DNA from: a candidate division WOR-3 bacterium
GTDB lineage: Bacteria; Hydrothermota; Tepidihabitantia; Tepidihabitantales; Tepidihabitantaceae
Length of the DNA: 64,000 nt
Direction: 5' to 3'
NCBI GenBank assembly: GCA_965649205.1
Contig: CBFGJV010000008.1
Location: 29,479-93,478 of the forward strand
Below, one piece after another: positions 1 through 64,000 of the stretch. Each line of letters opens with the position of its first letter. The stretch's first letter is position 1. Under the pieces are notes generated by a model. That model saw only the letters and a program-made list of their open reading frames with translations. It searched no databases and was not told the origin of the DNA. A program made the position numbers and the translations under genes.

Positions 1-516
1 CAATCTTCTGGCCAAGAAATGGGCTGCCCCGGCTTGAGAATGTCTCACCACCACTCCGTCCACGCGCATCGCTTCAATATTACGTGCCGTGTCCAACAGG
101 GTCTCTCCCTTTTTCATGGCCGACCCCGCCTGCCCGAAATTGATACACTGCGCGCTCAGCCGATTAGCAGCTAAGGTAAAAGAGGTAGCCGTTCGGGTAG
201 AAGGTTCCAAAAACAGGTTAACTATGGTTTTACCGCGCAAAGCAGGAACTATCGGAATAGGGCGTTTCAGTACCTCCAGAAAAGTCTTGGCTTGCTTTAA
301 AATTCCCTCTATCTGGGCTCGACTCAGTCCCTCAATGCCCAGAAGATGTTTAATCGGCACTTCTGTCTGCACTGGCTCTTGCTTTGAACTCGGGCAAACT
401 GGGGAAACGGTAGGTTCCGATTTGGCGAGCGTCTTTTTCCGTCTCAGTTGTGTTTCAGTTGTTGTAGACTTACGGAGTGTATTTCTAGGCTTGCGCTTGG
501 AATCTTTCGGCTTCAC
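1..516 (-). CDS. pyrB: Aspartate carbamoyltransferase catalytic subunit, 5' part (runs off the window)
   Basis: Manual translation (absent from ORF track): KHLLGIEGL...ALRGKTIVNLFLEPSTRTATSF...KGETLLDTARNIEAM...VVRH. GTG at 516 overlaps the pyrR TGA; ~52-aa basic N-terminal extension. Confidence 0.93.
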   Translation of the reverse strand, partial: MKPKDSKRKPRNTLRKSTTTETQLRRKKTLAKSEPTVSPVCPSSKQEPVQTEVPIKHLLGIEGLSRAQIEGILKQAKTFLEVLKRPIPIVPALRGKTIVNLFLEPSTRTATSFTLAANRLSAQCINFGQAGSAMKKGETLLDTARNIEAMRVDGVVVRHSQAGAAHFLARRL

Positions 517-1049
517 CTGCGGGTAACGAAAACTCCATCCCGACCGTCTTCTTCCAAAAGGCAAATGTCTACCAGGTCCTGCCGTCGGGTAGTTATCTTT
601 GCCCCTACGAAATCGGGCTGTATCGGCAGTTCCCGGTGACCGCGATCTACAAGTACAGCAAGCTGGATTCGTTTAGGCCTTCCAAAGTCCAACAGTTCAG
701 AAAGCGCTGCCCTAACTGTGCGGCCGGTGAAGATAACATCGTCCACCAGAACCACAGTTCTACCGTTCAGATCAAAATCTATCTCCGAACCGCGTACTAT
801 CGGCGTCTCCGCCACCAAACGCAAATCGTCGCGGTACAGGGTAATATCCATTGCCCCCACGGGAATTTCAGCCCCGCGCCTCTGGGCAATAAGGCTGGCG
901 AGCCTGCGGGCTAACGGAACTCCACGTCTCTTCACGCCGATTAATACCAGGTTTTTCTCGTCTCTATTGCGTTTATCTATATCCCTCGCCAGGGCTGCTA
1001 CCAGCAATTTAACTCTGGCGGCAGAGATGGTAGGTCTTTTCGGTTTCAC
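513..1049 (-). CDS. pyrR: Bifunctional pyrimidine regulator / uracil phosphoribosyltransferase
   Basis: DITLYRDD, VVLVDDVIFTGRTVRAAL, VDRGHRELPIQPDFVG motifs; directly upstream of pyrB. Confidence 0.95.
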   Translation of the reverse strand: MKPKRPTISAARVKLLVAALARDIDKRNRDEKNLVLIGVKRRGVPLARRLASLIAQRRGAEIPVGAMDITLYRDDLRLVAETPIVRGSEIDFDLNGRTVVLVDDVIFTGRTVRAALSELLDFGRPKRIQLAVLVDRGHRELPIQPDFVGAKITTRRQDLVDICLLEEDGRDGVFVTRR

Positions 1050-1267
1050 TTTAGCAACAACGAAATAGGTATGATAACGCAGTACCCTAGAACCAAAAGC
1101 AATGGTGCGAGGGTAATGGAACCGCGGGACAGTGTAAAAAATCCGATTATGACCGTCAGTAGGCCTACGCCCATAAGGATGTAGTTTTTCTTGCCCAAAG
1201 CAATCTGGGGACGACGCGGCTTTTTAACTGTCTGGGTAACTTTCTGTTTAGCTGGTTGCTGCTTCAT
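1046..1267 (-). CDS. Small membrane protein, DUF3098-like
   Basis: GKKNYILMGVGLL..IGF and TLAPLLLVLGY pattern, two TM helices; overlaps pyrR start. Confidence 0.75.
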   Translation of the reverse strand: MKQQPAKQKVTQTVKKPRRPQIALGKKNYILMGVGLLTVIIGFFTLSRGSITLAPLLLVLGYCVIIPISLLLK

Positions 1268-1269
1268 CT

Positions 1270-1761
1270 TTATAACTCCTCGCGCCTCATCTTATTCTCA
1301 TCATCAGTCGTGTCAAGCGGCGTCTGTGCTACTGCGACCGGTCCAAATCGATCGTCCTCTGGGGTCTGTGTGAAATGATTCTCCAAGTAGGCAAGAATCT
1401 GCTCTGGGTCTTGAGGCAAAAGCAAATGTACCCCCCGGAAGTTGTCCAAAAAAGTTCTGCGAGAGAATGGAGAAAGTACCACCCCTCCCGTAGTCCGAAA
1501 GTAACGTCTAAACCTGCTCCACGGATATTTATAGCTAAACAATCGCTTGTCCACTGTCACCCCGTCTTTGTCAAACGTAAACGTAATCGGAAGAAAGTAT
1601 GTATGCAAGGCTGCAAACAGAACTACAATTGCCACTACGCCCAGAAGAACTCCGAAACGCCAAAAAGAAAAGCTTATTACCAACAATAGAATTGCGACCG
1701 CAAACCAGGTTTTGCCCGGCGTCTCCTTCGCCCGGTGTACTGTCCAACTGATCTTTTCCAT
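1270..1761 (-). CDS. Hypothetical membrane protein (two N-terminal TM helices plus small beta domain)
   Basis: 163-aa ORF, hydrophobic N-terminus, 2 bp from next gene in operon. Confidence 0.7.
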   Translation of the reverse strand: MEKISWTVHRAKETPGKTWFAVAILLLVISFSFWRFGVLLGVVAIVVLFAALHTYFLPITFTFDKDGVTVDKRLFSYKYPWSRFRRYFRTTGGVVLSPFSRRTFLDNFRGVHLLLPQDPEQILAYLENHFTQTPEDDRFGPVAVAQTPLDTTDDENKMRREEL

Positions 1762-1869
1762 AATCGATTACAGAATCCTTGTCGATTATACTGAAACCGC
1801 AGCTATGTGCTACTTACTTGACTTTCGTTCTCTCGGTGGCAATCTGAATTTACTAGCCAGGAGTAACAT

Positions 1870-3669
1870 ATGACTAATCTTCCCTCTGTTCTGAAAGGAC
1901 CTTTACCCAAGATTGGTATCAGGCCGACGATAGACGGGCGACGCGGTGTACGCGAGTCGCTGGAAAAACAGGTGAAAGCAATGGCCCATGCGGCTGCGCG
2001 CTTCATATCTTCAAAACTGAGGTATCCTGACGGAAGACGTGTAAAGGTAGTAATCGCCGACGAATGTATCGGTGGGGCGGCAGAGGCCGCGGCCTGTGCC
2101 GAAAAATTCGCCCGCGAAGGCGTGGGCGTCTCCCTTACAGTCACACCCTGCTGGTGCTACGGAACAGAAACCATGGACACAGACCCGTTCCTGCCCAAAG
2201 CCATCTGGGGCTTTAACGGCACAGAAAGACCAGGGGCGGTATATCTTGCCGCGGTTCTCGCTGGCCACAATCAGCTGGGCTTACCGGCGTTCGGCATCTA
2301 CGGTCGCGAAGTACAAGACAAAGATGACTCGTCAATTCCCCACGACGTGCAGGAAAAGCTACTCCGGTTCTGTCGAGCCGGACTGTCAGTCGCGCTTGCT
2401 CGCCAAAAGAGCTATCTGTCGATTGGCAATGTATCCATGGGCATAGCCGGTTCGGCGGTTAACCATAATTTTTTCTCTGACTACCTAGGCATGAGAGTAG
2501 TATGTGTGGATATGAGCGAGCTGGTTCGGCGGTTGGAAGAGGGAATCTACGACCTGCTTGAGTTCAAACGTGCCTATGCTTGGGTCAAGAAATATTGTCG
2601 CGAAGGCGCGGACCCTAACCCAGAACCTATGCGCCGCAGCCGCGAAGCCAAAAACCGGGAATGGCAGACCGTAATAAAAATGACCATGATGGTGAGAGAC
2701 CTAATGGTGGGTAACCCTCGTCTGGCTGAGTTGGGTTTTTCAGAAGAAGCCTTGGGCCATAATGCCATACTCGCCGGTTTTCAGGGGCAGCGCCAGTGGA
2801 CAGACCACTTTCCCAACGGGGATTTTCTCGAGGCCATCCTGAACTCTTCTTTCGACTGGAATGGCACCCGTGCCCCCTATCTGGTGGCTACCGAAAACGA
2901 CAGCTTGAATGGTGTGGCCATGCTCTTTGGCTGGCTTCTTACCGGAACGGCCCAGATATTCGCCGATGTACGTACCTACTGGAGTCCGGAAGCTGTAAAA
3001 CGGGTCACCGGGTATACGCTTACGGGCCCGGCTTCTTCTGGAATCATACACCTCATCAACTCCGGTGCCGCCTGTCTTGATGGCACAGGAGAACAATCTC
3101 GGGACAACGCTCCGGCCATAAAACCATTCTTGGAAATCACGCAGGAAGAAGTCGAAAAATGCCTTGCCGCCACTACCTGGCCCCCGGCGCTGTACGAATA
3201 CTTCCGGGGCGGTGGTTTTTCCTCCTGCTATGTCTCCCGAGGCGGGATGCCGTTGACAATGAGTCGGGTAAGCCTGGTGAAAGGACTAGGCCCGGTGCTG
3301 CAGATTGCTGAAGGATACTCGTTGGAGCTCCCGGAACACGTACACCGCACATTGGTTGAACGTACGAACGAAACCTGGCCTACCACTTGGTTTGTTCCCA
3401 GACTTACCAATAGCGGTCCTTTCCGCAGTACTTACGAAGTAATGAAGGCCTGGAGTGCCAACCATGCCGCGGTATCCTACGGTCATATCGGTGCCGACCT
3501 TGTTACTTTAGCCTCCTTGCTCCGCATCCCAGTTGCCCTGCACAACGTTCCCGAGGAAAAACTGTTTCGCCCCTCCGCCTGGGCACTATTTGGTACTGCC
3601 GACCAAGAAGGTGCTGATTTCCGTGCCTGCGCCAACTTCGGTCCGCTCTACGGCAAGGGTTCTTTGTGA
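1870..3669 (+). CDS. fucI: L-fucose isomerase
   Basis: [73 protein letters not shown]. Confidence 0.97.
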
Positions 3670-5025
3670 ATTTAATCTTCATCTGCCTCGATTCGTTCCG
3701 TCAAGACCACGTTGGTTTCTACCACCAAGGCCGGTCCGCGTTCATAGACGTACCTGCCTGTCGCACGCCAAACCTCGACACCTTTGCCCGTGAGTGTATC
3801 GTCTTTGACCGATTACACCCCTGCGGCCTGCCCAGTTTTCCGGTCCGTACCGAACTTCTGACAGGGCAGTTCACCCTGCCTTTTCGACCCTGGCAGGCGT
3901 TGAATTCCAGCGACCTCACGCTGCCGGAAATCCTGCGTGCAGAAGGATATGTTTCTGCCCTGATTACCGACCTGTATCACTACTTCGTACCGGGCATGAA
4001 CCTGCATCGGGGATTCGACGTTTACCGCTGGATACGCGGACAGGAGTTTGATGCTTACCAGTCACACAATACATGTCGCAACCTCAGAGATTACACAAAC
4101 GACAACTATCCGCCGCACTGGCAAAACCTCGTTGGCCGCTTCTTGGCCAACACCGACGATATAAAGGACGAACGACAGTGGTTCTGCGCACGGTTGGTTG
4201 ATCAGGCGTGCGACTGGCTCAAGAAAAATCGCTCGGACAAAAGAAAGAAATTTCTTTGGCTCGACTCGCTTGATCCCCATGAACCTTGGGATCCGCCTCC
4301 CCGATTTGACGTCTATACTGACCCTGCCTACAAAGGTCCTCGACTGGTCTTGCCCTTGGGCGGAGCTGCCAAGGACTGGGCTTCTCCCGAAGAAATACGC
4401 CATATCCGGGGTCTGTATGCAGGCGAAACCGCCTATGTTGATCACTACGTAGGAGAACTACTTGCCTGCCTGAAAGAACTGGGGTACTACGAAGATAGCG
4501 TAATCGTCATCCTTTCCGACCATGGCCATCCCTTGGCCGACCATGGCAAGTTCCTCAAGGGTACAGACCGTCTATATTCAGAATTACTCAACGTGCTTTT
4601 CCTCGTACACTTCCCCGGCTGTCAGCCGCGCCTCACCCACGCCCTAGCCCAAATGCCAGACATACTACCTACCTTGCTGGAGTTGCTAGGTTTTGCCGCC
4701 GACACTCAAACAATGGCTGGCCGTTCCCTCGTGCCCGTCCTGCGCGGTGAGAAAGATACTCATCGCGATGCCGTCATCATCGGCTACTACGAAGGTTTCG
4801 ACCGGATGCATCCGAGACGAAAACTGGAGCTATATACGCCGCCCGAACACAGAACCAGACGAATTGTATAACCTGGCCGAAGACCCACGAGAGACTCGAA
4901 GCCTGATTGACGAATACCCAGACCAAGCTCGCCGCCTAGCCGCAAAATTCGGCAATGCGTGGTACCGCCATCCGCCGCAAGCCATAAAGGGCGTCCAAGG
5001 CCGCTACGAGCTGGCTGGTTCCTGA
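3666..5025 (+). pseudogene. Ser-type sulfatase with a +1 frameshift near 4806 (pseudogene or sequence error)
   Basis: LDSFRQD, TPNLD, SFPVR (S-x-P-x-R), DPHEPWDPP, SDHGH. C-terminus CIRDENWSY..DELYNLAEDPRE lies in the other frame (4693..5025 ORF). Confidence 0.85.
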
Positions 5026-5085
5026 CCACCACTGTTTTCGCCGAAATGCTGACAGCTTGGCGTAAATTGCACGAAGTGCGGTTCC

Positions 5086-5385
5086 CCCAACTGCTCACTG
5101 ACCTGCCCAGCCGGCAATCTGGAGACCAGCCCGGTCAGCCGCCCGCCAAGCGACCCACCAAACGACTCACCTAGCCGCCCCTCCCGCAATTCTCCACTCC
5201 GTTCTCCCCTCTGCCTGCCCAACTACCCCTTGGCCAGCCCTCTGCCTAGCCCACCAGACAACCGGCTCACTCGTCCGGTCACCGGCTCGGCAAACTATTC
5301 ACCTGGCAACCTTCCTCACCGCCCGGTATTCTGCCCCCGGAACAACCCGCCAGGCCACCTACCCAGCAGCCCCCCCCAGCGACCC
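5086..5385. repeat. Degenerate C-rich 12-bp tandem repeat (~25 units)
   Basis: Units such as ccaagcgaccca, ccaaacgactca, cctagccgcccc, cccagcagcccc; unit position 6 is C in 22 of 25 units. Confidence 0.65.
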
Positions 5386-5481
5386 CCATACGAAAAAGCT
5401 TCACTTACAGCACCGCCCGTGTGCCACCTGTGCGCGGCGCTAGCGGCCTTACCTTGCGAAAGCTATACGGTGGGCAGGAAG

Positions 5482-5555
5482 TGGGCCCGGTCCGGATCGA
5501 ACGGACGACCCGCTGATTATGAGTCAGCTGCTCTGACCACCTGAGCTACGGGCCC
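5482..5555 (-). tRNA. tRNA with CAT anticodon, most likely tRNA-Ile2 (lysidine type); CCA not encoded
   Basis: GGGCCCGTAGCTCAGGTGGTCAGAGCAGCTGACTCATAATCAGCGGGTCGTCCGTTCGATCCGGACCGGGCCCA folds as a cloverleaf; GACTCATAATC anticodon arm and paired 1-72 fit Ile2 rather than fMet. Confidence 0.9.
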
Positions 5556-5699
5556 TTTTGATAAAGTCTTCGCTGTTCTTTAGCTTTTCCCGACAGAGCT
5601 AAGGGTAGCGGAAAGAAACTGCCAGTCAAGATGGTCTCGTGCCCGTCGAGGGCGAGGTGCTCCATACCCGCAAACACAAAAACTAGCCCTGCGTTTATC

Positions 5700-7223
5700 T
5701 CAGGCGAGACTTCCTACGGTAGCCTCTACTGCCTGAAGTAACTCTCCAGACCTTGCCGCAGCAGCAAGGTTGTTTATGTCGTACTGTGTAGGTCTGTCTT
5801 CTTCCAACTTGGCCACGTGCCGACGAATTGCTTCATATGCCGCCTGGGTCCCGCGTCCCAGGCCCAGCGGCCGGCGAAACTCCACCGCCTGAGCTGCTGC
5901 CATAAGTTCAATAGCTATTACATACCAAGCATTATCCAGAATTCTCGCCGCCTTTGTCGCAGAAGTAAAGGCCATAGAAACAAAGTCTTCCTGATCAGCG
6001 GCAGCAGGGATGGAGCCAGTTGCAGCCGGCGCAGAAAGTATCCTACTTTCGCACACCAGCATTCCCTGAGTGTACTGCGTAAGCATTAACCCGGAGAACA
6101 TCCCGGCTCCCTTAGTCAGAAACGCAGGCAATCCACAAGAAAGGTTACGGTTGAGAAGCCGGTTTGTTCTTCTTTCTGACAGCACCGCTACCATCGCCGT
6201 ACTTTCTCCAACAAGGTCTAAGGCCAAAGCGAGAGGTGTTCCCTGAAAATTGGCGCCCGTCAAATAAGCCTGCTCTTCCGGAAAGAAAATCGGGTTGTCA
6301 CCTACCCCGTTTAGCTCTGTTTCAAACATCTGCCTTGCCCAAGCAAGCGCATCTCTTGCTCCGCCTACCACTTGCGGCGTAGAACGTAGTGAATAGGCAT
6401 CCTGCACCTTCTTGCCTGGTTGCTTTAGCATCTCCGAATCGGCCGTAAGCCGGCGGATGTTGGCGGCGCAGTCCATGGCGCCAGGGAAACCCCTTACGCG
6501 GTGTATCCGCTCGTCATATGCGGCCATGTTTGCATTTAAAACCTCCAGCGTCATAGCCCCGGCCACCTCGGATGTCCTCAAGAAACGCTGGGTGTCACAC
6601 AGCAGCAGAGCTCCCCAGCCAGCGGTCATATTAGATCCGTTTATGAGGGCAAGCCCGTCGCGGGCGGCGAATTGTACAGTCGCAATACCCGCTTGTTTCA
6701 TAGCCTCCGCCCCGCTCATCTTCCTACCCTGGTAGAACGCTTCTCCTTCGCCCAAAAGCACGAGCGCCATCTGAGACATTGGCGAAAGGTCTCCGCATGC
6801 CCCAACCGAGCCACGATCGAAGACCACTGGCGTCACGCCCCGGTTCAACATCTCTACCAAAGTCTCTACTATTTCCGGTCGTATGCCAGAATGACCCTTT
6901 GCCAGAACGTTAATACGCGAACAGATGCCAGCCCGTACCACCTCCTCGGGCAAGGGATCTCCACATCCCGCGGAATGAGAGTACACAATGAACCGCTGAA
7001 ATCTTTCAGTTTCTTCCGGCGTGAGCACGGTCTCAGACAGTTCCCCGATTCCGGTGGTTATACCGTACATTATTGCCCGTTCTTTCACTTTCTGGTCTAT
7101 AAACTCTCGGCAGCGCAATATCCTCTCTCGCGCCGCCTGGGAAAGACTTACCTTTTCCCTGTTGCGAGCAACCCTCACTAAATCTTCAAGCTTAAGACCT
7201 TTTCCGTCTAATATCACGGCCAT
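5700..7223 (-). CDS. hutH: Histidine ammonia-lyase / aromatic amino acid lyase (MIO family)
   Basis: YGITTGIG, SHSAG, GSVGACGDL, GLALING, VQDAYSLR, GANFQG, QEDFVSM. Confidence 0.85.
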   Translation of the reverse strand: MAVILDGKGLKLEDLVRVARNREKVSLSQAARERILRCREFIDQKVKERAIMYGITTGIGELSETVLTPEETERFQRFIVYSHSAGCGDPLPEEVVRAGICSRINVLAKGHSGIRPEIVETLVEMLNRGVTPVVFDRGSVGACGDLSPMSQMALVLLGEGEAFYQGRKMSGAEAMKQAGIATVQFAARDGLALINGSNMTAGWGALLLCDTQRFLRTSEVAGAMTLEVLNANMAAYDERIHRVRGFPGAMDCAANIRRLTADSEMLKQPGKKVQDAYSLRSTPQVVGGARDALAWARQMFETELNGVGDNPIFFPEEQAYLTGANFQGTPLALALDLVGESTAMVAVLSERRTNRLLNRNLSCGLPAFLTKGAGMFSGLMLTQYTQGMLVCESRILSAPAATGSIPAAADQEDFVSMAFTSATKAARILDNAWYVIAIELMAAAQAVEFRRPLGLGRGTQAAYEAIRRHVAKLEEDRPTQYDINNLAAAARSGELLQAVEATVGSLA

Positions 7224-7243
7224 AGTTTGCTTTACCTCCTTAC

Positions 7244-7918
7244 TTAACTCTCAGCTGTACTCTGGGAATTTGTCCTTCCCCGCTGGGGACGCTGGTGTTT
7301 ATAACGAGTCTGCCTGCCTATCCTCTGTTGTTCCGCCTGGACCTGCGGTACCTGTTGTTGCTGTTGTCTGGATGCTGCGCTGGTGCTTGGTTGCTCTTTT
7401 CGTCGTAGGTGCTGGCTGTGGCTGCCCGGCCAATAGACTCGTCGGCACTTGGGGCAAAGGTTGAAGTCGTGGTGAATCTGGTAAATGAAAAAAGGTACGA
7501 AAGGTCGCGCTTCTTCCCTGGAAATCTTCGTGAGAGATTCGTTGCAGCAACTGCAACGCGAAAACGGGCTCTGTCCCGCATCTTCTTTCCTGAGCGAGCC
7601 AACGGTTACACCGGCTAACTTCTGTTTTAACTCTGCCACCTGCTCCGAAGGGTCTGGAGATGCGAGGTATATAGTACCGGGTAGCTTTGCCAGTTTCTTG
7701 CTGCGCGTAAGAAACGTGCGGGCCTGCGCTCGTGCTTCTCGGTATGCTCGAATCCCGGCCGCCGTACGGCTGTACTCCACGTCCATTCCCAAAAGACGCA
7801 GTTCTCGCGCCAGCTTTCCAAGCATTACATCGCAGAATAGCCTTTGTCCACCTGCGGCGTTCCCTCCAGGCGTTGCTGCAACTTCATCTGGAGCGAACCG
7901 GCTAACTTTTTCCATCAT
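7244..7918 (-). CDS. Mut7-C RNase (PIN + Zn ribbon) domain protein with Gln-rich tail
   Basis: CDVMLGKLARELRLLG, RCSCCN, CPKCRRVYWPGSH. Start moved to ATG 7918 because the TTG at 7954 is a -35 box. Confidence 0.85.
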   Translation of the reverse strand: MMEKVSRFAPDEVAATPGGNAAGGQRLFCDVMLGKLARELRLLGMDVEYSRTAAGIRAYREARAQARTFLTRSKKLAKLPGTIYLASPDPSEQVAELKQKLAGVTVGSLRKEDAGQSPFSRCSCCNESLTKISREEARPFVPFFIYQIHHDFNLCPKCRRVYWPGSHSQHLRRKEQPSTSAASRQQQQQVPQVQAEQQRIGRQTRYKHQRPQRGRTNSQSTAES

Positions 7919-8119
7919 GTGACCATAATCTAGCAGAAAACTACAAACGGTCAAATTGGACGGTCAGGCCGGTAGCAAACTTCAAAGTAGACGTTGCCGG
8001 ATTGCGTCCCCGGTTCTTAAATATCCTGCCCCCTTCTCACGTTCAAACTCCATCAACCTCAAACTCGCACAGAACGAAATCTTCCAGCCTCACTAGCAGC
8101 TTACACCAAAACACAAAGA

Positions 8120-8412
8120 AGTTATTTTTCATGCTACCCCAAATTGTAGTACCTAATAGGTATTTATTACGAGCATTAATTATAAATAGATATATAGGTC
8201 CGCTCCTGAGTAGATAACAACAATTTTATTTGATTTTATTAGATTGTTGCTGTTGTTGTGTATGGGGATTGGCGTGCAGACTTGCAACGCTATGATTTTG
8301 TTGAAGTTGCCAACGGGGTTTTTCACAGTGGCTCAGGTGGGTAGATGTGGAAACTTAAAGGGTTAACTGAAGTTCACGCAGTAGACGACAGGTTATGCAC
8401 CAGTTATCCCAG
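8120..8412. other. Candidate oriC unwinding region downstream of dnaA
   Basis: Very AT-rich 8155-8245; trio-like CAACAACAGCAACAA on the minus strand next to CCATACACA; degenerate DnaA boxes (TTTTTCACA, TTATCCCCA); visible C-rich to G-rich switch on the + strand. Confidence 0.65.
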
Positions 8413-9772
8413 ACATTATTCTTTCTATTTTGCTGGCAACAGTTGGATCAGTTGTACAGAGAGATTGTATTTTGTCGAGGGCGTGCATAACTGTGGTATG
8501 GTCTCTGCCCCCGAACATAGTTCCTATCTCTTTTAGTGAAAGTCCAAGTTTGTGGCGTAGTGCAAACATCGCCGCCTGCCGGGCAAGGGCCAACTGTTTG
8601 GTACGACTTGGTCCCCGAATTGCGGCGGCGGGGACGCCAAACACTTCCGCTGTCTTAGTGATAACCGCATCGGCACTGGGTGTTTGTTCTGGAGGTAGCA
8701 GGTCCTTCAAGGCTTTTTCCGCGAGCGCGAGCGAGACGGGCTCTCCGGCAAGCGACGACATGGCAGATATGCGGACAAGGCAACCTTCTAGTTCCCTGAC
8801 ATTGGATTTAACTCGGCTGGCTACATAGTGGGCTACCTCAGGTGGCAAAGACAACCCTTCCAAGGCAGCCTTATGGTGCAGTATGGCTATACGTGTTTCT
8901 AGGTCAGGCGGTTGGATGTCGACAACCAAACCAGACCCGAGTCTAGAAGTCAGCCTTTCTTCCAATGTAGGAATTTCTTTAGGCGGGCGGTCGCTTGTGA
9001 ATACAACCTGGCTGCCAGCGTTGTGTAGGTGGTTGAAAATATGAAAGATTTCCTCCTGCAGCCTCTCTTTTCCCACCAGGTAGTGTACATCGTCAAGTAG
9101 TAACAATCCCAGACACCGGTATTTGTTTTTAAACTCTAACCTTGTATCTTTTTCTATGGCCTGAATGAACTCCAAGAACAGCGTCTCCGCGGCCACATAG
9201 AGAATTTTAGCTTTGTCACCACGCTCGCTCAACAAGTGGTTTCCTATAGCATGAAGCAGGTGGGTTTTACCCAAGCCGGGTCCGCCGTAGATGAAAAGCG
9301 GGTTATAAGCCACGCCCGGTCTCTCTGCCACGCTGCGAGCTGCGGCACAGGCTAGCCGGGACGACTCCCCTACTACGAAATTTGCGAAAGTGTAGTTTGG
9401 TTTCAATCTATACGCGCTTCTTGCAGAATAAGAAGGCGAGTCAGTAATTTTCCAAGGCGAGCGTGTCCTGTGCTCATGTAACCGAGCGATGTCGTCCTGT
9501 CCCCTGGGCCGGAAAGAGACAGATAATGGTCGCGCACATACAGCAGCTAGCGCTGTTTTTATGTTTGCCGCATAACGCTGAGAGAGCCATTCCACGAAAA
9601 AGGAAGTTGGAACCTCTACTTCAATAACATCACCTTTTAGCTCGCGACCTTTGGTGGGCGACAACCAAGTATCAAATGCCTCACCGCTCACACAGGAACG
9701 CAGATACTCGAGCACTCTGTTCCAGATAGCTCCAGCATCCGCCTGAGAAACTACAGGATTATCAGTTGCCAT
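8393..9772 (-). CDS. dnaA: Chromosomal replication initiator
   Basis: YTFANFVVG, YNPLFIYGGPGLGKTHL, LLLDDV, SNVRELEG, GGRDHTTVMHA. Confidence 0.98.
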   Translation of the reverse strand: MATDNPVVSQADAGAIWNRVLEYLRSCVSGEAFDTWLSPTKGRELKGDVIEVEVPTSFFVEWLSQRYAANIKTALAAVCARPLSVSFRPRGQDDIARLHEHRTRSPWKITDSPSYSARSAYRLKPNYTFANFVVGESSRLACAAARSVAERPGVAYNPLFIYGGPGLGKTHLLHAIGNHLLSERGDKAKILYVAAETLFLEFIQAIEKDTRLEFKNKYRCLGLLLLDDVHYLVGKERLQEEIFHIFNHLHNAGSQVVFTSDRPPKEIPTLEERLTSRLGSGLVVDIQPPDLETRIAILHHKAALEGLSLPPEVAHYVASRVKSNVRELEGCLVRISAMSSLAGEPVSLALAEKALKDLLPPEQTPSADAVITKTAEVFGVPAAAIRGPSRTKQLALARQAAMFALRHKLGLSLKEIGTMFGGRDHTTVMHALDKIQSLCTTDPTVASKIERIMSGITGA

Positions 9773-9807
9773 CTACGCCCCCACATCTTCATACAGATAT
9801 CACCCGG

Positions 9808-9894
9808 TTATCCACATAATTATCCACATAGCATCCTGCTTGTAAATCTTTATAAGAGTTAATGTTACACTAGTAGAGATAGAAATAATCCACA
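9808..9894 (+). promoter_or_regulatory. DnaA boxes upstream of dnaA
   Basis: Perfect TTATCCACA at 9808-9816 and 9820-9828; TAATCCACA at 9886-9894. Confidence 0.9.
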
Positions 9895-10053
9895 ATTGTC
9901 TATTCTGTTGCTGCCTTGCGCATAATATGTCGGCAAAGAAAAGTGTCAAGAAAAAGAATGTCGGCGCTGACAATTTTCTCACAGGAAACAGATTTGTTGC
10001 GTCGGTATCGGACCTGGTTATGCCGGCTTGGTAAGTAGAAGGTTCGAACTACA

Positions 10054-12375
10054 CTACTTTAAGGCCGCCAACGTCTGCCCGAGACAGATCCCCCCATCAT
10101 TAGGCGGCACTTGGCGGTTCAAGAGAACATCCAGACCAACCCCGGACAACCTGGAGACAAGACCGCGGCGGAGAATGGAATTCTGGACAACCCCACCGGA
10201 CAAGGCTACGAGTTTTGTTTTGTACTTCCTCGCCAATTCGAGCGCAGCCCTAGACAGCTCAGCCACGAGCGTGTAATGAAACCTCGCGGCAACGACATTC
10301 TCATTTGTTCCCCGCAGAAGGTCTTTCTCTACGGCATATAATATAACCTCTGGTTTTACAACGAGATATCCATCTGTCCACTGCGTGGCGGCCAATTTAT
10401 AGCCGCTATGCCTTCCTGCTCCTGCGGCTGCTTCGAGCGCGGCTGGTGCTTGACCGTCAAAGGTTGCATGTTTGCATATCCCTGTCATTGCCGCCACCGC
10501 ATCGAACAGGCGGCCCATTGAGGACGTCAACAGTTCCCTCCCATACTTAACATCAACCGAGCGTGGTATTTTTTCGCCCAGATTATTGCGTTGCCTTGCC
10601 TGCCTCAGGTAGGAAGCGGCGACAAGCGAGGGGTTAGGAACAGTTGTGCTTGGCACCGCCGGTAATTGTAGATAACCTAGATGTCCTACCCGTTCCCAGC
10701 TTAAGTCCGGGTGTACCAGAAGGAATTCACAGCCCCATATTGCTTGATCGGTTCCATATCCAGTTCCGTCCAGCGCCAGACCAAGGACTCTTTCGTCAGT
10801 ACCCCACTCGGCAAGAACGGACAATATATGAGCTAAGTGATGCTGTACCCTTACAAGGGAAACGCCCCAATTCTTGGCTAGGCGGGCAGCCAGATTACTT
10901 GATAGATAGTCTGGGTGCATATCGCATGCTACCCGTTCCGGTCTTATACCTGTCCAGTGTAGCAGTCTATCCAAGGCTTCGATAAAAAATGATTCTGTCC
11001 CTTTGTCGTTCATGTCTCCTATGTGGGGGCCTATTATAGCCCGGTCCTTTTCTGCGATGCAGAAGGTATTCTTCAAGTCAGACCCCACTGCTAGTACTGG
11101 ATGTTTCACGTGAAACGTCGGGGCCAGTTTAATAACCAGCGGTGTATAACCCCGGGCAAGCCGAATGGGCAACAATAATTCAGTCCGAGGTTTGCACTTG
11201 CTTTTGTTTTCTTTCGTGGCCAACACTACCGAGTCGTCGCAACGGTTAGCAATGGGACGATTATGCGTCAGCACGAAGTCAACCTTGCCGGAAAGCAGTT
11301 TGAATAACTCCCGTTCATCCTTGATGATGGGAGAACCGCCAAGGTTGGCGCTGGTCATAACTAGGACTACAGGTTTCTTAAGCCTGCGCAGTTCGCGGAA
11401 GAGGAGAAGATGCAGGGGGGTGTAGGGAAGCATAATTCCCAGCCGGTTGGTATGGGGGGCTACAAATTCAGAAACAGCGAGTTGGCAACTCTGCTTTAGT
11501 GGCTTTTTCGCCAGCAGAACTATGGGGGCGGCTGGGGAACGTAACAGTTTTTCTTCCGCCTTGGTTACACGGCACAGTTTTCGAATGTTGGCAACCGAAT
11601 CGCACATCAAGGCCAACGGCTTATCTGGCCTATTTTTAAGCAGCCTTAACTTCTGCACCGCCTTATTGGAAGTAGCATCACAAGCCAACTGGAATCCGCC
11701 TAAGCTTTTTATGGCCACTATGCGACCGCGATTGAGTTCTTCTGCGGTTCGTAGAAGGGGATCACAACTGACTGGTCTTCCGTAGCCGTCCAGCAGAGAC
11801 AAGGTTGGCCCGCAGCTAGGGCAGGCGTTAGGCTGGGCATGAAAGCGTCTGTCAGCGGGACTGGTATATTCTTTCCTGCATTCGGCGCACATGGTGAACA
11901 GTTTCATTGTGGTACACGGCCGGTCATAGGGGAGGTGTTCTATAATTGTAAACCTTGGTCCACACTGAGTGCAGTTCGTAAATGCGTATCCGTATCTCCT
12001 GTTTTTGGGAGATGTTATATCTTTAACGCATTCCCGACACACGGCTAAATCTGGAAGCACTTCAACCGTGGCTTTGGCTTTGCGCTTACTTCGCAGGATT
12101 CGGAAGCTTTTAGCTGGCGCCAGGGAGATGGCTTTAAGTTCCATGCTGGTTATGCGTGACATCGATGGGGGGCGTTTCTTTAGCTCTTCTGCTAACTTGC
12201 GAGCGTTCGGGCCCTGCGCCACTATCACCACGCCTTCACTGGTGTTGGCTACGCTCCCGGTGACACCTAGGGTACGTGCCAACCGATAAACATACGGTCT
12301 GAAACCAACGCCCTGTACCCCCCCGCGGACCACAATGCGTAGAGAGGGAACCAAACCACTCTTCTTACGTAACAT
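10054..12375 (-). CDS. hypF: [NiFe]-hydrogenase maturation carbamoyltransferase
   Basis: GGVQGVGFRP acylphosphatase domain, CTQCGPRF and RFHAQPNACPSCGP Zn fingers, QHHLAH, DGTGYG, PPNDGG. Confidence 0.96.
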   Translation of the reverse strand: MLRKKSGLVPSLRIVVRGGVQGVGFRPYVYRLARTLGVTGSVANTSEGVVIVAQGPNARKLAEELKKRPPSMSRITSMELKAISLAPAKSFRILRSKRKAKATVEVLPDLAVCRECVKDITSPKNRRYGYAFTNCTQCGPRFTIIEHLPYDRPCTTMKLFTMCAECRKEYTSPADRRFHAQPNACPSCGPTLSLLDGYGRPVSCDPLLRTAEELNRGRIVAIKSLGGFQLACDATSNKAVQKLRLLKNRPDKPLALMCDSVANIRKLCRVTKAEEKLLRSPAAPIVLLAKKPLKQSCQLAVSEFVAPHTNRLGIMLPYTPLHLLLFRELRRLKKPVVLVMTSANLGGSPIIKDERELFKLLSGKVDFVLTHNRPIANRCDDSVVLATKENKSKCKPRTELLLPIRLARGYTPLVIKLAPTFHVKHPVLAVGSDLKNTFCIAEKDRAIIGPHIGDMNDKGTESFFIEALDRLLHWTGIRPERVACDMHPDYLSSNLAARLAKNWGVSLVRVQHHLAHILSVLAEWGTDERVLGLALDGTGYGTDQAIWGCEFLLVHPDLSWERVGHLGYLQLPAVPSTTVPNPSLVAASYLRQARQRNNLGEKIPRSVDVKYGRELLTSSMGRLFDAVAAMTGICKHATFDGQAPAALEAAAGAGRHSGYKLAATQWTDGYLVVKPEVILYAVEKDLLRGTNENVVAARFHYTLVAELSRAALELARKYKTKLVALSGGVVQNSILRRGLVSRLSGVGLDVLLNRQVPPNDGGICLGQTLAALK
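11102..11117. promoter_or_regulatory. parS centromere site inside hypF
   Basis: TGTTTCACGTGAAACG, 15/16 match to consensus TGTTTCACGTGAAACA; encodes TFHVKH. Confidence 0.85.
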
Positions 12376-12443
12376 TTTGTGGCATAATGGGTTATATTAT
12401 TAAAACTAACGCCGCTGCAAGTTCTGAATTATGCGGACTAGAA

Positions 12444-13622
12444 TTAGTCGCTAGCGGTTTCCTTCCGCTTGTCGGCCTCTTTATTCGTGATTGGCTCTAT
12501 CAAATCCTGTTCCTCGTCAGGCCTTTCCAAAAGATTCTTGTCGTCCTTTTTCTTGACCAGCACGGCAAAAGTCAGTGTGCAACCTGAATACCAGACAGAG
12601 CAACTGTATGCCAATACCATAATCGCCGCAGCGTACAGGCAGATGCCGAGCAGAAGCGAGGCGACAACTCCGGACCAACCCGACGCCTGCGGCGTGTAGA
12701 AGGAGGGCACGGGTTCGCAGGTACCCGGCAGTCCTACCAGTTCAGTGTAACGCAGCAGGGCAAGGCGCAACTGTTCCGGTACCCAGCTAGGCAACACTAT
12801 TTTCAAGAAATATCCCGCGTCCGAGAGAACATCCGCCAGCTTGGGACCGGTAACTAGGCCGACTATACTAACGCCGATGCGTGCGGCAACGCTGGTAGCC
12901 AAACCAAATACTACGAATCCTAATTTCGCCAACAAGGCGCTGGTGGCGGTATATAGCACCAGACGGGCGGGTTGTTCGTTCACGCAGGAAAAGACCTCAA
13001 ATATCGTGTCAAACATATCGTTGCGGCTGGTACCCACGACACTAGGGGTAAGCAAGAGGCAGAAAAAAAGAACGACAAGCAGATAAAGTATGAAAAAGGA
13101 GGCGGCCAGACCGGGTAAGGCCAGCAAGCCGACGATGATTTCGCCTAGATAGGGAATACGACCCAACAACCCCAAAAGCAGTCCAAATACCGCTATTACT
13201 GCCACAAACCCCAGTATAAGGAGGGGGCTGCCCAGCACTGACGAAAGATGGCGAAGGGCAAAACGATACGCTTCCCGGGATTCATAGAACTCATCTCCCC
13301 GCAACTGCTCATAAAGAATTTTGGATACGGCAGTTCCTGCTACCAGCACACAGGCTACAAAGAAAACCACCCCCAACCCGAAGATAACCCACGAAAACCA
13401 AGGGAACACAATTTCTTGAGGATTCGGAAAAGGCAGAAGACGATAGTTCTCCCACAACGAGAGATAATCAGCCCCCGCAGTTAAACAGGCAAGGTAGGAA
13501 AAAAAGGAATAGCCGGCAAGGCCTACCAGAAGCCCCACTGACATCACCCAAATCTTTTTCGCGGAAAAACCCAATCGCAGGCTGCGAAAAACATCTTTGT
13601 AATTAAAGTGGAGTTTTGTCAC
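12444..13622 (-). CDS. Hypothetical polytopic membrane protein
   Basis: 392 aa, 6-7 hydrophobic segments, AAAGGAGAGG RBS before GTG. Confidence 0.8.
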   Translation of the reverse strand: MTKLHFNYKDVFRSLRLGFSAKKIWVMSVGLLVGLAGYSFFSYLACLTAGADYLSLWENYRLLPFPNPQEIVFPWFSWVIFGLGVVFFVACVLVAGTAVSKILYEQLRGDEFYESREAYRFALRHLSSVLGSPLLILGFVAVIAVFGLLLGLLGRIPYLGEIIVGLLALPGLAASFFILYLLVVLFFCLLLTPSVVGTSRNDMFDTIFEVFSCVNEQPARLVLYTATSALLAKLGFVVFGLATSVAARIGVSIVGLVTGPKLADVLSDAGYFLKIVLPSWVPEQLRLALLRYTELVGLPGTCEPVPSFYTPQASGWSGVVASLLLGICLYAAAIMVLAYSCSVWYSGCTLTFAVLVKKKDDKNLLERPDEEQDLIEPITNKEADKRKETASD

Positions 13623-13649
13623 AACCTCTCCTTTCTGTAGAAAATTCTT

Positions 13650-13775
13650 CTACATCAGGCGCTTCGCCACCAAAAGGATAAATGCCAACAGCCCCAAGGC
13701 AAGAAACATAAAAACCCAGCGTAGCGGCAAAGGATAGTGGCGAACAGGAAAAAAGCGTCTTCTGAACTGCACCAT
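13650..13775 (-). CDS. 41-aa single-TM small protein (MVQFRRRFFPVRHYPLPLRWVFMFLALGLLAFILLVAKRLM)
   Basis: Manual translation; basic N-terminus plus TM helix; TTGACA-16-TAGCAT promoter just upstream. Confidence 0.5.
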   Translation of the reverse strand: MVQFRRRFFPVRHYPLPLRWVFMFLALGLLAFILLVAKRLM

Positions 13776-13838
13776 TACTGCTGCCGGGTTATGCTACCGG
13801 CAACCTGGCTTGTGTCAAGTGTGACCGACGCGTAGAGT

Positions 13839-15440
13839 TCAGTCAGTTAAAACCAGTGTGGCAGCGAGGATACCCTTTGGTCCGGTTGCGCAGCAGAGGT
13901 AAATGCCCGGACTGGCGCGATTCCCGAGGTCATCGTATCCATCCCACACCGCCCAGCTTTCTCCGGCTGTTTCTTGTTTTGTGGTGAGTGTCCGTACCAG
14001 CCGGCCGGAAGAGTTGTAAATCCTGAGTTCGGACTGTGAGTTGGTAAGCATCAACCGGGCCGTCTTGGAAAAGGGGTTGGGTTTCACCCGCAGGTGGGGG
14101 CGCGCAGGCGGGAAAGACGGAGGATTCTCGGTAACCCCGGTAGCGACGCGGGCACCGGCAAGTTTAGCTAAAGAGGCGACGGCTGCCCTTATTGCTCTGG
14201 TAGCCATAGGCCAGTTGTTTGTGCCGCAGTTTACCTCATACAGAGGGCCGATAGTGTCGCCGATAGTGTGATACTTGGGGGTAAAATCGTGCTCTATTCC
14301 GCAGAAGGCGACATAGCCTTTCCACCAGAATGGGGCATGATCAGAGTAATCGTATTGGTTGGACGTGGTCATTATCTTTTTGGTTTTCAGCGGCCCGAAA
14401 GTGTCGCACTGGGCTCGATAGAAATCTACCAGCCAAGTGCAGTTGGGGCTGGAGGAACGGCCGATGACTTCCAAAGTATCCTTGCCCATGCGAGCGTAGG
14501 AAATCATATCAAAGTTCAGCACAGCGCGGATCGAATCACGGCGGCGATAAGCTCGACTGGCAAAACTGTCGGAGCCGTAAAGCCCTTGCTCTTCTCCGGT
14601 GAAGCCGATGAAGTATACGGTGTAGTCAAAGTCTATTCCATGAAAGACCCGACAGGCTTCCAGCACTGCAGTAGCGCCGGAAGCGTTGTCGTCTGCGCCC
14701 GGACAGCGGTTGGGCTGCTGGTTTGACGTATTGTCCACATGGCCGCAAATGATATATATTTTTGTTGGGTCCAGTTTCCCTTTTTTGACCCCGATTATAT
14801 TGGGCGCAAAGCCGGAGCGGAACGTTTCTAAGGCAGTGGAGTCACACCCGTAGGCGATGAATTTTTGGCGCATCCATTCAACTGCCCGGCGACAGGAGTC
14901 AGTGGTAGAATAGCGGGTGTAGAAGTTTTGCAACCGACGAATAGTGGCTAACACCGAGTCTTCGCTTACCTTGTCCACCAAGCTCCACACCAAGCTGTCT
15001 GACAAGGCTGGCAGAGGAGGAGGGGAGACCGGTAGCTCGGCGTAAACCAGTGGCTCCGTGCCGACCCGGCTTAACTCCACAGGGAGACGGTTCAATTCGT
15101 CCACAGCGGCTTCGGTTGTAGCTAGGAGCACAGAACGGCTCTCTTCCAAGAGTATGCGGCCGTGGCGAGCAAGCTGGTTGCGATTCCAATCCGGCGGGAC
15201 AAAAACCCAGAGCCACACTCTTTCAGGAACGAGTTCATCCAGCAAGGTTAGCCCGGGTCGGTGCAGTTGCTCGGAAGCGGCCAAGACTAAGCACCAAGTT
15301 CCGTAGTCGCGCAGAACCGTAAGTCCGGAGGCAGAAAAATCGGCTCCAGACTGCCCGGGCAGTAAATCAGCTTTCACCAGATAAGTGGGGCCGGCTGCGG
15401 CTAGGGTGACACACATACAGAACACGGCTAGATACTTCAC
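13839..15440 (-). CDS. Secreted M28 aminopeptidase with T9SS/FlgD-Ig-like C-terminal domain
   Basis: GHVD, PGADDNASG, GEEQGLYGS, SDHAPF, YHTIGD; C-terminal PNPFS..IYNSSGRLVRTL..WDG..GIY; start GTG 15440 after AAAGGA. Confidence 0.9.
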   Translation of the reverse strand: MKYLAVFCMCVTLAAAGPTYLVKADLLPGQSGADFSASGLTVLRDYGTWCLVLAASEQLHRPGLTLLDELVPERVWLWVFVPPDWNRNQLARHGRILLEESRSVLLATTEAAVDELNRLPVELSRVGTEPLVYAELPVSPPPLPALSDSLVWSLVDKVSEDSVLATIRRLQNFYTRYSTTDSCRRAVEWMRQKFIAYGCDSTALETFRSGFAPNIIGVKKGKLDPTKIYIICGHVDNTSNQQPNRCPGADDNASGATAVLEACRVFHGIDFDYTVYFIGFTGEEQGLYGSDSFASRAYRRRDSIRAVLNFDMISYARMGKDTLEVIGRSSSPNCTWLVDFYRAQCDTFGPLKTKKIMTTSNQYDYSDHAPFWWKGYVAFCGIEHDFTPKYHTIGDTIGPLYEVNCGTNNWPMATRAIRAAVASLAKLAGARVATGVTENPPSFPPARPHLRVKPNPFSKTARLMLTNSQSELRIYNSSGRLVRTLTTKQETAGESWAVWDGYDDLGNRASPGIYLCCATGPKGILAATLVLTD

Positions 15441-15560
15441 GGTTAGGTCCTTTCTTTGTCTTTGCGGCCAGCCCAAAGCTTTGTCCGGCCGCAAATATAA
15501 GGATAGGACGGCAGTCAGACACTGTCAAACTTGTTGAGAGATAAGTAGCAGTAGTTTGGC

Positions 15561-18500
15561 TTATGAAACCAACCGTAGCGTCAATATTTCAAAAGGCCCT
15601 AGGCTAAACTCCAGCCTGCCCGCCTTGAGTTTGATTTCCTTGAGAAGCCTTTCCAGCAAGTCGGCCCTGAACACCTGGCGGGGGCAGTGGGCAAATTCTA
15701 GCACCGCCTGCGCAGGCTGGCCGTAAGCCTCATACAGCCGCAGGACAATATCGCGGGCACTATTGCTCTTGCTTGAAGTCTGTATGTTCGTTGTCAGCTC
15801 CGGTTCGGCCAGCTTTATTGTTTCCACTATCACATTGGGCACATTCAGCCGGAACAGGCTTTGCGCTACCTCTCCGACCGGAGCTTTGGTCGCAAAGGCA
15901 CGTAGGGGCACGTTCAGACTGTAACCTTCCTGGATCACAGAACCTTCGCGGAAACCGCCAGGGTGAGGAAACAGGGCATAGGTGAACTCGTGTTCGCCCA
16001 TATCTGCGTCAGGATCAGGAAACTTGGGCGAGCGCAAAAGGTTCAGGTCTAGGATATTGCCCAAAACCTTATGCCCGTATTTACAGTCGTTCAGCAGAGC
16101 GACGCCGTATGTTGGGTCTGACAGGTCTGCCCAGCGATGAGCGGCGACCTCGAACTTAGCCATATCCCAACTGGTATTACGGTGGGTGGGCCGTTGCACA
16201 TGACCGAATTGTATTTCGTAGGTCGCTTGCTCAGACCGCACTGTTACGGGAAAGGAGGTACGCAGCATTTTTTGAGATTCGTGCCAATCCACGCGGGTGA
16301 CAAACTCCAATCTGCGGCTGCCTGCAGCCAGCCTTATCTGTTGCCAGAGACGAGAAGCAGCGCCAACTTTTCGTTCCTGAATGATGGAGGCGCGCAGAGG
16401 GCCTTTTTCCCCAACTCGGCACGAAACCAATTCTGCTTCTTGCGGCGGCTTTTCTTCGTAGAACAGGTCAACTTCCCAAGCTTCCCAAGCGGCGGGCGTG
16501 TCTTCGTACACAGCCAACACATTTCCCCTGGTGCCGGCAGGAATCACCTCTTTGTCCATTTCCTTGTCGTAGATGCGACATATGTGTCCTTTGCGGTCGA
16601 ATTCTACGCGCAGCAGCTCATTTTCCAGCGAACGGGTGGAAACTGACAAAGGGGAAGCGGTAACTGCGGATTCAGCACAGGGCCGCAGTAGCGTGTAACC
16701 AAGAGATGGCACCGTAGCTTTTACCAGCAGCTTATCGCCGACTGCCTGAGTAGGCAGGACGTTGCCCGCGGCATCGCGCACCACGTCAGGTTTACGGTTC
16801 CTGTGGGTATCCAGCGGAAGCTCCACCAAGTCCTCCCGGGCCCAGGAAAGAGAATTCACTACGAGAAAAGCCGGAGTGGCTGCGGCGCGGGAAGCGGAAC
16901 GCGGCAGCTTTTTGCCATCTGATTGCCGTAGAAGAAGGCGGGGGCCGAAGTCGGCAATAACTTTTTGCGCAAACTGTGTGATTTCCTCGTAGTGTTTAGC
17001 GCTGTCTTTATACACCCAGCCAATAGAAGAGCCGGGTATGATGTCGTGAAACTGATTGAGCAAAAGGAGCTTCCAGACCCGCTCGAAACCTTCCTGCGGA
17101 TATTCCGCGGGGAAGAAGCTGGCTAGAAACTCCGCTTCGCGCAGAAGCAACTCAGCCTTTCGGTTTGCTTTTTTGTTACGCGCCTGCGTGGTTAGGGTGC
17201 CGCGATGGAACTCCAGATACAGTTCCCCCTTCCAACAGGGCAGGTCCTTGGTCTCGGTTTCTGCCTGACGGAAAAACTGCCGCACAAATTGCTGCTTCAC
17301 ACGTGGTAGTTCTTCACAATTCTGGGAACGGCGGGCAAATTCCAGATGATGACGTGAGGGTCCACCACCGCCGTCGCCGTATCCGAAGGCATACAACCAG
17401 CGGGTACAGCGGTCTTTTTCGGCGAAATTCTTGGTCGCGTAGAGGAGACTTGCTGGGTCGAAGTCACTTCCATAGCTGTCTGCCGGAGGCAGATGGGCAA
17501 GAACCCTGCTGCCGTCCGGCCCTTCCCAGATGAAGGTGTGGTGGGGGAATTTGTTGAACTGATTCCAGGACATCTTGGTAGTGACGAAATACTTCACATT
17601 TGCCCGCCGCATTATCTGGGGCAGCGCCGCAGAATAACCGAAAACATCTGGCACCCACATATTATCTACTTCAATGCCAAACTCTGCCAGAAAGAACAGT
17701 TTGCCGTATAGAAACTGTCGCACCAGCGATTCGCCGCCCGTTACATTGCAATCTGACTCCACCCACATACCTCCGACCGGCTCCCACCTCTGGGCTTTCA
17801 CCGCTTCCTTAATGCGTTCGTACAGCTCCGGATACTGCTTTTTGACCGCCTCATACACCCACGCCTGACTGGCGCTGAACTTGTATTCCGGATACTCCCG
17901 CATATACAATAGGGCAGTGGAGAAAGTCCGGGCGGCTTTGCGCACCGTCTCGCGCAGGGGCCAGAGCCATGCCAAATCCAGATGCGAGTGTCCTATGGCG
18001 GAGACTTTTGGAGCGGAGACGTTGGCCCGGCGTTGCAGTTGCTCGCGTAGGGGCTGGCGGGCATAGGAAACGGCCTGGGGCGTAGGGATAGGCCGACGAT
18101 AGTATGATTCATAAATACCGTTCGGATCTAGGGAAGCGTAAGCCGGCGCCGGCCGACCGCCGTAACGGTTAACCGCTTCGTTGAGCGCATAACGTATCTG
18201 TGCACGGCGGGGATGGTCTTCGGGTAGAGCCAACATAAGGCCGTATAGAAACTTGAAATCGTGCAGAAATTCCCAGCCGTCCCGGCGGAAAAGAACCAGT
18301 CTGGCTTCTTTCAGATAACAGTTGGCCGATACGCCGAAAAGATGATTAGCCACTGCTTCTACTAGAAGTTCCACCGCTTCTCCGCCGCTCGCCTTCTGCG
18401 CCACCGGTACCAGCGCCTTGCGCGACCATTCGTCTCCACTTGTCAGTCCGCACACTGGCTCTCCGTTGCGGTTAAAAACGCAGGCTTCGCTACCGGTATC

Positions 18501-18815
18501 CAGCACTGCCCATACTTCCTTTCCCTCCCATTTCTGCGGGACGCGGCCGCGGAAACGGAACCAGGCGGTTTCCCAGTTGCCGCCCCAGCGCTCGCCGGCG
18601 GAGATTTTCTGCCAGTGGTGGGGTGAATTCTTACGACTTGCCTGGCGGATAAAAAGCGCGGGTGGGGCAAAAAGCTCTCCGGGCACTTCTGTATTTCCTA
18701 ACCCCAGATTTACGAACTCTGCTTCCAAAGGCACGGAATCTTCGTAATAAAACCAGCGGGCGTTTGCCAGAAAATTCGCCAGCCGTCGTTCGGTTAATTG
18801 CGGATGATGCAACAT
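15561..18815 (-). CDS. GH38 alpha-mannosidase
   Basis: GHSHLDLAWLWP, PDVFGYS, GELYLEFHRGT, NQFHDIIPGSSI, LLNDCKYG. Confidence 0.95.
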   Translation of the reverse strand: MLHHPQLTERRLANFLANARWFYYEDSVPLEAEFVNLGLGNTEVPGELFAPPALFIRQASRKNSPHHWQKISAGERWGGNWETAWFRFRGRVPQKWEGKEVWAVLDTGSEACVFNRNGEPVCGLTSGDEWSRKALVPVAQKASGGEAVELLVEAVANHLFGVSANCYLKEARLVLFRRDGWEFLHDFKFLYGLMLALPEDHPRRAQIRYALNEAVNRYGGRPAPAYASLDPNGIYESYYRRPIPTPQAVSYARQPLREQLQRRANVSAPKVSAIGHSHLDLAWLWPLRETVRKAARTFSTALLYMREYPEYKFSASQAWVYEAVKKQYPELYERIKEAVKAQRWEPVGGMWVESDCNVTGGESLVRQFLYGKLFFLAEFGIEVDNMWVPDVFGYSAALPQIMRRANVKYFVTTKMSWNQFNKFPHHTFIWEGPDGSRVLAHLPPADSYGSDFDPASLLYATKNFAEKDRCTRWLYAFGYGDGGGGPSRHHLEFARRSQNCEELPRVKQQFVRQFFRQAETETKDLPCWKGELYLEFHRGTLTTQARNKKANRKAELLLREAEFLASFFPAEYPQEGFERVWKLLLLNQFHDIIPGSSIGWVYKDSAKHYEEITQFAQKVIADFGPRLLLRQSDGKKLPRSASRAAATPAFLVVNSLSWAREDLVELPLDTHRNRKPDVVRDAAGNVLPTQAVGDKLLVKATVPSLGYTLLRPCAESAVTASPLSVSTRSLENELLRVEFDRKGHICRIYDKEMDKEVIPAGTRGNVLAVYEDTPAAWEAWEVDLFYEEKPPQEAELVSCRVGEKGPLRASIIQERKVGAASRLWQQIRLAAGSRRLEFVTRVDWHESQKMLRTSFPVTVRSEQATYEIQFGHVQRPTHRNTSWDMAKFEVAAHRWADLSDPTYGVALLNDCKYGHKVLGNILDLNLLRSPKFPDPDADMGEHEFTYALFPHPGGFREGSVIQEGYSLNVPLRAFATKAPVGEVAQSLFRLNVPNVIVETIKLAEPELTTNIQTSSKSNSARDIVLRLYEAYGQPAQAVLEFAHCPRQVFRADLLERLLKEIKLKAGRLEFSLGPFEILTLRLVS

Positions 18816-18978
18816 ACCAGCACCTGCCTTTCGTCTTATGCCGCCCCAGATGCTAAGAACGAGAAAGTTGAAGTCAAGAGAGAACGGCTTGGCTCTTACT
18901 CCAGAGACCGCGCAGGCGAAAAATGAAAATGCAGTTCAGCGCCTTGACACAAAATCCAGCAGGACTAATATCATAACG

Positions 18979-19269
18979 ATGGGTGATTACATCCATCTGT
19001 CTGGGTCGGTCCCAGCGCGGGTTACACTAACCAAACTGCTTCGCTGCGCCATAACAGTGGCTAGCGGCGAAGTGCTTGCCGCCTTGCTTCTTACTGGAGC
19101 AGTCCTTTTGTTCCGCAACGAGCCTCTGTTTGTTACCGTCAGGCAAACCCGTTGGACCGGATGGGTGTATCTGGGGCTGGGCCTGTATATGCTCGCCAAT
19201 TTTGCGCTTACTCTGCGCTGCTTGCTTTTTTCTTCAGCGCGCAGAAGCGGTTGCAGCCTTCCCGCCTGA
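18979..19269 (+). CDS. Small two-TM membrane protein
   Basis: Hydrophobic segments; TTGACA-16-TAATAT ends 7 nt before ATG 18979. Confidence 0.55.
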   Translation: MGDYIHLSGSVPARVTLTKLLRCAITVASGEVLAALLLTGAVLLFRNEPLFVTVRQTRWTGWVYLGLGLYMLANFALTLRCLLFSSARRSGCSLPA

Positions 19270-19309
19270 TTCTTTTCCGCACAAATTGAACGAGGACTGT
19301 ATGTCAAAC

Positions 19310-19377
19310 TTGACAACCTTCGGGTGATTCATATATTATTTCCGTAAGAGCCACCCCGCTGTAAGGTACAGCGGGGA
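19310..19377 (+). promoter_or_regulatory. Sigma70-like promoter followed by a 9-bp leader hairpin
   Basis: TTGACA 19310-19315, TATTAT 19334-19339; CCCCGCTGT-AAGGT-ACAGCGGGG. Confidence 0.5.
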
Positions 19378-19501
19378 GCTTGTTGCGAGGACAGAGCCTG
19401 AAAATTTGACAAATGAGAAAAGTTCATTTCAAGTTACATTTTCGCTACAAGGGCACAAAAGTCCGGGTATTTGCCTGGATTACAAGCAGAAAGGAGCAAA
19501 C

Positions 19502-21550
19502 ATGAGGAAAGACCTACTAATTGCTGTTGTCATAATACTAGCTATGGCAACAGTTGCGCCGGCTGCGAACCTTCTCACCGAAGGGTTTGACAGCCCCACC
19601 TTCCCGCCTTCGGGCTGGACGGTTTACAACTTCGACGGCTCGACCGGTCGGGGGACTTGGTGGTATCGTACCACGGTAGCCGCCAGAGTGTACAACCACA
19701 GTCCTGGAGCGGCAGATATAAACAAGTCGCAACAGGGAGTACCTAACAACGACTGGCTGATTTCTCCCCGCGTGGGCCCCATCGGGCCGGATGACTCGCT
19801 GCTCTTCTGGTATCGCACGCACGACAACTCCAATCCGGAAACACTGATAGTGAGAATATCGACTTCCAGCGATGTTTCAGACACCTCGGCTTATGTGCAG
19901 ATTGCCCATATGGTTCTGCGTAGAACCCAGCCGGGACGGTTTGCTCGTATCAGCCTGGCTCCGTTTGCGGGGCAAAGCATCTATATAGCCTGGGTTTACA
20001 AGATTTCGGGCCGACAGGGTGACGGACTTTCCATTGACGCTATTACCGTAAGTTCACCTGGAAATACCGTGACATTCAACCAGATGGGTCTTCCCGAAGG
20101 GACCGAATGGTATGTGGTATTTAATGGTGTAACCTACTATTCGACCGGTACCACTATCACCATAATGAATGTGCCCAACGGGAGTTATGAATGGAGCGTT
20201 TATACGCCGATTCCCGGAGGTGAGGGAGTCCGGTATGCGGCTTCGCCCGCAGAAGGTGTCATGCAAGTGCCCATTCAGACCGAGCAGACGATTATTTATA
20301 CCCCGCAGTACTATCTGACAGTGGTTTCGCCATATGGCACCACTGCGGGCGAGGGCTGGTATGATGAGGGCGCAGAGGCCTACGCGGAAGTTGACCCGCT
20401 GGTAGTGCCAGGAGAGGAAGGCGTGCAGTATGTGTTTACCGGCTGGAGCGGGGATGCCACAGGCGAAACCTCGCCTTCAGATCCAATCTTCATGTACGGG
20501 CCCAAGACTGCCATTGCTAACTGGAAAACCCAGTACTACCTGACTGTGATTTCTAATCCGCTGGGCATTACTGAGCCTACAGGTTCTGGCTGGTATGATG
20601 CAGGCGCCGAAGCCGAAATATCCACCCTCACGCCGGTTCTATTTGAGGGCAAGACTTATGTCTTTGCGGGCTGGACAACGGAGAATATGAGTGCCATAGC
20701 CGACCCGCTGGCCCTGACTACTACGGTTCTGGTTGAAGCACCGATGACAGTAAAAGCCAACTACCGGGAAGTAAGCCAGTCCACCGCCGCCCGGACCATC
20801 GGGTTCTGGGGCAATCGCAACGGACTAGCGCTCCTTACCTTGGCTGACGCTGAATTCCTCAATACACTCCCGCCCTATGAGACCTATACGCCGTATCCGC
20901 GCGAGCCCGAGAACGCCACTCCGTTTAGCACCACAGATTTGGAAGTGTTCAAACGGCAGGTAGATGGTTATTTGCAGAACGCCAACGCAAAAGACATGCG
21001 CTATATGCTGGCCGCGCAACTTTTGGCGACAGAGTTTAATGTTCGCAAAGGTTTTGTGGGCGAGGCCGACTCCGTGTGGCTGGACGACGGCGATATGATC
21101 TACGAGCCAGGCGAAGCAATGGCGGTGGCGGGAATAATGGATTGGGCCATTGCGGAGTGGCAGAACGGCACGCAGGAGTCCCGCGCCTATGTGAAAGATA
21201 TCTTGGACGATATCAATAATAACCGCGTGAGGTATATCGGCCCTGTAGCTTCTGGTTCTGGTCCGGCAGAGGCAGAGGGCAGTCGGAGCACGGGCGAATA
21301 TGCCTTAGCTGTTTATCCGAATCCTTTGGGCGCTTTCTCTGTCGTACGCTTTAGTCTGCCTGTTTCGGGCCGTGTAACGCTGAAGTTGTACAGTGTCACC
21401 GGGGCGCTGGTGGCAGACTTGGGCAGCGGTATCTACGGAGCGGGCGCGCATACCGTAAGTCTGAATGCCGCAGGACTAGCCCGCGGCACATACTTCCTGA
21501 AGTGCAGAGCCGAAGGCCTTGTGCGCGACACTAAGCTCGTGGTGAGGTAA
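19502..21550 (+). CDS. Secreted multidomain surface protein: choice-of-anchor J/cleaved-adhesin-like domain, thermopsin-like and InlB-B-like repeats, helical domain, T9SS-like CTD
   Basis: Signal peptide; EGFDSPTFPPSGWT..NNDWLISP; VTFNQMGLPEGTEWYV; two QYYLTV..GWYD..YVF.GW units; VYPNP..GTYFL; AAGGAG RBS. Confidence 0.85.
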   Translation: MRKDLLIAVVIILAMATVAPAANLLTEGFDSPTFPPSGWTVYNFDGSTGRGTWWYRTTVAARVYNHSPGAADINKSQQGVPNNDWLISPRVGPIGPDDSLLFWYRTHDNSNPETLIVRISTSSDVSDTSAYVQIAHMVLRRTQPGRFARISLAPFAGQSIYIAWVYKISGRQGDGLSIDAITVSSPGNTVTFNQMGLPEGTEWYVVFNGVTYYSTGTTITIMNVPNGSYEWSVYTPIPGGEGVRYAASPAEGVMQVPIQTEQTIIYTPQYYLTVVSPYGTTAGEGWYDEGAEAYAEVDPLVVPGEEGVQYVFTGWSGDATGETSPSDPIFMYGPKTAIANWKTQYYLTVISNPLGITEPTGSGWYDAGAEAEISTLTPVLFEGKTYVFAGWTTENMSAIADPLALTTTVLVEAPMTVKANYREVSQSTAARTIGFWGNRNGLALLTLADAEFLNTLPPYETYTPYPREPENATPFSTTDLEVFKRQVDGYLQNANAKDMRYMLAAQLLATEFNVRKGFVGEADSVWLDDGDMIYEPGEAMAVAGIMDWAIAEWQNGTQESRAYVKDILDDINNNRVRYIGPVASGSGPAEAEGSRSTGEYALAVYPNPLGAFSVVRFSLPVSGRVTLKLYSVTGALVADLGSGIYGAGAHTVSLNAAGLARGTYFLKCRAEGLVRDTKLVVR

Positions 21551-21573
21551 GCGCGACAGTCTAAAATACAATC

Positions 21574-21603
21574 AAGGAGGGCCCTCACGGGCCCTCCTTT
21601 CTT
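21574..21603 (+). terminator. Rho-independent terminator
   Basis: AAGGAGGGCCC-TCAC-GGGCCCTCCTT followed by T-rich bases. Confidence 0.85.
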
Positions 21604-21807
21604 AGGAGTAGAGGTAGCCGAACATATGGTGGATAGTAAACTGACTCGGGAGGAAGCCCCCCCCCCCCAACCATTCCCTCCCCAGCCCCCTATACCCTAT
21701 TTTCTACTACCTATCTATTAATAAACACCGCTAAATAACGGGCAACCAAGGCGGTGTTGGGGAGGTCTATACAGATGTACGCGCCGGATTGTTTTTGAAA
21801 GGAGAAG

Positions 21808-22815
21808 ATGCCTATGGAAGAGGTGCTTAAGGACGATATAAGGAAAGTACACGAAGAGATAGAGCGCGAGAGTGTTTTTGTGCAGGCGATTACAGCGGAA
21901 GTGAGCAAGGTAATCGTCGGACAGAAGTACCTTGTGGAAAGGCTGCTTGTGGGTCTACTTGCCGACGGCCACATTTTGATTGAAGGTGTGCCGGGACTGG
22001 CAAAGACTTATGCGGTGAAGACATTGGCGCGGACGATTGCCACGAAGTTTGCGCGCATCCAATTTACGCCGGACCTGTTGCCTGCCGATATCATCGGCAC
22101 GCAGGTTTACAATCAACGTACAGGAGAGTTTACCGCCCGCAAAGGGCCGGTGTTTGCGAATCTGGTTCTAGCGGACGAGATAAACCGCGCTCCGCCGAAA
22201 GTACAGTCTGCACTGCTGGAGGCGATGCAAGAGCGGCAGGTGACAATTGGTGAGGAAACTTTCAGGCTGGAAGAGCCTTTCCTTGTACTTGCTACCCAGA
22301 ACCCCATAGAGCAGGAGGGAACTTATCCTTTGCCCGAGGCGCAGACAGACAGGTTTCTTTTGAAACTACGCATAAGCTATCCTTCGCGGGATGAGGAGAA
22401 ACGTATAATTGACCGGATGACGACAGGGAAGGAACCGACAGCCGAACCGGTGGTAAAGCCTACAGCAATTCTGCGGGCAAGAGAGTTGGTGAATCGGATT
22501 TACATAGACGATAGGCTGAAGGACTATGTTCTGAATCTGGTGTTTGCCACCAGATTTCCGCAGGACCACGGGCTGGCAGACTTGGCGCCGCTCATCCGCT
22601 ATGGCGCCTCGCCACGCGCCTCCATATACCTTGTGACCGCGTCGCGAGCTTTGGCATTTCTCCGCCGTAGGGGCTTTGTAATTCCGGAGGATATCAAGGA
22701 GCTGGCGCCGGATGTGCTGCGGCACCGGGTAATACTTTCCTACGAAGCCGAAGCGCAGGAACTCACGCCTGACGATATTGTGCGACGAGTGCTGGAGCGC
22801 GTGGAGGTGCCGTAG
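21808..22815 (+). CDS. moxR: MoxR family AAA+ ATPase
   Basis: GHILIEGVPGLAKT, RIQFTPDLLPAD, DEINRAPPKVQSALLEAM, GASPRA. Confidence 0.95.
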   Translation: MPMEEVLKDDIRKVHEEIERESVFVQAITAEVSKVIVGQKYLVERLLVGLLADGHILIEGVPGLAKTYAVKTLARTIATKFARIQFTPDLLPADIIGTQVYNQRTGEFTARKGPVFANLVLADEINRAPPKVQSALLEAMQERQVTIGEETFRLEEPFLVLATQNPIEQEGTYPLPEAQTDRFLLKLRISYPSRDEEKRIIDRMTTGKEPTAEPVVKPTAILRARELVNRIYIDDRLKDYVLNLVFATRFPQDHGLADLAPLIRYGASPRASIYLVTASRALAFLRRRGFVIPEDIKELAPDVLRHRVILSYEAEAQELTPDDIVRRVLERVEVP

Positions 22816-22846
22816 ACAGGCAGGACATATATTTCTCCGGGGTAGA

Positions 22847-23806
22847 ATGACAAGGACAGCACGGCAAAGGCCAGAAGCGGCAAACCGCCCAAAGGAAACA
22901 AATCCACTGGCGAAGGTGCGGGAAATAGAAATCCGCACCAAGCGGCTGGTGAACACGTTATTCTCTGGAGATTACAAATCCTCGTTTAAGGGCCGGGGCA
23001 TAGAGTTCCTAGACCTACGGGAATATCTCCCTGGGGACGACATCCGCACGATTGACTGGAAGGTAACGGCGCGCTATGGGCTGGCGCGGGGAGAAAGTTA
23101 CCATCCGTTTGTTAAGAAGTATGCGGAGGAAAGAGAGCTTATGGTAATGCTGGTGGTAGATGCCTCGGGGTCATGTCGTTTCGGGACTAAGAATCAGCTA
23201 AAACTGGAACTGGCGGCGCAGGTGGCAGCGACCTTGGCGTTTGCAGCAATACGGAATAACGACAAGGTAGGGCTGATTTTCTTTACCGACAAGGTGGAGC
23301 GGTATGTGCCGGGAAAGAAGGGTCGCTCGCATGTGTTGAGGCTTATCCGGGATATACTGTATTTCCAGCCAGAGGGTAGAGGAACCGATCCGGTACAAGC
23401 TTTGGAGTTTCTGATGAATGTGGTGAAGCGACGGGCTATCGTTTTCTTTATTTCTGATTTTGCAGGTAAAGGGTTCAGGCCGGAAGCGTTGCAGACGCCG
23501 CTAGGAATAGCCAGTCGTAGGCACGATTTGGTGGCCATTTCGGTGACAGACCCGGCAGAGGAAGAGTTACCTGCGCTGGGGCTGGTGACGGTGGAAGATG
23601 CCGAGACCGGAATTTTGGCAACAATTGATTCGAGCGATCCTGCGTTGCGCAGGGTGTTCGCGGAGACCCGGCAGGCACAGGAAGGAGCGGTGAAGAGAAT
23701 GTTACGACGGTTGGGTGTAGATTATGTAGCGTTGCGGACGAGCGAGGACTTTACTGCGCGTCTGCATAAGTTTTTTCAGGAGCGGGCCAGGCGGTATAGA
23801 GGATGA
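22847..23806 (+). CDS. DUF58 (VWA-like) protein
   Basis: FKGRGIEFLDLREYLPGDDIRTIDWKVTAR, VDASGS, ISDF. Confidence 0.93.
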   Translation: MTRTARQRPEAANRPKETNPLAKVREIEIRTKRLVNTLFSGDYKSSFKGRGIEFLDLREYLPGDDIRTIDWKVTARYGLARGESYHPFVKKYAEERELMVMLVVDASGSCRFGTKNQLKLELAAQVAATLAFAAIRNNDKVGLIFFTDKVERYVPGKKGRSHVLRLIRDILYFQPEGRGTDPVQALEFLMNVVKRRAIVFFISDFAGKGFRPEALQTPLGIASRRHDLVAISVTDPAEEELPALGLVTVEDAETGILATIDSSDPALRRVFAETRQAQEGAVKRMLRRLGVDYVALRTSEDFTARLHKFFQERARRYRG

Positions 23807-24843
23807 GACTGGGAGGGAAGCGCAGTTCGGCGAAGTTCTGGCAGGTGGTATTGGGTGTCGTCTGGATTTGGGGAGGGGGTCTGGTTCTGGGTTCTGACTC
23901 GCTGTATGTTGGTTCGCAGTCTGGCGACACTGCGGCCGAATTTGCTTACCGGGTGGTGGAACGGGGACCGGTATCTGTGTCTGCCCGGGTATTGCCAAGT
24001 CGCAGCAGAAAACCTTTGACAGTGGGGGACAGGTTTCGGCTGGAGTTGACGGTGAAGCGTCACCGGAACCTGAAGATATCCGGGCCTTTTGCGGAGAGTC
24101 TGGGCGCATTTCTGGTGCTGGGGACTAAGCAGAGGGTAAGATATCAGGGGGATACGGTTGTTGATGTGCAGGAGTTGCAGTTGGCAGCTTTTGCGCCGGG
24201 AAAGCTTATGCTGCCGAGGTTTGTGGTTACTTTTGCCGATTCGGGAGAGCTGCGGGCGATAAGAAGCGAGAGTGTGGATATAGAGGTGAAGAGCGTGTTG
24301 TCCGAGAAAATGGAGGATATTAACGACTTGAAGCCGCAGGCGCAATTCCCGAATCTTTTGCCTTTGTTCATTGCGCTGGGCGTAGGGGCGTTGGCAGGTT
24401 TGGGTTATGGAGGCTGGCGTTTACAGAGGCTTTTGCGCAGTCGGAAGACGGAGGGTGAGCGGCTGGCTGAACCTTGGGAGGAGGCTTTGTCTGCTCTGGA
24501 AAAGCTTCCGGCGAGGGAGTGGATTTCTGCCGGGCAGGTGAAGAGGTTTTATTACGCGGTTTCAGAGATTCTGAAGCGTTATTTGGCTCGGCGGTTTGGT
24601 TTTCCGGCTGTAGATGAGACGACGAGCGAGGTGATTCAAGAGTTGAAAAGGGCTAAAGTGGAGTTGCGGGATGAGTTTGCCGATTTTTTTCGCCGGGCGG
24701 ATATGGTGAAGTATGCTAAGTTGGTGCCGGAGCTGGCGGAGATGGAGGCGGTGGTGCCGACCGTGCGAAGTCTGATTGAGCGTACAAAAGTGGCAGGAGC
24801 GAGCGAGGTCGGGGCGCGTACAGAAGCAGGGCCGACGGTGTAG
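23803..24843 (+). CDS. Bat-operon accessory membrane protein (BatD-like Ig fold plus TM and helical tail)
   Basis: Lies between DUF58 and BatA; VGDRFRLELTV, DINDLKP, ETTSEV, ADMVKYAK. Confidence 0.8.
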   Translation: MRLGGKRSSAKFWQVVLGVVWIWGGGLVLGSDSLYVGSQSGDTAAEFAYRVVERGPVSVSARVLPSRSRKPLTVGDRFRLELTVKRHRNLKISGPFAESLGAFLVLGTKQRVRYQGDTVVDVQELQLAAFAPGKLMLPRFVVTFADSGELRAIRSESVDIEVKSVLSEKMEDINDLKPQAQFPNLLPLFIALGVGALAGLGYGGWRLQRLLRSRKTEGERLAEPWEEALSALEKLPAREWISAGQVKRFYYAVSEILKRYLARRFGFPAVDETTSEVIQELKRAKVELRDEFADFFRRADMVKYAKLVPELAEMEAVVPTVRSLIERTKVAGASEVGARTEAGPTV

Positions 24844-24847
24844 AGTT

Positions 24848-25834
24848 ATGAGTTTTGCCCATCCCTGGTTTTTATTGCTGCTGATTGCGGTGCCGGCGTT
24901 ATTTTTGTGGTTGGTGGTGAAGCGGCGGGGAGCTGTGATTTACAGCGACCTTTCTTTTCTTGCGGGTGCGCCTAACCGGGGGCGCTGGTGGGCGGTGGTT
25001 CCCGCCGGTCTCTGCAGTGTTTCACTTCTGTTTATGGTTGTGGCGCTGGCGAGGCCGCAGCGGGGACGGCGGTTTGAGGAGGTGGAGGCGCGAGGGGTGG
25101 ATATAGTGTTGTGTATGGATATTTCGGGTTCTATGCAGGCAGAGGATTTTTCGCCAAAGAATAGGCTGGCCGTGGCAAAGGAAAGGGCTAAGGAGTTTAT
25201 TGCGAGGCGAAAAGGTGATAGGATTGGTCTGGTGGTATTTTCAGCGACGAGCCTTACGCAGTGTCCGCTGACGCTGGACAAGAAAATTCTGGAAGAGCTT
25301 ATTGACCGGCTGGATTTCGGAATGCTGGAGGATGGAACGGCAATCGGGCTTGGGCTGGCTTCGGCTGTAGCGCGGTTGAAGGATTCGAAGGCGAAGGATC
25401 GGGTAATAATTTTGCTTACAGATGGAGTGAATAATACCGGGGATATTGATCCGCTTACCGCAGCAGAGGCGGCGGCAAGTATGGGTATCAGGGTTTATAC
25501 GATAGGCGTAGGTTCGAAGGGAGAGGTACCTTTTCCGGTGCAGTATGAGATATTCGGTCGGAGGGTGACTCGCTACCAGCGGGTGAGGATAGACCTAGAT
25601 ACGGAGACTTTGCAAAGGATAGCGGATATTACGGGAGGGAAGTTTTTCCTAGCCACAGATGGAGCCGGACTGGGGCAGATTTATGATGAGATCAGTCGAA
25701 TGGAGCCGAGTACTTTCCGGGTTAGGCAGTACACGGTGCAGGAGGAAAGAGCAGGATTGCTGTTGTTGGCGGCGGTTGTTTTGGCGAGTGCGGGATTGGC
25801 GCTGGGAGAGACGGCGTTGCGGAGGTTGCCTTGA
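24848..25834 (+). CDS. batA: BatA VWA-domain protein
   Basis: FAHPWFL, ALARPQ, DISGSM (MIDAS), GTAIG, LLTDGVNN. Confidence 0.9.
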   Translation: MSFAHPWFLLLLIAVPALFLWLVVKRRGAVIYSDLSFLAGAPNRGRWWAVVPAGLCSVSLLFMVVALARPQRGRRFEEVEARGVDIVLCMDISGSMQAEDFSPKNRLAVAKERAKEFIARRKGDRIGLVVFSATSLTQCPLTLDKKILEELIDRLDFGMLEDGTAIGLGLASAVARLKDSKAKDRVIILLTDGVNNTGDIDPLTAAEAAASMGIRVYTIGVGSKGEVPFPVQYEIFGRRVTRYQRVRIDLDTETLQRIADITGGKFFLATDGAGLGQIYDEISRMEPSTFRVRQYTVQEERAGLLLLAAVVLASAGLALGETALRRLP

Positions 25835-27495
25835 TAAAGTGGGCGGAGCCGACATATCTGTGGTTACTTTTGCTGGTGCCGACGTTAGGAATGGCGAGTC
25901 TTGTCTGGGGTATTTTCATGCGGCGGCGGTTGTTACGCGCGGTGGATGCAAAGCTGGTGCCGGAGATTACAAGTAGTGTGGTGCCGGCGCTCGGAGTGGA
26001 AAAAAGGGTTTTGCTTCTCGGGGGACTGGCTTTTTTGATTGTGGCGGCGGCTAGGCCAAAGTGGGGGGAGAAGTTGCAGTTGTATAAGGGAAGAGGAGTT
26101 GATGTGGTTATTGCGCTTGATGCTTCGAAGTCTATGCTGGCAGAGGATGTAAAACCGAATAGGCTGGCGCGGGCGAAAGCGGAGTTGGGAGCGTTAATTG
26201 AGGGACTGGGCGGCAATGCGGTGGGGATTACGGCTTTTGCCGGGGATTGTTTTGTGATGTGTCCTTTAACGACGGATTTGGAGGCGGCGAAGTTGTTTCT
26301 GGATATTATCGAGCCGGATGCGATGCCGGTGCCAGGGACCGATTTTGGCCGAGCGATTGATGTTTCAATGGGTTTGTTTAGTGTGCAGGAGAGGAAATAT
26401 AAAGCCCTGGTGCTGGTGACGGATGGTGAGGATTTGGGGAAGAATACGGCGCAGGCGATACAGCGAGCCGCAGAGGCGGGGGTGAGGATCTTTCCAGTGG
26501 CTTTTTCTACAGCAGAAGGGGGGGTGATTCCGGAGTATGATGAGAGAGGGAATTTGAAGTCGTATAAAAAGGACCGGCAGGGGCAGACGGTGATGTCGCG
26601 GATGAATGAGCGATTGCTTTTCTTGATGGCGCGAGCGACTGGGGGCAGGTTTATGCGGGTGGAAGGATTCTCCGCGGAGCGTCTGCTTGCAGAGCTGAAT
26701 GCCATGGAGAAGAAAGAAATAGGCGGTGGAGCTTATGCGGAATATGTGGAAAGGTATCAGTTGTTTCTGGCGCTGGCGCTGGCGCTTTTTGGGGCAGGAC
26801 TGGTTTTGTCGAATCGCAGGGGAAGCTGGTTGCCGGTGGAGTGGAGAAGAAGATGGGGGGGAAGAAAGTGGAAGTTTTTGGTGGCGGCCGCAGCTTTTTG
26901 CGTTCTGGGCGGCGCTGCGGCGCAGGCGGATGTGGGCGCTTTGATGCGAAAGGGGAACGGGTTGTATGCACGAGGAAAGTATGAGGAGGCGCTGGAGATG
27001 TATCAGCAGGCAGGGGTGCTGGAGCCGGATGCGACGGCTATTCGGTATAATTTGGGTAATACGTTGTACCGACTGGGGAAATATCAGGAAGCGGTGAAGG
27101 AACTGGAGCTGGCGGCAACGGATAAGAACGCAAAGCGGCGGGCGGAGGCATTTTATAATATTGGCAATGCGTTGTATCGCTCCGGAGTGCTGGAGGGAGC
27201 GATAAAGGCATATATTTCCGCGCTGGTGTTGAATCCTGCTGACCGGCAGGCAAAGGAGAATCTGGAGTTTTGTTTGAAGAAAAGGGGGGAGGCACAGCGG
27301 GATTCTTCGCGGCAGGAGGGGGGGCAGAAGCAGTCGCAGCCACAGCAGTCTTCGGCGTCAAGGCCCGAGCCACAGATGAGCCGGGAGCAGGCAGAGCGAG
27401 TGCTGGAAGCGGTGGAGAGTAAGGAGAAGGAGGAGCAGAAGAAGAGGCAACAGCAGCTTTCCCGGCGGAGACGAGTGGTGGAGAAGGATTGGTGA
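25831..27495 (+). CDS. BatB-BatC fusion (VWA + TPR)
   Basis: ARPKWG, DASKSM, VTDGED; then TM, TPRs (YNLGNTLY, YNIGNALY), Gln-rich linker and EKDW end typical of BatC. Confidence 0.88.
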   Translation: MIKWAEPTYLWLLLLVPTLGMASLVWGIFMRRRLLRAVDAKLVPEITSSVVPALGVEKRVLLLGGLAFLIVAAARPKWGEKLQLYKGRGVDVVIALDASKSMLAEDVKPNRLARAKAELGALIEGLGGNAVGITAFAGDCFVMCPLTTDLEAAKLFLDIIEPDAMPVPGTDFGRAIDVSMGLFSVQERKYKALVLVTDGEDLGKNTAQAIQRAAEAGVRIFPVAFSTAEGGVIPEYDERGNLKSYKKDRQGQTVMSRMNERLLFLMARATGGRFMRVEGFSAERLLAELNAMEKKEIGGGAYAEYVERYQLFLALALALFGAGLVLSNRRGSWLPVEWRRRWGGRKWKFLVAAAAFCVLGGAAAQADVGALMRKGNGLYARGKYEEALEMYQQAGVLEPDATAIRYNLGNTLYRLGKYQEAVKELELAATDKNAKRRAEAFYNIGNALYRSGVLEGAIKAYISALVLNPADRQAKENLEFCLKKRGEAQRDSSRQEGGQKQSQPQQSSASRPEPQMSREQAERVLEAVESKEKEEQKKRQQQLSRRRRVVEKDW

Positions 27496-27503
27496 GGGAC
27501 AAG

Positions 27504-29312
27504 ATGAGGGCACGGTTTCTGGGGTTTTGGGTTGTGGCGCTGGCGTGGGGCGCGTTTGCCGGGGAGTTGCATTTTTCGGCCGAGGTGGACCGCACGAGCG
27601 TTGGGCTGGGCGAGCAGTTACAGCTGATTGTGACTGTGCGGGGGAGTAATATCGGGAGCGTACCGCGGCCGCAGTTGCCGGATTTGCCCGATTTTGACAA
27701 TCTGGGGAGCACCTCGTCGCAGTCCACGAATATTTCTTTCGTGAATGGCCGGATGAGTCAGGAGCAGAGTATTAGTTTTGTTTATTTCCTTGCTCCAAAG
27801 CGGGTGGGCACTTTCTCTATCGGGCCTTGTCGGTTGGAGTATAAGGGCCAGACCTATCAGACGCAGCCGATTACGATTACCGTGACTAAGGAAAGTCAAG
27901 CACCGCCGGCGAAACCACGACAGCGGACGCCTGCGCCGTTTGATCCTTTTGACTGGGACCCGTTTGGTCCGCCGCAAAGACAGAGGCAGGCGTCAGGCCG
28001 CATAGAGGATGACGTGCGGCTGGTGGCGGCAGCCGACCGCACGAGTGTGTATCAGGGCGAGCAGGTGACGGTGAGTTTTACGCTTTACACTCGGCGGCAA
28101 ATTGCGAATCTGAGGCTGGTAGAGGTACCGAGTTTTGGTGGGTTCTGGGTGGAGAATCTTTATGATGCAAAGGAGTTGCAGTATCGGCTGCGAGAGTATG
28201 GCGGAAGGCAGTACGATGCCGCATTGCTGAAGAAGGTGGCGTTGTTTCCCACGCAGGCAGGCGAGTTGCGGATCGGACCGATGAAGGTTGCTGGCGAGGC
28301 CGTTGCTTCGGGCGGGTTCTTTTTTCAGAGCGCGGAGCCCTTTGAGATTTCGTCGAGCCCGATAACGGTTACGGTGAAACCTTTGCCGGAGACAGGAAAG
28401 CCGGAGAGTTTTACTGGGGGCGTCGGCAGGTTTGAAGTGACGGCAAAGTTGTCTGGAGATAGCTCGACAGGAGGGGAGCCGGTGAATCTAATTGTACGGG
28501 TGACAGGGAGAGGTAATCTGCGGCTTTTGAGTGCGCCGAAGTTGCCTGCCATACCGGGGCTGCGCATTCTTAGTCCGGAGACGAAGGATAAGGTGGTAGA
28601 AGAGGGAGCCGGAGTTTCGGGTTATAGAGAGTTTGTTTTTCCGTTGCTGCCGCAGGTGGACGGAAAGTATGTGGTACCGGCGTTGGAGCTTGGTTTTTTT
28701 GACCCCGGTTCGGGAAATTACTATGTGAGGAATACGCCGAGACTGGAGTTTACGGCGAGGGGCACAGCGGCCGCAGCGGCGATTGGGGAAGCAGAAGGCG
28801 GAGTGCGGGTACTTGGTTCTGATATAAGGCATATCAAGGCTTTGCCGGGTGCGCGTAAGCCGGGCTGGAGTGCAAGTGCAGGGTGGTTACAGGTGGTGTT
28901 GTATCCGGCCGGAGTGGTGGTACTGGTGTTGGGTTTGGTGCGGGCACAGTATTTGAGGAGGTTGGCAGAGGACCCAGGTTACGCGCGCAAGCTGCGATCA
29001 GGGAAGTTGGTGCGAAAGCGACTGGCACAGGCGCAGAAGTTGCTGGGGGAAGGTAGAGAGAAGGATTTTTACGCGGCACTGGCGCAGGCGGTGCTTGGGT
29101 ATGTAGGCGATAAGTTCAACTTGGAAGCGCAAGGAATGACGAGCGAGGGACTAGCCGTCAGCCTGCGGCAGAAGGGCGTGAACGAAACTGCAGTGAACGA
29201 AATTCTGGATATTGTGCAGGGTTGCGACGCGGCGCGGTTTTCTGTGGGCATGGCGAGTTGCTCCGCGGCTGAGCTTCTGGAGCGGGCGACGAAGGCGTTG
29301 GGGAAATTGTGA
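27504..29312 (+). CDS. batD: BatD family protein
   Basis: SAEVDRTSVGLGEQ, VYQGEQV, VKPLP..FTGGVGRF, GRGNL. Confidence 0.9.
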   Translation: MRARFLGFWVVALAWGAFAGELHFSAEVDRTSVGLGEQLQLIVTVRGSNIGSVPRPQLPDLPDFDNLGSTSSQSTNISFVNGRMSQEQSISFVYFLAPKRVGTFSIGPCRLEYKGQTYQTQPITITVTKESQAPPAKPRQRTPAPFDPFDWDPFGPPQRQRQASGRIEDDVRLVAAADRTSVYQGEQVTVSFTLYTRRQIANLRLVEVPSFGGFWVENLYDAKELQYRLREYGGRQYDAALLKKVALFPTQAGELRIGPMKVAGEAVASGGFFFQSAEPFEISSSPITVTVKPLPETGKPESFTGGVGRFEVTAKLSGDSSTGGEPVNLIVRVTGRGNLRLLSAPKLPAIPGLRILSPETKDKVVEEGAGVSGYREFVFPLLPQVDGKYVVPALELGFFDPGSGNYYVRNTPRLEFTARGTAAAAAIGEAEGGVRVLGSDIRHIKALPGARKPGWSASAGWLQVVLYPAGVVVLVLGLVRAQYLRRLAEDPGYARKLRSGKLVRKRLAQAQKLLGEGREKDFYAALAQAVLGYVGDKFNLEAQGMTSEGLAVSLRQKGVNETAVNEILDIVQGCDAARFSVGMASCSAAELLERATKALGKL

Positions 29313-30079
29313 TGACAAAAGTAGTAGCGAGCTGGGTAGTTCTGGCATTGGTGTTGGGTGCAGGGGCGGTTTACGGTAGCCCGGGGATTGACTATTTTCA
29401 GGCCGGCAATGAGGCTTACGAGGTGGGAGATTTTGCTGGCGCAGTGGCACATTATGATAGTGCGGAGTTGTATATGCGGAGCGCTAATCTGTATTACAAT
29501 CGAGGCAACGCCTATTTCAAACTGGGGGCGCTGGGACGCGCCGTGGCGGATTACAATCGAGCGTATGTGCTGGCCCCGCAGGACGTAGACATCCGCCAGA
29601 ATCTGCAGTTTGTGCGTGCGTATCGGCCGGATAAGACACTGGTATTACCCAATCCGCTGGTGCAGTTGTTTACTACTTTTCTGCGTTTGGTTGATCTGCA
29701 TACCGCCAAGTTGACTAATGGAGTTTTGTTCTTTCTGGCGCTGCTAGCGGTGGCTGTAGGTTTGGGGTGGCGGACACGCATAGCTTATGGCGTAGGTGCA
29801 GGGCTGGGGGTATTGTGGCTTTATACGGATGCTTCGTGGCTGAGTTGGGCGGCAGAAGTGAGCCCGGCCCGAGCCGTGGTGGTGGAGTCAGAGCTTACTT
29901 TGCGTTCCGGTCCAGGCGAGGAGTATAAAGACCTTCTGGTGGTGCACGACGGGCTGGAGGTTTTGATTCGTTCTCGCCGGGGAAAGTATGTGCTGGTGCA
30001 GGCGCCGGGCGGAGAGGGTGGCTGGGTCGAGGCGGGGGCCGTGGAACAGATTTTTCCGCGGTCATTTCTGAAAGAGTGA
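29309..30079 (+). CDS. batE: BatE family TPR + SH3b protein
   Basis: YYNRGNAYFKLG, DIRQNL, LRSGPGEEY..HDGLEV..GWV. Confidence 0.85.
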   Translation: MMTKVVASWVVLALVLGAGAVYGSPGIDYFQAGNEAYEVGDFAGAVAHYDSAELYMRSANLYYNRGNAYFKLGALGRAVADYNRAYVLAPQDVDIRQNLQFVRAYRPDKTLVLPNPLVQLFTTFLRLVDLHTAKLTNGVLFFLALLAVAVGLGWRTRIAYGVGAGLGVLWLYTDASWLSWAAEVSPARAVVVESELTLRSGPGEEYKDLLVVHDGLEVLIRSRRGKYVLVQAPGGEGGWVEAGAVEQIFPRSFLKE

Positions 30080-30116
30080 CTATTGCCATACGGGCGAGGG
30101 TAGTTTAAAATATTCT

Positions 30117-31337
30117 GTGGCTGCTCATCATAGTTCCAGCCGGGGAAAGCAGCGGCCCAGTGAGTTCAAGCTGGATGCGGTCTTTGAGCTGGGCCGGTCT
30201 TTTTTGCAGGGTGATAACGAGAAGGTGGCGCACGAATTGTTTTTGCAGGTGTTGCGTTCTCAGCCGGATAATTTGCATTGTCGGTATCTGTCCACCGTTT
30301 GCGCCTTTCTTTTAGGAGACGAAGATACACTTGAAGATAATTGCGCTTATGTTCTGTCTGTCGCTCGGCGGCATCCCTATGCTGTAGCCTGCGAAGCAGT
30401 GCGTTATCTGTATCTGGGAAATTACGAACGGGCCGAGTCGTTTTTGGAGCAGGCATTGCGGGCGTTGCCGCGTAATCCGGATATTTATCTGGGGCTGGTG
30501 CTGGTGCAGGAGTATCGGGGAGATAGCGAGAAGGGTATAGAGAGTTGCAGAAAGCTTCTGGAGCTGGAGCCGGATTGCGCGCGAGCCCATCTGGCGTTGG
30601 GATCTTTTTGTGCCATGGAGGGCGATTTTGATGCTGCACTGGCTTCGTACCAGAGAGCCAGAGAGCTGGTGCCCGAGGTGGAGAATCCGCACATGCGTCT
30701 GGGCTGCGATTATTACTATAACGGTCTTTTGGAGCAGGCTATGGCCGAGTTTGGCGTGGTAGTAGGGGAGGAGCCTGATTATCCTGCGGCTTATTTTTAT
30801 TTGATGGACTGTCTGCGCCGTCTGGGTCGCACCGACGAGGCACTGGATGTTTATCGGGACATAAGGCAGCGTTTTGATCGATGTCCGGAGGAGACCGCGG
30901 GTCTGTTTGAACGATTTCAGATGAAGAGGGAAACTGTGGTCGCACTAGAGAAGTTATGTCGCCGACGGCCCCGTTCCGCGGAGCTGCTTTTCCGGTTGAG
31001 TGTGGCGTATCGGGAAGCGGGGCGGCTGCAGGAGGCGCTGGCTACCGCGCAGAGGCTGGTGCGGCTGGCGCCCAAAGAAGCGGAGGTTCATAGTTTGCTC
31101 GCCGAGTTGTATTTCCGCCTGGAACAGTATCAGGCAGCAGCGAGGTCTGCCCGGCGTGCCATTCAGCTCAATCCGAACGCGCAGGAAAGTTATCTTGTGT
31201 TGGCCGATTCGCTTCTGTTTTTGGGAAGGCAGGACGAGTCTCACAAGGTGGTGCAGGAGATGGAGGCGGCGCGCCGGAAAGCCTGGGAAACATATCAGGC
31301 CCGTTTTTCCGGACAGGACCGTGTGGATAGGGAGTAG
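30117..31337 (+). CDS. Tetratricopeptide repeat protein
   Basis: Multiple TPR units; own promoter TTGCCA-17-TAAAAT ending 5 nt before GTG. Confidence 0.85.
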   Translation: MAAHHSSSRGKQRPSEFKLDAVFELGRSFLQGDNEKVAHELFLQVLRSQPDNLHCRYLSTVCAFLLGDEDTLEDNCAYVLSVARRHPYAVACEAVRYLYLGNYERAESFLEQALRALPRNPDIYLGLVLVQEYRGDSEKGIESCRKLLELEPDCARAHLALGSFCAMEGDFDAALASYQRARELVPEVENPHMRLGCDYYYNGLLEQAMAEFGVVVGEEPDYPAAYFYLMDCLRRLGRTDEALDVYRDIRQRFDRCPEETAGLFERFQMKRETVVALEKLCRRRPRSAELLFRLSVAYREAGRLQEALATAQRLVRLAPKEAEVHSLLAELYFRLEQYQAAARSARRAIQLNPNAQESYLVLADSLLFLGRQDESHKVVQEMEAARRKAWETYQARFSGQDRVDRE

Positions 31338-31454
31338 TTTGGCGGGTAGCTGCTAGGCCATCTGGGCTACTCCTGACTAGGAACAAGGGGAATCCTTTTT
31401 CTGTAACTAGGGTCTAAGCGCCACTATGCGAAGTTGCAGAGAAAGGAGTCTATC

Positions 31455-33656
31455 ATGTTCAGGAGTAAATTTGGCTTTATTTTATGGGCGTTGGTTCTGG
31501 CGGTGGCTGTGGCTGCGGCAGGGAGTATCCACGCCTATCCGCAGCACGAGCAGTACTGGACTGGGCGGGTGATGAATGCGCAAGGAAGTTTCCGGAAGCT
31601 GGGGCCGGAGGTGATGTTTGGTAGGGGTGCAGACCCGGCTTTTCCTGCAGAAGCGAAGTGGCAGGGCTGGTTAAAGTTTGATTTGTCCGGCCTGCCGGAT
31701 AATGCGGAAATAAAGTCTGTTTCTTTGTTCTATAATGTGATTTCGCCGGGGAACGGACCAGTACCCGCTACTTATGTGACAATAGTGGAGGTTGACCCGG
31801 TATTTGCTGCAGCCGAAGAGTTGTGGCAGGCGATAGTGGAGGGACAGATAGCGGCATCGGCCCTGAGTAGCAGCCGGGGTTGGGTGGAGCGGGCGTTGGA
31901 TGAGGTTGGCAGAGAAGCTGTGCAGGCGGGGCTGGTCCGCGACTGGGTCGCTTTTGGTCTTTATGAGTTCGAGCCTGGTAATCATAAAGGTTACGCGCAT
32001 GTGAAGGGATATCAGGCAGAGAAGTTCCGCCCGTATCTGAGGATAAGTTATCAGGCAGCAGATGTGGCGGTAGAGGATATATTCGGCCCGGAGGGAGAAT
32101 TACCGGCCGATACGGTGGTGGTTCCGGTTGTTGTAATTGTAAATGAGGGCAGTCTGGATGCGTCGGCAGAGGTTACGGTTGTCATCAGCGACAGCGCAGG
32201 GTCAGTGTATGAGGAAACGGTGGAAGTTCCTACTGTCCCTGCTGGGGGGGAGCAGTCTGTAGCGCTGCCGGAATGGTTTCCTGCGGCCGGTGAGTTTACC
32301 GTAGTGGTGAATGTGGAAGTAGAAGGCGACGCCAACGTTTCTAATAATCAGTCTGTTTCTTGGGTGGTGGTTGTGCCTGAGCTGCCGCCGAGTCCTATTT
32401 CGAGTCCACGTCATGGCTGGGAAAGCGTGAAGCCGGTACCAGTGGGGCATAGTGCAGAGGAGGTACGTCAGGGCGGGTGGCTAGCAGTTGATAAAGGAAG
32501 TGGGTTGGTGTATGCCGCCCGCGGAGCTAAGAGCCGGCAGTTTTCCGTGTATGACCCGCGTAAGGGAAGTTGGAGCGCGTTGTCGCCGCTGCCGGTGAAG
32601 GCAGGCCGGGGAGCACGGGGCGTAGCAGACGGCAGGGGGAATGTGTTTTTTGTGCGGGGCGGAGGCACGCGCGAGTTCTGGCGCTATGTTGTGGCAGAAA
32701 ATCGCTGGGAGAAGCTGCCGGATGTTCCTTACGGCAACAGCGGCAAGGGCGTGAAGGCATTTGCCGATATGGTACACGTGAGTCGATACGGGCTGGATTT
32801 CATCTATCTGTTGCGAGGACCGCAGCAGGATTTTGCCCGCTACAATGTGCAAGCACGGAGCTGGGCAATGCTGGCAGATGCTCCTGCGGGTGCTGCGCCA
32901 GCCTGGAAGCAGGGTTCTTGGCTGGTGTATGATGGTGAGTCGAAGATATACGCACATAAAGCACCTGTGCATGAAATGTGGATATATGACTTGGAGGAAG
33001 AGAGCTGGGTCGGGCAGGTTCCGGCTATGCCTTATGCCAGAGAGGGAAGCAATAGCCGGCCGCGCCGGTTGAAAGAAGGGGGTTCTGCTGCATGGAGCGA
33101 AGACGGTATATACGCGCTGAAGGCAGGAAATACGCAGGAATTCTGGCGTTACGAGGTGAAGGGGGCGGTTTGGAAGGAAGCAGAGCCGATGCCGGCAGTG
33201 GGCACAAATCTGAAGAGGAAGATGGCCGGACCAGGCGCAGACCTTGTGACATATCCTTTCAGTCGCGCATTGTACGCGTTCAAGGGCAACAGAACGTTTG
33301 AGTTTTGGCGTTATACTCTGCCGCCAAGACGGTCAAATGTTGCGGGCAGAACTGATCTTGTGCGCGCAAAAGAAATTCCTTCTGCCAGAAAGCTGGCTAC
33401 GGTGGCAGTTGCGGTGCGGCCCAATCCTGTAGCCGGGCGACGGGCCAGTCTACATTTTTCTGCCCCGGTTGCCGGAAATATTCAGCTGGTTCTTTTTGAT
33501 GCGTTAGGAAGAGTGCATCTGCAGAGCGTCGTACAGGCCGAAAGGAACATGTTGCATGCGCCGCTGGAATTGGGGAATATCCCCGCCGGCGTTTATGTAC
33601 TGCAAGCCGAACTGGAGGGAAGTATAATCGGTTCGCAGTTCCTGGTAATAGACTGA
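31455..33656 (+). CDS. Secreted protein: DNRLRE-like N-domain, CARDB-like Ig, Kelch-like propeller, T9SS-like CTD
   Basis: Signal peptide, LKFDLSGLP, NEG..D..SNN, repeated EFWRY units, RPNP..AGVYVL; AAAGGAG RBS. Confidence 0.85.
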   Translation: MFRSKFGFILWALVLAVAVAAAGSIHAYPQHEQYWTGRVMNAQGSFRKLGPEVMFGRGADPAFPAEAKWQGWLKFDLSGLPDNAEIKSVSLFYNVISPGNGPVPATYVTIVEVDPVFAAAEELWQAIVEGQIAASALSSSRGWVERALDEVGREAVQAGLVRDWVAFGLYEFEPGNHKGYAHVKGYQAEKFRPYLRISYQAADVAVEDIFGPEGELPADTVVVPVVVIVNEGSLDASAEVTVVISDSAGSVYEETVEVPTVPAGGEQSVALPEWFPAAGEFTVVVNVEVEGDANVSNNQSVSWVVVVPELPPSPISSPRHGWESVKPVPVGHSAEEVRQGGWLAVDKGSGLVYAARGAKSRQFSVYDPRKGSWSALSPLPVKAGRGARGVADGRGNVFFVRGGGTREFWRYVVAENRWEKLPDVPYGNSGKGVKAFADMVHVSRYGLDFIYLLRGPQQDFARYNVQARSWAMLADAPAGAAPAWKQGSWLVYDGESKIYAHKAPVHEMWIYDLEEESWVGQVPAMPYAREGSNSRPRRLKEGGSAAWSEDGIYALKAGNTQEFWRYEVKGAVWKEAEPMPAVGTNLKRKMAGPGADLVTYPFSRALYAFKGNRTFEFWRYTLPPRRSNVAGRTDLVRAKEIPSARKLATVAVAVRPNPVAGRRASLHFSAPVAGNIQLVLFDALGRVHLQSVVQAERNMLHAPLELGNIPAGVYVLQAELEGSIIGSQFLVID

Positions 33657-33671
33657 GCAAGAAGAGTTAGA

Positions 33672-33703
33672 AAATAGGGCGGAGTTTTCCGCCCTATTTA
33701 TTT
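33672..33703 (+). terminator. Rho-independent terminator
   Basis: AAATAGGGCGGA-GTTT-TCCGCCCTATTT followed by ATTT. Confidence 0.85.
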
Positions 33704-33877
33704 CGGGCGGAGCGGGCTATGTATGCACCCTAGGGAAGGAAGGCTTCCTACCTCATTATTTTTTTACAGATGTGTTTGGCCGTAAGTAGGGACATATGTG
33801 TCTAATGTGTTAAAAAGCCGTTAGTTGTGATGTGGTCCTTTTCTGGGTTATTTTGTACGGGGTTAACTGTTTTTTGC

Positions 33878-33911
33878 TTGACTTAGGTGGGAGGGGGGGG
33901 TAATATATAAT
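33878..33911 (+). promoter_or_regulatory. Sigma70-like promoter with a G8 tract in the spacer
   Basis: TTGACT 33878-33883, 17-bp spacer ending in G8 (33893-33900), TAATAT 33901-33906. Confidence 0.7.
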
Positions 33912-33962
33912 TGAACTTAGGTTACATCGAAGCGCGACTGTTGCGCTAGAGAGGAGACTTGT

Positions 33963-36680
33963 ATGTCTATACTAATCTCGAAGCGCCGGACCAAGAGGTC
34001 TGTTCTGGTCGTGTTGGTATTACTGGCCACGGTAGCGATAAGCCGGGCCGGTTTTGTTTCTGACGCATTTCCCCAGTACAGCGAATTATGGACGGGCAGG
34101 GTTTATGGCAATCCCGGAAAGGATGTTTTCCAAAAGTACAGCGGTGAGCCATTCGTAGGAAATGAGGCGGACCAGGGACAGTGGCGCGGCTGGATGAAGG
34201 CTGATTTGAGCGGAATTCCGGCTAATTCAGTCGTGACCGGTTGTACGCTGTATTGTTATGCTTATCCGGGGCCGAGTATGTCGGGCCGTTTCCGGACACA
34301 GACTCAGGGTGGCTGGGGTTCAGAGCCGAGAGGAGGGAATCCGGGTGCGTATCTGCACCAGAATTTCGCTGGGGCATTTCCTAACGGACTTGTTGTAGGC
34401 GGCAGGTATACGCTTACCCTTACCAGTGCGCAGGCAGTTACAGAGTATCTGCCCGACGGAGGAACTCCAGTACCACTGACGAAAAACTGGGTGAATCCTG
34501 GGGCGACCGCAATATCGGTTTTGGCCGGGCAGGTGGTAGCCTTGACGTTGTCGGTGGGTTTTGATTTGTACGACCCGAATTTCTGCGCAGACCAAGTGAA
34601 TCTGAAGGACCTGGTGATCGCGGATGTGAAAAGCCCGTGTTATGGTATGACTGTGCAGCAGGTGCTTGACCTTGCGAATGCTGTGCTGGGCGGGGGACCG
34701 GGCAATCCATCGCTGCTGAATGATGTGGTGACGCGTATCAACGAGAATTTTGTGGACGGAACTACTGACAAGGGTTTCCTAGCTTATCCGCGGGGACCCA
34801 TTTTTGTAACGCACGCAGGACTTGACCCGGTTTCTGCCGGAGACAAACCGCTCTGGCAGGCGATTACCGCAGGAGTGCCGCTGAGCGGGTCGATGATGGT
34901 TGCGCCGGGCTGGGTGACGGTGCCGCTGAACGCGGCAGGCGTGCAAGCGGTGCAGGCGAATCTGCAGCAGGGCTGGGTAGCGTTGGGTTTAACCAAGAAT
35001 GCTAACGATACGGGCTGGGCCTTTATCCGTGGATACCAGGCGCATAATCAGAGGCCGTTCCTGCGCGTGGCGTACGCAGCACCAGATGCGGGCGTAGGAG
35101 GTATCGTGGAGCCGGAGCAGGAAGTGCCGGCAGAGTCATCGGTGACCCCGACCGTGGTGGTGGAGAACGAGGGGGATACAGAGGCACCGGCCGAGGTAAT
35201 AGTCACGATTGCGGACAGTACGGGTGTAGTGTACAGCGAGTCGCTGGAGGTAGGGCCCATACCGCCAGGTGGGTCGGAAGTAGTAGTGCTACCTGAGTGG
35301 GTGCCGGATAGCACTCAGGGCGAGGTTACCGTGAGCGTTATCGTGAATACCGAGGGAGATGCGGATGAGTCGGACAATCAGCTGGTAACCTGGGTGAAGG
35401 TTGTGCCTGAGCCTGTGCCGCCGCCCCAACGCCGGCCTCGTTGGGGATGGGAAGAGGTGCGACCGTTGCCGCTTATTTCTAAGTCAGAGGTAGTGACCAA
35501 AGGTGGTTGGTTGACCGTTGATACCCGCACAGGCGTGCTTTATGCTGCCCGTGGAGGCAAGAGTAGGGACTTTTCCGCATTCGACCCGAAGGTCGGAGTC
35601 TGGTGCCGGCTGGCACCGATTCCGGTTGATGTGAGCAAGAGCTCGCGGGGAGTGGCAGACAGTCGTGGACATATCTATGTGGCGCGAGGAGCGGGCACGC
35701 AGGAGTTCTGGCGTTATATCATCAGCCAGGACAAATGGGAAAGATTGCAGGATATTCCTCTGGGCAACAGCAAGAAGCCGGTGAAGTCAGGTATAGACCT
35801 GTTGCATGTGAAACAGTACGGACTGGATTTTATTTACGCGCTGAAGGGACCAAAGCAGGATTTTCTGCGCTATAATGTGCAGGCCGGGACTTGGACCGTG
35901 CTGGCCGATGCGCCGGAGGGAATGAAGGCTGTCTGCAAGGAAGGTTCCTGGATGGTGTTCGATGGAGATTCGTTTATCTATGCTCACAAGGCGCCCACGC
36001 ACGAAATGTGGATTTACAATATTGTCGCTGATTCCTGGATAGGACAAGTGCCGGGTATGCCCTATGTGAGTCCTACGGGTATTTTTAAGCCGAAGCAGAT
36101 AAAAGACGGCGGTTCGGCGGTGTGGTGCGAGGGCGCAATCTACGCGCTGAAGGCAGGAAATACGCAGGAGTTCTGGCGTTACGATCCCAAGTATCGATCA
36201 TGGGCAGAACGGGAACCTTTGCCCGCGTTAGGAACAACTTTGAAGAGAAAGGCAGTGGGTCCTGGTTCTGATTTCGTGAGCTATCCGTTCGGACGCGCCC
36301 TGTTTGCCCTGAAGGGCAACAAGACGCGGGAAGTGTGGCGCTATACTCTGCCGCCTTTGGATATGCAATGGGAAAAACCGCGGGTGTCAGGTAATGGGGT
36401 TTCCGGTTCGACCGGACGTGCGCAGGTTTACGAGCTACGAGTGTTTCCCAACCCGCTGCGGAGAGGAACGATGCAGTTGAGCTATGCGCTGCCTTTTGCC
36501 GGAAGGGCAGAGTTGACTGTGTTTGATGCGGCCGGGCGGAGCGTGTGCAGCCGTTCTCTTGAGGTGGAGCGCGCGGGCAAGTTAGTGCTTCCGGCCAGCG
36601 AGTTGGCGCCGGGAGCGTATTTCCTACGCCTTGCCGGAGATGGATACAAACTCGCTACCCGGATAGTGGTTACTGACTGA
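33963..36680 (+). CDS. Paralog of the 31455 protein carrying an extra ~174-aa inserted domain
   Basis: Same architecture, collinear motifs (YALKAGNTQEFWRY, YPF.RAL..KGN); insert TQTQGGWG...INENFVDG. Confidence 0.85.
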   Translation: MSILISKRRTKRSVLVVLVLLATVAISRAGFVSDAFPQYSELWTGRVYGNPGKDVFQKYSGEPFVGNEADQGQWRGWMKADLSGIPANSVVTGCTLYCYAYPGPSMSGRFRTQTQGGWGSEPRGGNPGAYLHQNFAGAFPNGLVVGGRYTLTLTSAQAVTEYLPDGGTPVPLTKNWVNPGATAISVLAGQVVALTLSVGFDLYDPNFCADQVNLKDLVIADVKSPCYGMTVQQVLDLANAVLGGGPGNPSLLNDVVTRINENFVDGTTDKGFLAYPRGPIFVTHAGLDPVSAGDKPLWQAITAGVPLSGSMMVAPGWVTVPLNAAGVQAVQANLQQGWVALGLTKNANDTGWAFIRGYQAHNQRPFLRVAYAAPDAGVGGIVEPEQEVPAESSVTPTVVVENEGDTEAPAEVIVTIADSTGVVYSESLEVGPIPPGGSEVVVLPEWVPDSTQGEVTVSVIVNTEGDADESDNQLVTWVKVVPEPVPPPQRRPRWGWEEVRPLPLISKSEVVTKGGWLTVDTRTGVLYAARGGKSRDFSAFDPKVGVWCRLAPIPVDVSKSSRGVADSRGHIYVARGAGTQEFWRYIISQDKWERLQDIPLGNSKKPVKSGIDLLHVKQYGLDFIYALKGPKQDFLRYNVQAGTWTVLADAPEGMKAVCKEGSWMVFDGDSFIYAHKAPTHEMWIYNIVADSWIGQVPGMPYVSPTGIFKPKQIKDGGSAVWCEGAIYALKAGNTQEFWRYDPKYRSWAEREPLPALGTTLKRKAVGPGSDFVSYPFGRALFALKGNKTREVWRYTLPPLDMQWEKPRVSGNGVSGSTGRAQVYELRVFPNPLRRGTMQLSYALPFAGRAELTVFDAAGRSVCSRSLEVERAGKLVLPASELAPGAYFLRLAGDGYKLATRIVVTD

Positions 36681-36698
36681 GCTGGTTTGTTGCGGACT

Positions 36699-36729
36699 GG
36701 CGGGCCCGGTAACGGGCCCGTTCTGTTTT
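36699..36729 (+). terminator. Terminator hairpin between convergent genes
   Basis: CGGGCCCG-GTAA-CGGGCCCG followed by TTCTGTTTT. Confidence 0.75.
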
Positions 36730-36750
36730 AGACAGTGAAGACCGAAGAAG

Positions 36751-38397
36751 TTAGGAATGCAGGACGCATTCCGGATCTGGTCCCAAGAAGGCGTAGCGGC
36801 TGCGCATTTCCGGCCGGCGGTAGTCGGGTAGGATTAGGGGTGATTTGCGCGTGTGCGGTATGTCTGCGGCGGCGAGTTCCCGTAGAAAAGATTCTAGATG
36901 TTTAACCGTAAGTTCAGTCGGTGCTTTCATCGCCTTGGCAGCTTCGGCTGCGGCCCGGCCAGCCCGGCGACCGAATACCAGTATGTCGAGAAGGGAGTTA
37001 CCCATAAGTCGGTTGCGGCCGTGAATACCGCCCGCTACTTCGCCCGCGGCGAAAAGATTTTTAACCGTTGTTTGCCCGTTTTCATCTATGAGTATGCCAC
37101 CGTTCTGATAGTGCTGAGTGGGATAGGTGAGGACCGGCTCTTGGTCCATATAGATGCCATAGCGGGCAAACTGGTGATACATTGCCGGCAGGAGTTTTTT
37201 GACCGCGCCCGGACCTTTCAGAATTTCAATGAGAGGTGAATCGAGCCAGACACCACACATACCGGTAGGGGTTTTGACCCCACGGTCCTCCCGGCATTCA
37301 CGGATGATGGCGGAGGCGGTGATGTCGCGGCTTTCCAATTCATAGATGAAGCGGTTGCCTTCAGCGTTGACTAGCTGCGCGCCCAGTCCGCGTACTTTTT
37401 CGGTTATGAGCAGCCCGACAATTTGCTCCGGATAAGCTACGCCCGTCGGGTGGTACTGAATAGTGTCCATAAAAATGAGCTTTGCTCCGGCGCGATAAGC
37501 CAGAACTAGACCGTCTGCAGTTGCGCCATAGTGATTGGTGCAGGGAAAGCCCTGAATGTGCAGACGGCCACAGCCGCCGGTGGCAAGAATTACTGTCTTT
37601 GCCCGGACGGTCCATCGCTGTCCGGTTTCTAGGTTGACAAAGACCGCTCCTGTTACGCTGCCGCGACCGTCGGTGAGCAATTCTGCTGCGGCAGAAAATT
37701 CCATGCGGGGAATGTTCCGGTTGATGAGTTCGTCGCGGAGCACGCGCATTATTTCTGCCCCAGTGTAATCGCGGCAGGCGTGCATCCGTTTGCGAGAGGT
37801 GCCGCCGCCGTGAATAGTAATCATGGTGCCGTCGGCAGTTTTATCAAACATTACCCCCAATTCTTCCAGCCAGGCGATAATGCCGGGTGCATCCAGTACC
37901 AATGCCCGGGCGAGTGCGGGTATGTTCTTAAAGTGTCCGCCTCCCAGTACGTCAAGATAGTGACGGGCGGGCGAGTCGTCGGGTTTGTCTGCAGCTTGAA
38001 TGCCGCCCTGTGCCATCATGGTGTTGGCGTCGCCGGTGCGAAGTTTGGTGACAAGCAGTACCCGAGCTCCGGCAGCTTGGGCAGTGAGCGCCGCAGCGGC
38101 CCCTGCCCCGCCGCCGCCGATGATGAGTACGTCCACGTCGTAGTCCGGCGCGGGCAGGCTGGCAGTGTCCAGAACCGGCCAAGCCTCCAAAAGGTCGGCA
38201 AGTTCGTGGGGGGTGCGGTCGCCTTTGTTCGGGCCGAGAGAAAGCGTACGCATGGATGCTTCAATGTAATCCGGGTGGTACTTTCTGAGTAAATCCTTTT
38301 TCTCTTCGGCGGTGCGCAGCGGAATCTGCTGTTGGCGGCGTTCGGCTCGCGTGGCCTCCAGCCGCTTCAGGGATTCGCGCATGATTTCAGGATACAT
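36751..38397 (-). CDS. Fumarate reductase/succinate dehydrogenase flavoprotein-family FAD-binding protein
   Basis: IGGGGAG, MAQGGI, QYHPTG, TEKVRG, HYQNGGI, HGRNRLMGNSL. Confidence 0.88.
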   Translation of the reverse strand: MYPEIMRESLKRLEATRAERRQQQIPLRTAEEKKDLLRKYHPDYIEASMRTLSLGPNKGDRTPHELADLLEAWPVLDTASLPAPDYDVDVLIIGGGGAGAAAALTAQAAGARVLLVTKLRTGDANTMMAQGGIQAADKPDDSPARHYLDVLGGGHFKNIPALARALVLDAPGIIAWLEELGVMFDKTADGTMITIHGGGTSRKRMHACRDYTGAEIMRVLRDELINRNIPRMEFSAAAELLTDGRGSVTGAVFVNLETGQRWTVRAKTVILATGGCGRLHIQGFPCTNHYGATADGLVLAYRAGAKLIFMDTIQYHPTGVAYPEQIVGLLITEKVRGLGAQLVNAEGNRFIYELESRDITASAIIRECREDRGVKTPTGMCGVWLDSPLIEILKGPGAVKKLLPAMYHQFARYGIYMDQEPVLTYPTQHYQNGGILIDENGQTTVKNLFAAGEVAGGIHGRNRLMGNSLLDILVFGRRAGRAAAEAAKAMKAPTELTVKHLESFLRELAAADIPHTRKSPLILPDYRRPEMRSRYAFLGPDPECVLHS

Positions 38398-38414
38398 AGG
38401 GTATAAGCCCCGGG

Positions 38415-39125
38415 TCAGTCAGGTTCTATATCTCGTATATTCTTGTCGTAGTAGCGGCGGGAAAGCTCGGTTTCGTCCAGCCGCGTGAGCTCGTCCAGTT
38501 CGGCCAGATGCTGACCGGCGGCAAGTTCGGCCAAACGTGTACGCAGGTGGGGCGCGCGGGGTGTGCGTTTTGCCCCTACGATGCGCCGGGCAAGCAGGGC
38601 TACGTTGTACTGTACAATTTCGGCCGGGCAGCGAGTGGCGCAGAGGCCGCACATGATACAGTCAAAGGACAGGTCGGCGACCTTCTCGTAGTCGCCGCGG
38701 ATGGCGGCATTGACGTATCCCATCACATCAATGTCTTGCGGGCAGATTTTGGTGCAGGAGTTGCAGGAGATACAGCGCATAACTTCCGGATAGTATCTGA
38801 CTAGAGTCTGGGTAGTGGGTTCAAGATGGGTTAGGTCGTAGATCGCCTTGTTGGCCGGAAAGAAGGGGATTTGCGCCAGGTACATATCCTTTTCCACAAC
38901 TGTCTGGCAGGCAAGTCCGACCTTTATTTTGTAGGAATCCCTGGTACGGTACACAGTGCCGCAGGCGCCACAGAATCCACCTCGGCATCCGCAACCGCGG
39001 ATGAACTGGTAACCGGCGTACTCCATCGCTTTCATAATCGTCAGGTTGGCCGGCACTTCGTAGGCTCTGCCCATTACGTAGATGGTGACAAATGACGTGG
39101 TTTCAGAAGAGGATTTATCTGGCAT
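38415..39125 (-). CDS. Iron-sulfur subunit (2Fe-2S plus two 4Fe-4S)
   Basis: GCRGGFCGAC..C, CISCNSCTKICP, CIMCGLCATRCP. Confidence 0.9.
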   Translation of the reverse strand: MPDKSSSETTSFVTIYVMGRAYEVPANLTIMKAMEYAGYQFIRGCGCRGGFCGACGTVYRTRDSYKIKVGLACQTVVEKDMYLAQIPFFPANKAIYDLTHLEPTTQTLVRYYPEVMRCISCNSCTKICPQDIDVMGYVNAAIRGDYEKVADLSFDCIMCGLCATRCPAEIVQYNVALLARRIVGAKRTPRAPHLRTRLAELAAGQHLAELDELTRLDETELSRRYYDKNIRDIEPD

Positions 39126-39127
39126 CT

Positions 39128-39679
39128 CTAGTCCAGTCTGTAGCGGGCAACACCCTCCGCGTAGAGGTCAGCACCGTAGATGTCATTTACCACTACAGCG
39201 GGAAAGTCTTCCACCAGAAGTTCCTGTACTGCTTCGGGACCGAGTTCAGGGTAGGCAATGACAGTAGCTTTTTTTATAGTCTGGGAGATGAGTGCTGCCG
39301 CACCGCCGACAGCGGCAAAGTAGACCGCGTGGTATTTCTTTATGGCGTCAAGCACCGGTTGAGTGCGGTTTCCTTTTCCTATCATTCCGCGCAGGCCGTG
39401 TTGAATGAGAAGGGGAGAGTATTTGTCCATACGGTAGGAGGTGGTGGGGCCAGCTGAGCCGATGGGTTTTCCGAGCTTGGCCGGGGAAGGACCGACATAG
39501 TAGATTATGGCACCTTTCAGGTCGAATGGTAGTTTTTCTCCGGCTTGCAGGGCGTCGGTGAGTTTTTTGTGCGCAAGGTCACGGCCTGTGTAGATAATTC
39601 CGGAAATGAGTGCCGTGTCGCCGGCGCGTAATTCTTGTATCTGTTCTTCGGTCAAAGGGGTGGAAATCTTTTTGGTCAT
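39128..39679 (-). CDS. Class I fumarate hydratase / tartrate dehydratase beta subunit
   Basis: TGRDLAH, GSAGPTTSYRMD, GMIGKG, GGAAAL. Confidence 0.92.
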   Translation of the reverse strand: MTKKISTPLTEEQIQELRAGDTALISGIIYTGRDLAHKKLTDALQAGEKLPFDLKGAIIYYVGPSPAKLGKPIGSAGPTTSYRMDKYSPLLIQHGLRGMIGKGNRTQPVLDAIKKYHAVYFAAVGGAAALISQTIKKATVIAYPELGPEAVQELLVEDFPAVVVNDIYGADLYAEGVARYRLD

Positions 39680-39688
39680 AGGCTGGGT

Positions 39689-40531
39689 TTAAAGGATGGC
39701 AGTCTTGTGTCTCGCCGCATGGCAGTTTATATTGACCGCGCAGGGCAGAGTAGCAATGTGGCAGGGGAAGGCTTCGATGAAAACAGCCAGCGCCGTGATG
39801 CGTCCGCCCAGCCCCTGGGGGCCGATGCCCAGACGATTGATACGGTGGAGGAGTTCCTTTTCCATTTCAGCGTAGAATGGATCAGGATGAACCGAGCCGA
39901 TTCTGCGGAGCAGAGCATGTTTGGCCAGAAGAGCGCTTTTTTCAAAGGTGCCACCGATGCCTACACCGACAATGACTGGCGGGCAGGGGTTGGCCTGAGA
40001 GCGTGCGACCCGGTCAATAACGAATTCCTTTATACCTTCAGCTCCGTCCGCGGCAGAAAGCATTTTCACTTCGCTCATATTCTCCGAGCCGCCGCCTTTG
40101 GGTTGCACGGTTATTTTAAGTTTCTCACCGGGTACTATGTCGGTGTAGATGATGGGGGGAGTATTGTCGTTTGTATTTTCCCGGCGTAGCGGGTCGCGCA
40201 CTATAGACTTTCGTAGATAGCCTTCTGTGTAACCTTTAGCCACGCCTTGGGATATGGCGTCATAAAGCTCTCCGCCCGTGATTCTTACCTCAGACCCTAT
40301 TTCCACCCAGACCACAGCCCAGCCGGTGTCCTGGCAGATAGGCATCATCTCCTGGCGAGCGATTTCGGCATTCTTGAGGCACTGGCGGATGATATCCTTG
40401 CCGGTGGGGGATTCCTCTTCTGCAAGGGCGGTAGTAAAAGCTTGTATTACATCTTCACCCAGTAGACAGTTGGCGTCAATGCACAGGCGGGCAACAGTGT
40501 CGCGAACTTGAGCGAAAGGAATCTCTCTCAT
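39689..40531 (-). CDS. Class I fumarate hydratase / tartrate dehydratase alpha subunit
   Basis: PICQDTG, PKGGGSEN, NPCPP..GVGIGG, NCHAARH. Confidence 0.92.
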   Translation of the reverse strand: MREIPFAQVRDTVARLCIDANCLLGEDVIQAFTTALAEEESPTGKDIIRQCLKNAEIARQEMMPICQDTGWAVVWVEIGSEVRITGGELYDAISQGVAKGYTEGYLRKSIVRDPLRRENTNDNTPPIIYTDIVPGEKLKITVQPKGGGSENMSEVKMLSAADGAEGIKEFVIDRVARSQANPCPPVIVGVGIGGTFEKSALLAKHALLRRIGSVHPDPFYAEMEKELLHRINRLGIGPQGLGGRITALAVFIEAFPCHIATLPCAVNINCHAARHKTAIL

Positions 40532-41184
40532 TGAGCGTGATTAAGCACCCATATCTCTGGCTCGGCAGGGAGTTTTTCCGGCAGTATTTCCACTTCGCTG
40601 GAAGAGAAGCGACGAACTCGGAGCTGGCCCTGGAGGAATCCGTCCACAGTTTGTATTTGAAAGCTGCATTTATCAGTTCGATAGTGCATGGGAATGATGA
40701 CGCGGGCAGCCAGACGAGCGGCTGTCTTGTGTGCCTGTGTTGCATCAATGGTGAAGTATCCACCTACCGGTACAAGGAGTACGTCCACTGGACTCAGGGC
40801 CTCGGCTACGTTTTCCGGCAGGAGTTCGCCCAAGTCCCCCAGATGGCATATTTTCATCCCGTCCATAGTAAAGAGGAAAACGGTGTTGCGTCCTCGCCGG
40901 CTTCCGCCCGCATCGTCATGTGCGGTGTCAAATCCGGTGATGGCCACAGATTTTACCTGATGTTGCCCGGATCCACGGATGACGGGCGGTTTGCCGGGCA
41001 GGGTGCGCCCACCTGCATGGTCGTCATGATCATGGCTTTCGGTGACTGCATCGGCGGTTTCAGAGATGGGAGTATAGCAGAGAGCGTTATCAAAGCAGCC
41101 GGCAATGTAGGGATCGACAATTATTCTGGTGCCATCCGCCGCGGTAAGAAGAAAGGCCGCGTGGCCAAACCACTTGATTTTCAT
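40528..41184 (-). CDS. Metallo-beta-lactamase fold hydrolase
   Basis: WFGHAAF, SHDHDDH, HLGDLG, IPMHY. Confidence 0.9.
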   Translation of the reverse strand: MKIKWFGHAAFLLTAADGTRIIVDPYIAGCFDNALCYTPISETADAVTESHDHDDHAGGRTLPGKPPVIRGSGQHQVKSVAITGFDTAHDDAGGSRRGRNTVFLFTMDGMKICHLGDLGELLPENVAEALSPVDVLLVPVGGYFTIDATQAHKTAARLAARVIIPMHYRTDKCSFQIQTVDGFLQGQLRVRRFSSSEVEILPEKLPAEPEIWVLNHAQ

Positions 41185-41224
41185 TCTGAACAACAGGAAG
41201 AGAACGACACAGTCCGCCTCAGCA

Positions 41225-41488
41225 TCAGTTAGGTTGCACGGGGATTACCGAGACGCGTTTCTTGTTTTTGGAAGCGTAATCAAATCTTACTACGCCGTCA
41301 ACGAGCGCATAGAGAGTGTCGTCTTTCGCCCGGCCGACATTGAGTCCGGGTAGGAAGCGGGTGCCGCGTTGTTTGACGATAATGTTCCCGCAACGCACTA
41401 ATTGGGAAGCGAAGCGTTTGACACCCAGTCTTTGCCCCGGGCTGTCGTGGCCGTTTTTGGCTGTTCCACCGCCCTTTTTATGTGCCAT
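41225..41488 (-). CDS. rpmA: 50S ribosomal protein L27
   Basis: [34 protein letters not shown]. Confidence 0.97.
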
Positions 41489-41592
41489 TTGTTATGCTCC
41501 TTAATGATCCTAGTTTGTGCGGAGGGGAATTATAAACCCACGCAAGATGGTGTCAATGCCAAAAGAGAAAACCGTGCAGAAAATATGGCAAA

Positions 41593-42951
41593 TCAGTCGC
41601 GGGCTCCGAGTCCTAGTATTTTTAAGAAGGCGTCGCGACCGGTGTTAATGCGCCAGGCTGCCCAAGCACCAAGCACGCGGGCGGTGTGGCTTATCGGATC
41701 GCTCCCGGGCTCGGACACACGAAGCAGGAGCGGAAGTGTGGAGAAGCGGGTGACGATGGCAAGGAGAAACAGGAGATGGAAATTGATAAAGCTGCGGCCG
41801 AAGATTGTCAAGTGGAAGCCGGCGAGAAGCTGGGCGAGTACCCCGGAAAGCAGAGAAGAAGCACAGGAACAGAGTCCGGTGACACCAAAGTAGGTGGCGA
41901 AGTAGCTTTCTTTGTGCGCCGGGTCTTCCGCCAGATTGAACATGAGGCTCCAGAAGCCAAGTCCGGCACCGGTGGATATGGCGCCGTTGAGAATCGCATC
42001 CAAATATATGGGGAGGCGAAAGCTGGGCGTGGCCAGTAGCCAGAGCAGAGGAAGGACGTTGACAACGAGTATAGTGAGAACAGTTATGGGTCTTGCCCCA
42101 AAGCGGTCAATCATCTTGCCCCAGAAGAGCTGGCCGGCGATGCCGGTTACACCGGTGAGGAGAGAGTAGAGGCCGATGGCGGCAAAAGAGAAGTGGAGAT
42201 TGCGCATCATATGCACGAGATAGAAAGGGCCACCAATGGTAGCGAGAAAACACCAGCCAGCCATAAAGAGGATGAAACGACGAAAGCTTTTTTCCCGCAG
42301 GGGACCAAGAAAGGTCTGTTTCAGGCTGAGTGGGGGGCGGTATTTCACGGGCATTTCCGGTTGCCAGCTTATGATTACGGAGGCAATCCACCCGAATAAA
42401 ACAGCGAGGCCAAATCCCAGTCCGTAGCCAAGGTGTTCCTGATTGTGGGCTTTGAATGCATCCAGGGCCCGGCCGCCAACGTAAGCTGTAAGGACGGCGA
42501 TCATGCCGTGAATGGCGTTACGGAAGCCAAAGTAACTGCCGCGACTTTCTTCTGGCACTAGGTCAGACATCCAGTAGGTCCAGATGGTGCCGGCCACAGT
42601 CATTATGATGCTGGACAGGATTAGCATGAGAAAGAGTAGGATAATGGGCATTTTCCTGCCCAGCAGCAGGAAGGGCACGGGCAGTATATACAGAGTTCGG
42701 CCAATGAATCCGCCAATCTGACTCAGGAGTTTGCGGGTGCCGAAGCGACGCACCAGGTGTCCGGCAAGAAAACCGAATCCCGAAGAGAGAGCAGGAATGG
42801 CAGACAGCAGGGCTATCTGGAAGGAGTTGGCGCCGAGCCAGAGAGCAAGGCCAGTAAGAAACATACCTGTGGTGAGAGCAAAATGCAGGGTGGCGAAACC
42901 TCCTTCGATGATTGATATACGCAAGCCACGCTTTATTTGCTCTGGTGTCAC
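41593..42951 (-). CDS. MFS transporter (paralog 2)
   Basis: ~12 TM, WMSDLVPEESRGSYFG, DRFGARP; GTG overlaps upstream TGA. Confidence 0.88.
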   Translation of the reverse strand: MTPEQIKRGLRISIIEGGFATLHFALTTGMFLTGLALWLGANSFQIALLSAIPALSSGFGFLAGHLVRRFGTRKLLSQIGGFIGRTLYILPVPFLLLGRKMPIILLFLMLILSSIIMTVAGTIWTYWMSDLVPEESRGSYFGFRNAIHGMIAVLTAYVGGRALDAFKAHNQEHLGYGLGFGLAVLFGWIASVIISWQPEMPVKYRPPLSLKQTFLGPLREKSFRRFILFMAGWCFLATIGGPFYLVHMMRNLHFSFAAIGLYSLLTGVTGIAGQLFWGKMIDRFGARPITVLTILVVNVLPLLWLLATPSFRLPIYLDAILNGAISTGAGLGFWSLMFNLAEDPAHKESYFATYFGVTGLCSCASSLLSGVLAQLLAGFHLTIFGRSFINFHLLFLLAIVTRFSTLPLLLRVSEPGSDPISHTARVLGAWAAWRINTGRDAFLKILGLGARD

Positions 42952-44345
42952 TCTTCTCGCTCCTTCAGTCGCAATGCTTCCAGGAATGCGTCTCGTCCGC
43001 TGTTGATACGCCAGATGGCCCACTGGCTGAGTACGCGGACGGTGTAGCGAACTGAGCGGCTGCTCCGTTGTTGTACCCGGATGAGCAGGGGCAGAGAAGC
43101 AAAGCGAGCAGTTCCGGCCGCCAGAAAAAGCACATGGTAGTTGACGAATTCACGGCCGAAGAGAGTAATATGGAAACCGCGCAGGGCCTGAGCGATTATT
43201 CCCGAAATCGTGGAAGCGGCAAAGGCACAGAGCCCGGCTACTACAGTATAGATGGCAAAGTAGCTTTCCTTGTGCTGGGGGTCGTCAGCAAGTTCTAAGA
43301 GCAAATTCCACAGGCCGAGGTGAGCGCAGGACCAGATGATGCCGTTGGAGATGCCGTCCAGCCAGATGGGCAGGCGAAAGCTGGGCGTGGCGAAAAGCCA
43401 AAGCCAGGGCATAATGCCGACAAGGGAGAAGCCGAGAATGGTAACTGGTCGGGCGCCGAATCTGTCTATAACCCGTCCCCAGAAGAGTTGAAATACCATT
43501 CCTGTAAGACCGCCGAGGACAGAGTAAACGCCTACCGCGGCAAAAGGGAAATGTAGATTTCTGAAAAGGTGAACCATATAAAAAGGAGAAGCGAGGGTGC
43601 CGGTGAGAGAATATACGGCCTGAAAGGTAATGAGCCGGCGAAATTGAGGTTCTTTCAGTGGGCCCAGAAGCAGACGCCGTAGGCTAAGAGCGGGACGGGT
43701 TGAAAGAGGTGGCTCTGGTTGGCGGCTGAGGGCCAGGGTGGAGATGAGGCCGAATACAGTGGCTAGGCTGAAGGCCAGGCCATACCCGAGCTGTTCGTGT
43801 CCCCGGGCCTTGAGGGCATCCATAGCTCGGCCGGCCGAAAAGGCGGTAACTACGCCAATGACGCCAAGGACGGCGTTGCGGGTGCCAAAGAAACGTCCGC
43901 GTCTGTCTTCCGGGACTAGTTCAGACATCCAGGAGTTCCACACTGTGCCGGTTATAGTGCCGAGTATGCCGGTGAGCGCCACAATGACGAAGAAAAGTTT
44001 GAGGCTGATAGGTATATTGAGGAGCAAAAAAGGTACGAGTACGGCGTAGAGTATGCGACCGAGAAGAGAGCTGGTTATTACTATTTTTTTGCGCGAGCCT
44101 ATTTTACCTACGAGATAGCCGGAAAGAAAGCCGAAACCGGAAACAAGAGAAGGAATGGCAGAGAGCAGGCCTATTTGGAAGGAATTGGCGTGCAGGTAAA
44201 GCGCCAGACCGGTGAGAAACATCCCCCCGGCCAGCGTGCCGTATATAGTGGCGAAGGACCCTTCGAAAATGGAAATACGCAGGCTGCGGCGCAATTGCTC
44301 CGCACTCAGAGAGGAGGAGGGCTGGGTTTCCTGGATGTCAGCCAT
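42948..44345 (-). CDS. MFS transporter (paralog 1)
   Basis: ~12 TM, WMSELVPEDRRGRFFG, DRFGARP; collinear with downstream paralog. Confidence 0.88.
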   Translation of the reverse strand: MADIQETQPSSSLSAEQLRRSLRISIFEGSFATIYGTLAGGMFLTGLALYLHANSFQIGLLSAIPSLVSGFGFLSGYLVGKIGSRKKIVITSSLLGRILYAVLVPFLLLNIPISLKLFFVIVALTGILGTITGTVWNSWMSELVPEDRRGRFFGTRNAVLGVIGVVTAFSAGRAMDALKARGHEQLGYGLAFSLATVFGLISTLALSRQPEPPLSTRPALSLRRLLLGPLKEPQFRRLITFQAVYSLTGTLASPFYMVHLFRNLHFPFAAVGVYSVLGGLTGMVFQLFWGRVIDRFGARPVTILGFSLVGIMPWLWLFATPSFRLPIWLDGISNGIIWSCAHLGLWNLLLELADDPQHKESYFAIYTVVAGLCAFAASTISGIIAQALRGFHITLFGREFVNYHVLFLAAGTARFASLPLLIRVQQRSSRSVRYTVRVLSQWAIWRINSGRDAFLEALRLKEREE

Positions 44346-44387
44346 AGCGTCGGGACAGGGAAAACAAAAAAGCGAAGAGCGAGTTTG

Positions 44388-45248
44388 TCATAAAAACATC
44401 TCGGCAGCATGGAAGGAACTGCGTACCAAGGGTCCGCATGCTGCCTGTTGAAATCCCAACTGGCTAGCCGCCTGTTCCCATTCCTGAAACTTCTCGGGCG
44501 GCACGTAACGCGCCACCGGCCAGGAGGTGCGGGTTGGTTGCAGATATTGTCCTATGGTTACGATATCGCAGTCAACGCTACGCAAGTCTGAGAGCGTGTC
44601 AAGAACTTCTTTGTCCGTCTCTCCCAGCCCCACCATCAGGCCACTTTTGGTAATCAGGTCCGGCTTGCTGCGTTTGGCTTCTTGCAGTACCGCTATTGAT
44701 TTTTCGTAGGAGGAGCGGCGGTCTCGCACCACGGGACTGAGTCGCCTGACAGTTTCCAGATTATGGCCGAATACATCTGGTTGTGCATCCACTACCCTGC
44801 GGATAAGTTCCGGCCTGGCGGCAAAGTCCGGAACGAGCACTTCTACGCGAACTGGATTCTTTTGTCCGGTAGAAATAGCCCGACACGCGGTAACGGTCCG
44901 AGCAAAGAGGTCTGCACCGAAGTCGGGCAGGTCATCACGGGTAACAGAGGTTATGACTATATAGCGCAGGTCAAGTTGTCTCGCCGCTTCAGCCACTCGG
45001 ACAGGTTCGTCCTCTTCTACTTTGCCCTGCGGGTTGCCGGTCTGCACAGAGCAAAACTGACAGTGCCGCGTGCAGGTGTTGCCTAGAATAAGAAAAGTGG
45101 CTGTACGTCTATTCCAGCAGTCTGCTAGATTGGGACATCTGGCCGCGGTGCACACAGTGTTCAGCCCATAGCTGCGTACTTGTTTAGCTACCTCGGCAAA
45201 GGCATCACCAGAAGGCAGGGCAGTTCTCAACCAGGCTGGTTTTTTCAT
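44388..45248 (-). CDS. lipA: Lipoyl synthase
   Basis: KPAWL, CTAARCPNLADC (CX4CX5C), CTRHCQFC, TIGQYLQP, RSSFHA. Confidence 0.96.
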   Translation of the reverse strand: MKKPAWLRTALPSGDAFAEVAKQVRSYGLNTVCTAARCPNLADCWNRRTATFLILGNTCTRHCQFCSVQTGNPQGKVEEDEPVRVAEAARQLDLRYIVITSVTRDDLPDFGADLFARTVTACRAISTGQKNPVRVEVLVPDFAARPELIRRVVDAQPDVFGHNLETVRRLSPVVRDRRSSYEKSIAVLQEAKRSKPDLITKSGLMVGLGETDKEVLDTLSDLRSVDCDIVTIGQYLQPTRTSWPVARYVPPEKFQEWEQAASQLGFQQAACGPLVRSSFHAAEMFL

Positions 45249-45268
45249 CAGAAAGAACTGGGAAAAGT

Positions 45269-46549
45269 TTACACCCTGATTTTCAGGGACGACCGGGGGC
45301 AGCGCCAGGCACACTCAAAGCAGCGTATGCATTCCAGCTGGTTGGGGGACTGGTAAGGTTCTATGTCGGTAGGGCATACTCTACGACATATATTGCATTT
45401 CGTGCAGGTAGGCGTATCCAGCTGTAGGCGTAGGAGGCTTAACTTGTTGAATATACCGTAGATAGCGCCGATGGGGCAGATCAGGCGACAGAATGGTCGT
45501 TTGATAGATAGGGCCGCGGTCAGGACCAGTAGTAACAGACCAATTTTTACCCAGTAAAGCCAGCCGACCAGTCCCCGCAGGCTGTTTACCGGGTCCCAGA
45601 GTACCAGCGGTATACCGGCGCCCAGCGTGCCCTGAGGACACAGCTTGCAGAACCAGGGTTCGATTGTGAGGTAAGAAGCCAATCCGGCTACAAGCAACAG
45701 GAATCCGTACTTGAGAAAAGTGGCCGGTAAGCGGAAATTGAGGACTATGTCCAAGAGGACAATTATTCCGGCCGTAATTGCGGCTAGGATTAGAGACAGG
45801 GGCGTGCCGGAGAAGGGGCCCAGAGAAACGGCGGGGCCAAGTTGTGCCAGAAGGAAAGCGGCTACGGTTGCCGGGATGGTTCCATAACGACCACCCAAAA
45901 GGCCGAATAGTGTCATCCCTGCGGTGCCGGCTACCACACCAAAGCTGGCGCCGTATTTCCACCAGACAAGCGCTCCCAGACCGATACCGGCAAGAAGGCC
46001 ACCAGTGTAGAGGCGGCTAGGAAGTTCGAGCTTGCCCCGCCACAGGAGAAAGAAGACTGCCAGCATGACGGGCAGCCAGCCGTACAGCAAGGGTCGCCAC
46101 CAGATAACATGCAGAAATACCACTAGCAGTGCGATAATAATGAGACCTATAATGCCAATAATGGCAAGCGTAAGCCAGCGTTTCTTTCCCGCCCGAGGAC
46201 CAGTTTTTACTTTGTAGAGCAAGTCTTGCCACAGTCCAAAAGGGCACATCCACGCACACGCAGCCCGGCCTACGAAAGCGCCCACAATTACAAAGACACC
46301 AATTACCAGCCAGGGGATCGTTTTCATTCCTATCATCTGCTGCAGAGAACCCAGAGGGCAGGCAAAGACAGCAAGGGGTCCGCCATAGCAGTTAAGTATT
46401 GGTTGGGGTATGTGCTTGAAGAAGCCCTGGTAGATTATCTTCTGTTGAATGTAGGCTAGTATATAGGCATTGAGAAGAATAGCGAAGATAATCTGCGCCA
46501 AGCGATAGGGCGCAATTCTCCGTCTGGCGCGAGGTAGCGGGGTATTCAC
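45269..46549 (-). CDS. NapH/MauN-like 4Fe-4S membrane electron-transfer protein
   Basis: CAWMCPFG, CKLCPQG, CRLICPIG, CTKCNICRRVCP, CIRCFECAWRCP; many TM helices; start taken as GTG 46549. Confidence 0.88.
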   Translation of the reverse strand: MNTPLPRARRRIAPYRLAQIIFAILLNAYILAYIQQKIIYQGFFKHIPQPILNCYGGPLAVFACPLGSLQQMIGMKTIPWLVIGVFVIVGAFVGRAACAWMCPFGLWQDLLYKVKTGPRAGKKRWLTLAIIGIIGLIIIALLVVFLHVIWWRPLLYGWLPVMLAVFFLLWRGKLELPSRLYTGGLLAGIGLGALVWWKYGASFGVVAGTAGMTLFGLLGGRYGTIPATVAAFLLAQLGPAVSLGPFSGTPLSLILAAITAGIIVLLDIVLNFRLPATFLKYGFLLLVAGLASYLTIEPWFCKLCPQGTLGAGIPLVLWDPVNSLRGLVGWLYWVKIGLLLLVLTAALSIKRPFCRLICPIGAIYGIFNKLSLLRLQLDTPTCTKCNICRRVCPTDIEPYQSPNQLECIRCFECAWRCPRSSLKIRV

Positions 46550-46561
46550 AGACTGAAATAG

Positions 46562-46578
46562 AGGGCTACACGAGCCCC
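46562..46578 (-). promoter_or_regulatory. SECIS-like hairpin
   Basis: GGGGCT-CGTGT-AGCCCT starting 11 nt after the TGA; G second in the loop. Confidence 0.7.
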
Positions 46579-46703
46579 ATACAGGATAGTCATATGTGGG
46601 CCGCGAAGCGGTGGATAGTTTCGGGGTCGCCAAGCCAGATGCCCATAGCTACAGCCACAATTCCGGCAAGAACCAGCACAAGGAAAATAATCCTACGTCT
46701 CAT
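46566..46703 (-). CDS. 45-aa CD1871A-like CxxC membrane peptide with predicted selenocysteine (MRRRIIFLVLVLAGIVAVAMGIWLGDPETIHRFAAHI-U-LSCMGLV)
   Basis: Manual translation; in-frame TGA at 46592-46590 where the family has the first Cys of ICxxCxGI/L; TAG stop 8 codons later. Confidence 0.8.
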
Positions 46704-46704
46704 A

Positions 46705-48168
46705 TCAGAACTTGGAGATCAGTTGTATTTTAGCGCCGCGGAAAGGAGATTCAAAGCGGCACACCCCGCCCGAACAGGTATAGCCGCCGCGTTCGGCCCC
46801 TAGTCTTGCCCGGAGCATGTTGCGTTGGTTTACGGACCAGACCAGTTCCAACATCGGCCAGGATTGCTGTCCGTTGTAACGGCGCTCCAGTTTCATATCT
46901 ACTCCCTGACAGCCAAGCGTGAAGAGTAGCGCCTCCCCTAGACCGTAACTTAGAGCAAGTGCGGTTTCGTGATACCTCCAAGGCACGTCCATGCCGCCGG
47001 TATCTTCCTTGACAAAACTGTACTCCGCCGTCAGTCCCAGCGTATGTTCTCCTCGGAGATAGTTGACATGCAGGACGGGCTTGTCTGTGCTACGGCCGAC
47101 AACGTGCAGTTCGATATTCTGCTGCACCATATGATTGAAGGCGGCTTCTACCGTCCAGTCTGAAGCAGGAGAGTAACGAGTCTTGGCCTCCCATTCTACC
47201 ACGCCAGTTGTACTGTCCTTGTGGCGATACAGGCGGCCATAATTCGCTTCCATATACAGCGCAGGAAAAGGTGTGCCTGTGGCAGTAAGTCCGAATCCCC
47301 TTTCATCCACACCTCGGTCAATGGCTACGCCTGATTTTATAGGCGTAGGCGGATCGCCGTAGTGATAGGCAGCCTGCGGATAACTCAGGCGGTCGTAGTC
47401 CATCACCTCGGCCAAAACAGAGTAACCGGAAACAGCCGTAGTAGCACTCAGATAGTAGCCGAAACCCTTATCCCGGCCGCCTATACCGGGTCTAGTGCCG
47501 AGCCGCTGACACATTTCCAGATAGAGTTCTGCCGGGCCCAAGGTAGCAGAAATGTTACCACCCAGGAATTCGGTGAAAGCCTTGGGCGAAATATCCCGCT
47601 CGCTGTTTATGCGCACATAACGTCCGCCCAAGCCGGCATGGCCCGCGGTCCAGTCTGTTCCTTTCCATTGCAGAGGACGCGTGGACAATTCCGCACCCAA
47701 CACTTGATCGGTCGTGTCCGCCGCATTCAAGGTTTTGTAGGTGTTTTCCTGAAAGAATATGTCACGCATCCTGCCGCCAAGAAGTACAAGTTCGGTGGAG
47801 AACGGTAGGCGGGCGGTCCCTCTTAGTCCGTGCAAGCTTTTGTAGTGGCGGAAATCTTCGTCGGAGTATGTGCGTAGGGACAGACCTTTGCCGAAGGTTT
47901 GAAAGAATTTTCCGTACAGCACTTCGAACTGCTGCGGACTGTAGGCAAGGGTATAGTCAAACAACCGCAGGGGCTTGCGCAGTGCGTCCCAAGGCTTGGA
48001 TGGCTCGTACAGGAAAAATCCCAGTTCTCCACGCAGGTCCGCGTAGCGCAGGTTAAGGTCCAGCTTGTCTTCTAGTTGAGTGGCCCAGGTATCTTGCGTT
48101 ACCCAGAGTTCAACTCGGTTTGCGCCCTGCACAGAAAGTTCTGCCGCAGCCAGCGGTAGAAATGTCAA
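46705..48168 (-). CDS. DUF6029-like outer-membrane beta-barrel protein (true start uncertain)
   Basis: GKFFQTFGKGLSLR, amphipathic beta strands, C-terminal GGYTCSGGVCRFESPFRG..ISKF. Confidence 0.8.
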   Translation of the reverse strand: MTFLPLAAAELSVQGANRVELWVTQDTWATQLEDKLDLNLRYADLRGELGFFLYEPSKPWDALRKPLRLFDYTLAYSPQQFEVLYGKFFQTFGKGLSLRTYSDEDFRHYKSLHGLRGTARLPFSTELVLLGGRMRDIFFQENTYKTLNAADTTDQVLGAELSTRPLQWKGTDWTAGHAGLGGRYVRINSERDISPKAFTEFLGGNISATLGPAELYLEMCQRLGTRPGIGGRDKGFGYYLSATTAVSGYSVLAEVMDYDRLSYPQAAYHYGDPPTPIKSGVAIDRGVDERGFGLTATGTPFPALYMEANYGRLYRHKDSTTGVVEWEAKTRYSPASDWTVEAAFNHMVQQNIELHVVGRSTDKPVLHVNYLRGEHTLGLTAEYSFVKEDTGGMDVPWRYHETALALSYGLGEALLFTLGCQGVDMKLERRYNGQQSWPMLELVWSVNQRNMLRARLGAERGGYTCSGGVCRFESPFRGAKIQLISKF

Positions 48169-48229
48169 GAGCAGACTGCAGGTCAGAAGCCGGTAGGATA
48201 GGACGGCAGGTGCAAACTGGCTCGTGTGC

Positions 48230-48778
48230 CTATTCTCCTTTTGTTTTCGCGCCGGAGGTGTCGGGCTTAACCGGCGGCAGCCACTTTAGGAACTCTTCCT
48301 TTATACGTTTTTCGTCGCCCTTTTTGTACCCTATATGAGTATAGACAATTTTGCCTTCCATATTGATAAGAAAAGCGGTAGGCTTTATGATAATGCCGTA
48401 GGCAGACTTTACTTTCTGCTGTTGGTCCAGAAGCACGATGTAGGGCCACTTTTTTGCTTTCACAAATGCTTTTACCCGTGCTTCATCCGCGGGTTTGTCC
48501 ACAGACAGAGCGACTATCTGCAGTCCCCGGTCTTTCAGCGAATCGTATATGGGCAGCAGGGCGTCAAGCTCGGCGATACAGTTTACACAGGGGAGGTCCC
48601 AGCATTCCATATACACCGGTCCTTTCACCAAAAGGCTTTCTAGCGTTACTTCGACGCCGCTGATGTCTTTGAGGGTGAAACGGGGAGCGGTTTCGTATTT
48701 CTTTTCGGATGAAGCGGTTGCCAATACGACAAATGTCAAAAGACAGGAAATCAGAACAACCTTACATAGCTGTCTCAT
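48230..48778 (-). CDS. TlpA/ResA-like exported thiol-disulfide oxidoreductase
   Basis: Signal peptide, APRFTLKD, WDLPCVNC (CxxC), ALSVD, PTAFLINMEGKI; AGGAGG RBS. Confidence 0.9.
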   Translation of the reverse strand: MRQLCKVVLISCLLTFVVLATASSEKKYETAPRFTLKDISGVEVTLESLLVKGPVYMECWDLPCVNCIAELDALLPIYDSLKDRGLQIVALSVDKPADEARVKAFVKAKKWPYIVLLDQQQKVKSAYGIIIKPTAFLINMEGKIVYTHIGYKKGDEKRIKEEFLKWLPPVKPDTSGAKTKGE

Positions 48779-48786
48779 TTTTCCTC

Positions 48787-49527
48787 CTAATGTTGGAAAC
48801 GGTGTACCGTTAAGGATTGTACAATACTGGAATCCTTCATATCTTGAATGAACACGGCCGCCCCCAGCCGTGCCGGATTGCAGCCCGTGATGTTGAAACG
48901 GAAAGTATCGTATAGCGTGTCTCCGCGAGATAGATTGATTCTCCGCCCGGCGTAGTCGGGCAGAACGCGACGCGCCACCCGGTCCCAGACCAGGGGGAAC
49001 CGTCCCTGCGTAGCCAGGCTGTCTTCGGTAACTATGACCACCAGGCGCAGGTCTGCGTTTGGAGCAATGGAATCGGTTGTAGTTCTTATTACCAGCAGAC
49101 CGGTCAGAGTGTCGGCGTAAGTGCTTTCTACAGCCAGAGAAGTGAAGGTGGGGCGGGACTTGGCTACATCAATGTTGTCGGCAAAAACTGCGGCGTACTG
49201 ATTGGGCGCATACAGGTCCAGATTAACTGTGGGTTTGGCGTCGAGATAGAGCATCTTAGGAGGGGAGCGACGGGCGCTGTCTTCGGGCAGTACCGCAAAT
49301 CTACCTACGGGTAGAAAAATTACCACCGGCATAGCCGAGTCGTAGCGGAAAGCGGAAAGGCTGTCCAGTGCCCGCGCCGCGAGCACGCAATATCCTCAAG
49401 TGGTGTCACGAAAGTTTATCTCGGCCAGTACGTTCCGGCTGGTTTCCTGAACCGGTATTATGGGGGCATCTGAGCAGGTTAAAGCCCCCAGGAGAAACAG
49501 TGCAGCCGCATATGGTACCCGTGTCAT
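48787..49527 (-). CDS. Omp28-related lipoprotein with predicted selenocysteine (UGYC)
   Basis: Reading through TGA 49398-49396 joins MTRVPYAAALFLLGALTC (lipobox) and RNVLAEINFRDTT-U-GYC to the 199-aa ORF, which has Omp28-like LVVIVTED..VARRVLPD..G..AVFIQD..IVQS. Confidence 0.82.
49368..49386 (-). promoter_or_regulatory. SECIS-like hairpin
   Basis: GTGCTCG-CGGCG-CGGGCAC starting 9 nt after the TGA; G second in the loop. Confidence 0.7.
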
Positions 49528-49533
49528 CATCAT

Positions 49534-49561
49534 ATCATAGAACTAGGTCATACACTGTCAA
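49534..49561 (-). promoter_or_regulatory. Sigma70-like promoter of the selenoprotein operon (probably leaderless)
   Basis: TTGACA-16-TATGAT followed immediately by ATGATGATG; no Shine-Dalgarno. Confidence 0.7.
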
Positions 49562-50096
49562 GCACGCCTGTCTCCGATTATCCTGGGAAGTTACCAGAAT
49601 GCATAAAACCTGAGCCCCGAGGCGTGCAGAAGGCCAATTAGTTAGGAAAGCAGGACACCAATGTTATAAGTTCTTGAGGGGCAATACCTGTAAGTCGCTA
49701 CCCCCCCTGTCGAGGGGACTGCTGGGGGAGTCGTTCCCCCCACCAAGAGCGGGGTATAGGTTACCATTATTAAGGTATGGGTTACATTCTTCGGGTCTCG
49801 GATAGACTTTTGGCATGTGGCATCATTTCATACTGCAGAGGCGTTGCTCTGCAATTTCTGAACGTTTCGCTAATCGGACACGCCGTATAGGTCGACAAGC
49901 TCCAGAATAATTGCTCGGCTGCAGAAGGTCCGGTCTGAGGCGCCGGTTGTTGACTGACAGTTCGCTCGGTCCTGTAGGTTGGTGTCATTTAGCCAGCTTT
50001 ATGATTTGCAGGCAACTACTGTCTAGTGCGTGCCTGTCTTCTCTGATTTTGACGAATTATGGATTCGCGCCAATACCCAGATATTCCTGATTGTGT

Positions 50097-51620
50097 CTAA
50101 GGTCGCAGGAGTTTTATTATCCGGGTCGGTTCTTTGTCCGGCTGAAGCTCGCAGTAGTACACACCACTGGGAAGCTGGCCGATGTCGTACCTGATCGTGT
50201 GCAACCCTTTGCATAAGTCCCGGTCAATCAGGGTGAACAAATTCCGTCCCGAGATATCGGTTACGCGCAGCCGCACGCGCTGGGGGCAAGAGAGGGAGAA
50301 GTGCAGGATGACTACGTGCTGGCAAGGATTGGGAACGCCGAAATGGGTACAAGGCGAACCTTTACGCAGGCCTACGGTCTCGCTAACGCCGACAAAACCG
50401 TTTGTGTCGGTCTTTATGACCGAGAAGTCGGCATTGCCTAGGGTCAGGCTGTCCCAAGAGTTTGCGTCGCGCCAGCCGGCAATGACTATTCCGTTGTCGG
50501 CGGTAAGTATGATGGCAGAGGGGTCGTCATTCAGCGGGCCCCCGTACCATCTTGTCCAGAGCGTGTCGCCGGTACCATTCAGTCTGAGCAGCCACCAGTT
50601 GTCATAACCCATCCCTGGTGGTGCATAGGTCTGGGAATAGGCGGCAAGGTAGTAGCCACTGCTGCGGCTTTCGACAATACTGGTTCCTCCCTCATATCTG
50701 CCTCTGGTGCCAATGGTCTTTGTCCATTCCGTGTCAGCGCGGGAATCCAGTTTCATAACCCAGATGTCCCGGCTTGGAAATACATCGTTGCGGCTTCTCT
50801 GACCTGCAACTATCCATCCGCCGTCTTTTGTTCTTTGGGGTCGGCTGAGTGTTGTCAGGCTATCCTCGCGGAATGACATCACTTTTTGCAGGTTGCCGAA
50901 CGTATCAATCACAAGATAACTGCCAAAGCCCATGTAAGCCGGAGGAAACGGCCATTCGCCGGTGCAACTAAATGCGGTCATCAGATAGGCGCCGTCTCCG
51001 GCCGGAGCGATTCCGGCTCCCTGGTCTGCGTACTGCAGGTCATAGGTTCTGGTCCATATTGTATCGCCATTCTGATTGAGCTTCAGAAGCCAGATGTCCT
51101 TGCCACCAATCTGGGTTCCGCGGCTTTTGGTGTCACCCAGAAGCAGATATGTGCCGTCCGGGTTCTGAATTATTGCGCCGCCATTGTCTTCCAGAGTATC
51201 ACCGATTGTCTTGTCTGTAAGGATTTCGCCATCCTGACTGACTCTTAGAAACCAGACCTGCCTTCCGTAGCGGGGACTGTACTTGGTGCCGGTAAAGACC
51301 AGCTCGTTGTTATTGTTCAGGATTACGTCAAAGATGAAGTCTCCGCCTGCACCGATACCCATCGTGCCAACCCGTCTGGTCCAGACTGTGTCCCCGAAAC
51401 GGTTTATTTTGATAATGTAACCGTCTTTGTCCCAGGGGATGTTGGACCAAGTTCCGCCACACACGACGAAATTGCCGTCGTTTGTTTCCACGGCACCGCC
51501 AAGCGCGAATTCAGCCCGGTCGGGTATTCCGTACTGTCTTATCCAAGTTATAGGTTCAGCCATGGAAACCGCTGTTAGCACGAACACAAGGCGGGCAGTT
51601 ATGCTGGCAACTCCCTGCAT
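50097..51620 (-). CDS. Secreted beta-propeller repeat protein with T9SS-like CTD
   Basis: Repeats WLLKLNQNGDTIWTRTY / WVMKLDSRADTEWTKTIG; C-terminal PNP..DISGR..PSGVYY. Confidence 0.85.
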   Translation of the reverse strand: MQGVASITARLVFVLTAVSMAEPITWIRQYGIPDRAEFALGGAVETNDGNFVVCGGTWSNIPWDKDGYIIKINRFGDTVWTRRVGTMGIGAGGDFIFDVILNNNNELVFTGTKYSPRYGRQVWFLRVSQDGEILTDKTIGDTLEDNGGAIIQNPDGTYLLLGDTKSRGTQIGGKDIWLLKLNQNGDTIWTRTYDLQYADQGAGIAPAGDGAYLMTAFSCTGEWPFPPAYMGFGSYLVIDTFGNLQKVMSFREDSLTTLSRPQRTKDGGWIVAGQRSRNDVFPSRDIWVMKLDSRADTEWTKTIGTRGRYEGGTSIVESRSSGYYLAAYSQTYAPPGMGYDNWWLLRLNGTGDTLWTRWYGGPLNDDPSAIILTADNGIVIAGWRDANSWDSLTLGNADFSVIKTDTNGFVGVSETVGLRKGSPCTHFGVPNPCQHVVILHFSLSCPQRVRLRVTDISGRNLFTLIDRDLCKGLHTIRYDIGQLPSGVYYCELQPDKEPTRIIKLLRP

Positions 51621-51778
51621 GACTTGTTTAATTGTAGTTCTGCCCGGAAACCCGTCAATTTCATCACTTGTCCGGCGAGGCGCATTCACTTCCTGTGCAC
51701 TTGCGCGCCCTGAGTCGGAGTATATAATGTTACTCAGGTCAGCCGGATAGCTTTCCGGGACTCTGTATCAGGCCGGAG

Positions 51779-53421
51779 ATGTCTGCATCTATGGGTGGTG
51801 CTTCACATCTTCCCGTAATACTCGTGGTGGACGGGAACCGGGAGGGGTACGAACTGCTGCTTGAAAAACAGAAAGCTGACCATGCCCATAATCCGGATGC
51901 AGGGGATTGTCCTCAGACAGGTCTGGAACGATTTCAGCTTTTCTATCTCGATGGTTTTGATGCCCTCCAATCCTGGTACGAAGCTAACCAGGGCCGGTTT
52001 GTTTCCCTCATAATACAGGTCCTAGAATTCTCGACTGACCAAGCGTATTCCAGATTACTGGACCGGGACAGGGTGGTTTGCCCGATTCCTTCGGGTATGG
52101 AGGTAGGGACCTTTACATCTACGCCAACCTCCGACTGCGCAATATTGATCAGGTAGTGCCCGTGGTCTTTGTTGCCGACCCCGCAAACATAGTTTCTGCT
52201 CAGCGGTTTGCAAGTTTCTTTTTGTTGCCGGGTATGGGTTGCTGTCATTTCATGCCCGGCCCCTTGGCAGACGATAATTGCTGTAAGGCAATAGTACAAA
52301 GAATCTCCTGCCTTGCCCTTCTGCCGCTCTCAGACGAAGACCGCAAGAATTGGCGAGAGACGCATATGATGGTTGTGGGATGCTCGCGACGTATGGCAAA
52401 TCTTGTAAACGACCTGCTCCGGGTGGGCCCTACCGATTCCACTGTTTTGTTATTGGGCGAACCCGGAGTTGGTAAGGAGCTGGTGGCTAATGCGCTGCAT
52501 CGTCTTAGCCCCAGGTACGAAGACAGCTCTCGCCGTCGTTTTCTCCATACCGTCAATATTGCCGCTTTGGGTATGAACTTGCTGGAAGATGACCTTTTTG
52601 GGCATGTACGCGGAGCTTTTACCGGAGCACTTGCCAGTCGGAAAGGAATTTTCGAGGCGGCCCGCGGGTCCACGGTGTTCTTGGATGAGATTGGCGATAT
52701 AACTGCAGAAACACAGGTGAAACTACTGCGAGCAATAGAATATCACCGGATCAAACCTCTGGGCAGTTCAGAAGAGAGGGAAATTGATATGCGCCTGATT
52801 GCTGCTACCAACCATACTCTGCCTGAACTTCAGGCGCGCTTCCGCCCGGATTTCTACAGCCGGCTGGTGCAAAACTGCATAGTGGTTCCTTCCTTAAAGG
52901 AACGATGGCAGGATGAGTCTGATGAGGTTTTATACAAAGACCTTGCCGAGCTGGCTGATTTTGTGGTTGAACGGGCGAGCCGAAGTTCTCGCCCCGGAAA
53001 AACCGTCCTTTCGTTGGACGAGGGGGCCTTGAAGTTTCTTGTTCAGGCCGTCAGGGGGTATATACGGGGAGAGAATACTCTGTTTTGCGGAAACATCCGT
53101 ATACTTTGCCATCTTATCGAAAGAGCCTACGAAAGAGCTAAACATGAAGGGACAGCCAGTATTAGTGTCGGACAGATGATTTCTGCTGCAACATCTTTTC
53201 AGCAAGTAGCCACCCCGGCAGCAAGAATACCTACTTTTGGTTCTATTAAGGAAGTAGTGGGCAGTTTGAATCTGGAAGAAATTGAACGTCGCGCCATAGC
53301 CGAGGCGTTGGAGGAAGCCAAGGGCAACCTAAAAGAAGCAGCAGGGCTACTTGGTATTCACGTAGAAACAGTCCGGCGGAAATTGGCCTCCAAACCTAAA
53401 ACACCCCCTACCAATAACTAG
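51779..53421 (+). pseudogene. Sigma54-dependent enhancer-binding protein, frameshifted near 52100
   Basis: GEPGVGKE, GAFTGA, FLDEIG, C-terminal HTH (AAGLLGIHVETVRRKL); N-terminal domain lies in a different frame (51779..52156). Confidence 0.85.
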
Positions 53422-53574
53422 GACTAGTCCCCTCAAAACCAAGAACCGCATTTTGCGGAGGAATAACAATAAATTGTTGAGAAGGGGGCTGTGTCGATTA
53501 GTGTGCAAGGTGGTGTATTCCATAACTATTTGCCTTATATTTACTTACGCGGTGATTAAAATAGTCTAAGGGTT

Positions 53575-53590
53575 TGGCACGGTTTTTGCA
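53575..53590 (+). promoter_or_regulatory. Sigma54 -24/-12 promoter
   Basis: TGGCAC-GGTTT-TTGCA, exact consensus spacing; CCGCA-TTT-TGCGG palindrome at 53446-53458 is a candidate UAS. Confidence 0.9.
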
Positions 53591-54018
53591 TCATTACAGT
53601 GTGCCCAGAGGTGGGATAGGAGTGAGACCGAGCCAAGTGGGGTTCTCTCTCAGAGACTGTCGTGCTCCTGTGACCCACGTCAGACAACGCTCTCGATGGG
53701 GGCCGACAAGCGCGGTGTGGCACCAGAAAGTGCCGCACCGCGCCCCCCTTCTATGGGGAGGTTCCAGGAGCAATCGTAACTAACAAACTAGGATTTAAGC
53801 CAGAAGACCGTTACTAGAGTTAGTCATAAATACGGGGCGGACGTCGTCTGGCAAGCTCTGGGGCTGATTTGACTCTGTGGCAGTTTCGGGTATCCTTGGA
53901 TTCCGGCCGGGGTTGTGATTCGTTGTCCGTTTCTCACCAGGCCGGCCTGCTAATCTAAACCGTGCAGGTATCAAATTGAACTGGAAGTAAACGCAAATAA
54001 CCATGCCAGGAGGAAATA

Positions 54019-55563
54019 ATGTTGCCACCATTCCGAAATGAACCGTATTTGGATTTTTCCAAATCCGAGAATCAGAAAGGAATAAAAGAAGCCATTGCAG
54101 AGCTGAAAGGAAAGTCGGGCCAAGAATGGCCATTAGTAATCGGCGGGGAGAAAATACACGCCAGTGAACAGTTCCGCTCTATTAACCCTTCCGACAAGTC
54201 TGCGGTAGGGATATTTCAAAGGGCCACAATAAAAGAGGCAGAAGCGGCGATGAAGGCTGCTCAGCAGGCATTTGCCAAGTGGCGTTACGTTCCAGCCCAG
54301 GAGAGGGCTGCCGTGTTTCTACGGGCGGCTCGGATTATGCGTGAGCGCCGGTTCAAATTTGATGCGGCAATGATTCTGGAAGAGGGCAAGAACTGGACGG
54401 AAGCAGACGCGGATTTTGCCGAAGCGGTTGACTTTCTGGAGTTTTACGCTCGCGAGGCTATCAGGTATGACCAGCCCGGAGGAGTAACGCCATATCCAGG
54501 AGAATTGCAGGAGGTACGCTATATTCCTCTCGGGGTAGGTGTTGTAATAGCTCCTTGGAACTTTCCTTGTGCCATTATGGCCGGGATGACTACAGCCGCG
54601 GCCGTAGCCGGAAATACTGTGGTACTGAAACCGTCTTCCGACGCTCCGTTGCTGGCCGCCATGTTTGTGGAGGTTTTGGAAGAAGCGGGGTTGCCAGCCG
54701 GCGTAGTAAATCTTCTCACGGGCCCTGGTGGAGCGGTAGGAGATTTTCTTGTTGAACATCCCCAAACGAGGTTTATCTCCTTCACCGGCTCAAAACAGGT
54801 GGGCCTGCGTATTGTAGAAAAGGCAGCAAAGACCCAGCCGGGTCAGATATGGATAAAGCGAGTAATAGCAGAGATGGGAGGAAAAGATGCCATCATAGTT
54901 GATGGCGAGGCTGACTTGGCCGCGGCGGTAGAAGGGGTTACTATATCCGCTTTTGGCTTCCAAGGTCAGAAGTGTTCTGCCTGCTCTAGAGCGATAGTTG
55001 ATACCAGCGTGTATGAAGATTTTTTGAATCGCCTGAGCGACAGGGTAAAGAAAATCACCGTAGGCCCGGTTGAGAACCAGGAAAACTGGATGGGTCCGGT
55101 AATCAACGAACGGGCATTTGATTCCATTATGGACTACATACAGGTGGGGAAAAGCGAAGGGCGGCTGATTACCGGCGGGGAAGGAAATAAGAGAAATGGC
55201 TACTATATTCAGCCTACAGTCATAGCCGACGTAGATCGGCATGCTCGCATCGCCCAGGAAGAGATTTTCGGCCCGGTGCTGGCGGTAATGAAAGCGGCCG
55301 ATTTTTCTGACGCTCTGGATATAGCGAATAGCACGGAATACGGACTTACCGGTGCGGTGTACACGCGTAATCGAGAGAAAATCATGCGGGCGAAAAAGGA
55401 GTTTCATGTGGGTAATCTGTATTTCAACCGAAAGTGCACGGGAGCGCTTGTGGATGTGCAGCCGTTTGGCGGTTTCAATATGTCCGGAACCGATTCCAAG
55501 GCCGGAGGGCGGGATTATCTTCTGCTTTTCTTGCAAGCCAAGTCTATGACAGAAAGATTCTAG
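54019..55563 (+). CDS. pruA: 1-pyrroline-5-carboxylate (glutamate semialdehyde) dehydrogenase, RocA type
   Basis: FRNEP, PWNFP, FTGS, EMGGK, FGFQGQKCSACSR, EEIFGP, GTDSKAGG; AGGAGG RBS. Confidence 0.93.
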   Translation: MLPPFRNEPYLDFSKSENQKGIKEAIAELKGKSGQEWPLVIGGEKIHASEQFRSINPSDKSAVGIFQRATIKEAEAAMKAAQQAFAKWRYVPAQERAAVFLRAARIMRERRFKFDAAMILEEGKNWTEADADFAEAVDFLEFYAREAIRYDQPGGVTPYPGELQEVRYIPLGVGVVIAPWNFPCAIMAGMTTAAAVAGNTVVLKPSSDAPLLAAMFVEVLEEAGLPAGVVNLLTGPGGAVGDFLVEHPQTRFISFTGSKQVGLRIVEKAAKTQPGQIWIKRVIAEMGGKDAIIVDGEADLAAAVEGVTISAFGFQGQKCSACSRAIVDTSVYEDFLNRLSDRVKKITVGPVENQENWMGPVINERAFDSIMDYIQVGKSEGRLITGGEGNKRNGYYIQPTVIADVDRHARIAQEEIFGPVLAVMKAADFSDALDIANSTEYGLTGAVYTRNREKIMRAKKEFHVGNLYFNRKCTGALVDVQPFGGFNMSGTDSKAGGRDYLLLFLQAKSMTERF

Positions 55564-55572
55564 GGAGGACGG

Positions 55573-56988
55573 ATGAGGACAAAGAAGACCAGAATTCCGA
55601 AAAAGGGAGGCAAGACTATGGCCTCAGCGGCCAGGTCCAGAAAAAGAATCCTCATCATTGGTGCGGCGGGAATGGACTACCACGTGTTTAATACTTGCTT
55701 CCGCGACCGTAAGGAATATGAAGTCGTCGGATTTACCCTGGCTGCTGAGCAGAATTTGGGCACCGTGGGTGGGTACCGTACATATCCGCCGAGCCTTGCC
55801 GGCAAACTATATCCTCGCGGTATTCCCACTTTTCCTGAAGAAGAAATGGAAAAAAAGATACGCGAGCTCGAGGTTGACGAGGCAGTATTTGCTTACTCGG
55901 ATGTTTCCCATGTGAAGGTGATGAATCTCGCCTCCCGCGCTCTGGCTGTCGGCGCCAGCTTTCGGCTGATCGCCCCCCGCTTTACGCAATTGCAGTCTAA
56001 GCGACCGGTAATCGCCGTGTGCGCCGTGCGAACCGGCTGCGGAAAGTCGCAAACATCTCGGCGGGTCTACGAAATTGTGCGGTCGAGGGGAATAAAGGTA
56101 GTAGCGGTACGCGAGCCAATGCCGTACGGAAACTTGGAGCAGCAGGTGTGGCAGCGTTTTGCAACTTACGAAGATTTGGACAGGAGCGGGGTAACCATCG
56201 AGGAACGAGAAGAATACGAACCCTATATTGAGAACGGGATGGTAATTTATGCAGGCGTAGATTACGCCCAGGTCCTACGCCAGGCTGAAGCCGAAGCTGA
56301 AGTTATCATCTTTGATGGGGGAAACAACGAAATATCGTTCTTCCGCTCCGACCTGCTGATAGTAGTGACCGATCCTTTGCGAGCTGGAGCAGAGATCAGT
56401 TATCACCCCGGAGAAGTCAACTTGCGGCTGGCGGATGTGGTCATAATCAACAAAGAAGATTCTGCAAGCGAGCAGCAGATAAAGCAGGTAGAGGCTGCCG
56501 TGCAGGCAGCAAATCCCCGGGCTGTTATCGTCCATGCTGATTCGCCCTTGACCGTGGATAATCCGGACCTAATTCAGGGGAAAAGGGTGCTGGTAATCGA
56601 AGACGGCCCTACTGTGACTCATGGCGATATGCCATTCGGTGCTGGTCGCATAGCCGCAGAACGGTTTGGGGCAGCGGAAATCATTGATCCGAGGCCATAC
56701 GCGCAAGGAAAACTGGCCCGCGAACTGGAAAAGTTCGCCCATCTGGACCATGTACTTCCAGCCATGGGTTATTCTACCGAACAGTTGTCCGAGCTGGCAG
56801 AAACCATCAACCGGGCGGAGTGTGATGTGGTAGTATCGGGTACGCCGAGCGACCTGGCCCGTCTTATCCGCACGAATAAGCCGGTGATCAGGGTTCGCTA
56901 CAGCCTGAAGGAGAAATCGAAGCCGGACCTGGAAGAGCTAGTTGGTCGGATGCTTGAAGAAAAAGGGTTCTCTGGCGGCAGGCACTAA
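55573..56988 (+). CDS. Arginine synthetase (ArcE) / cyclic 2,3-diphosphoglycerate synthetase-like P-loop enzyme (alternative start 55618)
   Basis: IIGAAG, YPPSLAGKLYPRGIP, AVRTGCGKSQTSR, PMPYG, TIEEREEYEP, DGGNN, EDGPT, LPAMGY. Confidence 0.8.
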   Translation: MRTKKTRIPKKGGKTMASAARSRKRILIIGAAGMDYHVFNTCFRDRKEYEVVGFTLAAEQNLGTVGGYRTYPPSLAGKLYPRGIPTFPEEEMEKKIRELEVDEAVFAYSDVSHVKVMNLASRALAVGASFRLIAPRFTQLQSKRPVIAVCAVRTGCGKSQTSRRVYEIVRSRGIKVVAVREPMPYGNLEQQVWQRFATYEDLDRSGVTIEEREEYEPYIENGMVIYAGVDYAQVLRQAEAEAEVIIFDGGNNEISFFRSDLLIVVTDPLRAGAEISYHPGEVNLRLADVVIINKEDSASEQQIKQVEAAVQAANPRAVIVHADSPLTVDNPDLIQGKRVLVIEDGPTVTHGDMPFGAGRIAAERFGAAEIIDPRPYAQGKLARELEKFAHLDHVLPAMGYSTEQLSELAETINRAECDVVVSGTPSDLARLIRTNKPVIRVRYSLKEKSKPDLEELVGRMLEEKGFSGGRH

Positions 56989-57499
56989 TCCTGCCCCCGT
57001 TTTCTCTGCCCGTTGGCGCTCGGCGCTGAGCGTATTTTCCTGGCTGCTCATTATCCAGTCAGGCCTTGGCTTCCTGCTGGGTCTTTTTTCGCTGGCTATT
57101 CTGAAGAGTTTTCGTGCCGAGGACCTGGTTGGGCGACTGGGAATGCTGGTTGAGACTGTGGACCTGACAACGATAGAAAAATTCCTTGTCCATTTGCAGG
57201 GTTTACAACTTGCGCAGATAGGGCTGAACGGACTTGTGGTGGTGGGCGCGGTAGGTCTCTGGAAACGGAAGAAGTGGGGTTGGTATCTTACTACGATACG
57301 GTACGGTCTGGAAGTACCGGCAATACTTTTGGGGGGTAGCGCCGCGTTGCGGCCTGTTCTACGCCTGTTAAGTCCGAGCCAGGCGGATTTGCTCAGCCTG
57401 GTCATTGCCTTCTTGCTGGCTTTGGTACCGGCCTCTATAACCGGTTTTCTGATGCTGCGTCCCATAGTGATTCAGTTTGAGAAACAAATTGAAGACTGA
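56942..57499 (+). CDS. Hypothetical four-TM membrane protein
   Basis: Hydrophobic ORF within the co-oriented run; GLWKRKKWGW. Confidence 0.65.
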   Translation: MVGCLKKKGSLAAGTNPAPVFSARWRSALSVFSWLLIIQSGLGFLLGLFSLAILKSFRAEDLVGRLGMLVETVDLTTIEKFLVHLQGLQLAQIGLNGLVVVGAVGLWKRKKWGWYLTTIRYGLEVPAILLGGSAALRPVLRLLSPSQADLLSLVIAFLLALVPASITGFLMLRPIVIQFEKQIED

Positions 57500-57878
57500 C
57501 GCGCGAGTAAGTCTCCGCCTGACTACGGCAGACGTATTACTTATTGTCATTCTAGCCGGCTCTTCCCTCGCAATGTGGTTTAGAAGGACTGGCAATGCTT
57601 CTGTACCGGACAGGGCGTACATATATCAGGGCAACAAACTGTATGAGATAGTCTCTCTACGTCAGCCGGAAAAGAAAGATTTGAATATCGGCAAGGCGCG
57701 AATCACGATAGAGGTAAAGTCCGGCGCTATCCGCGTGGTGGAATCAAACTGTCCAAACAAACTCTGTGTGCGCACAGGTTGGATTAGTCAGCCCGGCCAG
57801 ACGATAATCTGTGCTCTTAACCGGGTGGTAATTGAAGTACAGGGCAAGAAGGGCAGATACGATGCCGAAACTTACTGA
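57477..57878 (+). CDS. NusG domain II (EetA/DUF1312-like) membrane-anchored protein
   Basis: N-terminal TM; SNCPNKLCVRTGWISQPGQTIICALNRV. Confidence 0.9.
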   Translation: MRNKLKTDARVSLRLTTADVLLIVILAGSSLAMWFRRTGNASVPDRAYIYQGNKLYEIVSLRQPEKKDLNIGKARITIEVKSGAIRVVESNCPNKLCVRTGWISQPGQTIICALNRVVIEVQGKKGRYDAETY

Positions 57879-59067
57879 CAGCGTATATCGCCCGACTAGC
57901 TACCCTGAAGAGGTAGGGAAAATTGCGTTGCACGTGGCCGCGGGAGCCGCACTTCAGGTAGCCGAATCTTTGCTTCCCCACCCTTTACCCGGCGCACGCC
58001 TCGGTCTGGCCAATGTAATTACTCTGCTGGTGCTGATGCGGTACGGAACCAAGGAAGCTTTGCGGGTAGCTTTACTGCGTACGTTCATTGCCTCCCTCAT
58101 TATGGGCACATTTCTCTCGCCGACTTTTATTCTAAGTTTGAGCGGCGCCCTGTTCGGCACGGCAGTGATGGCCTGGGTTTATTACATTGCCCGGGCTACG
58201 CCTGTACGTTTCAGTCTTGTGGGTATTAGCGTGGCAGGAGCAGTTGCCCATACTACTGTTCAAGTAGTGATAGTATATTTTCTGTTTGTTCGTTCTCCCG
58301 CGGTGATAGCAATCTGGCCTCTACTTTTGTTGCTGGCGGTGGGGGCTGGCATTTTGACCGGCGTGATAGCAAATAAGGCGCGGGGAATAGAACAGAAGGA
58401 ACCAGTCCTGTCTATTCCTAACGGACGGCGGCAAAGGAAAGACATAGGCGACAGAGTAGAGAGCAGTAAACAGAACAACTGGTTGTGTCGGCTGCCGGCT
58501 ACCGGGAAGCTGGCAGTTACCTTTACTCTGGCTGGCATCGCAATACTAGTGACTGACTACAGAGTCTACACGGCACTATTCGTCCTGCTTTTGTTGATTG
58601 CGGCTCTGGGTCGGGTGAATTTGATAGCAATTGTGCGAGATCTGAATCGACTCAGTCTCTTCCTTCTGGTAGTGTTCCTGACCCCAATACTGTTTCACAA
58701 CTGGGGCAGGTTAGTACTCAGCCTAGGTCCCTTGCGCATTACCAGCCCTGGTCTGACGGCGGGCGGTATTTTCACTGCCCGTGTACTAATACTTTTTTTT
58801 CTCAGTTCCCTTCTCAATCGCAGCACGTCTCCGCCTGAGTTGGCTCTTTCCCTTGCCCGTTTTCTTTCTCCGTTGCGGAGATTGGGGTCGTCTCCCGAAA
58901 AATTGGTAGCCATCGCCAATTTATCCTGGCAGTTCTTTCCGATTCTCTGGGAAAGAGGACGCCGTCTTATTTTTCAGTTTAGAAAACAGAGAGGAGGCCT
59001 TGTGCGCCTGTCCGCGGAATTGACAGCAGCAGTGTACCAAATGGCAGAGGAGATAGACATTGTTTAG
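57862..59067 (+). CDS. Fusion of Gx transporter (heptaprenyl diphosphate synthase component I/EetB-like) and EcfT (FmnA-like) domains
   Basis: N-half ESLLPHPLPGARLGLANVITL..GISVAGAVAH; C-half LPATGKL..RVL..STSPPELALSL..PL..QFFP. Confidence 0.82.
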   Translation: MPKLTDSVYRPTSYPEEVGKIALHVAAGAALQVAESLLPHPLPGARLGLANVITLLVLMRYGTKEALRVALLRTFIASLIMGTFLSPTFILSLSGALFGTAVMAWVYYIARATPVRFSLVGISVAGAVAHTTVQVVIVYFLFVRSPAVIAIWPLLLLLAVGAGILTGVIANKARGIEQKEPVLSIPNGRRQRKDIGDRVESSKQNNWLCRLPATGKLAVTFTLAGIAILVTDYRVYTALFVLLLLIAALGRVNLIAIVRDLNRLSLFLLVVFLTPILFHNWGRLVLSLGPLRITSPGLTAGGIFTARVLILFFLSSLLNRSTSPPELALSLARFLSPLRRLGSSPEKLVAIANLSWQFFPILWERGRRLIFQFRKQRGGLVRLSAELTAAVYQMAEEIDIV

Positions 59068-60025
59068 GAGAAACTGGCTGTTCTTCATTGTGGGCCTTAC
59101 CTTGATTTTCGTCGGCTGCCGGGGTCCGGCCCGTCTACACAGAGAGTCCAGACTGATGATGAACACTTACGTTACGCTTACTGTCTTTGCCCCTCCGAAT
59201 CGAACGCGCCTTGCTTTGGATGCAGCATTCAGACGACTGGAAGAAATAGAACACAAATTCAACCACTTGGATACAGCCAGTCCCGTATATGCCTTTAACA
59301 TCCGGAATGAGCCGATAACCGATTCGGAACTGGTAAATGTCATTCAGCTGGCGCAGACGGTAAGCGAGGCTTCCGCGGGCGTCTTTGACATAACCGTAGA
59401 ACCTCTGGTACGCCTGTGGGGTTTCTATAGCGATAATCCTTCTATACCGGACAGAAGGGCAATAGATTCCTGTCGAAAACTGGTTGACTTTCGTTTTCTC
59501 GTAATAGCAGACGGCCAGGTGAAAAAACAAAGACCTGCGGTAAGCATAGACTTGGGAGGTATTGCCAAAGGATACGCATTGGCAGAAGTAGCGCGGGTAT
59601 TGCGCGACAACAGGGTGGATTCGGCTCTCATAGACTTGGGTGGTGACATATATGCCATAGGCAAAAAAGGTAGAGAGCCGTGGCGAGTAGGTATAAGAAA
59701 CCCGAGAGGACAAGGAGTGATCGGGGCGATGTCATTGCACAACCAAGCCGCAGTTACTTCGGGCGATTACGAACGGTATTTTTTCGGCCCGGACAGCACT
59801 CGCTATTGTCATATTCTAGACCCCCGGACCGGCTGGCCAGCTCGGGGAATCATTTCAGCCACAGTGGTTACTAACGATCCCGTGCTTGCGCAAGGGTGGG
59901 CAAAGGTTCTTTTCATACTCGGCAAAGAAGCCTTGCCTCTTTTGGAGGCCATACCCGGTATGCAGGCGTTGGCAGTAGATTCGGAGGGAAAAACAATCTG
60001 TACCCGCGGATGGTCCCAGCAGTGA
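59060..60025 (+). CDS. apbE: FAD:protein FMN transferase lipoprotein
   Basis: Lipobox FVGC, FDITV.PL..LWGF, DLGGIAKGY, TSGDYERYF, HILDPRTG. Confidence 0.95.
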   Translation: MFRRNWLFFIVGLTLIFVGCRGPARLHRESRLMMNTYVTLTVFAPPNRTRLALDAAFRRLEEIEHKFNHLDTASPVYAFNIRNEPITDSELVNVIQLAQTVSEASAGVFDITVEPLVRLWGFYSDNPSIPDRRAIDSCRKLVDFRFLVIADGQVKKQRPAVSIDLGGIAKGYALAEVARVLRDNRVDSALIDLGGDIYAIGKKGREPWRVGIRNPRGQGVIGAMSLHNQAAVTSGDYERYFFGPDSTRYCHILDPRTGWPARGIISATVVTNDPVLAQGWAKVLFILGKEALPLLEAIPGMQALAVDSEGKTICTRGWSQQ

Positions 60026-60100
60026 CAAACCTCTCCCCTGCTCTGCTTCTTAAGCGACCGAGCAGGACGGTTTCGTATGAGGCTGTTAGGCCTCTAATAG

Positions 60101-63100
60101 CTATTTCTGCACTACCAGCTTCTGCGTGACACTTATACTGCTCGTTTCAAGTCTGACCAAGTATACCCCGCTGGAGAAGCGGCGCAGGTCCAGAATGGCC
60201 GTACCACCGGTCTTGGTCAAACTTATGGGCTTGGTCAATACGACCCTACCCAGCAGGTCATAAACATGCAACACGCCTGCCCCCGAGGCAAGCGGTCCGT
60301 ACCGGACAAAAGCGAAGTTACTGGTCAGAGGGTTGGGATACACACTGAGTCGGCCATTGGCAAGGGCGACGGGTATAGACTGGCCGCCGGGTAACACGGG
60401 TTTTGGCCGTTCATTGCTGAACAAGGGCAGCGCAAAACGCCAGAACTCGGAAGTGTTATTTCCCTTGAAGGCATAGAAGGCATTGCCGACATTGACCAAG
60501 TCGCCGCCATTTTTTACCCCTCGCATTACGCCAGAAGTGCCAAAGAGCGGTATCGTGTCCAACTCCGTCCAGCTATCCGTGGCCGGGTTGTAGCGGAAAA
60601 ACATCCCCGTATTTCCGCCTTTCAAAGCGTAGATGTAGCCGTTATACCATACGCCAGCTCCGCCTTCCCGGGACTTCTTGTTTTTGTAGCGTCCCATGTA
60701 TTTGCCGTTTACCGGCATACCGGAAAACATCCTTCGGTACCAGGTATCGCCCACAATGTCGTAACGGAACATGCAATGCTTTGGAGGAGATTCGTACTTG
60801 TTGTAGTAATTTGACTGATGACAGTATATAGTCCGGTCTCCATCATAGACTAGGAAGGACCCTTCCTGGTACTTCTTGCGGGCGGCAACCGGCGCAGAAT
60901 CCAGAATTTGCCATTCGCCTGTTACTATATTGAAACGGTAGAAATCTGTCTTGTATCCTTTGAGCAGGTACAGACTGGCGGTATCACCATAAACGGCAGG
61001 CACATACACCAAGTCATTTCCGCCCTTTATCTTCTTTTTGCTGGTACCCTTGCCGAGAGGGATGCTGCGCAACGAATCCCATCGCCAGCCGGCAATACTG
61101 TCTGTATCGTAACGCCAGAATTCCAACGTGTTGTTGCCTTTCACCATATATACAAACCGATTTTCATCAGCCGCCAGCCGAGTACCTTTGCCGGCAAATT
61201 TGCCAGAGGCACCACCTTGAATAGGCGGCAGAATGCGCCAGGAGTTGCTCAGCGGGTCGTAGGAGTAGAAGTCGGCCGTTTTATTGCCTTTTGTCGCATA
61301 GATGAGGCCCGTGCCCGACATATAGGTCAGGGAACCTCCGTCGCGCACCTGTTTTCTGCTCGGCTCGGTAGGCAGGGATCTGCGTTCTGCCCAGCCACTG
61401 GGCGGGGCGACAGAGCTGGAAACAAGAAACGTGTCGCTTTTTACATTGTTCTCCAGCCTTGTATCGCCAGCCAAATAAACGCTGCAACGTACTGCGTAAT
61501 GACCTTCTGTTGCCATCCAAGTGCGGAAAAGAACCGGCTCGGACTGGCCGGGATAAAGCGTTACCACCGTAGTGTCAAGGTAGTAATCACTCTTCAGCTG
61601 AATATCATCTAGGCAAATACCCGTTCCTCCCAGGCCTGCTCGCATTCCATACCGGAACCCGATGTAAACCAGAGCGTCGCCTACCCGGCTGAAATCTGCC
61701 CAACCCAGCTGATAGGTGGAGTTGGTAAACCGATAGGCAAAGATGCAATCTACAAACGCCGCCGGATGAGGTTCGGTATAAGAAACCCATACTTCCAGAG
61801 ACTCAGGATACATCTGCGGGCCTGTAGAGCGGAACCAGAAATACAAGGTGTCCCGTTCTCTGACCCGCACTCTGGGACTGATGAGCCAGTCGTCATTGGC
61901 GGTAAGCTGAGCTTCCCTCTGGCAAAGCGCTTCGCTGGGAGGACTCTTGGGCGACTCTGTTCCCCGCGTCCAAGTGTAAGCACCGCCATCCTGATTGAAT
62001 ACGGTCCAACCGGTCGGAGGGAAGTCGGTGTCTGAAAACTGCTGATAGAAGCCGCCGCCAGGTCGACTAATCCGGCAAGTGACAGAACAGGTTGCCGTAG
62101 TATTGCCCAGATTGCTCACCACAGCCGCAGGCCAGAGTACGCCAGGCGGAATCTGTTGTTCGGGTCGCGAAATGGAAGTAACAGCTACATCTGGGCCGGG
62201 CGCGCCACCTGGAATCACAGGAAAAACCGCATGCTTGTACTGTTCGGTGCGGGTGTAATAGTAAATGACAGTGTCTTTGGGCGGTGGACCCCAATTGTCG
62301 TGAATCATAATCCAGTTGGTATCTGGCGGCCCATAACCGCAGAAAGTTACGGCGTGGTTGCCGTACACTGGCCAAGTGAGAAGCCCCAGAACTCCGGGCC
62401 GGTCGTTGCGGATTTCGCTGATTATCAGACCCAGCTTGTCCCACTCCAGCCTGCTGCTAAAACCGTAGTTATTTCCGTAGGCCGGGCTGTTACACACAAG
62501 CATAATGCCGGGGGCAATAGAGTCCCCCCGGGTCAATCCTTCTGGCGAGGTATTCATCGCCGCCGCTAGTTCGCCAGAGCAATTAGGCACCGAGTCATAG
62601 TCTTTTTCTACCGGGTCGTACACATCATAGCTAACCGAGTCAACCAGCAGAGGAAACCCCCGGCTATCCCAATAAGCCAGCACATTCGCCGCCGCAGTCG
62701 GAGCACAGCCATAGTGCCAATCGTAATTAGGCACGCCGTCAATCCAGTACTTGGTACTGCTTGTCACAGGCGGCTGTCCGGAAAGATACTTTTCCCACAT
62801 TTGGGCGAACTCTTGGCGGGATTCTGCGGGAAAGCTTACAGTTCCGGCCGCGCGCACCGCCTCCGGCGGCACGATACGGAAATCACGCGGCGATACCAGC
62901 AGATTTCTGCCGTTTGCTTCATACTCAAACCAGAAATCAAACGGGGAGAAGTATATCAGCCCCTTTTCCCGCACATCTTCGTCCAAGACGCCGGCCGCCA
63001 CAGTCAGGCATTTTTCTCGGCTTACCCGCTCCAGAGGCTCTCCCAAATAATAAAGCAGAACCGGCGGCATCTCAGTATTGCCGCCCACCATAACGGTGAT

Positions 63101-63313
63101 GCTTCTGCCATTGGCCAGCACCCGTTCACAACTGTAGGCCGCAACTGCTCCCGCCATGCTGTGATACTGCCAGACGCCGCCTGCTTGGTTCTCTCCAAAG
63201 ACAGCCGACACAAACCGACCGGCCACCGCTACGGCTTCGGTTTCAGAAACCGGCCGTGCCCAGACATAACCTGCAACTAATAGTAAGCAAGCCCAGACGA
63301 TGAATACTCTCAT
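60101..63313 (-). CDS. Secreted papain-clan (C10/C39-like) cysteine peptidase with CARDB-like, choice-of-anchor J, Kelch-like and T9SS-like CTD domains
   Basis: Prodomain, YGCAPTAAANVLAYW (Cys), NHAVTFCGY (His), HDNWG; FPPTGWT..DDWLISP; KGNNTLEFWRY repeats; VYPNP..GVYLV. Confidence 0.85.
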   Translation of the reverse strand: MRVFIVWACLLLVAGYVWARPVSETEAVAVAGRFVSAVFGENQAGGVWQYHSMAGAVAAYSCERVLANGRSITVMVGGNTEMPPVLLYYLGEPLERVSREKCLTVAAGVLDEDVREKGLIYFSPFDFWFEYEANGRNLLVSPRDFRIVPPEAVRAAGTVSFPAESRQEFAQMWEKYLSGQPPVTSSTKYWIDGVPNYDWHYGCAPTAAANVLAYWDSRGFPLLVDSVSYDVYDPVEKDYDSVPNCSGELAAAMNTSPEGLTRGDSIAPGIMLVCNSPAYGNNYGFSSRLEWDKLGLIISEIRNDRPGVLGLLTWPVYGNHAVTFCGYGPPDTNWIMIHDNWGPPPKDTVIYYYTRTEQYKHAVFPVIPGGAPGPDVAVTSISRPEQQIPPGVLWPAAVVSNLGNTTATCSVTCRISRPGGGFYQQFSDTDFPPTGWTVFNQDGGAYTWTRGTESPKSPPSEALCQREAQLTANDDWLISPRVRVRERDTLYFWFRSTGPQMYPESLEVWVSYTEPHPAAFVDCIFAYRFTNSTYQLGWADFSRVGDALVYIGFRYGMRAGLGGTGICLDDIQLKSDYYLDTTVVTLYPGQSEPVLFRTWMATEGHYAVRCSVYLAGDTRLENNVKSDTFLVSSSVAPPSGWAERRSLPTEPSRKQVRDGGSLTYMSGTGLIYATKGNKTADFYSYDPLSNSWRILPPIQGGASGKFAGKGTRLAADENRFVYMVKGNNTLEFWRYDTDSIAGWRWDSLRSIPLGKGTSKKKIKGGNDLVYVPAVYGDTASLYLLKGYKTDFYRFNIVTGEWQILDSAPVAARKKYQEGSFLVYDGDRTIYCHQSNYYNKYESPPKHCMFRYDIVGDTWYRRMFSGMPVNGKYMGRYKNKKSREGGAGVWYNGYIYALKGGNTGMFFRYNPATDSWTELDTIPLFGTSGVMRGVKNGGDLVNVGNAFYAFKGNNTSEFWRFALPLFSNERPKPVLPGGQSIPVALANGRLSVYPNPLTSNFAFVRYGPLASGAGVLHVYDLLGRVVLTKPISLTKTGGTAILDLRRFSSGVYLVRLETSSISVTQKLVVQK

Positions 63314-63408
63314 ATGGCCTCCTTAGCCGAATAGTTTTCAGCCTAGAGAATGTAACCGACGCCAATTCAATGATACATCTACCTCTGTTGTGGTCAAGCT
63401 AGTACGTG

Positions 63409-64000
63409 GTAGTGTCAATTCTTTTGTGTAACTTCCGACTGGCATTTTACGCTGCCGGCTTTCTTACCTTGGACTTGGCTCGAGAGCGACACTTGCGCCC
63501 ACAGTGCTGCTCCCACCGTTTATTCGCCTTCTGAAACAGCGCACACACGATTCGAGCACAACTCTCGTCATTGGCGAAGGAACACATCGGCCGTATCCGC
63601 TTCCGCAACTCTCGGAACTGCCGCTCTATTACATTGGTTGTCCGCACCTTCTTCCACAACTCCGGTTCCTTCCGTAACACCCGCATATGTATCAGCAGTT
63701 CTTCGATGTCTCTCTCCAGGCAGTCCACGGCCTGCTCCTCTTGCTTCCGCCACTTCTTCGCCCACTGCCGACAACGCCGCTTCGCTGCCAGGCAGCTCTT
63801 CGCCTGGTATATCCGCCGCGCACCAGCCAGACATTCCTCTTTATGCTTCGCCTTCAGCTTGTTGGCCACGTTACGCAGCTTGTGTACCCAGCACCGCTGC
63901 CGGGCAACATCCGGGTATACTACCGCCTGCGCCGCATTCAACCCGCCACCACCGTCCACCGTAATGAGTTGCAGGTACTCACCTGTCAGCCCACGGCCAC
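63409..64000 (-). mobile_element. IS256-family element: 3' part of the transposase (stop at 63447) and terminal inverted repeat
   Basis: RGL..QLITVDG..GL, QRCWVHKLRN, RTTNVIERQFRELRKR; end motif TTACACAAAAGAATTGACAC (63432-63413). Confidence 0.92.

Follow-up and report, generated by a model that had tools for sequence, protein, structure and literature searches.

Among the closest described counterparts of the gene cluster analyzed here is the DsbD/CcdA - TlpA/ResA/DsbE pathway. Both have an exported TlpA-type CxxC carrier and, as we infer for the cluster, an outward flow of electrons, and the distribution of the cluster is partly complementary to that of the DsbD_TM domain outside its own class. 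The cluster differs in its putative conduit, which would consist of a Fer4_5 iron-sulfur (Fe-S) protein and a peptide of 45 amino acids, and in the addition of an outer-membrane barrel and a selenocysteine (Sec) lipoprotein. The MtrCAB porin-cytochrome conduit comprises a lipoprotein, a periplasmic carrier and a wide plug-less barrel; the cluster encodes such proteins in that order but has no haems, its carriers being of the dithiol/selenol-thiol type, and the likeness is one of layout.

Single components also have described relatives. The lipoprotein resembles HBP35/Omp28 of Porphyromonas gingivalis [PDB: 5y1a, 2r2c; Pfam: PF11551] in its predicted fold and in the N-terminal thioredoxin motif, for which PMC2907840 reports activity in HBP35; it differs by Sec at the position of the first Cys, a predicted lipid anchor, the absence of a T9SS tail and an identity of 12%. 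The peptide shares with CD1871A (NF040920) its size, hydrophobic N-terminus, C-x-x-C-x-G end and place before an Fe-S gene, as in Peptoclostridium acidaminophilum, but it carries UxxC at this locus (CxxU in family f26) and scores under the model cut-off. NapH-like/YccM proteins [Pfam: PF12801], proposed in PMC8238504 to move electrons across membranes, combine Fer4_5 domains and a ferredoxin domain with several membrane helices, like the polyferredoxin of the cluster, which however is encoded without an FMN-binding domain or respiratory reductase, has thiol/selenol partners and carries an extra set of Cys on the outer side. Finally, the SAO and Tso operons (PMC13188914, section 9) also combine several Sec genes with bacterial SECIS (bSECIS) elements, but those belong to other families, and TsoB is a rhodanese/DsbD fusion whereas the cluster has no DsbD domain.

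Organization and conservation of the locus

The cluster was found in a window of 64,000 nt (the whole stretch of DNA analyzed) from a candidate division WOR-3 bacterium. Its features, in the order of transcription, are:

49534..49561, minus strand, sigma-70-type promoter TTGACA-16-TATGAT (11/12 consensus match)
48787..49533 (start 49533 or 49527), minus strand, UxxC lipoprotein gene, in-frame TGA read as Sec
49396..49398, minus strand, lipoprotein Sec codon TGA (context TTUGYC)
49368..49386, minus strand, lipoprotein bSECIS hairpin (8 bp, loop beginning with GG, 17 nt after the TGA)
48230..48778, minus strand, gene of an exported TlpA/ResA-like thioredoxin (CVNC motif)
46705..48213 (frame open from 48213, start codon uncertain), minus strand, DUF6029 barrel gene (PF19494, CSGGVC)
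46566..46703, minus strand, gene of a CD1871A-like membrane peptide of 45 aa (UxxC as ULSC, in-frame TGA)
46590..46592, minus strand, peptide Sec codon TGA (context IULSCMG)
46562..46578, minus strand, peptide bSECIS hairpin (3' arm takes in the TAG stop and the first bases beyond; 17 nt after the TGA)
45269..46549, minus strand, gene of a NapH/YccM-like Fer4_5 membrane polyferredoxin (Fer4_5 profile, 2[4Fe-4S] ferredoxin domain)
44388..45248, minus strand, lipA, lipoyl synthase (above the NCBIfam cut-off)

The single promoter and the tightly packed, co-oriented genes with redox motifs described in the sequence-only reading are thus all in place. The gaps between the genes are 8 nt, an uncertain distance between TlpA and DUF6029, and 1, 16 and 20 nt; the DUF6029 frame has no ATG, and starting at its first common start (TTG at 48168) gives a short signal peptide. 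In 52/57 Sec-type loci the ATG is preceded, at a distance of 5-9 nt, by a promoter with a score of 9/12 or more, and the transcript is likely leaderless, starting at or near the ATG at 49527. A scan for terminators gave no excess over shuffled sequences.

Conservation of gene order among relatives bore out the proposed joining of two modules (lipoprotein/TlpA/barrel and peptide/Fe-S): all five genes occur together in 57 of the 66 loci, the lipoprotein being missing upstream in seven, and the TlpA gene directly precedes the barrel gene in every one (66/66).

Selenocysteine at the two TGA codons

The source genome encodes selA, selB, selC and selD, the last with a TGA of its own, so the Sec machinery looked for is complete. 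According to PMC13188914 (section 5) a bSECIS is a stem-loop whose loop has G in its first two positions, placed 16-37 nt after the UGA; both hairpins fit this model, each 17 nt downstream of its TGA, as had been suspected. A strict hairpin rule, drafted with both hairpins of the locus in view, was satisfied by 52/57 Sec-type versus 0/6 Cys-type lipoprotein loci, by 29/34 Sec-type versus 1/34 Cys-type peptide loci, and, in the source genome, by 25 of the 814 TGAs that close long reading frames.

In the lipoprotein the TGA is present in 58 of 59 relatives' copies, the remaining copy falling in an assembly gap. Cys replaces Sec at six loci of families f8 and f25, whose genomes have no selA (0/11 and 0/8, respectively). 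In the hairpin alignment 95.1% of cells are paired, 6/8 pairs show two-sided changes, none of 500 shuffles paired as highly and slid controls gave 25-55%. Of 70 peptide loci, 34 have U and 34 have C, the TGA being aligned to Cys in 34 relatives; 97.5% of cells in the peptide hairpin alignment are paired, and the wobble position of the Gly codon is matched to the base immediately 3' of the stop by G-C in 14, U-A in 10 and C-G in 9 cases (n=33). Both hairpins vanish in the Cys copies. Given the conserved alternation of TGA and Cys and the covarying hairpins, both TGAs almost certainly encode Sec, as originally read. A pseudogene reading was rejected because the codon, the downstream frame (conserved beyond the TGA in relatives of both genes) and the hairpin are kept across proteins only ~25-30% identical. 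Recoding of TGA as Trp or Gly was rejected because TGA terminates the DUF6029, lipA and MFS genes here and the Sec TGAs align to Cys.

Standard annotation had been expected to truncate or miss both selenoproteins. This was confirmed for the lipoprotein, whose public gene call is a 199-aa piece downstream of the TGA; the same collection does not contain the part of the peptide gene before its TGA. Neither family is found in a 2026 catalogue of 119. The terms Omp28 and CD1871 had no match in the available text and supplements of PMC13326102, in PMC12013277 or in bioRxiv 2022.07.06.499078. Searches of the openly available literature for selenoprotein together with Omp28, and for a CD1871A function, gave no match either; for DUF6029 one work was found. 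The locus thus contains two selenoprotein families outside the catalogue checked (HBP35/Omp28-fold UxxC and CD1871A-like U/C peptides), the first of which is cut by gene callers.

The peptide offers a clear example of how a selenoprotein arises. Sec was gained twice, once at each Cys (UxxC here, CxxU in family f26), and each origin came with a new SECIS, part or all of which lies beyond the stop codon. Gain at each Cys in turn points to a redox-active motif.

Components of the cluster

The lipoprotein consists of a thioredoxin domain with U-G-Y-C followed by a beta-rich C-terminal domain, and a conserved Cys-Ser after the signal peptide predicts a lipid anchor. Its AlphaFold2 model (pLDDT 89.8) has the HBP35-type combination of thioredoxin and beta-domain, with HBP35 itself [PDB: 5y1a] as the top fold match (TM 0.71, E 1.5e-9); a sequence search of the PDB gave weak thioredoxin matches only. 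Against Omp28 (PF11551) the protein scored 22.4 bits, below the curated cut-off of 34.9, and 2/46 orthologues matched at E<=0.001. The Omp28 label given before is therefore reduced to Omp28-like at the family level but retained for the predicted fold. The UxxC family with this fold spans at least WOR-3 and Zixibacteria.

The TlpA-like protein, with an export signal judged by eye, a redoxin domain and CxxC, scored above the cut-offs of PF00578 and PF08534 and below that of the ResA subfamily; its motif is Cys-only at all loci, with no Sec version. The barrel protein clearly belongs to DUF6029 (66.4 bits against PF19494, cut-off 27). Its model (pLDDT 92.8) is a plug-less barrel of 24 strands, as counted from DSSP, in which the last long loop forms a beta-hairpin carrying C-x4-C (CSGGVC), conserved in 91/91 loci. 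The nearest folds are usher pores (TM ~0.5), and MtrB [PDB: 6r2q] is the tenth match. An atlas feature search returned the same Pfam families for the barrel and the Fer4_5 protein.

The peptide, with U read as C, reached 25.8 bits against NF040920 (cut-off 32); six other WOR-3 peptides gave no match, the P. acidaminophilum member scored 63.4 bits, and profile-profile comparison with CD1871A was weak (probability 41%). The CD1871A label does not hold by score, but the format does: about 45 aa, a C-x-x-C-x-G end and a position directly before a 4Fe-4S membrane gene. The peptide gene lies directly 5' of the Fer4_5 gene (Fer) in 34/40 loci of one set and 77/80 of another, often with an ATGA overlap. 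Among longer proteins four matches to a peptide-Fer fusion search were obtained, none a Fer fusion, a weak piece of evidence from 8000 scored candidates.

The Fer4_5 protein has 16 conserved Cys. Eight near-invariant ones lie in the membrane part, for which the PDB sequence search gave no solved structure (only the 2[4Fe-4S] ferredoxin domain was matched); Cys conservation and the positive-inside pattern would place four on the inner and four (C40, C50, C136, C139) on the outer side, TM1 being weak in the hydropathy profile. The protein scored above the cut-off for Fer4_5 (PF12801) but far below that of the NapH/MauN equivalog TIGR02163 (52.6 versus 213 bits), and no nap genes occur in the loci, so that NapH-like is as far as the former name can be kept. 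A search of the literature for flavinylation, NapH and AlphaFold gave no match. In 16 of the 66 loci the Fer gene is followed by a gene for a GltD-like NAD(P)H Fe-S flavoprotein that is anchored in the membrane by its N-terminus; this gene was found neither in the source genome nor in any of 57 relatives in f1-f5.

Proposed function of the cluster

On balance we favour a reading in which the five genes encode an envelope disulfide-reducing chain that would replace DsbD/CcdA by means of Fe-S clusters. Ferredoxin or an NAD(P)H flavoprotein would pass electrons to the 2[4Fe-4S] domain that the Fer4_5 protein has in the cytoplasm, the membrane-anchored GltD-like protein being a candidate donor in sister families. 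Two further clusters, presumably bound by the four inner and four outer Cys, would carry electrons across the membrane, and the U/C-x-x-C of the peptide could convert one-electron steps into dithiol/selenol-thiol chemistry, as in ferredoxin:thioredoxin reductase. TlpA would bring the electron pair into the periplasm and reduce the UxxC lipoprotein and the loop disulfide of the barrel, so that exported or surface thiol or selenol proteins stay reduced; HBP35, the closest fold to the lipoprotein, reduces insulin via CxxC (PMC2907840). Sec would be a lineage-specific tuning of two redox centres which the design does not need. The path "through two selenols" of the sequence-only reading applies to families f1 and f5 only, half of the loci using a Cys peptide.

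Gene neighbourhoods link the peptide/Fe-S pair, as judged by comparison of sequences, to envelope thioredoxins in independent lineages. Family f21 has the order PDO-TrxB-TlpA-peptide-Fer with no DUF6029 match (0/20), in f28 Fer lies beside a Trx/CcdA-like fusion, and in P. acidaminophilum TlpA is two genes upstream of the pair. In eight metagenomic loci UxxC genes of the Omp28 type come after Fer, and four of them have a TlpA-type gene no more than 5 kb away; in four of the eight, proteins belong to Zixibacteria-named clusters or near-identical neighbours. At many other peptide/Fer loci (e.g. L131-L135, L138, L143-L150 except L145) none of the neighbouring genes is of the thiol-redox type.

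A much broader version of this reading, which we regard as rather doubtful, would make the cluster a complete haem-free and DsbD-free conduit from cytoplasm to surface. The four-cluster Fe-S wire and the selenopeptide would act as a membrane-bound ferredoxin:thioredoxin reductase, and TlpA, the 24-stranded plug-less redox-hairpin barrel and the surface Sec-thioredoxin lipoprotein as a "porin-thioredoxin" counterpart of MtrCAB recharging secreted selenoproteins; the inner-membrane pair would then represent a third, widespread class of transmembrane reductant carriers in anaerobes (WOR-3, Zixibacteria, Bacillota).

The independence of DsbD assumed earlier is consistent with the absence of a DsbD_TM (PF02683) match in any cluster protein but is not forced by it. 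The genome has a single DsbD_TM match, a ccdA-like gene on contig C11 with its own thioredoxin lipoprotein, and such a gene is present in 65/105 Fer-positive genomes within the class; TlpA could therefore be fed by CcdA. Outside the class DsbD_TM occurs in 33/50 genomes lacking Fer versus 20/90 bearing it, kin among these not being independent.

The ccdA-like gene would suit an unlikely alternative, in which one promoter serves two separate modules: the trio of lipoprotein, TlpA and barrel would be a transport or assembly unit for polysaccharide, protein or metal, with a structural barrel disulfide and TlpA fed by CcdA, and the peptide/Fe-S pair a general membrane electron carrier for other partners. 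The modules are indeed unlinked in f8, f18, f25 and others, the trio of f27 is found with Fer in 0/3 but with DsbD_TM in 3/3 cases, usher pores are the nearest folds of the barrel and PMC9603273 suggests polysaccharide export for DUF6029. However, the pair recurs beside TlpA/Omp28-type genes without the barrel (f21, Zixibacteria, Peptoclostridium), the modules approach each other again in f15 and f40 in a different orientation, and among the loci scanned no polysaccharide export genes are conserved.

The same chain might also run in reverse as an anaerobic substitute for DsbB, with the lipoprotein and TlpA as oxidants of envelope or secreted proteins and an inward drain of electrons through the peptide/Fe-S pair. 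We consider this improbable, even though hbp35 complemented an E. coli dsbA mutant, as recounted in PMC2907840, and secreted proteins with T9SS-like tails abound in WOR-3 loci. The neighbours TrxB, CcdA and the NAD(P)H flavoprotein are members of reducing pathways. Inward flow is also disfavoured by the usual role of TlpA/ResA proteins as reductants and by the normally low potential of 2[4Fe-4S] ferredoxins. Very improbable is a role of the peptide U/C-x-x-C as a metal or Fe-S ligand completing a cluster shared with Fer4_5 in a unit reducing or handling metals instead of disulfides, as the near-constant position and frequent overlap of the two genes and one copy (L136) among SO_0444-type metal-efflux genes could suggest, since the 16 Cys of Fer already suffice for four clusters and thiol-disulfide proteins are the dominant neighbours.

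Under the favoured disulfide-reducing chain, gene context would offer a testable function for the CD1871A-like peptide, the YccM-like clade and DUF6029, and a route by which anaerobes may reduce envelope disulfides without DsbD. The pair in cultured P. acidaminophilum is all-Cys, so that function can be tested there without selenium genetics.

The inclusion of lipA in the system was not upheld. Only 33 of 66 loci have it behind the Fe-S gene, never together with the GltD-like gene, and it is likely a co-transcribed passenger. A gene of the lipoate/biotin-ligase family is located on another contig of the genome.

Gene organization and promoter

Downstream of a near-consensus promoter the window carries six co-oriented genes, two of them translated with an in-frame TGA as selenocysteine (Sec, U):

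48787..49533, minus strand, HBP35/Omp28-like lipoprotein, 248 aa with TTUGYC
48230..48778, minus strand, TlpA-like redoxin
46705..48213, minus strand, DUF6029 barrel protein (start uncertain)
46566..46703, minus strand, CD1871A-like membrane peptide, 45 aa with C-terminal IULSCMGLV
45269..46549, minus strand, Fer4_5 membrane polyferredoxin (Fer, the Fe-S protein)
44388..45248, minus strand, lipA

The promoter lies only 5-9 nt upstream of the lipoprotein ATG in 52 of the 57 loci of Sec type (U at the motif), which suggests a leaderless lipoprotein-led transcript. As predicted for standard annotation, the public gene call cuts the lipoprotein to a 199-aa fragment comprising the post-TGA part only.

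Two tandem, similar MFS transporter genes (41593-44345, minus) are located 42 nt after lipA and may share its transcript, and a perfect promoter, TTGACA-16-TATAAT (41529-41556, minus), stands about 40 nt ahead of an rpmA-like (L27) gene (41225-41488). Immediately upstream of the cluster, 50097-51689 (minus) encodes a secreted protein that resembles a beta-propeller and weakly matches a T9SS C-terminal domain.

Selenocysteine and its alternation with cysteine

We regard both selenoproteins and the operon as real with very high confidence. The names attached to homologues assign the source organism to WOR-3. The genome carrying the window (97.95% complete) contains the Sec machinery that the sequence-only reading presupposed, namely selA, selB, a TGA-bearing selD and tRNA-Sec. 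The latter is about 2 kb from the sole lipoate/biotin-ligase-family match of the genome (contig C14:18506-20805), and another exported redoxin (contig C16:18999, plus strand) has W-T-N-T-U-P-S-C and a SECIS-like hairpin.

Relatives were sampled as 80 stretches of genomic sequence surrounding the stronger DUF6029 matches in 251 genomes of the phylum (156 with a match) plus 13 further loci, two duplicates being removed; 70 loci comprise the window and the nearer families, and 66 of these reach far enough upstream to score the lipoprotein. It is present in 59, with TGA in 58 and an assembly gap in one, and it has Cys in six more distant loci of families f8 and f25, where selA was matched in 0/11 and 0/8 genomes versus 34/36 in the window's family. 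At the peptide motif U and C each occur in 34 of the 70 loci. The alternation of TGA with Cys that was to be checked is seen in both genes. Against Sec stand two genomes with a TGA lipoprotein and no selA match (G203, 92% complete; G216, 87%) and metagenome locus L174, where the lipoprotein has Cys and no hairpin in an otherwise typical cluster. Genomes G157 (locus L101) and G010 (L106), 96-98% complete and with no selA match, also lack the lipoprotein ahead of TlpA; selA is present for a further five loci without it.

The SECIS-like hairpins claimed for both TGA codons are upheld by covariation and by a strict hairpin rule, devised with both window hairpins already known, which is satisfied in 52/57 (lipoprotein) and 29/34 (peptide) loci of Sec type, in 0/6 and 1/34 of Cys type, and at 25 of 814 TGAs that simply terminate a frame. 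In the lipoprotein hairpin 95.1% of cells are paired and six of eight pairs vary on both sides; in that of the peptide 97.5% are paired, the 3' arm spans the TAG stop, and the Gly wobble base covaries with the first post-stop base (G-C, U-A or C-G). Both agree with the bSECIS model of PMC13188914, section 5. Sec-type peptide genes have a spacer before the Fe-S gene that houses the hairpin arm; Cys-type genes mostly overlap or nearly abut it. Two genomes of family f26 (L139:3860, L152:4004) encode CLSU, with Sec at the second Cys and a different, 8-bp hairpin wholly past the stop, in the 3' UTR. A midpoint-rooted tree built from 148 Fe-S proteins after dereplication groups the 32 UxxC loci in a single clade (support 0.99) and sets the two CxxU loci in a separate one, and Sec was therefore likely gained twice in the peptide, independently in f26.

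Gene order and protein anatomy

The order proposed as conserved stood for the five genes preceding lipA, adjacent in 57 of the 66 loci, and not for lipA itself, which follows Fer in only 33; in 16 a GltD-like gene follows, never both. The GltD-like gene encodes an NAD(P)H Fe-S flavoprotein whose N-terminus bears a membrane anchor. GltD/SudA-like genes encoding a two-helix anchor (L133:4763-6361, L094:2499-4052, L137:5082-6728, L121, L123, L145) repeatedly adjoin Fer or DUF6029, and the flavoprotein is a candidate cytoplasmic electron donor; no membrane-anchored GltD-like protein was found in the window's genome or 57 relatives of families f1-f5. In L092 (genome G161) an unassigned 408-aa ORF lies between DUF6029 and the Fe-S gene, with no peptide found directly after the barrel. 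In many relatives the cluster is closely preceded or followed by genes for secreted Omp28-type paralogues that carry EEAYxExUxxC and SECIS-like hairpins (oriented coordinates L040:12765, L043:12791, L046:12245, L050:14142 and 15236; further loci with UxxC paralogues L053, L055, L056, L059, L063, L065, L068, L090, L093); an Omp28-like search of the window's genome gave a single match and no second copy.

The lipoprotein model (pLDDT 89.8) is closest in fold to HBP35 (TM 0.71), described as reducing insulin via its CxxC (PMC2907840). The barrel is modelled (pLDDT 92.8) with 24 strands by our own count and no plug; its nearest folds are usher pores, at a TM of only about 0.5, which argues for likeness in size, not function. 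The C-x4-C of DUF6029, invariant in 91/91 loci, is carried by a hairpin of the final long loop; this loop would be extracellular, as short and long loops alternate in the model. In the Fe-S protein C40, C50, C84, C88, C139, C189 and C193 are Cys in 148/148 sequences, and C136 is Cys in 141. Counts of Lys/Arg assign the pairs C40/C50 and C136/C139 to the outer side and the pairs C84/C88 and C189/C193 to the inner side (TM1 weak). An eight-Cys ferredoxin domain is C-terminal to the membrane part, which no solved structure covers. Every f1 copy contains two hydrophobic inserts that the 262-aa form lacks, and many (L038, L040-L044, L050, L051, L053, L055, L057, L059-L063) are extended at the N-terminus by a further hydrophobic stretch of about 110 aa, totalling 535-544 aa.

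Both Sec proteins score under their families' cut-offs (PF11551, NF040920) and are hence classed as '-like'. In its available text, Table 1 of PMC13188914 (119 families) includes generic UxxC thioredoxins and neither of these families, and Omp28/CD1871 terms had no match in the accessible parts of PMC13326102, PMC12013277 and bioRxiv 2022.07.06.499078 (main text). Full-text literature searches found no work joining selenoproteins with Omp28 (in sources other than BSepDB) and no match for CD1871A. For DUF6029 the literature search gave a single work, in which polysaccharide export is suggested (PMC9603273), and the partners described for NapH-like proteins are flavinylated, not thiol, proteins (PMC8238504, available text).

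Proposed electron flow and its alternatives

We lean modestly towards reducing equivalents flowing outward through the cluster, as the sequence-only reading proposed. A cytoplasmic donor would reduce the ferredoxin domain of the Fe-S protein, from which electrons would pass to two putative membrane clusters, the U/C-x-x-C of the peptide, TlpA, and finally the lipoprotein and the barrel hairpin. For the change from one to two electrons the analogy is with ferredoxin:thioredoxin reductase, and for the outer three-gene part with MtrCAB. A new class of reducing conduit across the envelope is a tentative and rather unlikely reading of the system.

Three rivals are less probable: that separate modules are co-transcribed (unlikely), that the flow is inward and oxidising (more unlikely still) and that the peptide is a metal ligand (the least likely).

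The peptide precedes the Fe-S gene, which occurs in 195 of the 251 phylum genomes, in 34 of 40 phylum loci examined and in 77 of the best 80 of 498 metagenome matches, and many other peptide/Fer loci have no thiol-redox gene nearby. Elsewhere such genes are close: the order is PDO-TrxB-TlpA-peptide-Fer in f21, a Trx/CcdA-like gene follows Fer in one f28 genome, and TlpA is two genes upstream of the pair in P. acidaminophilum. A GltD-like gene adjoins Fer in f23, f40 and f12.

The DsbD/CcdA domain DsbD_TM occurs in 119 of 251 phylum genomes, weak matches possibly representing other proteins; outside the class it was matched in 33/50 genomes without Fer versus 20/90 with Fer, and inside it in 65/105 Fer-positive genomes, kin not being independent in either count. 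The window's genome has its own match in an arsR-ccdA-thioredoxin unit on contig C11.

Downstream of Fer, eight metagenome loci carry between one and five UxxC genes of Omp28 type; several are dockerin-tailed and most have SECIS-like hairpins, and encoded proteins of four loci fall in clusters named Zixibacteria. Such genes, often in tandem arrays, are found in L219, L221, L223, L229, L232, L234, L235 and L238, which likely belong to Zixibacteria, and the database calls checked for them start after the TGA.
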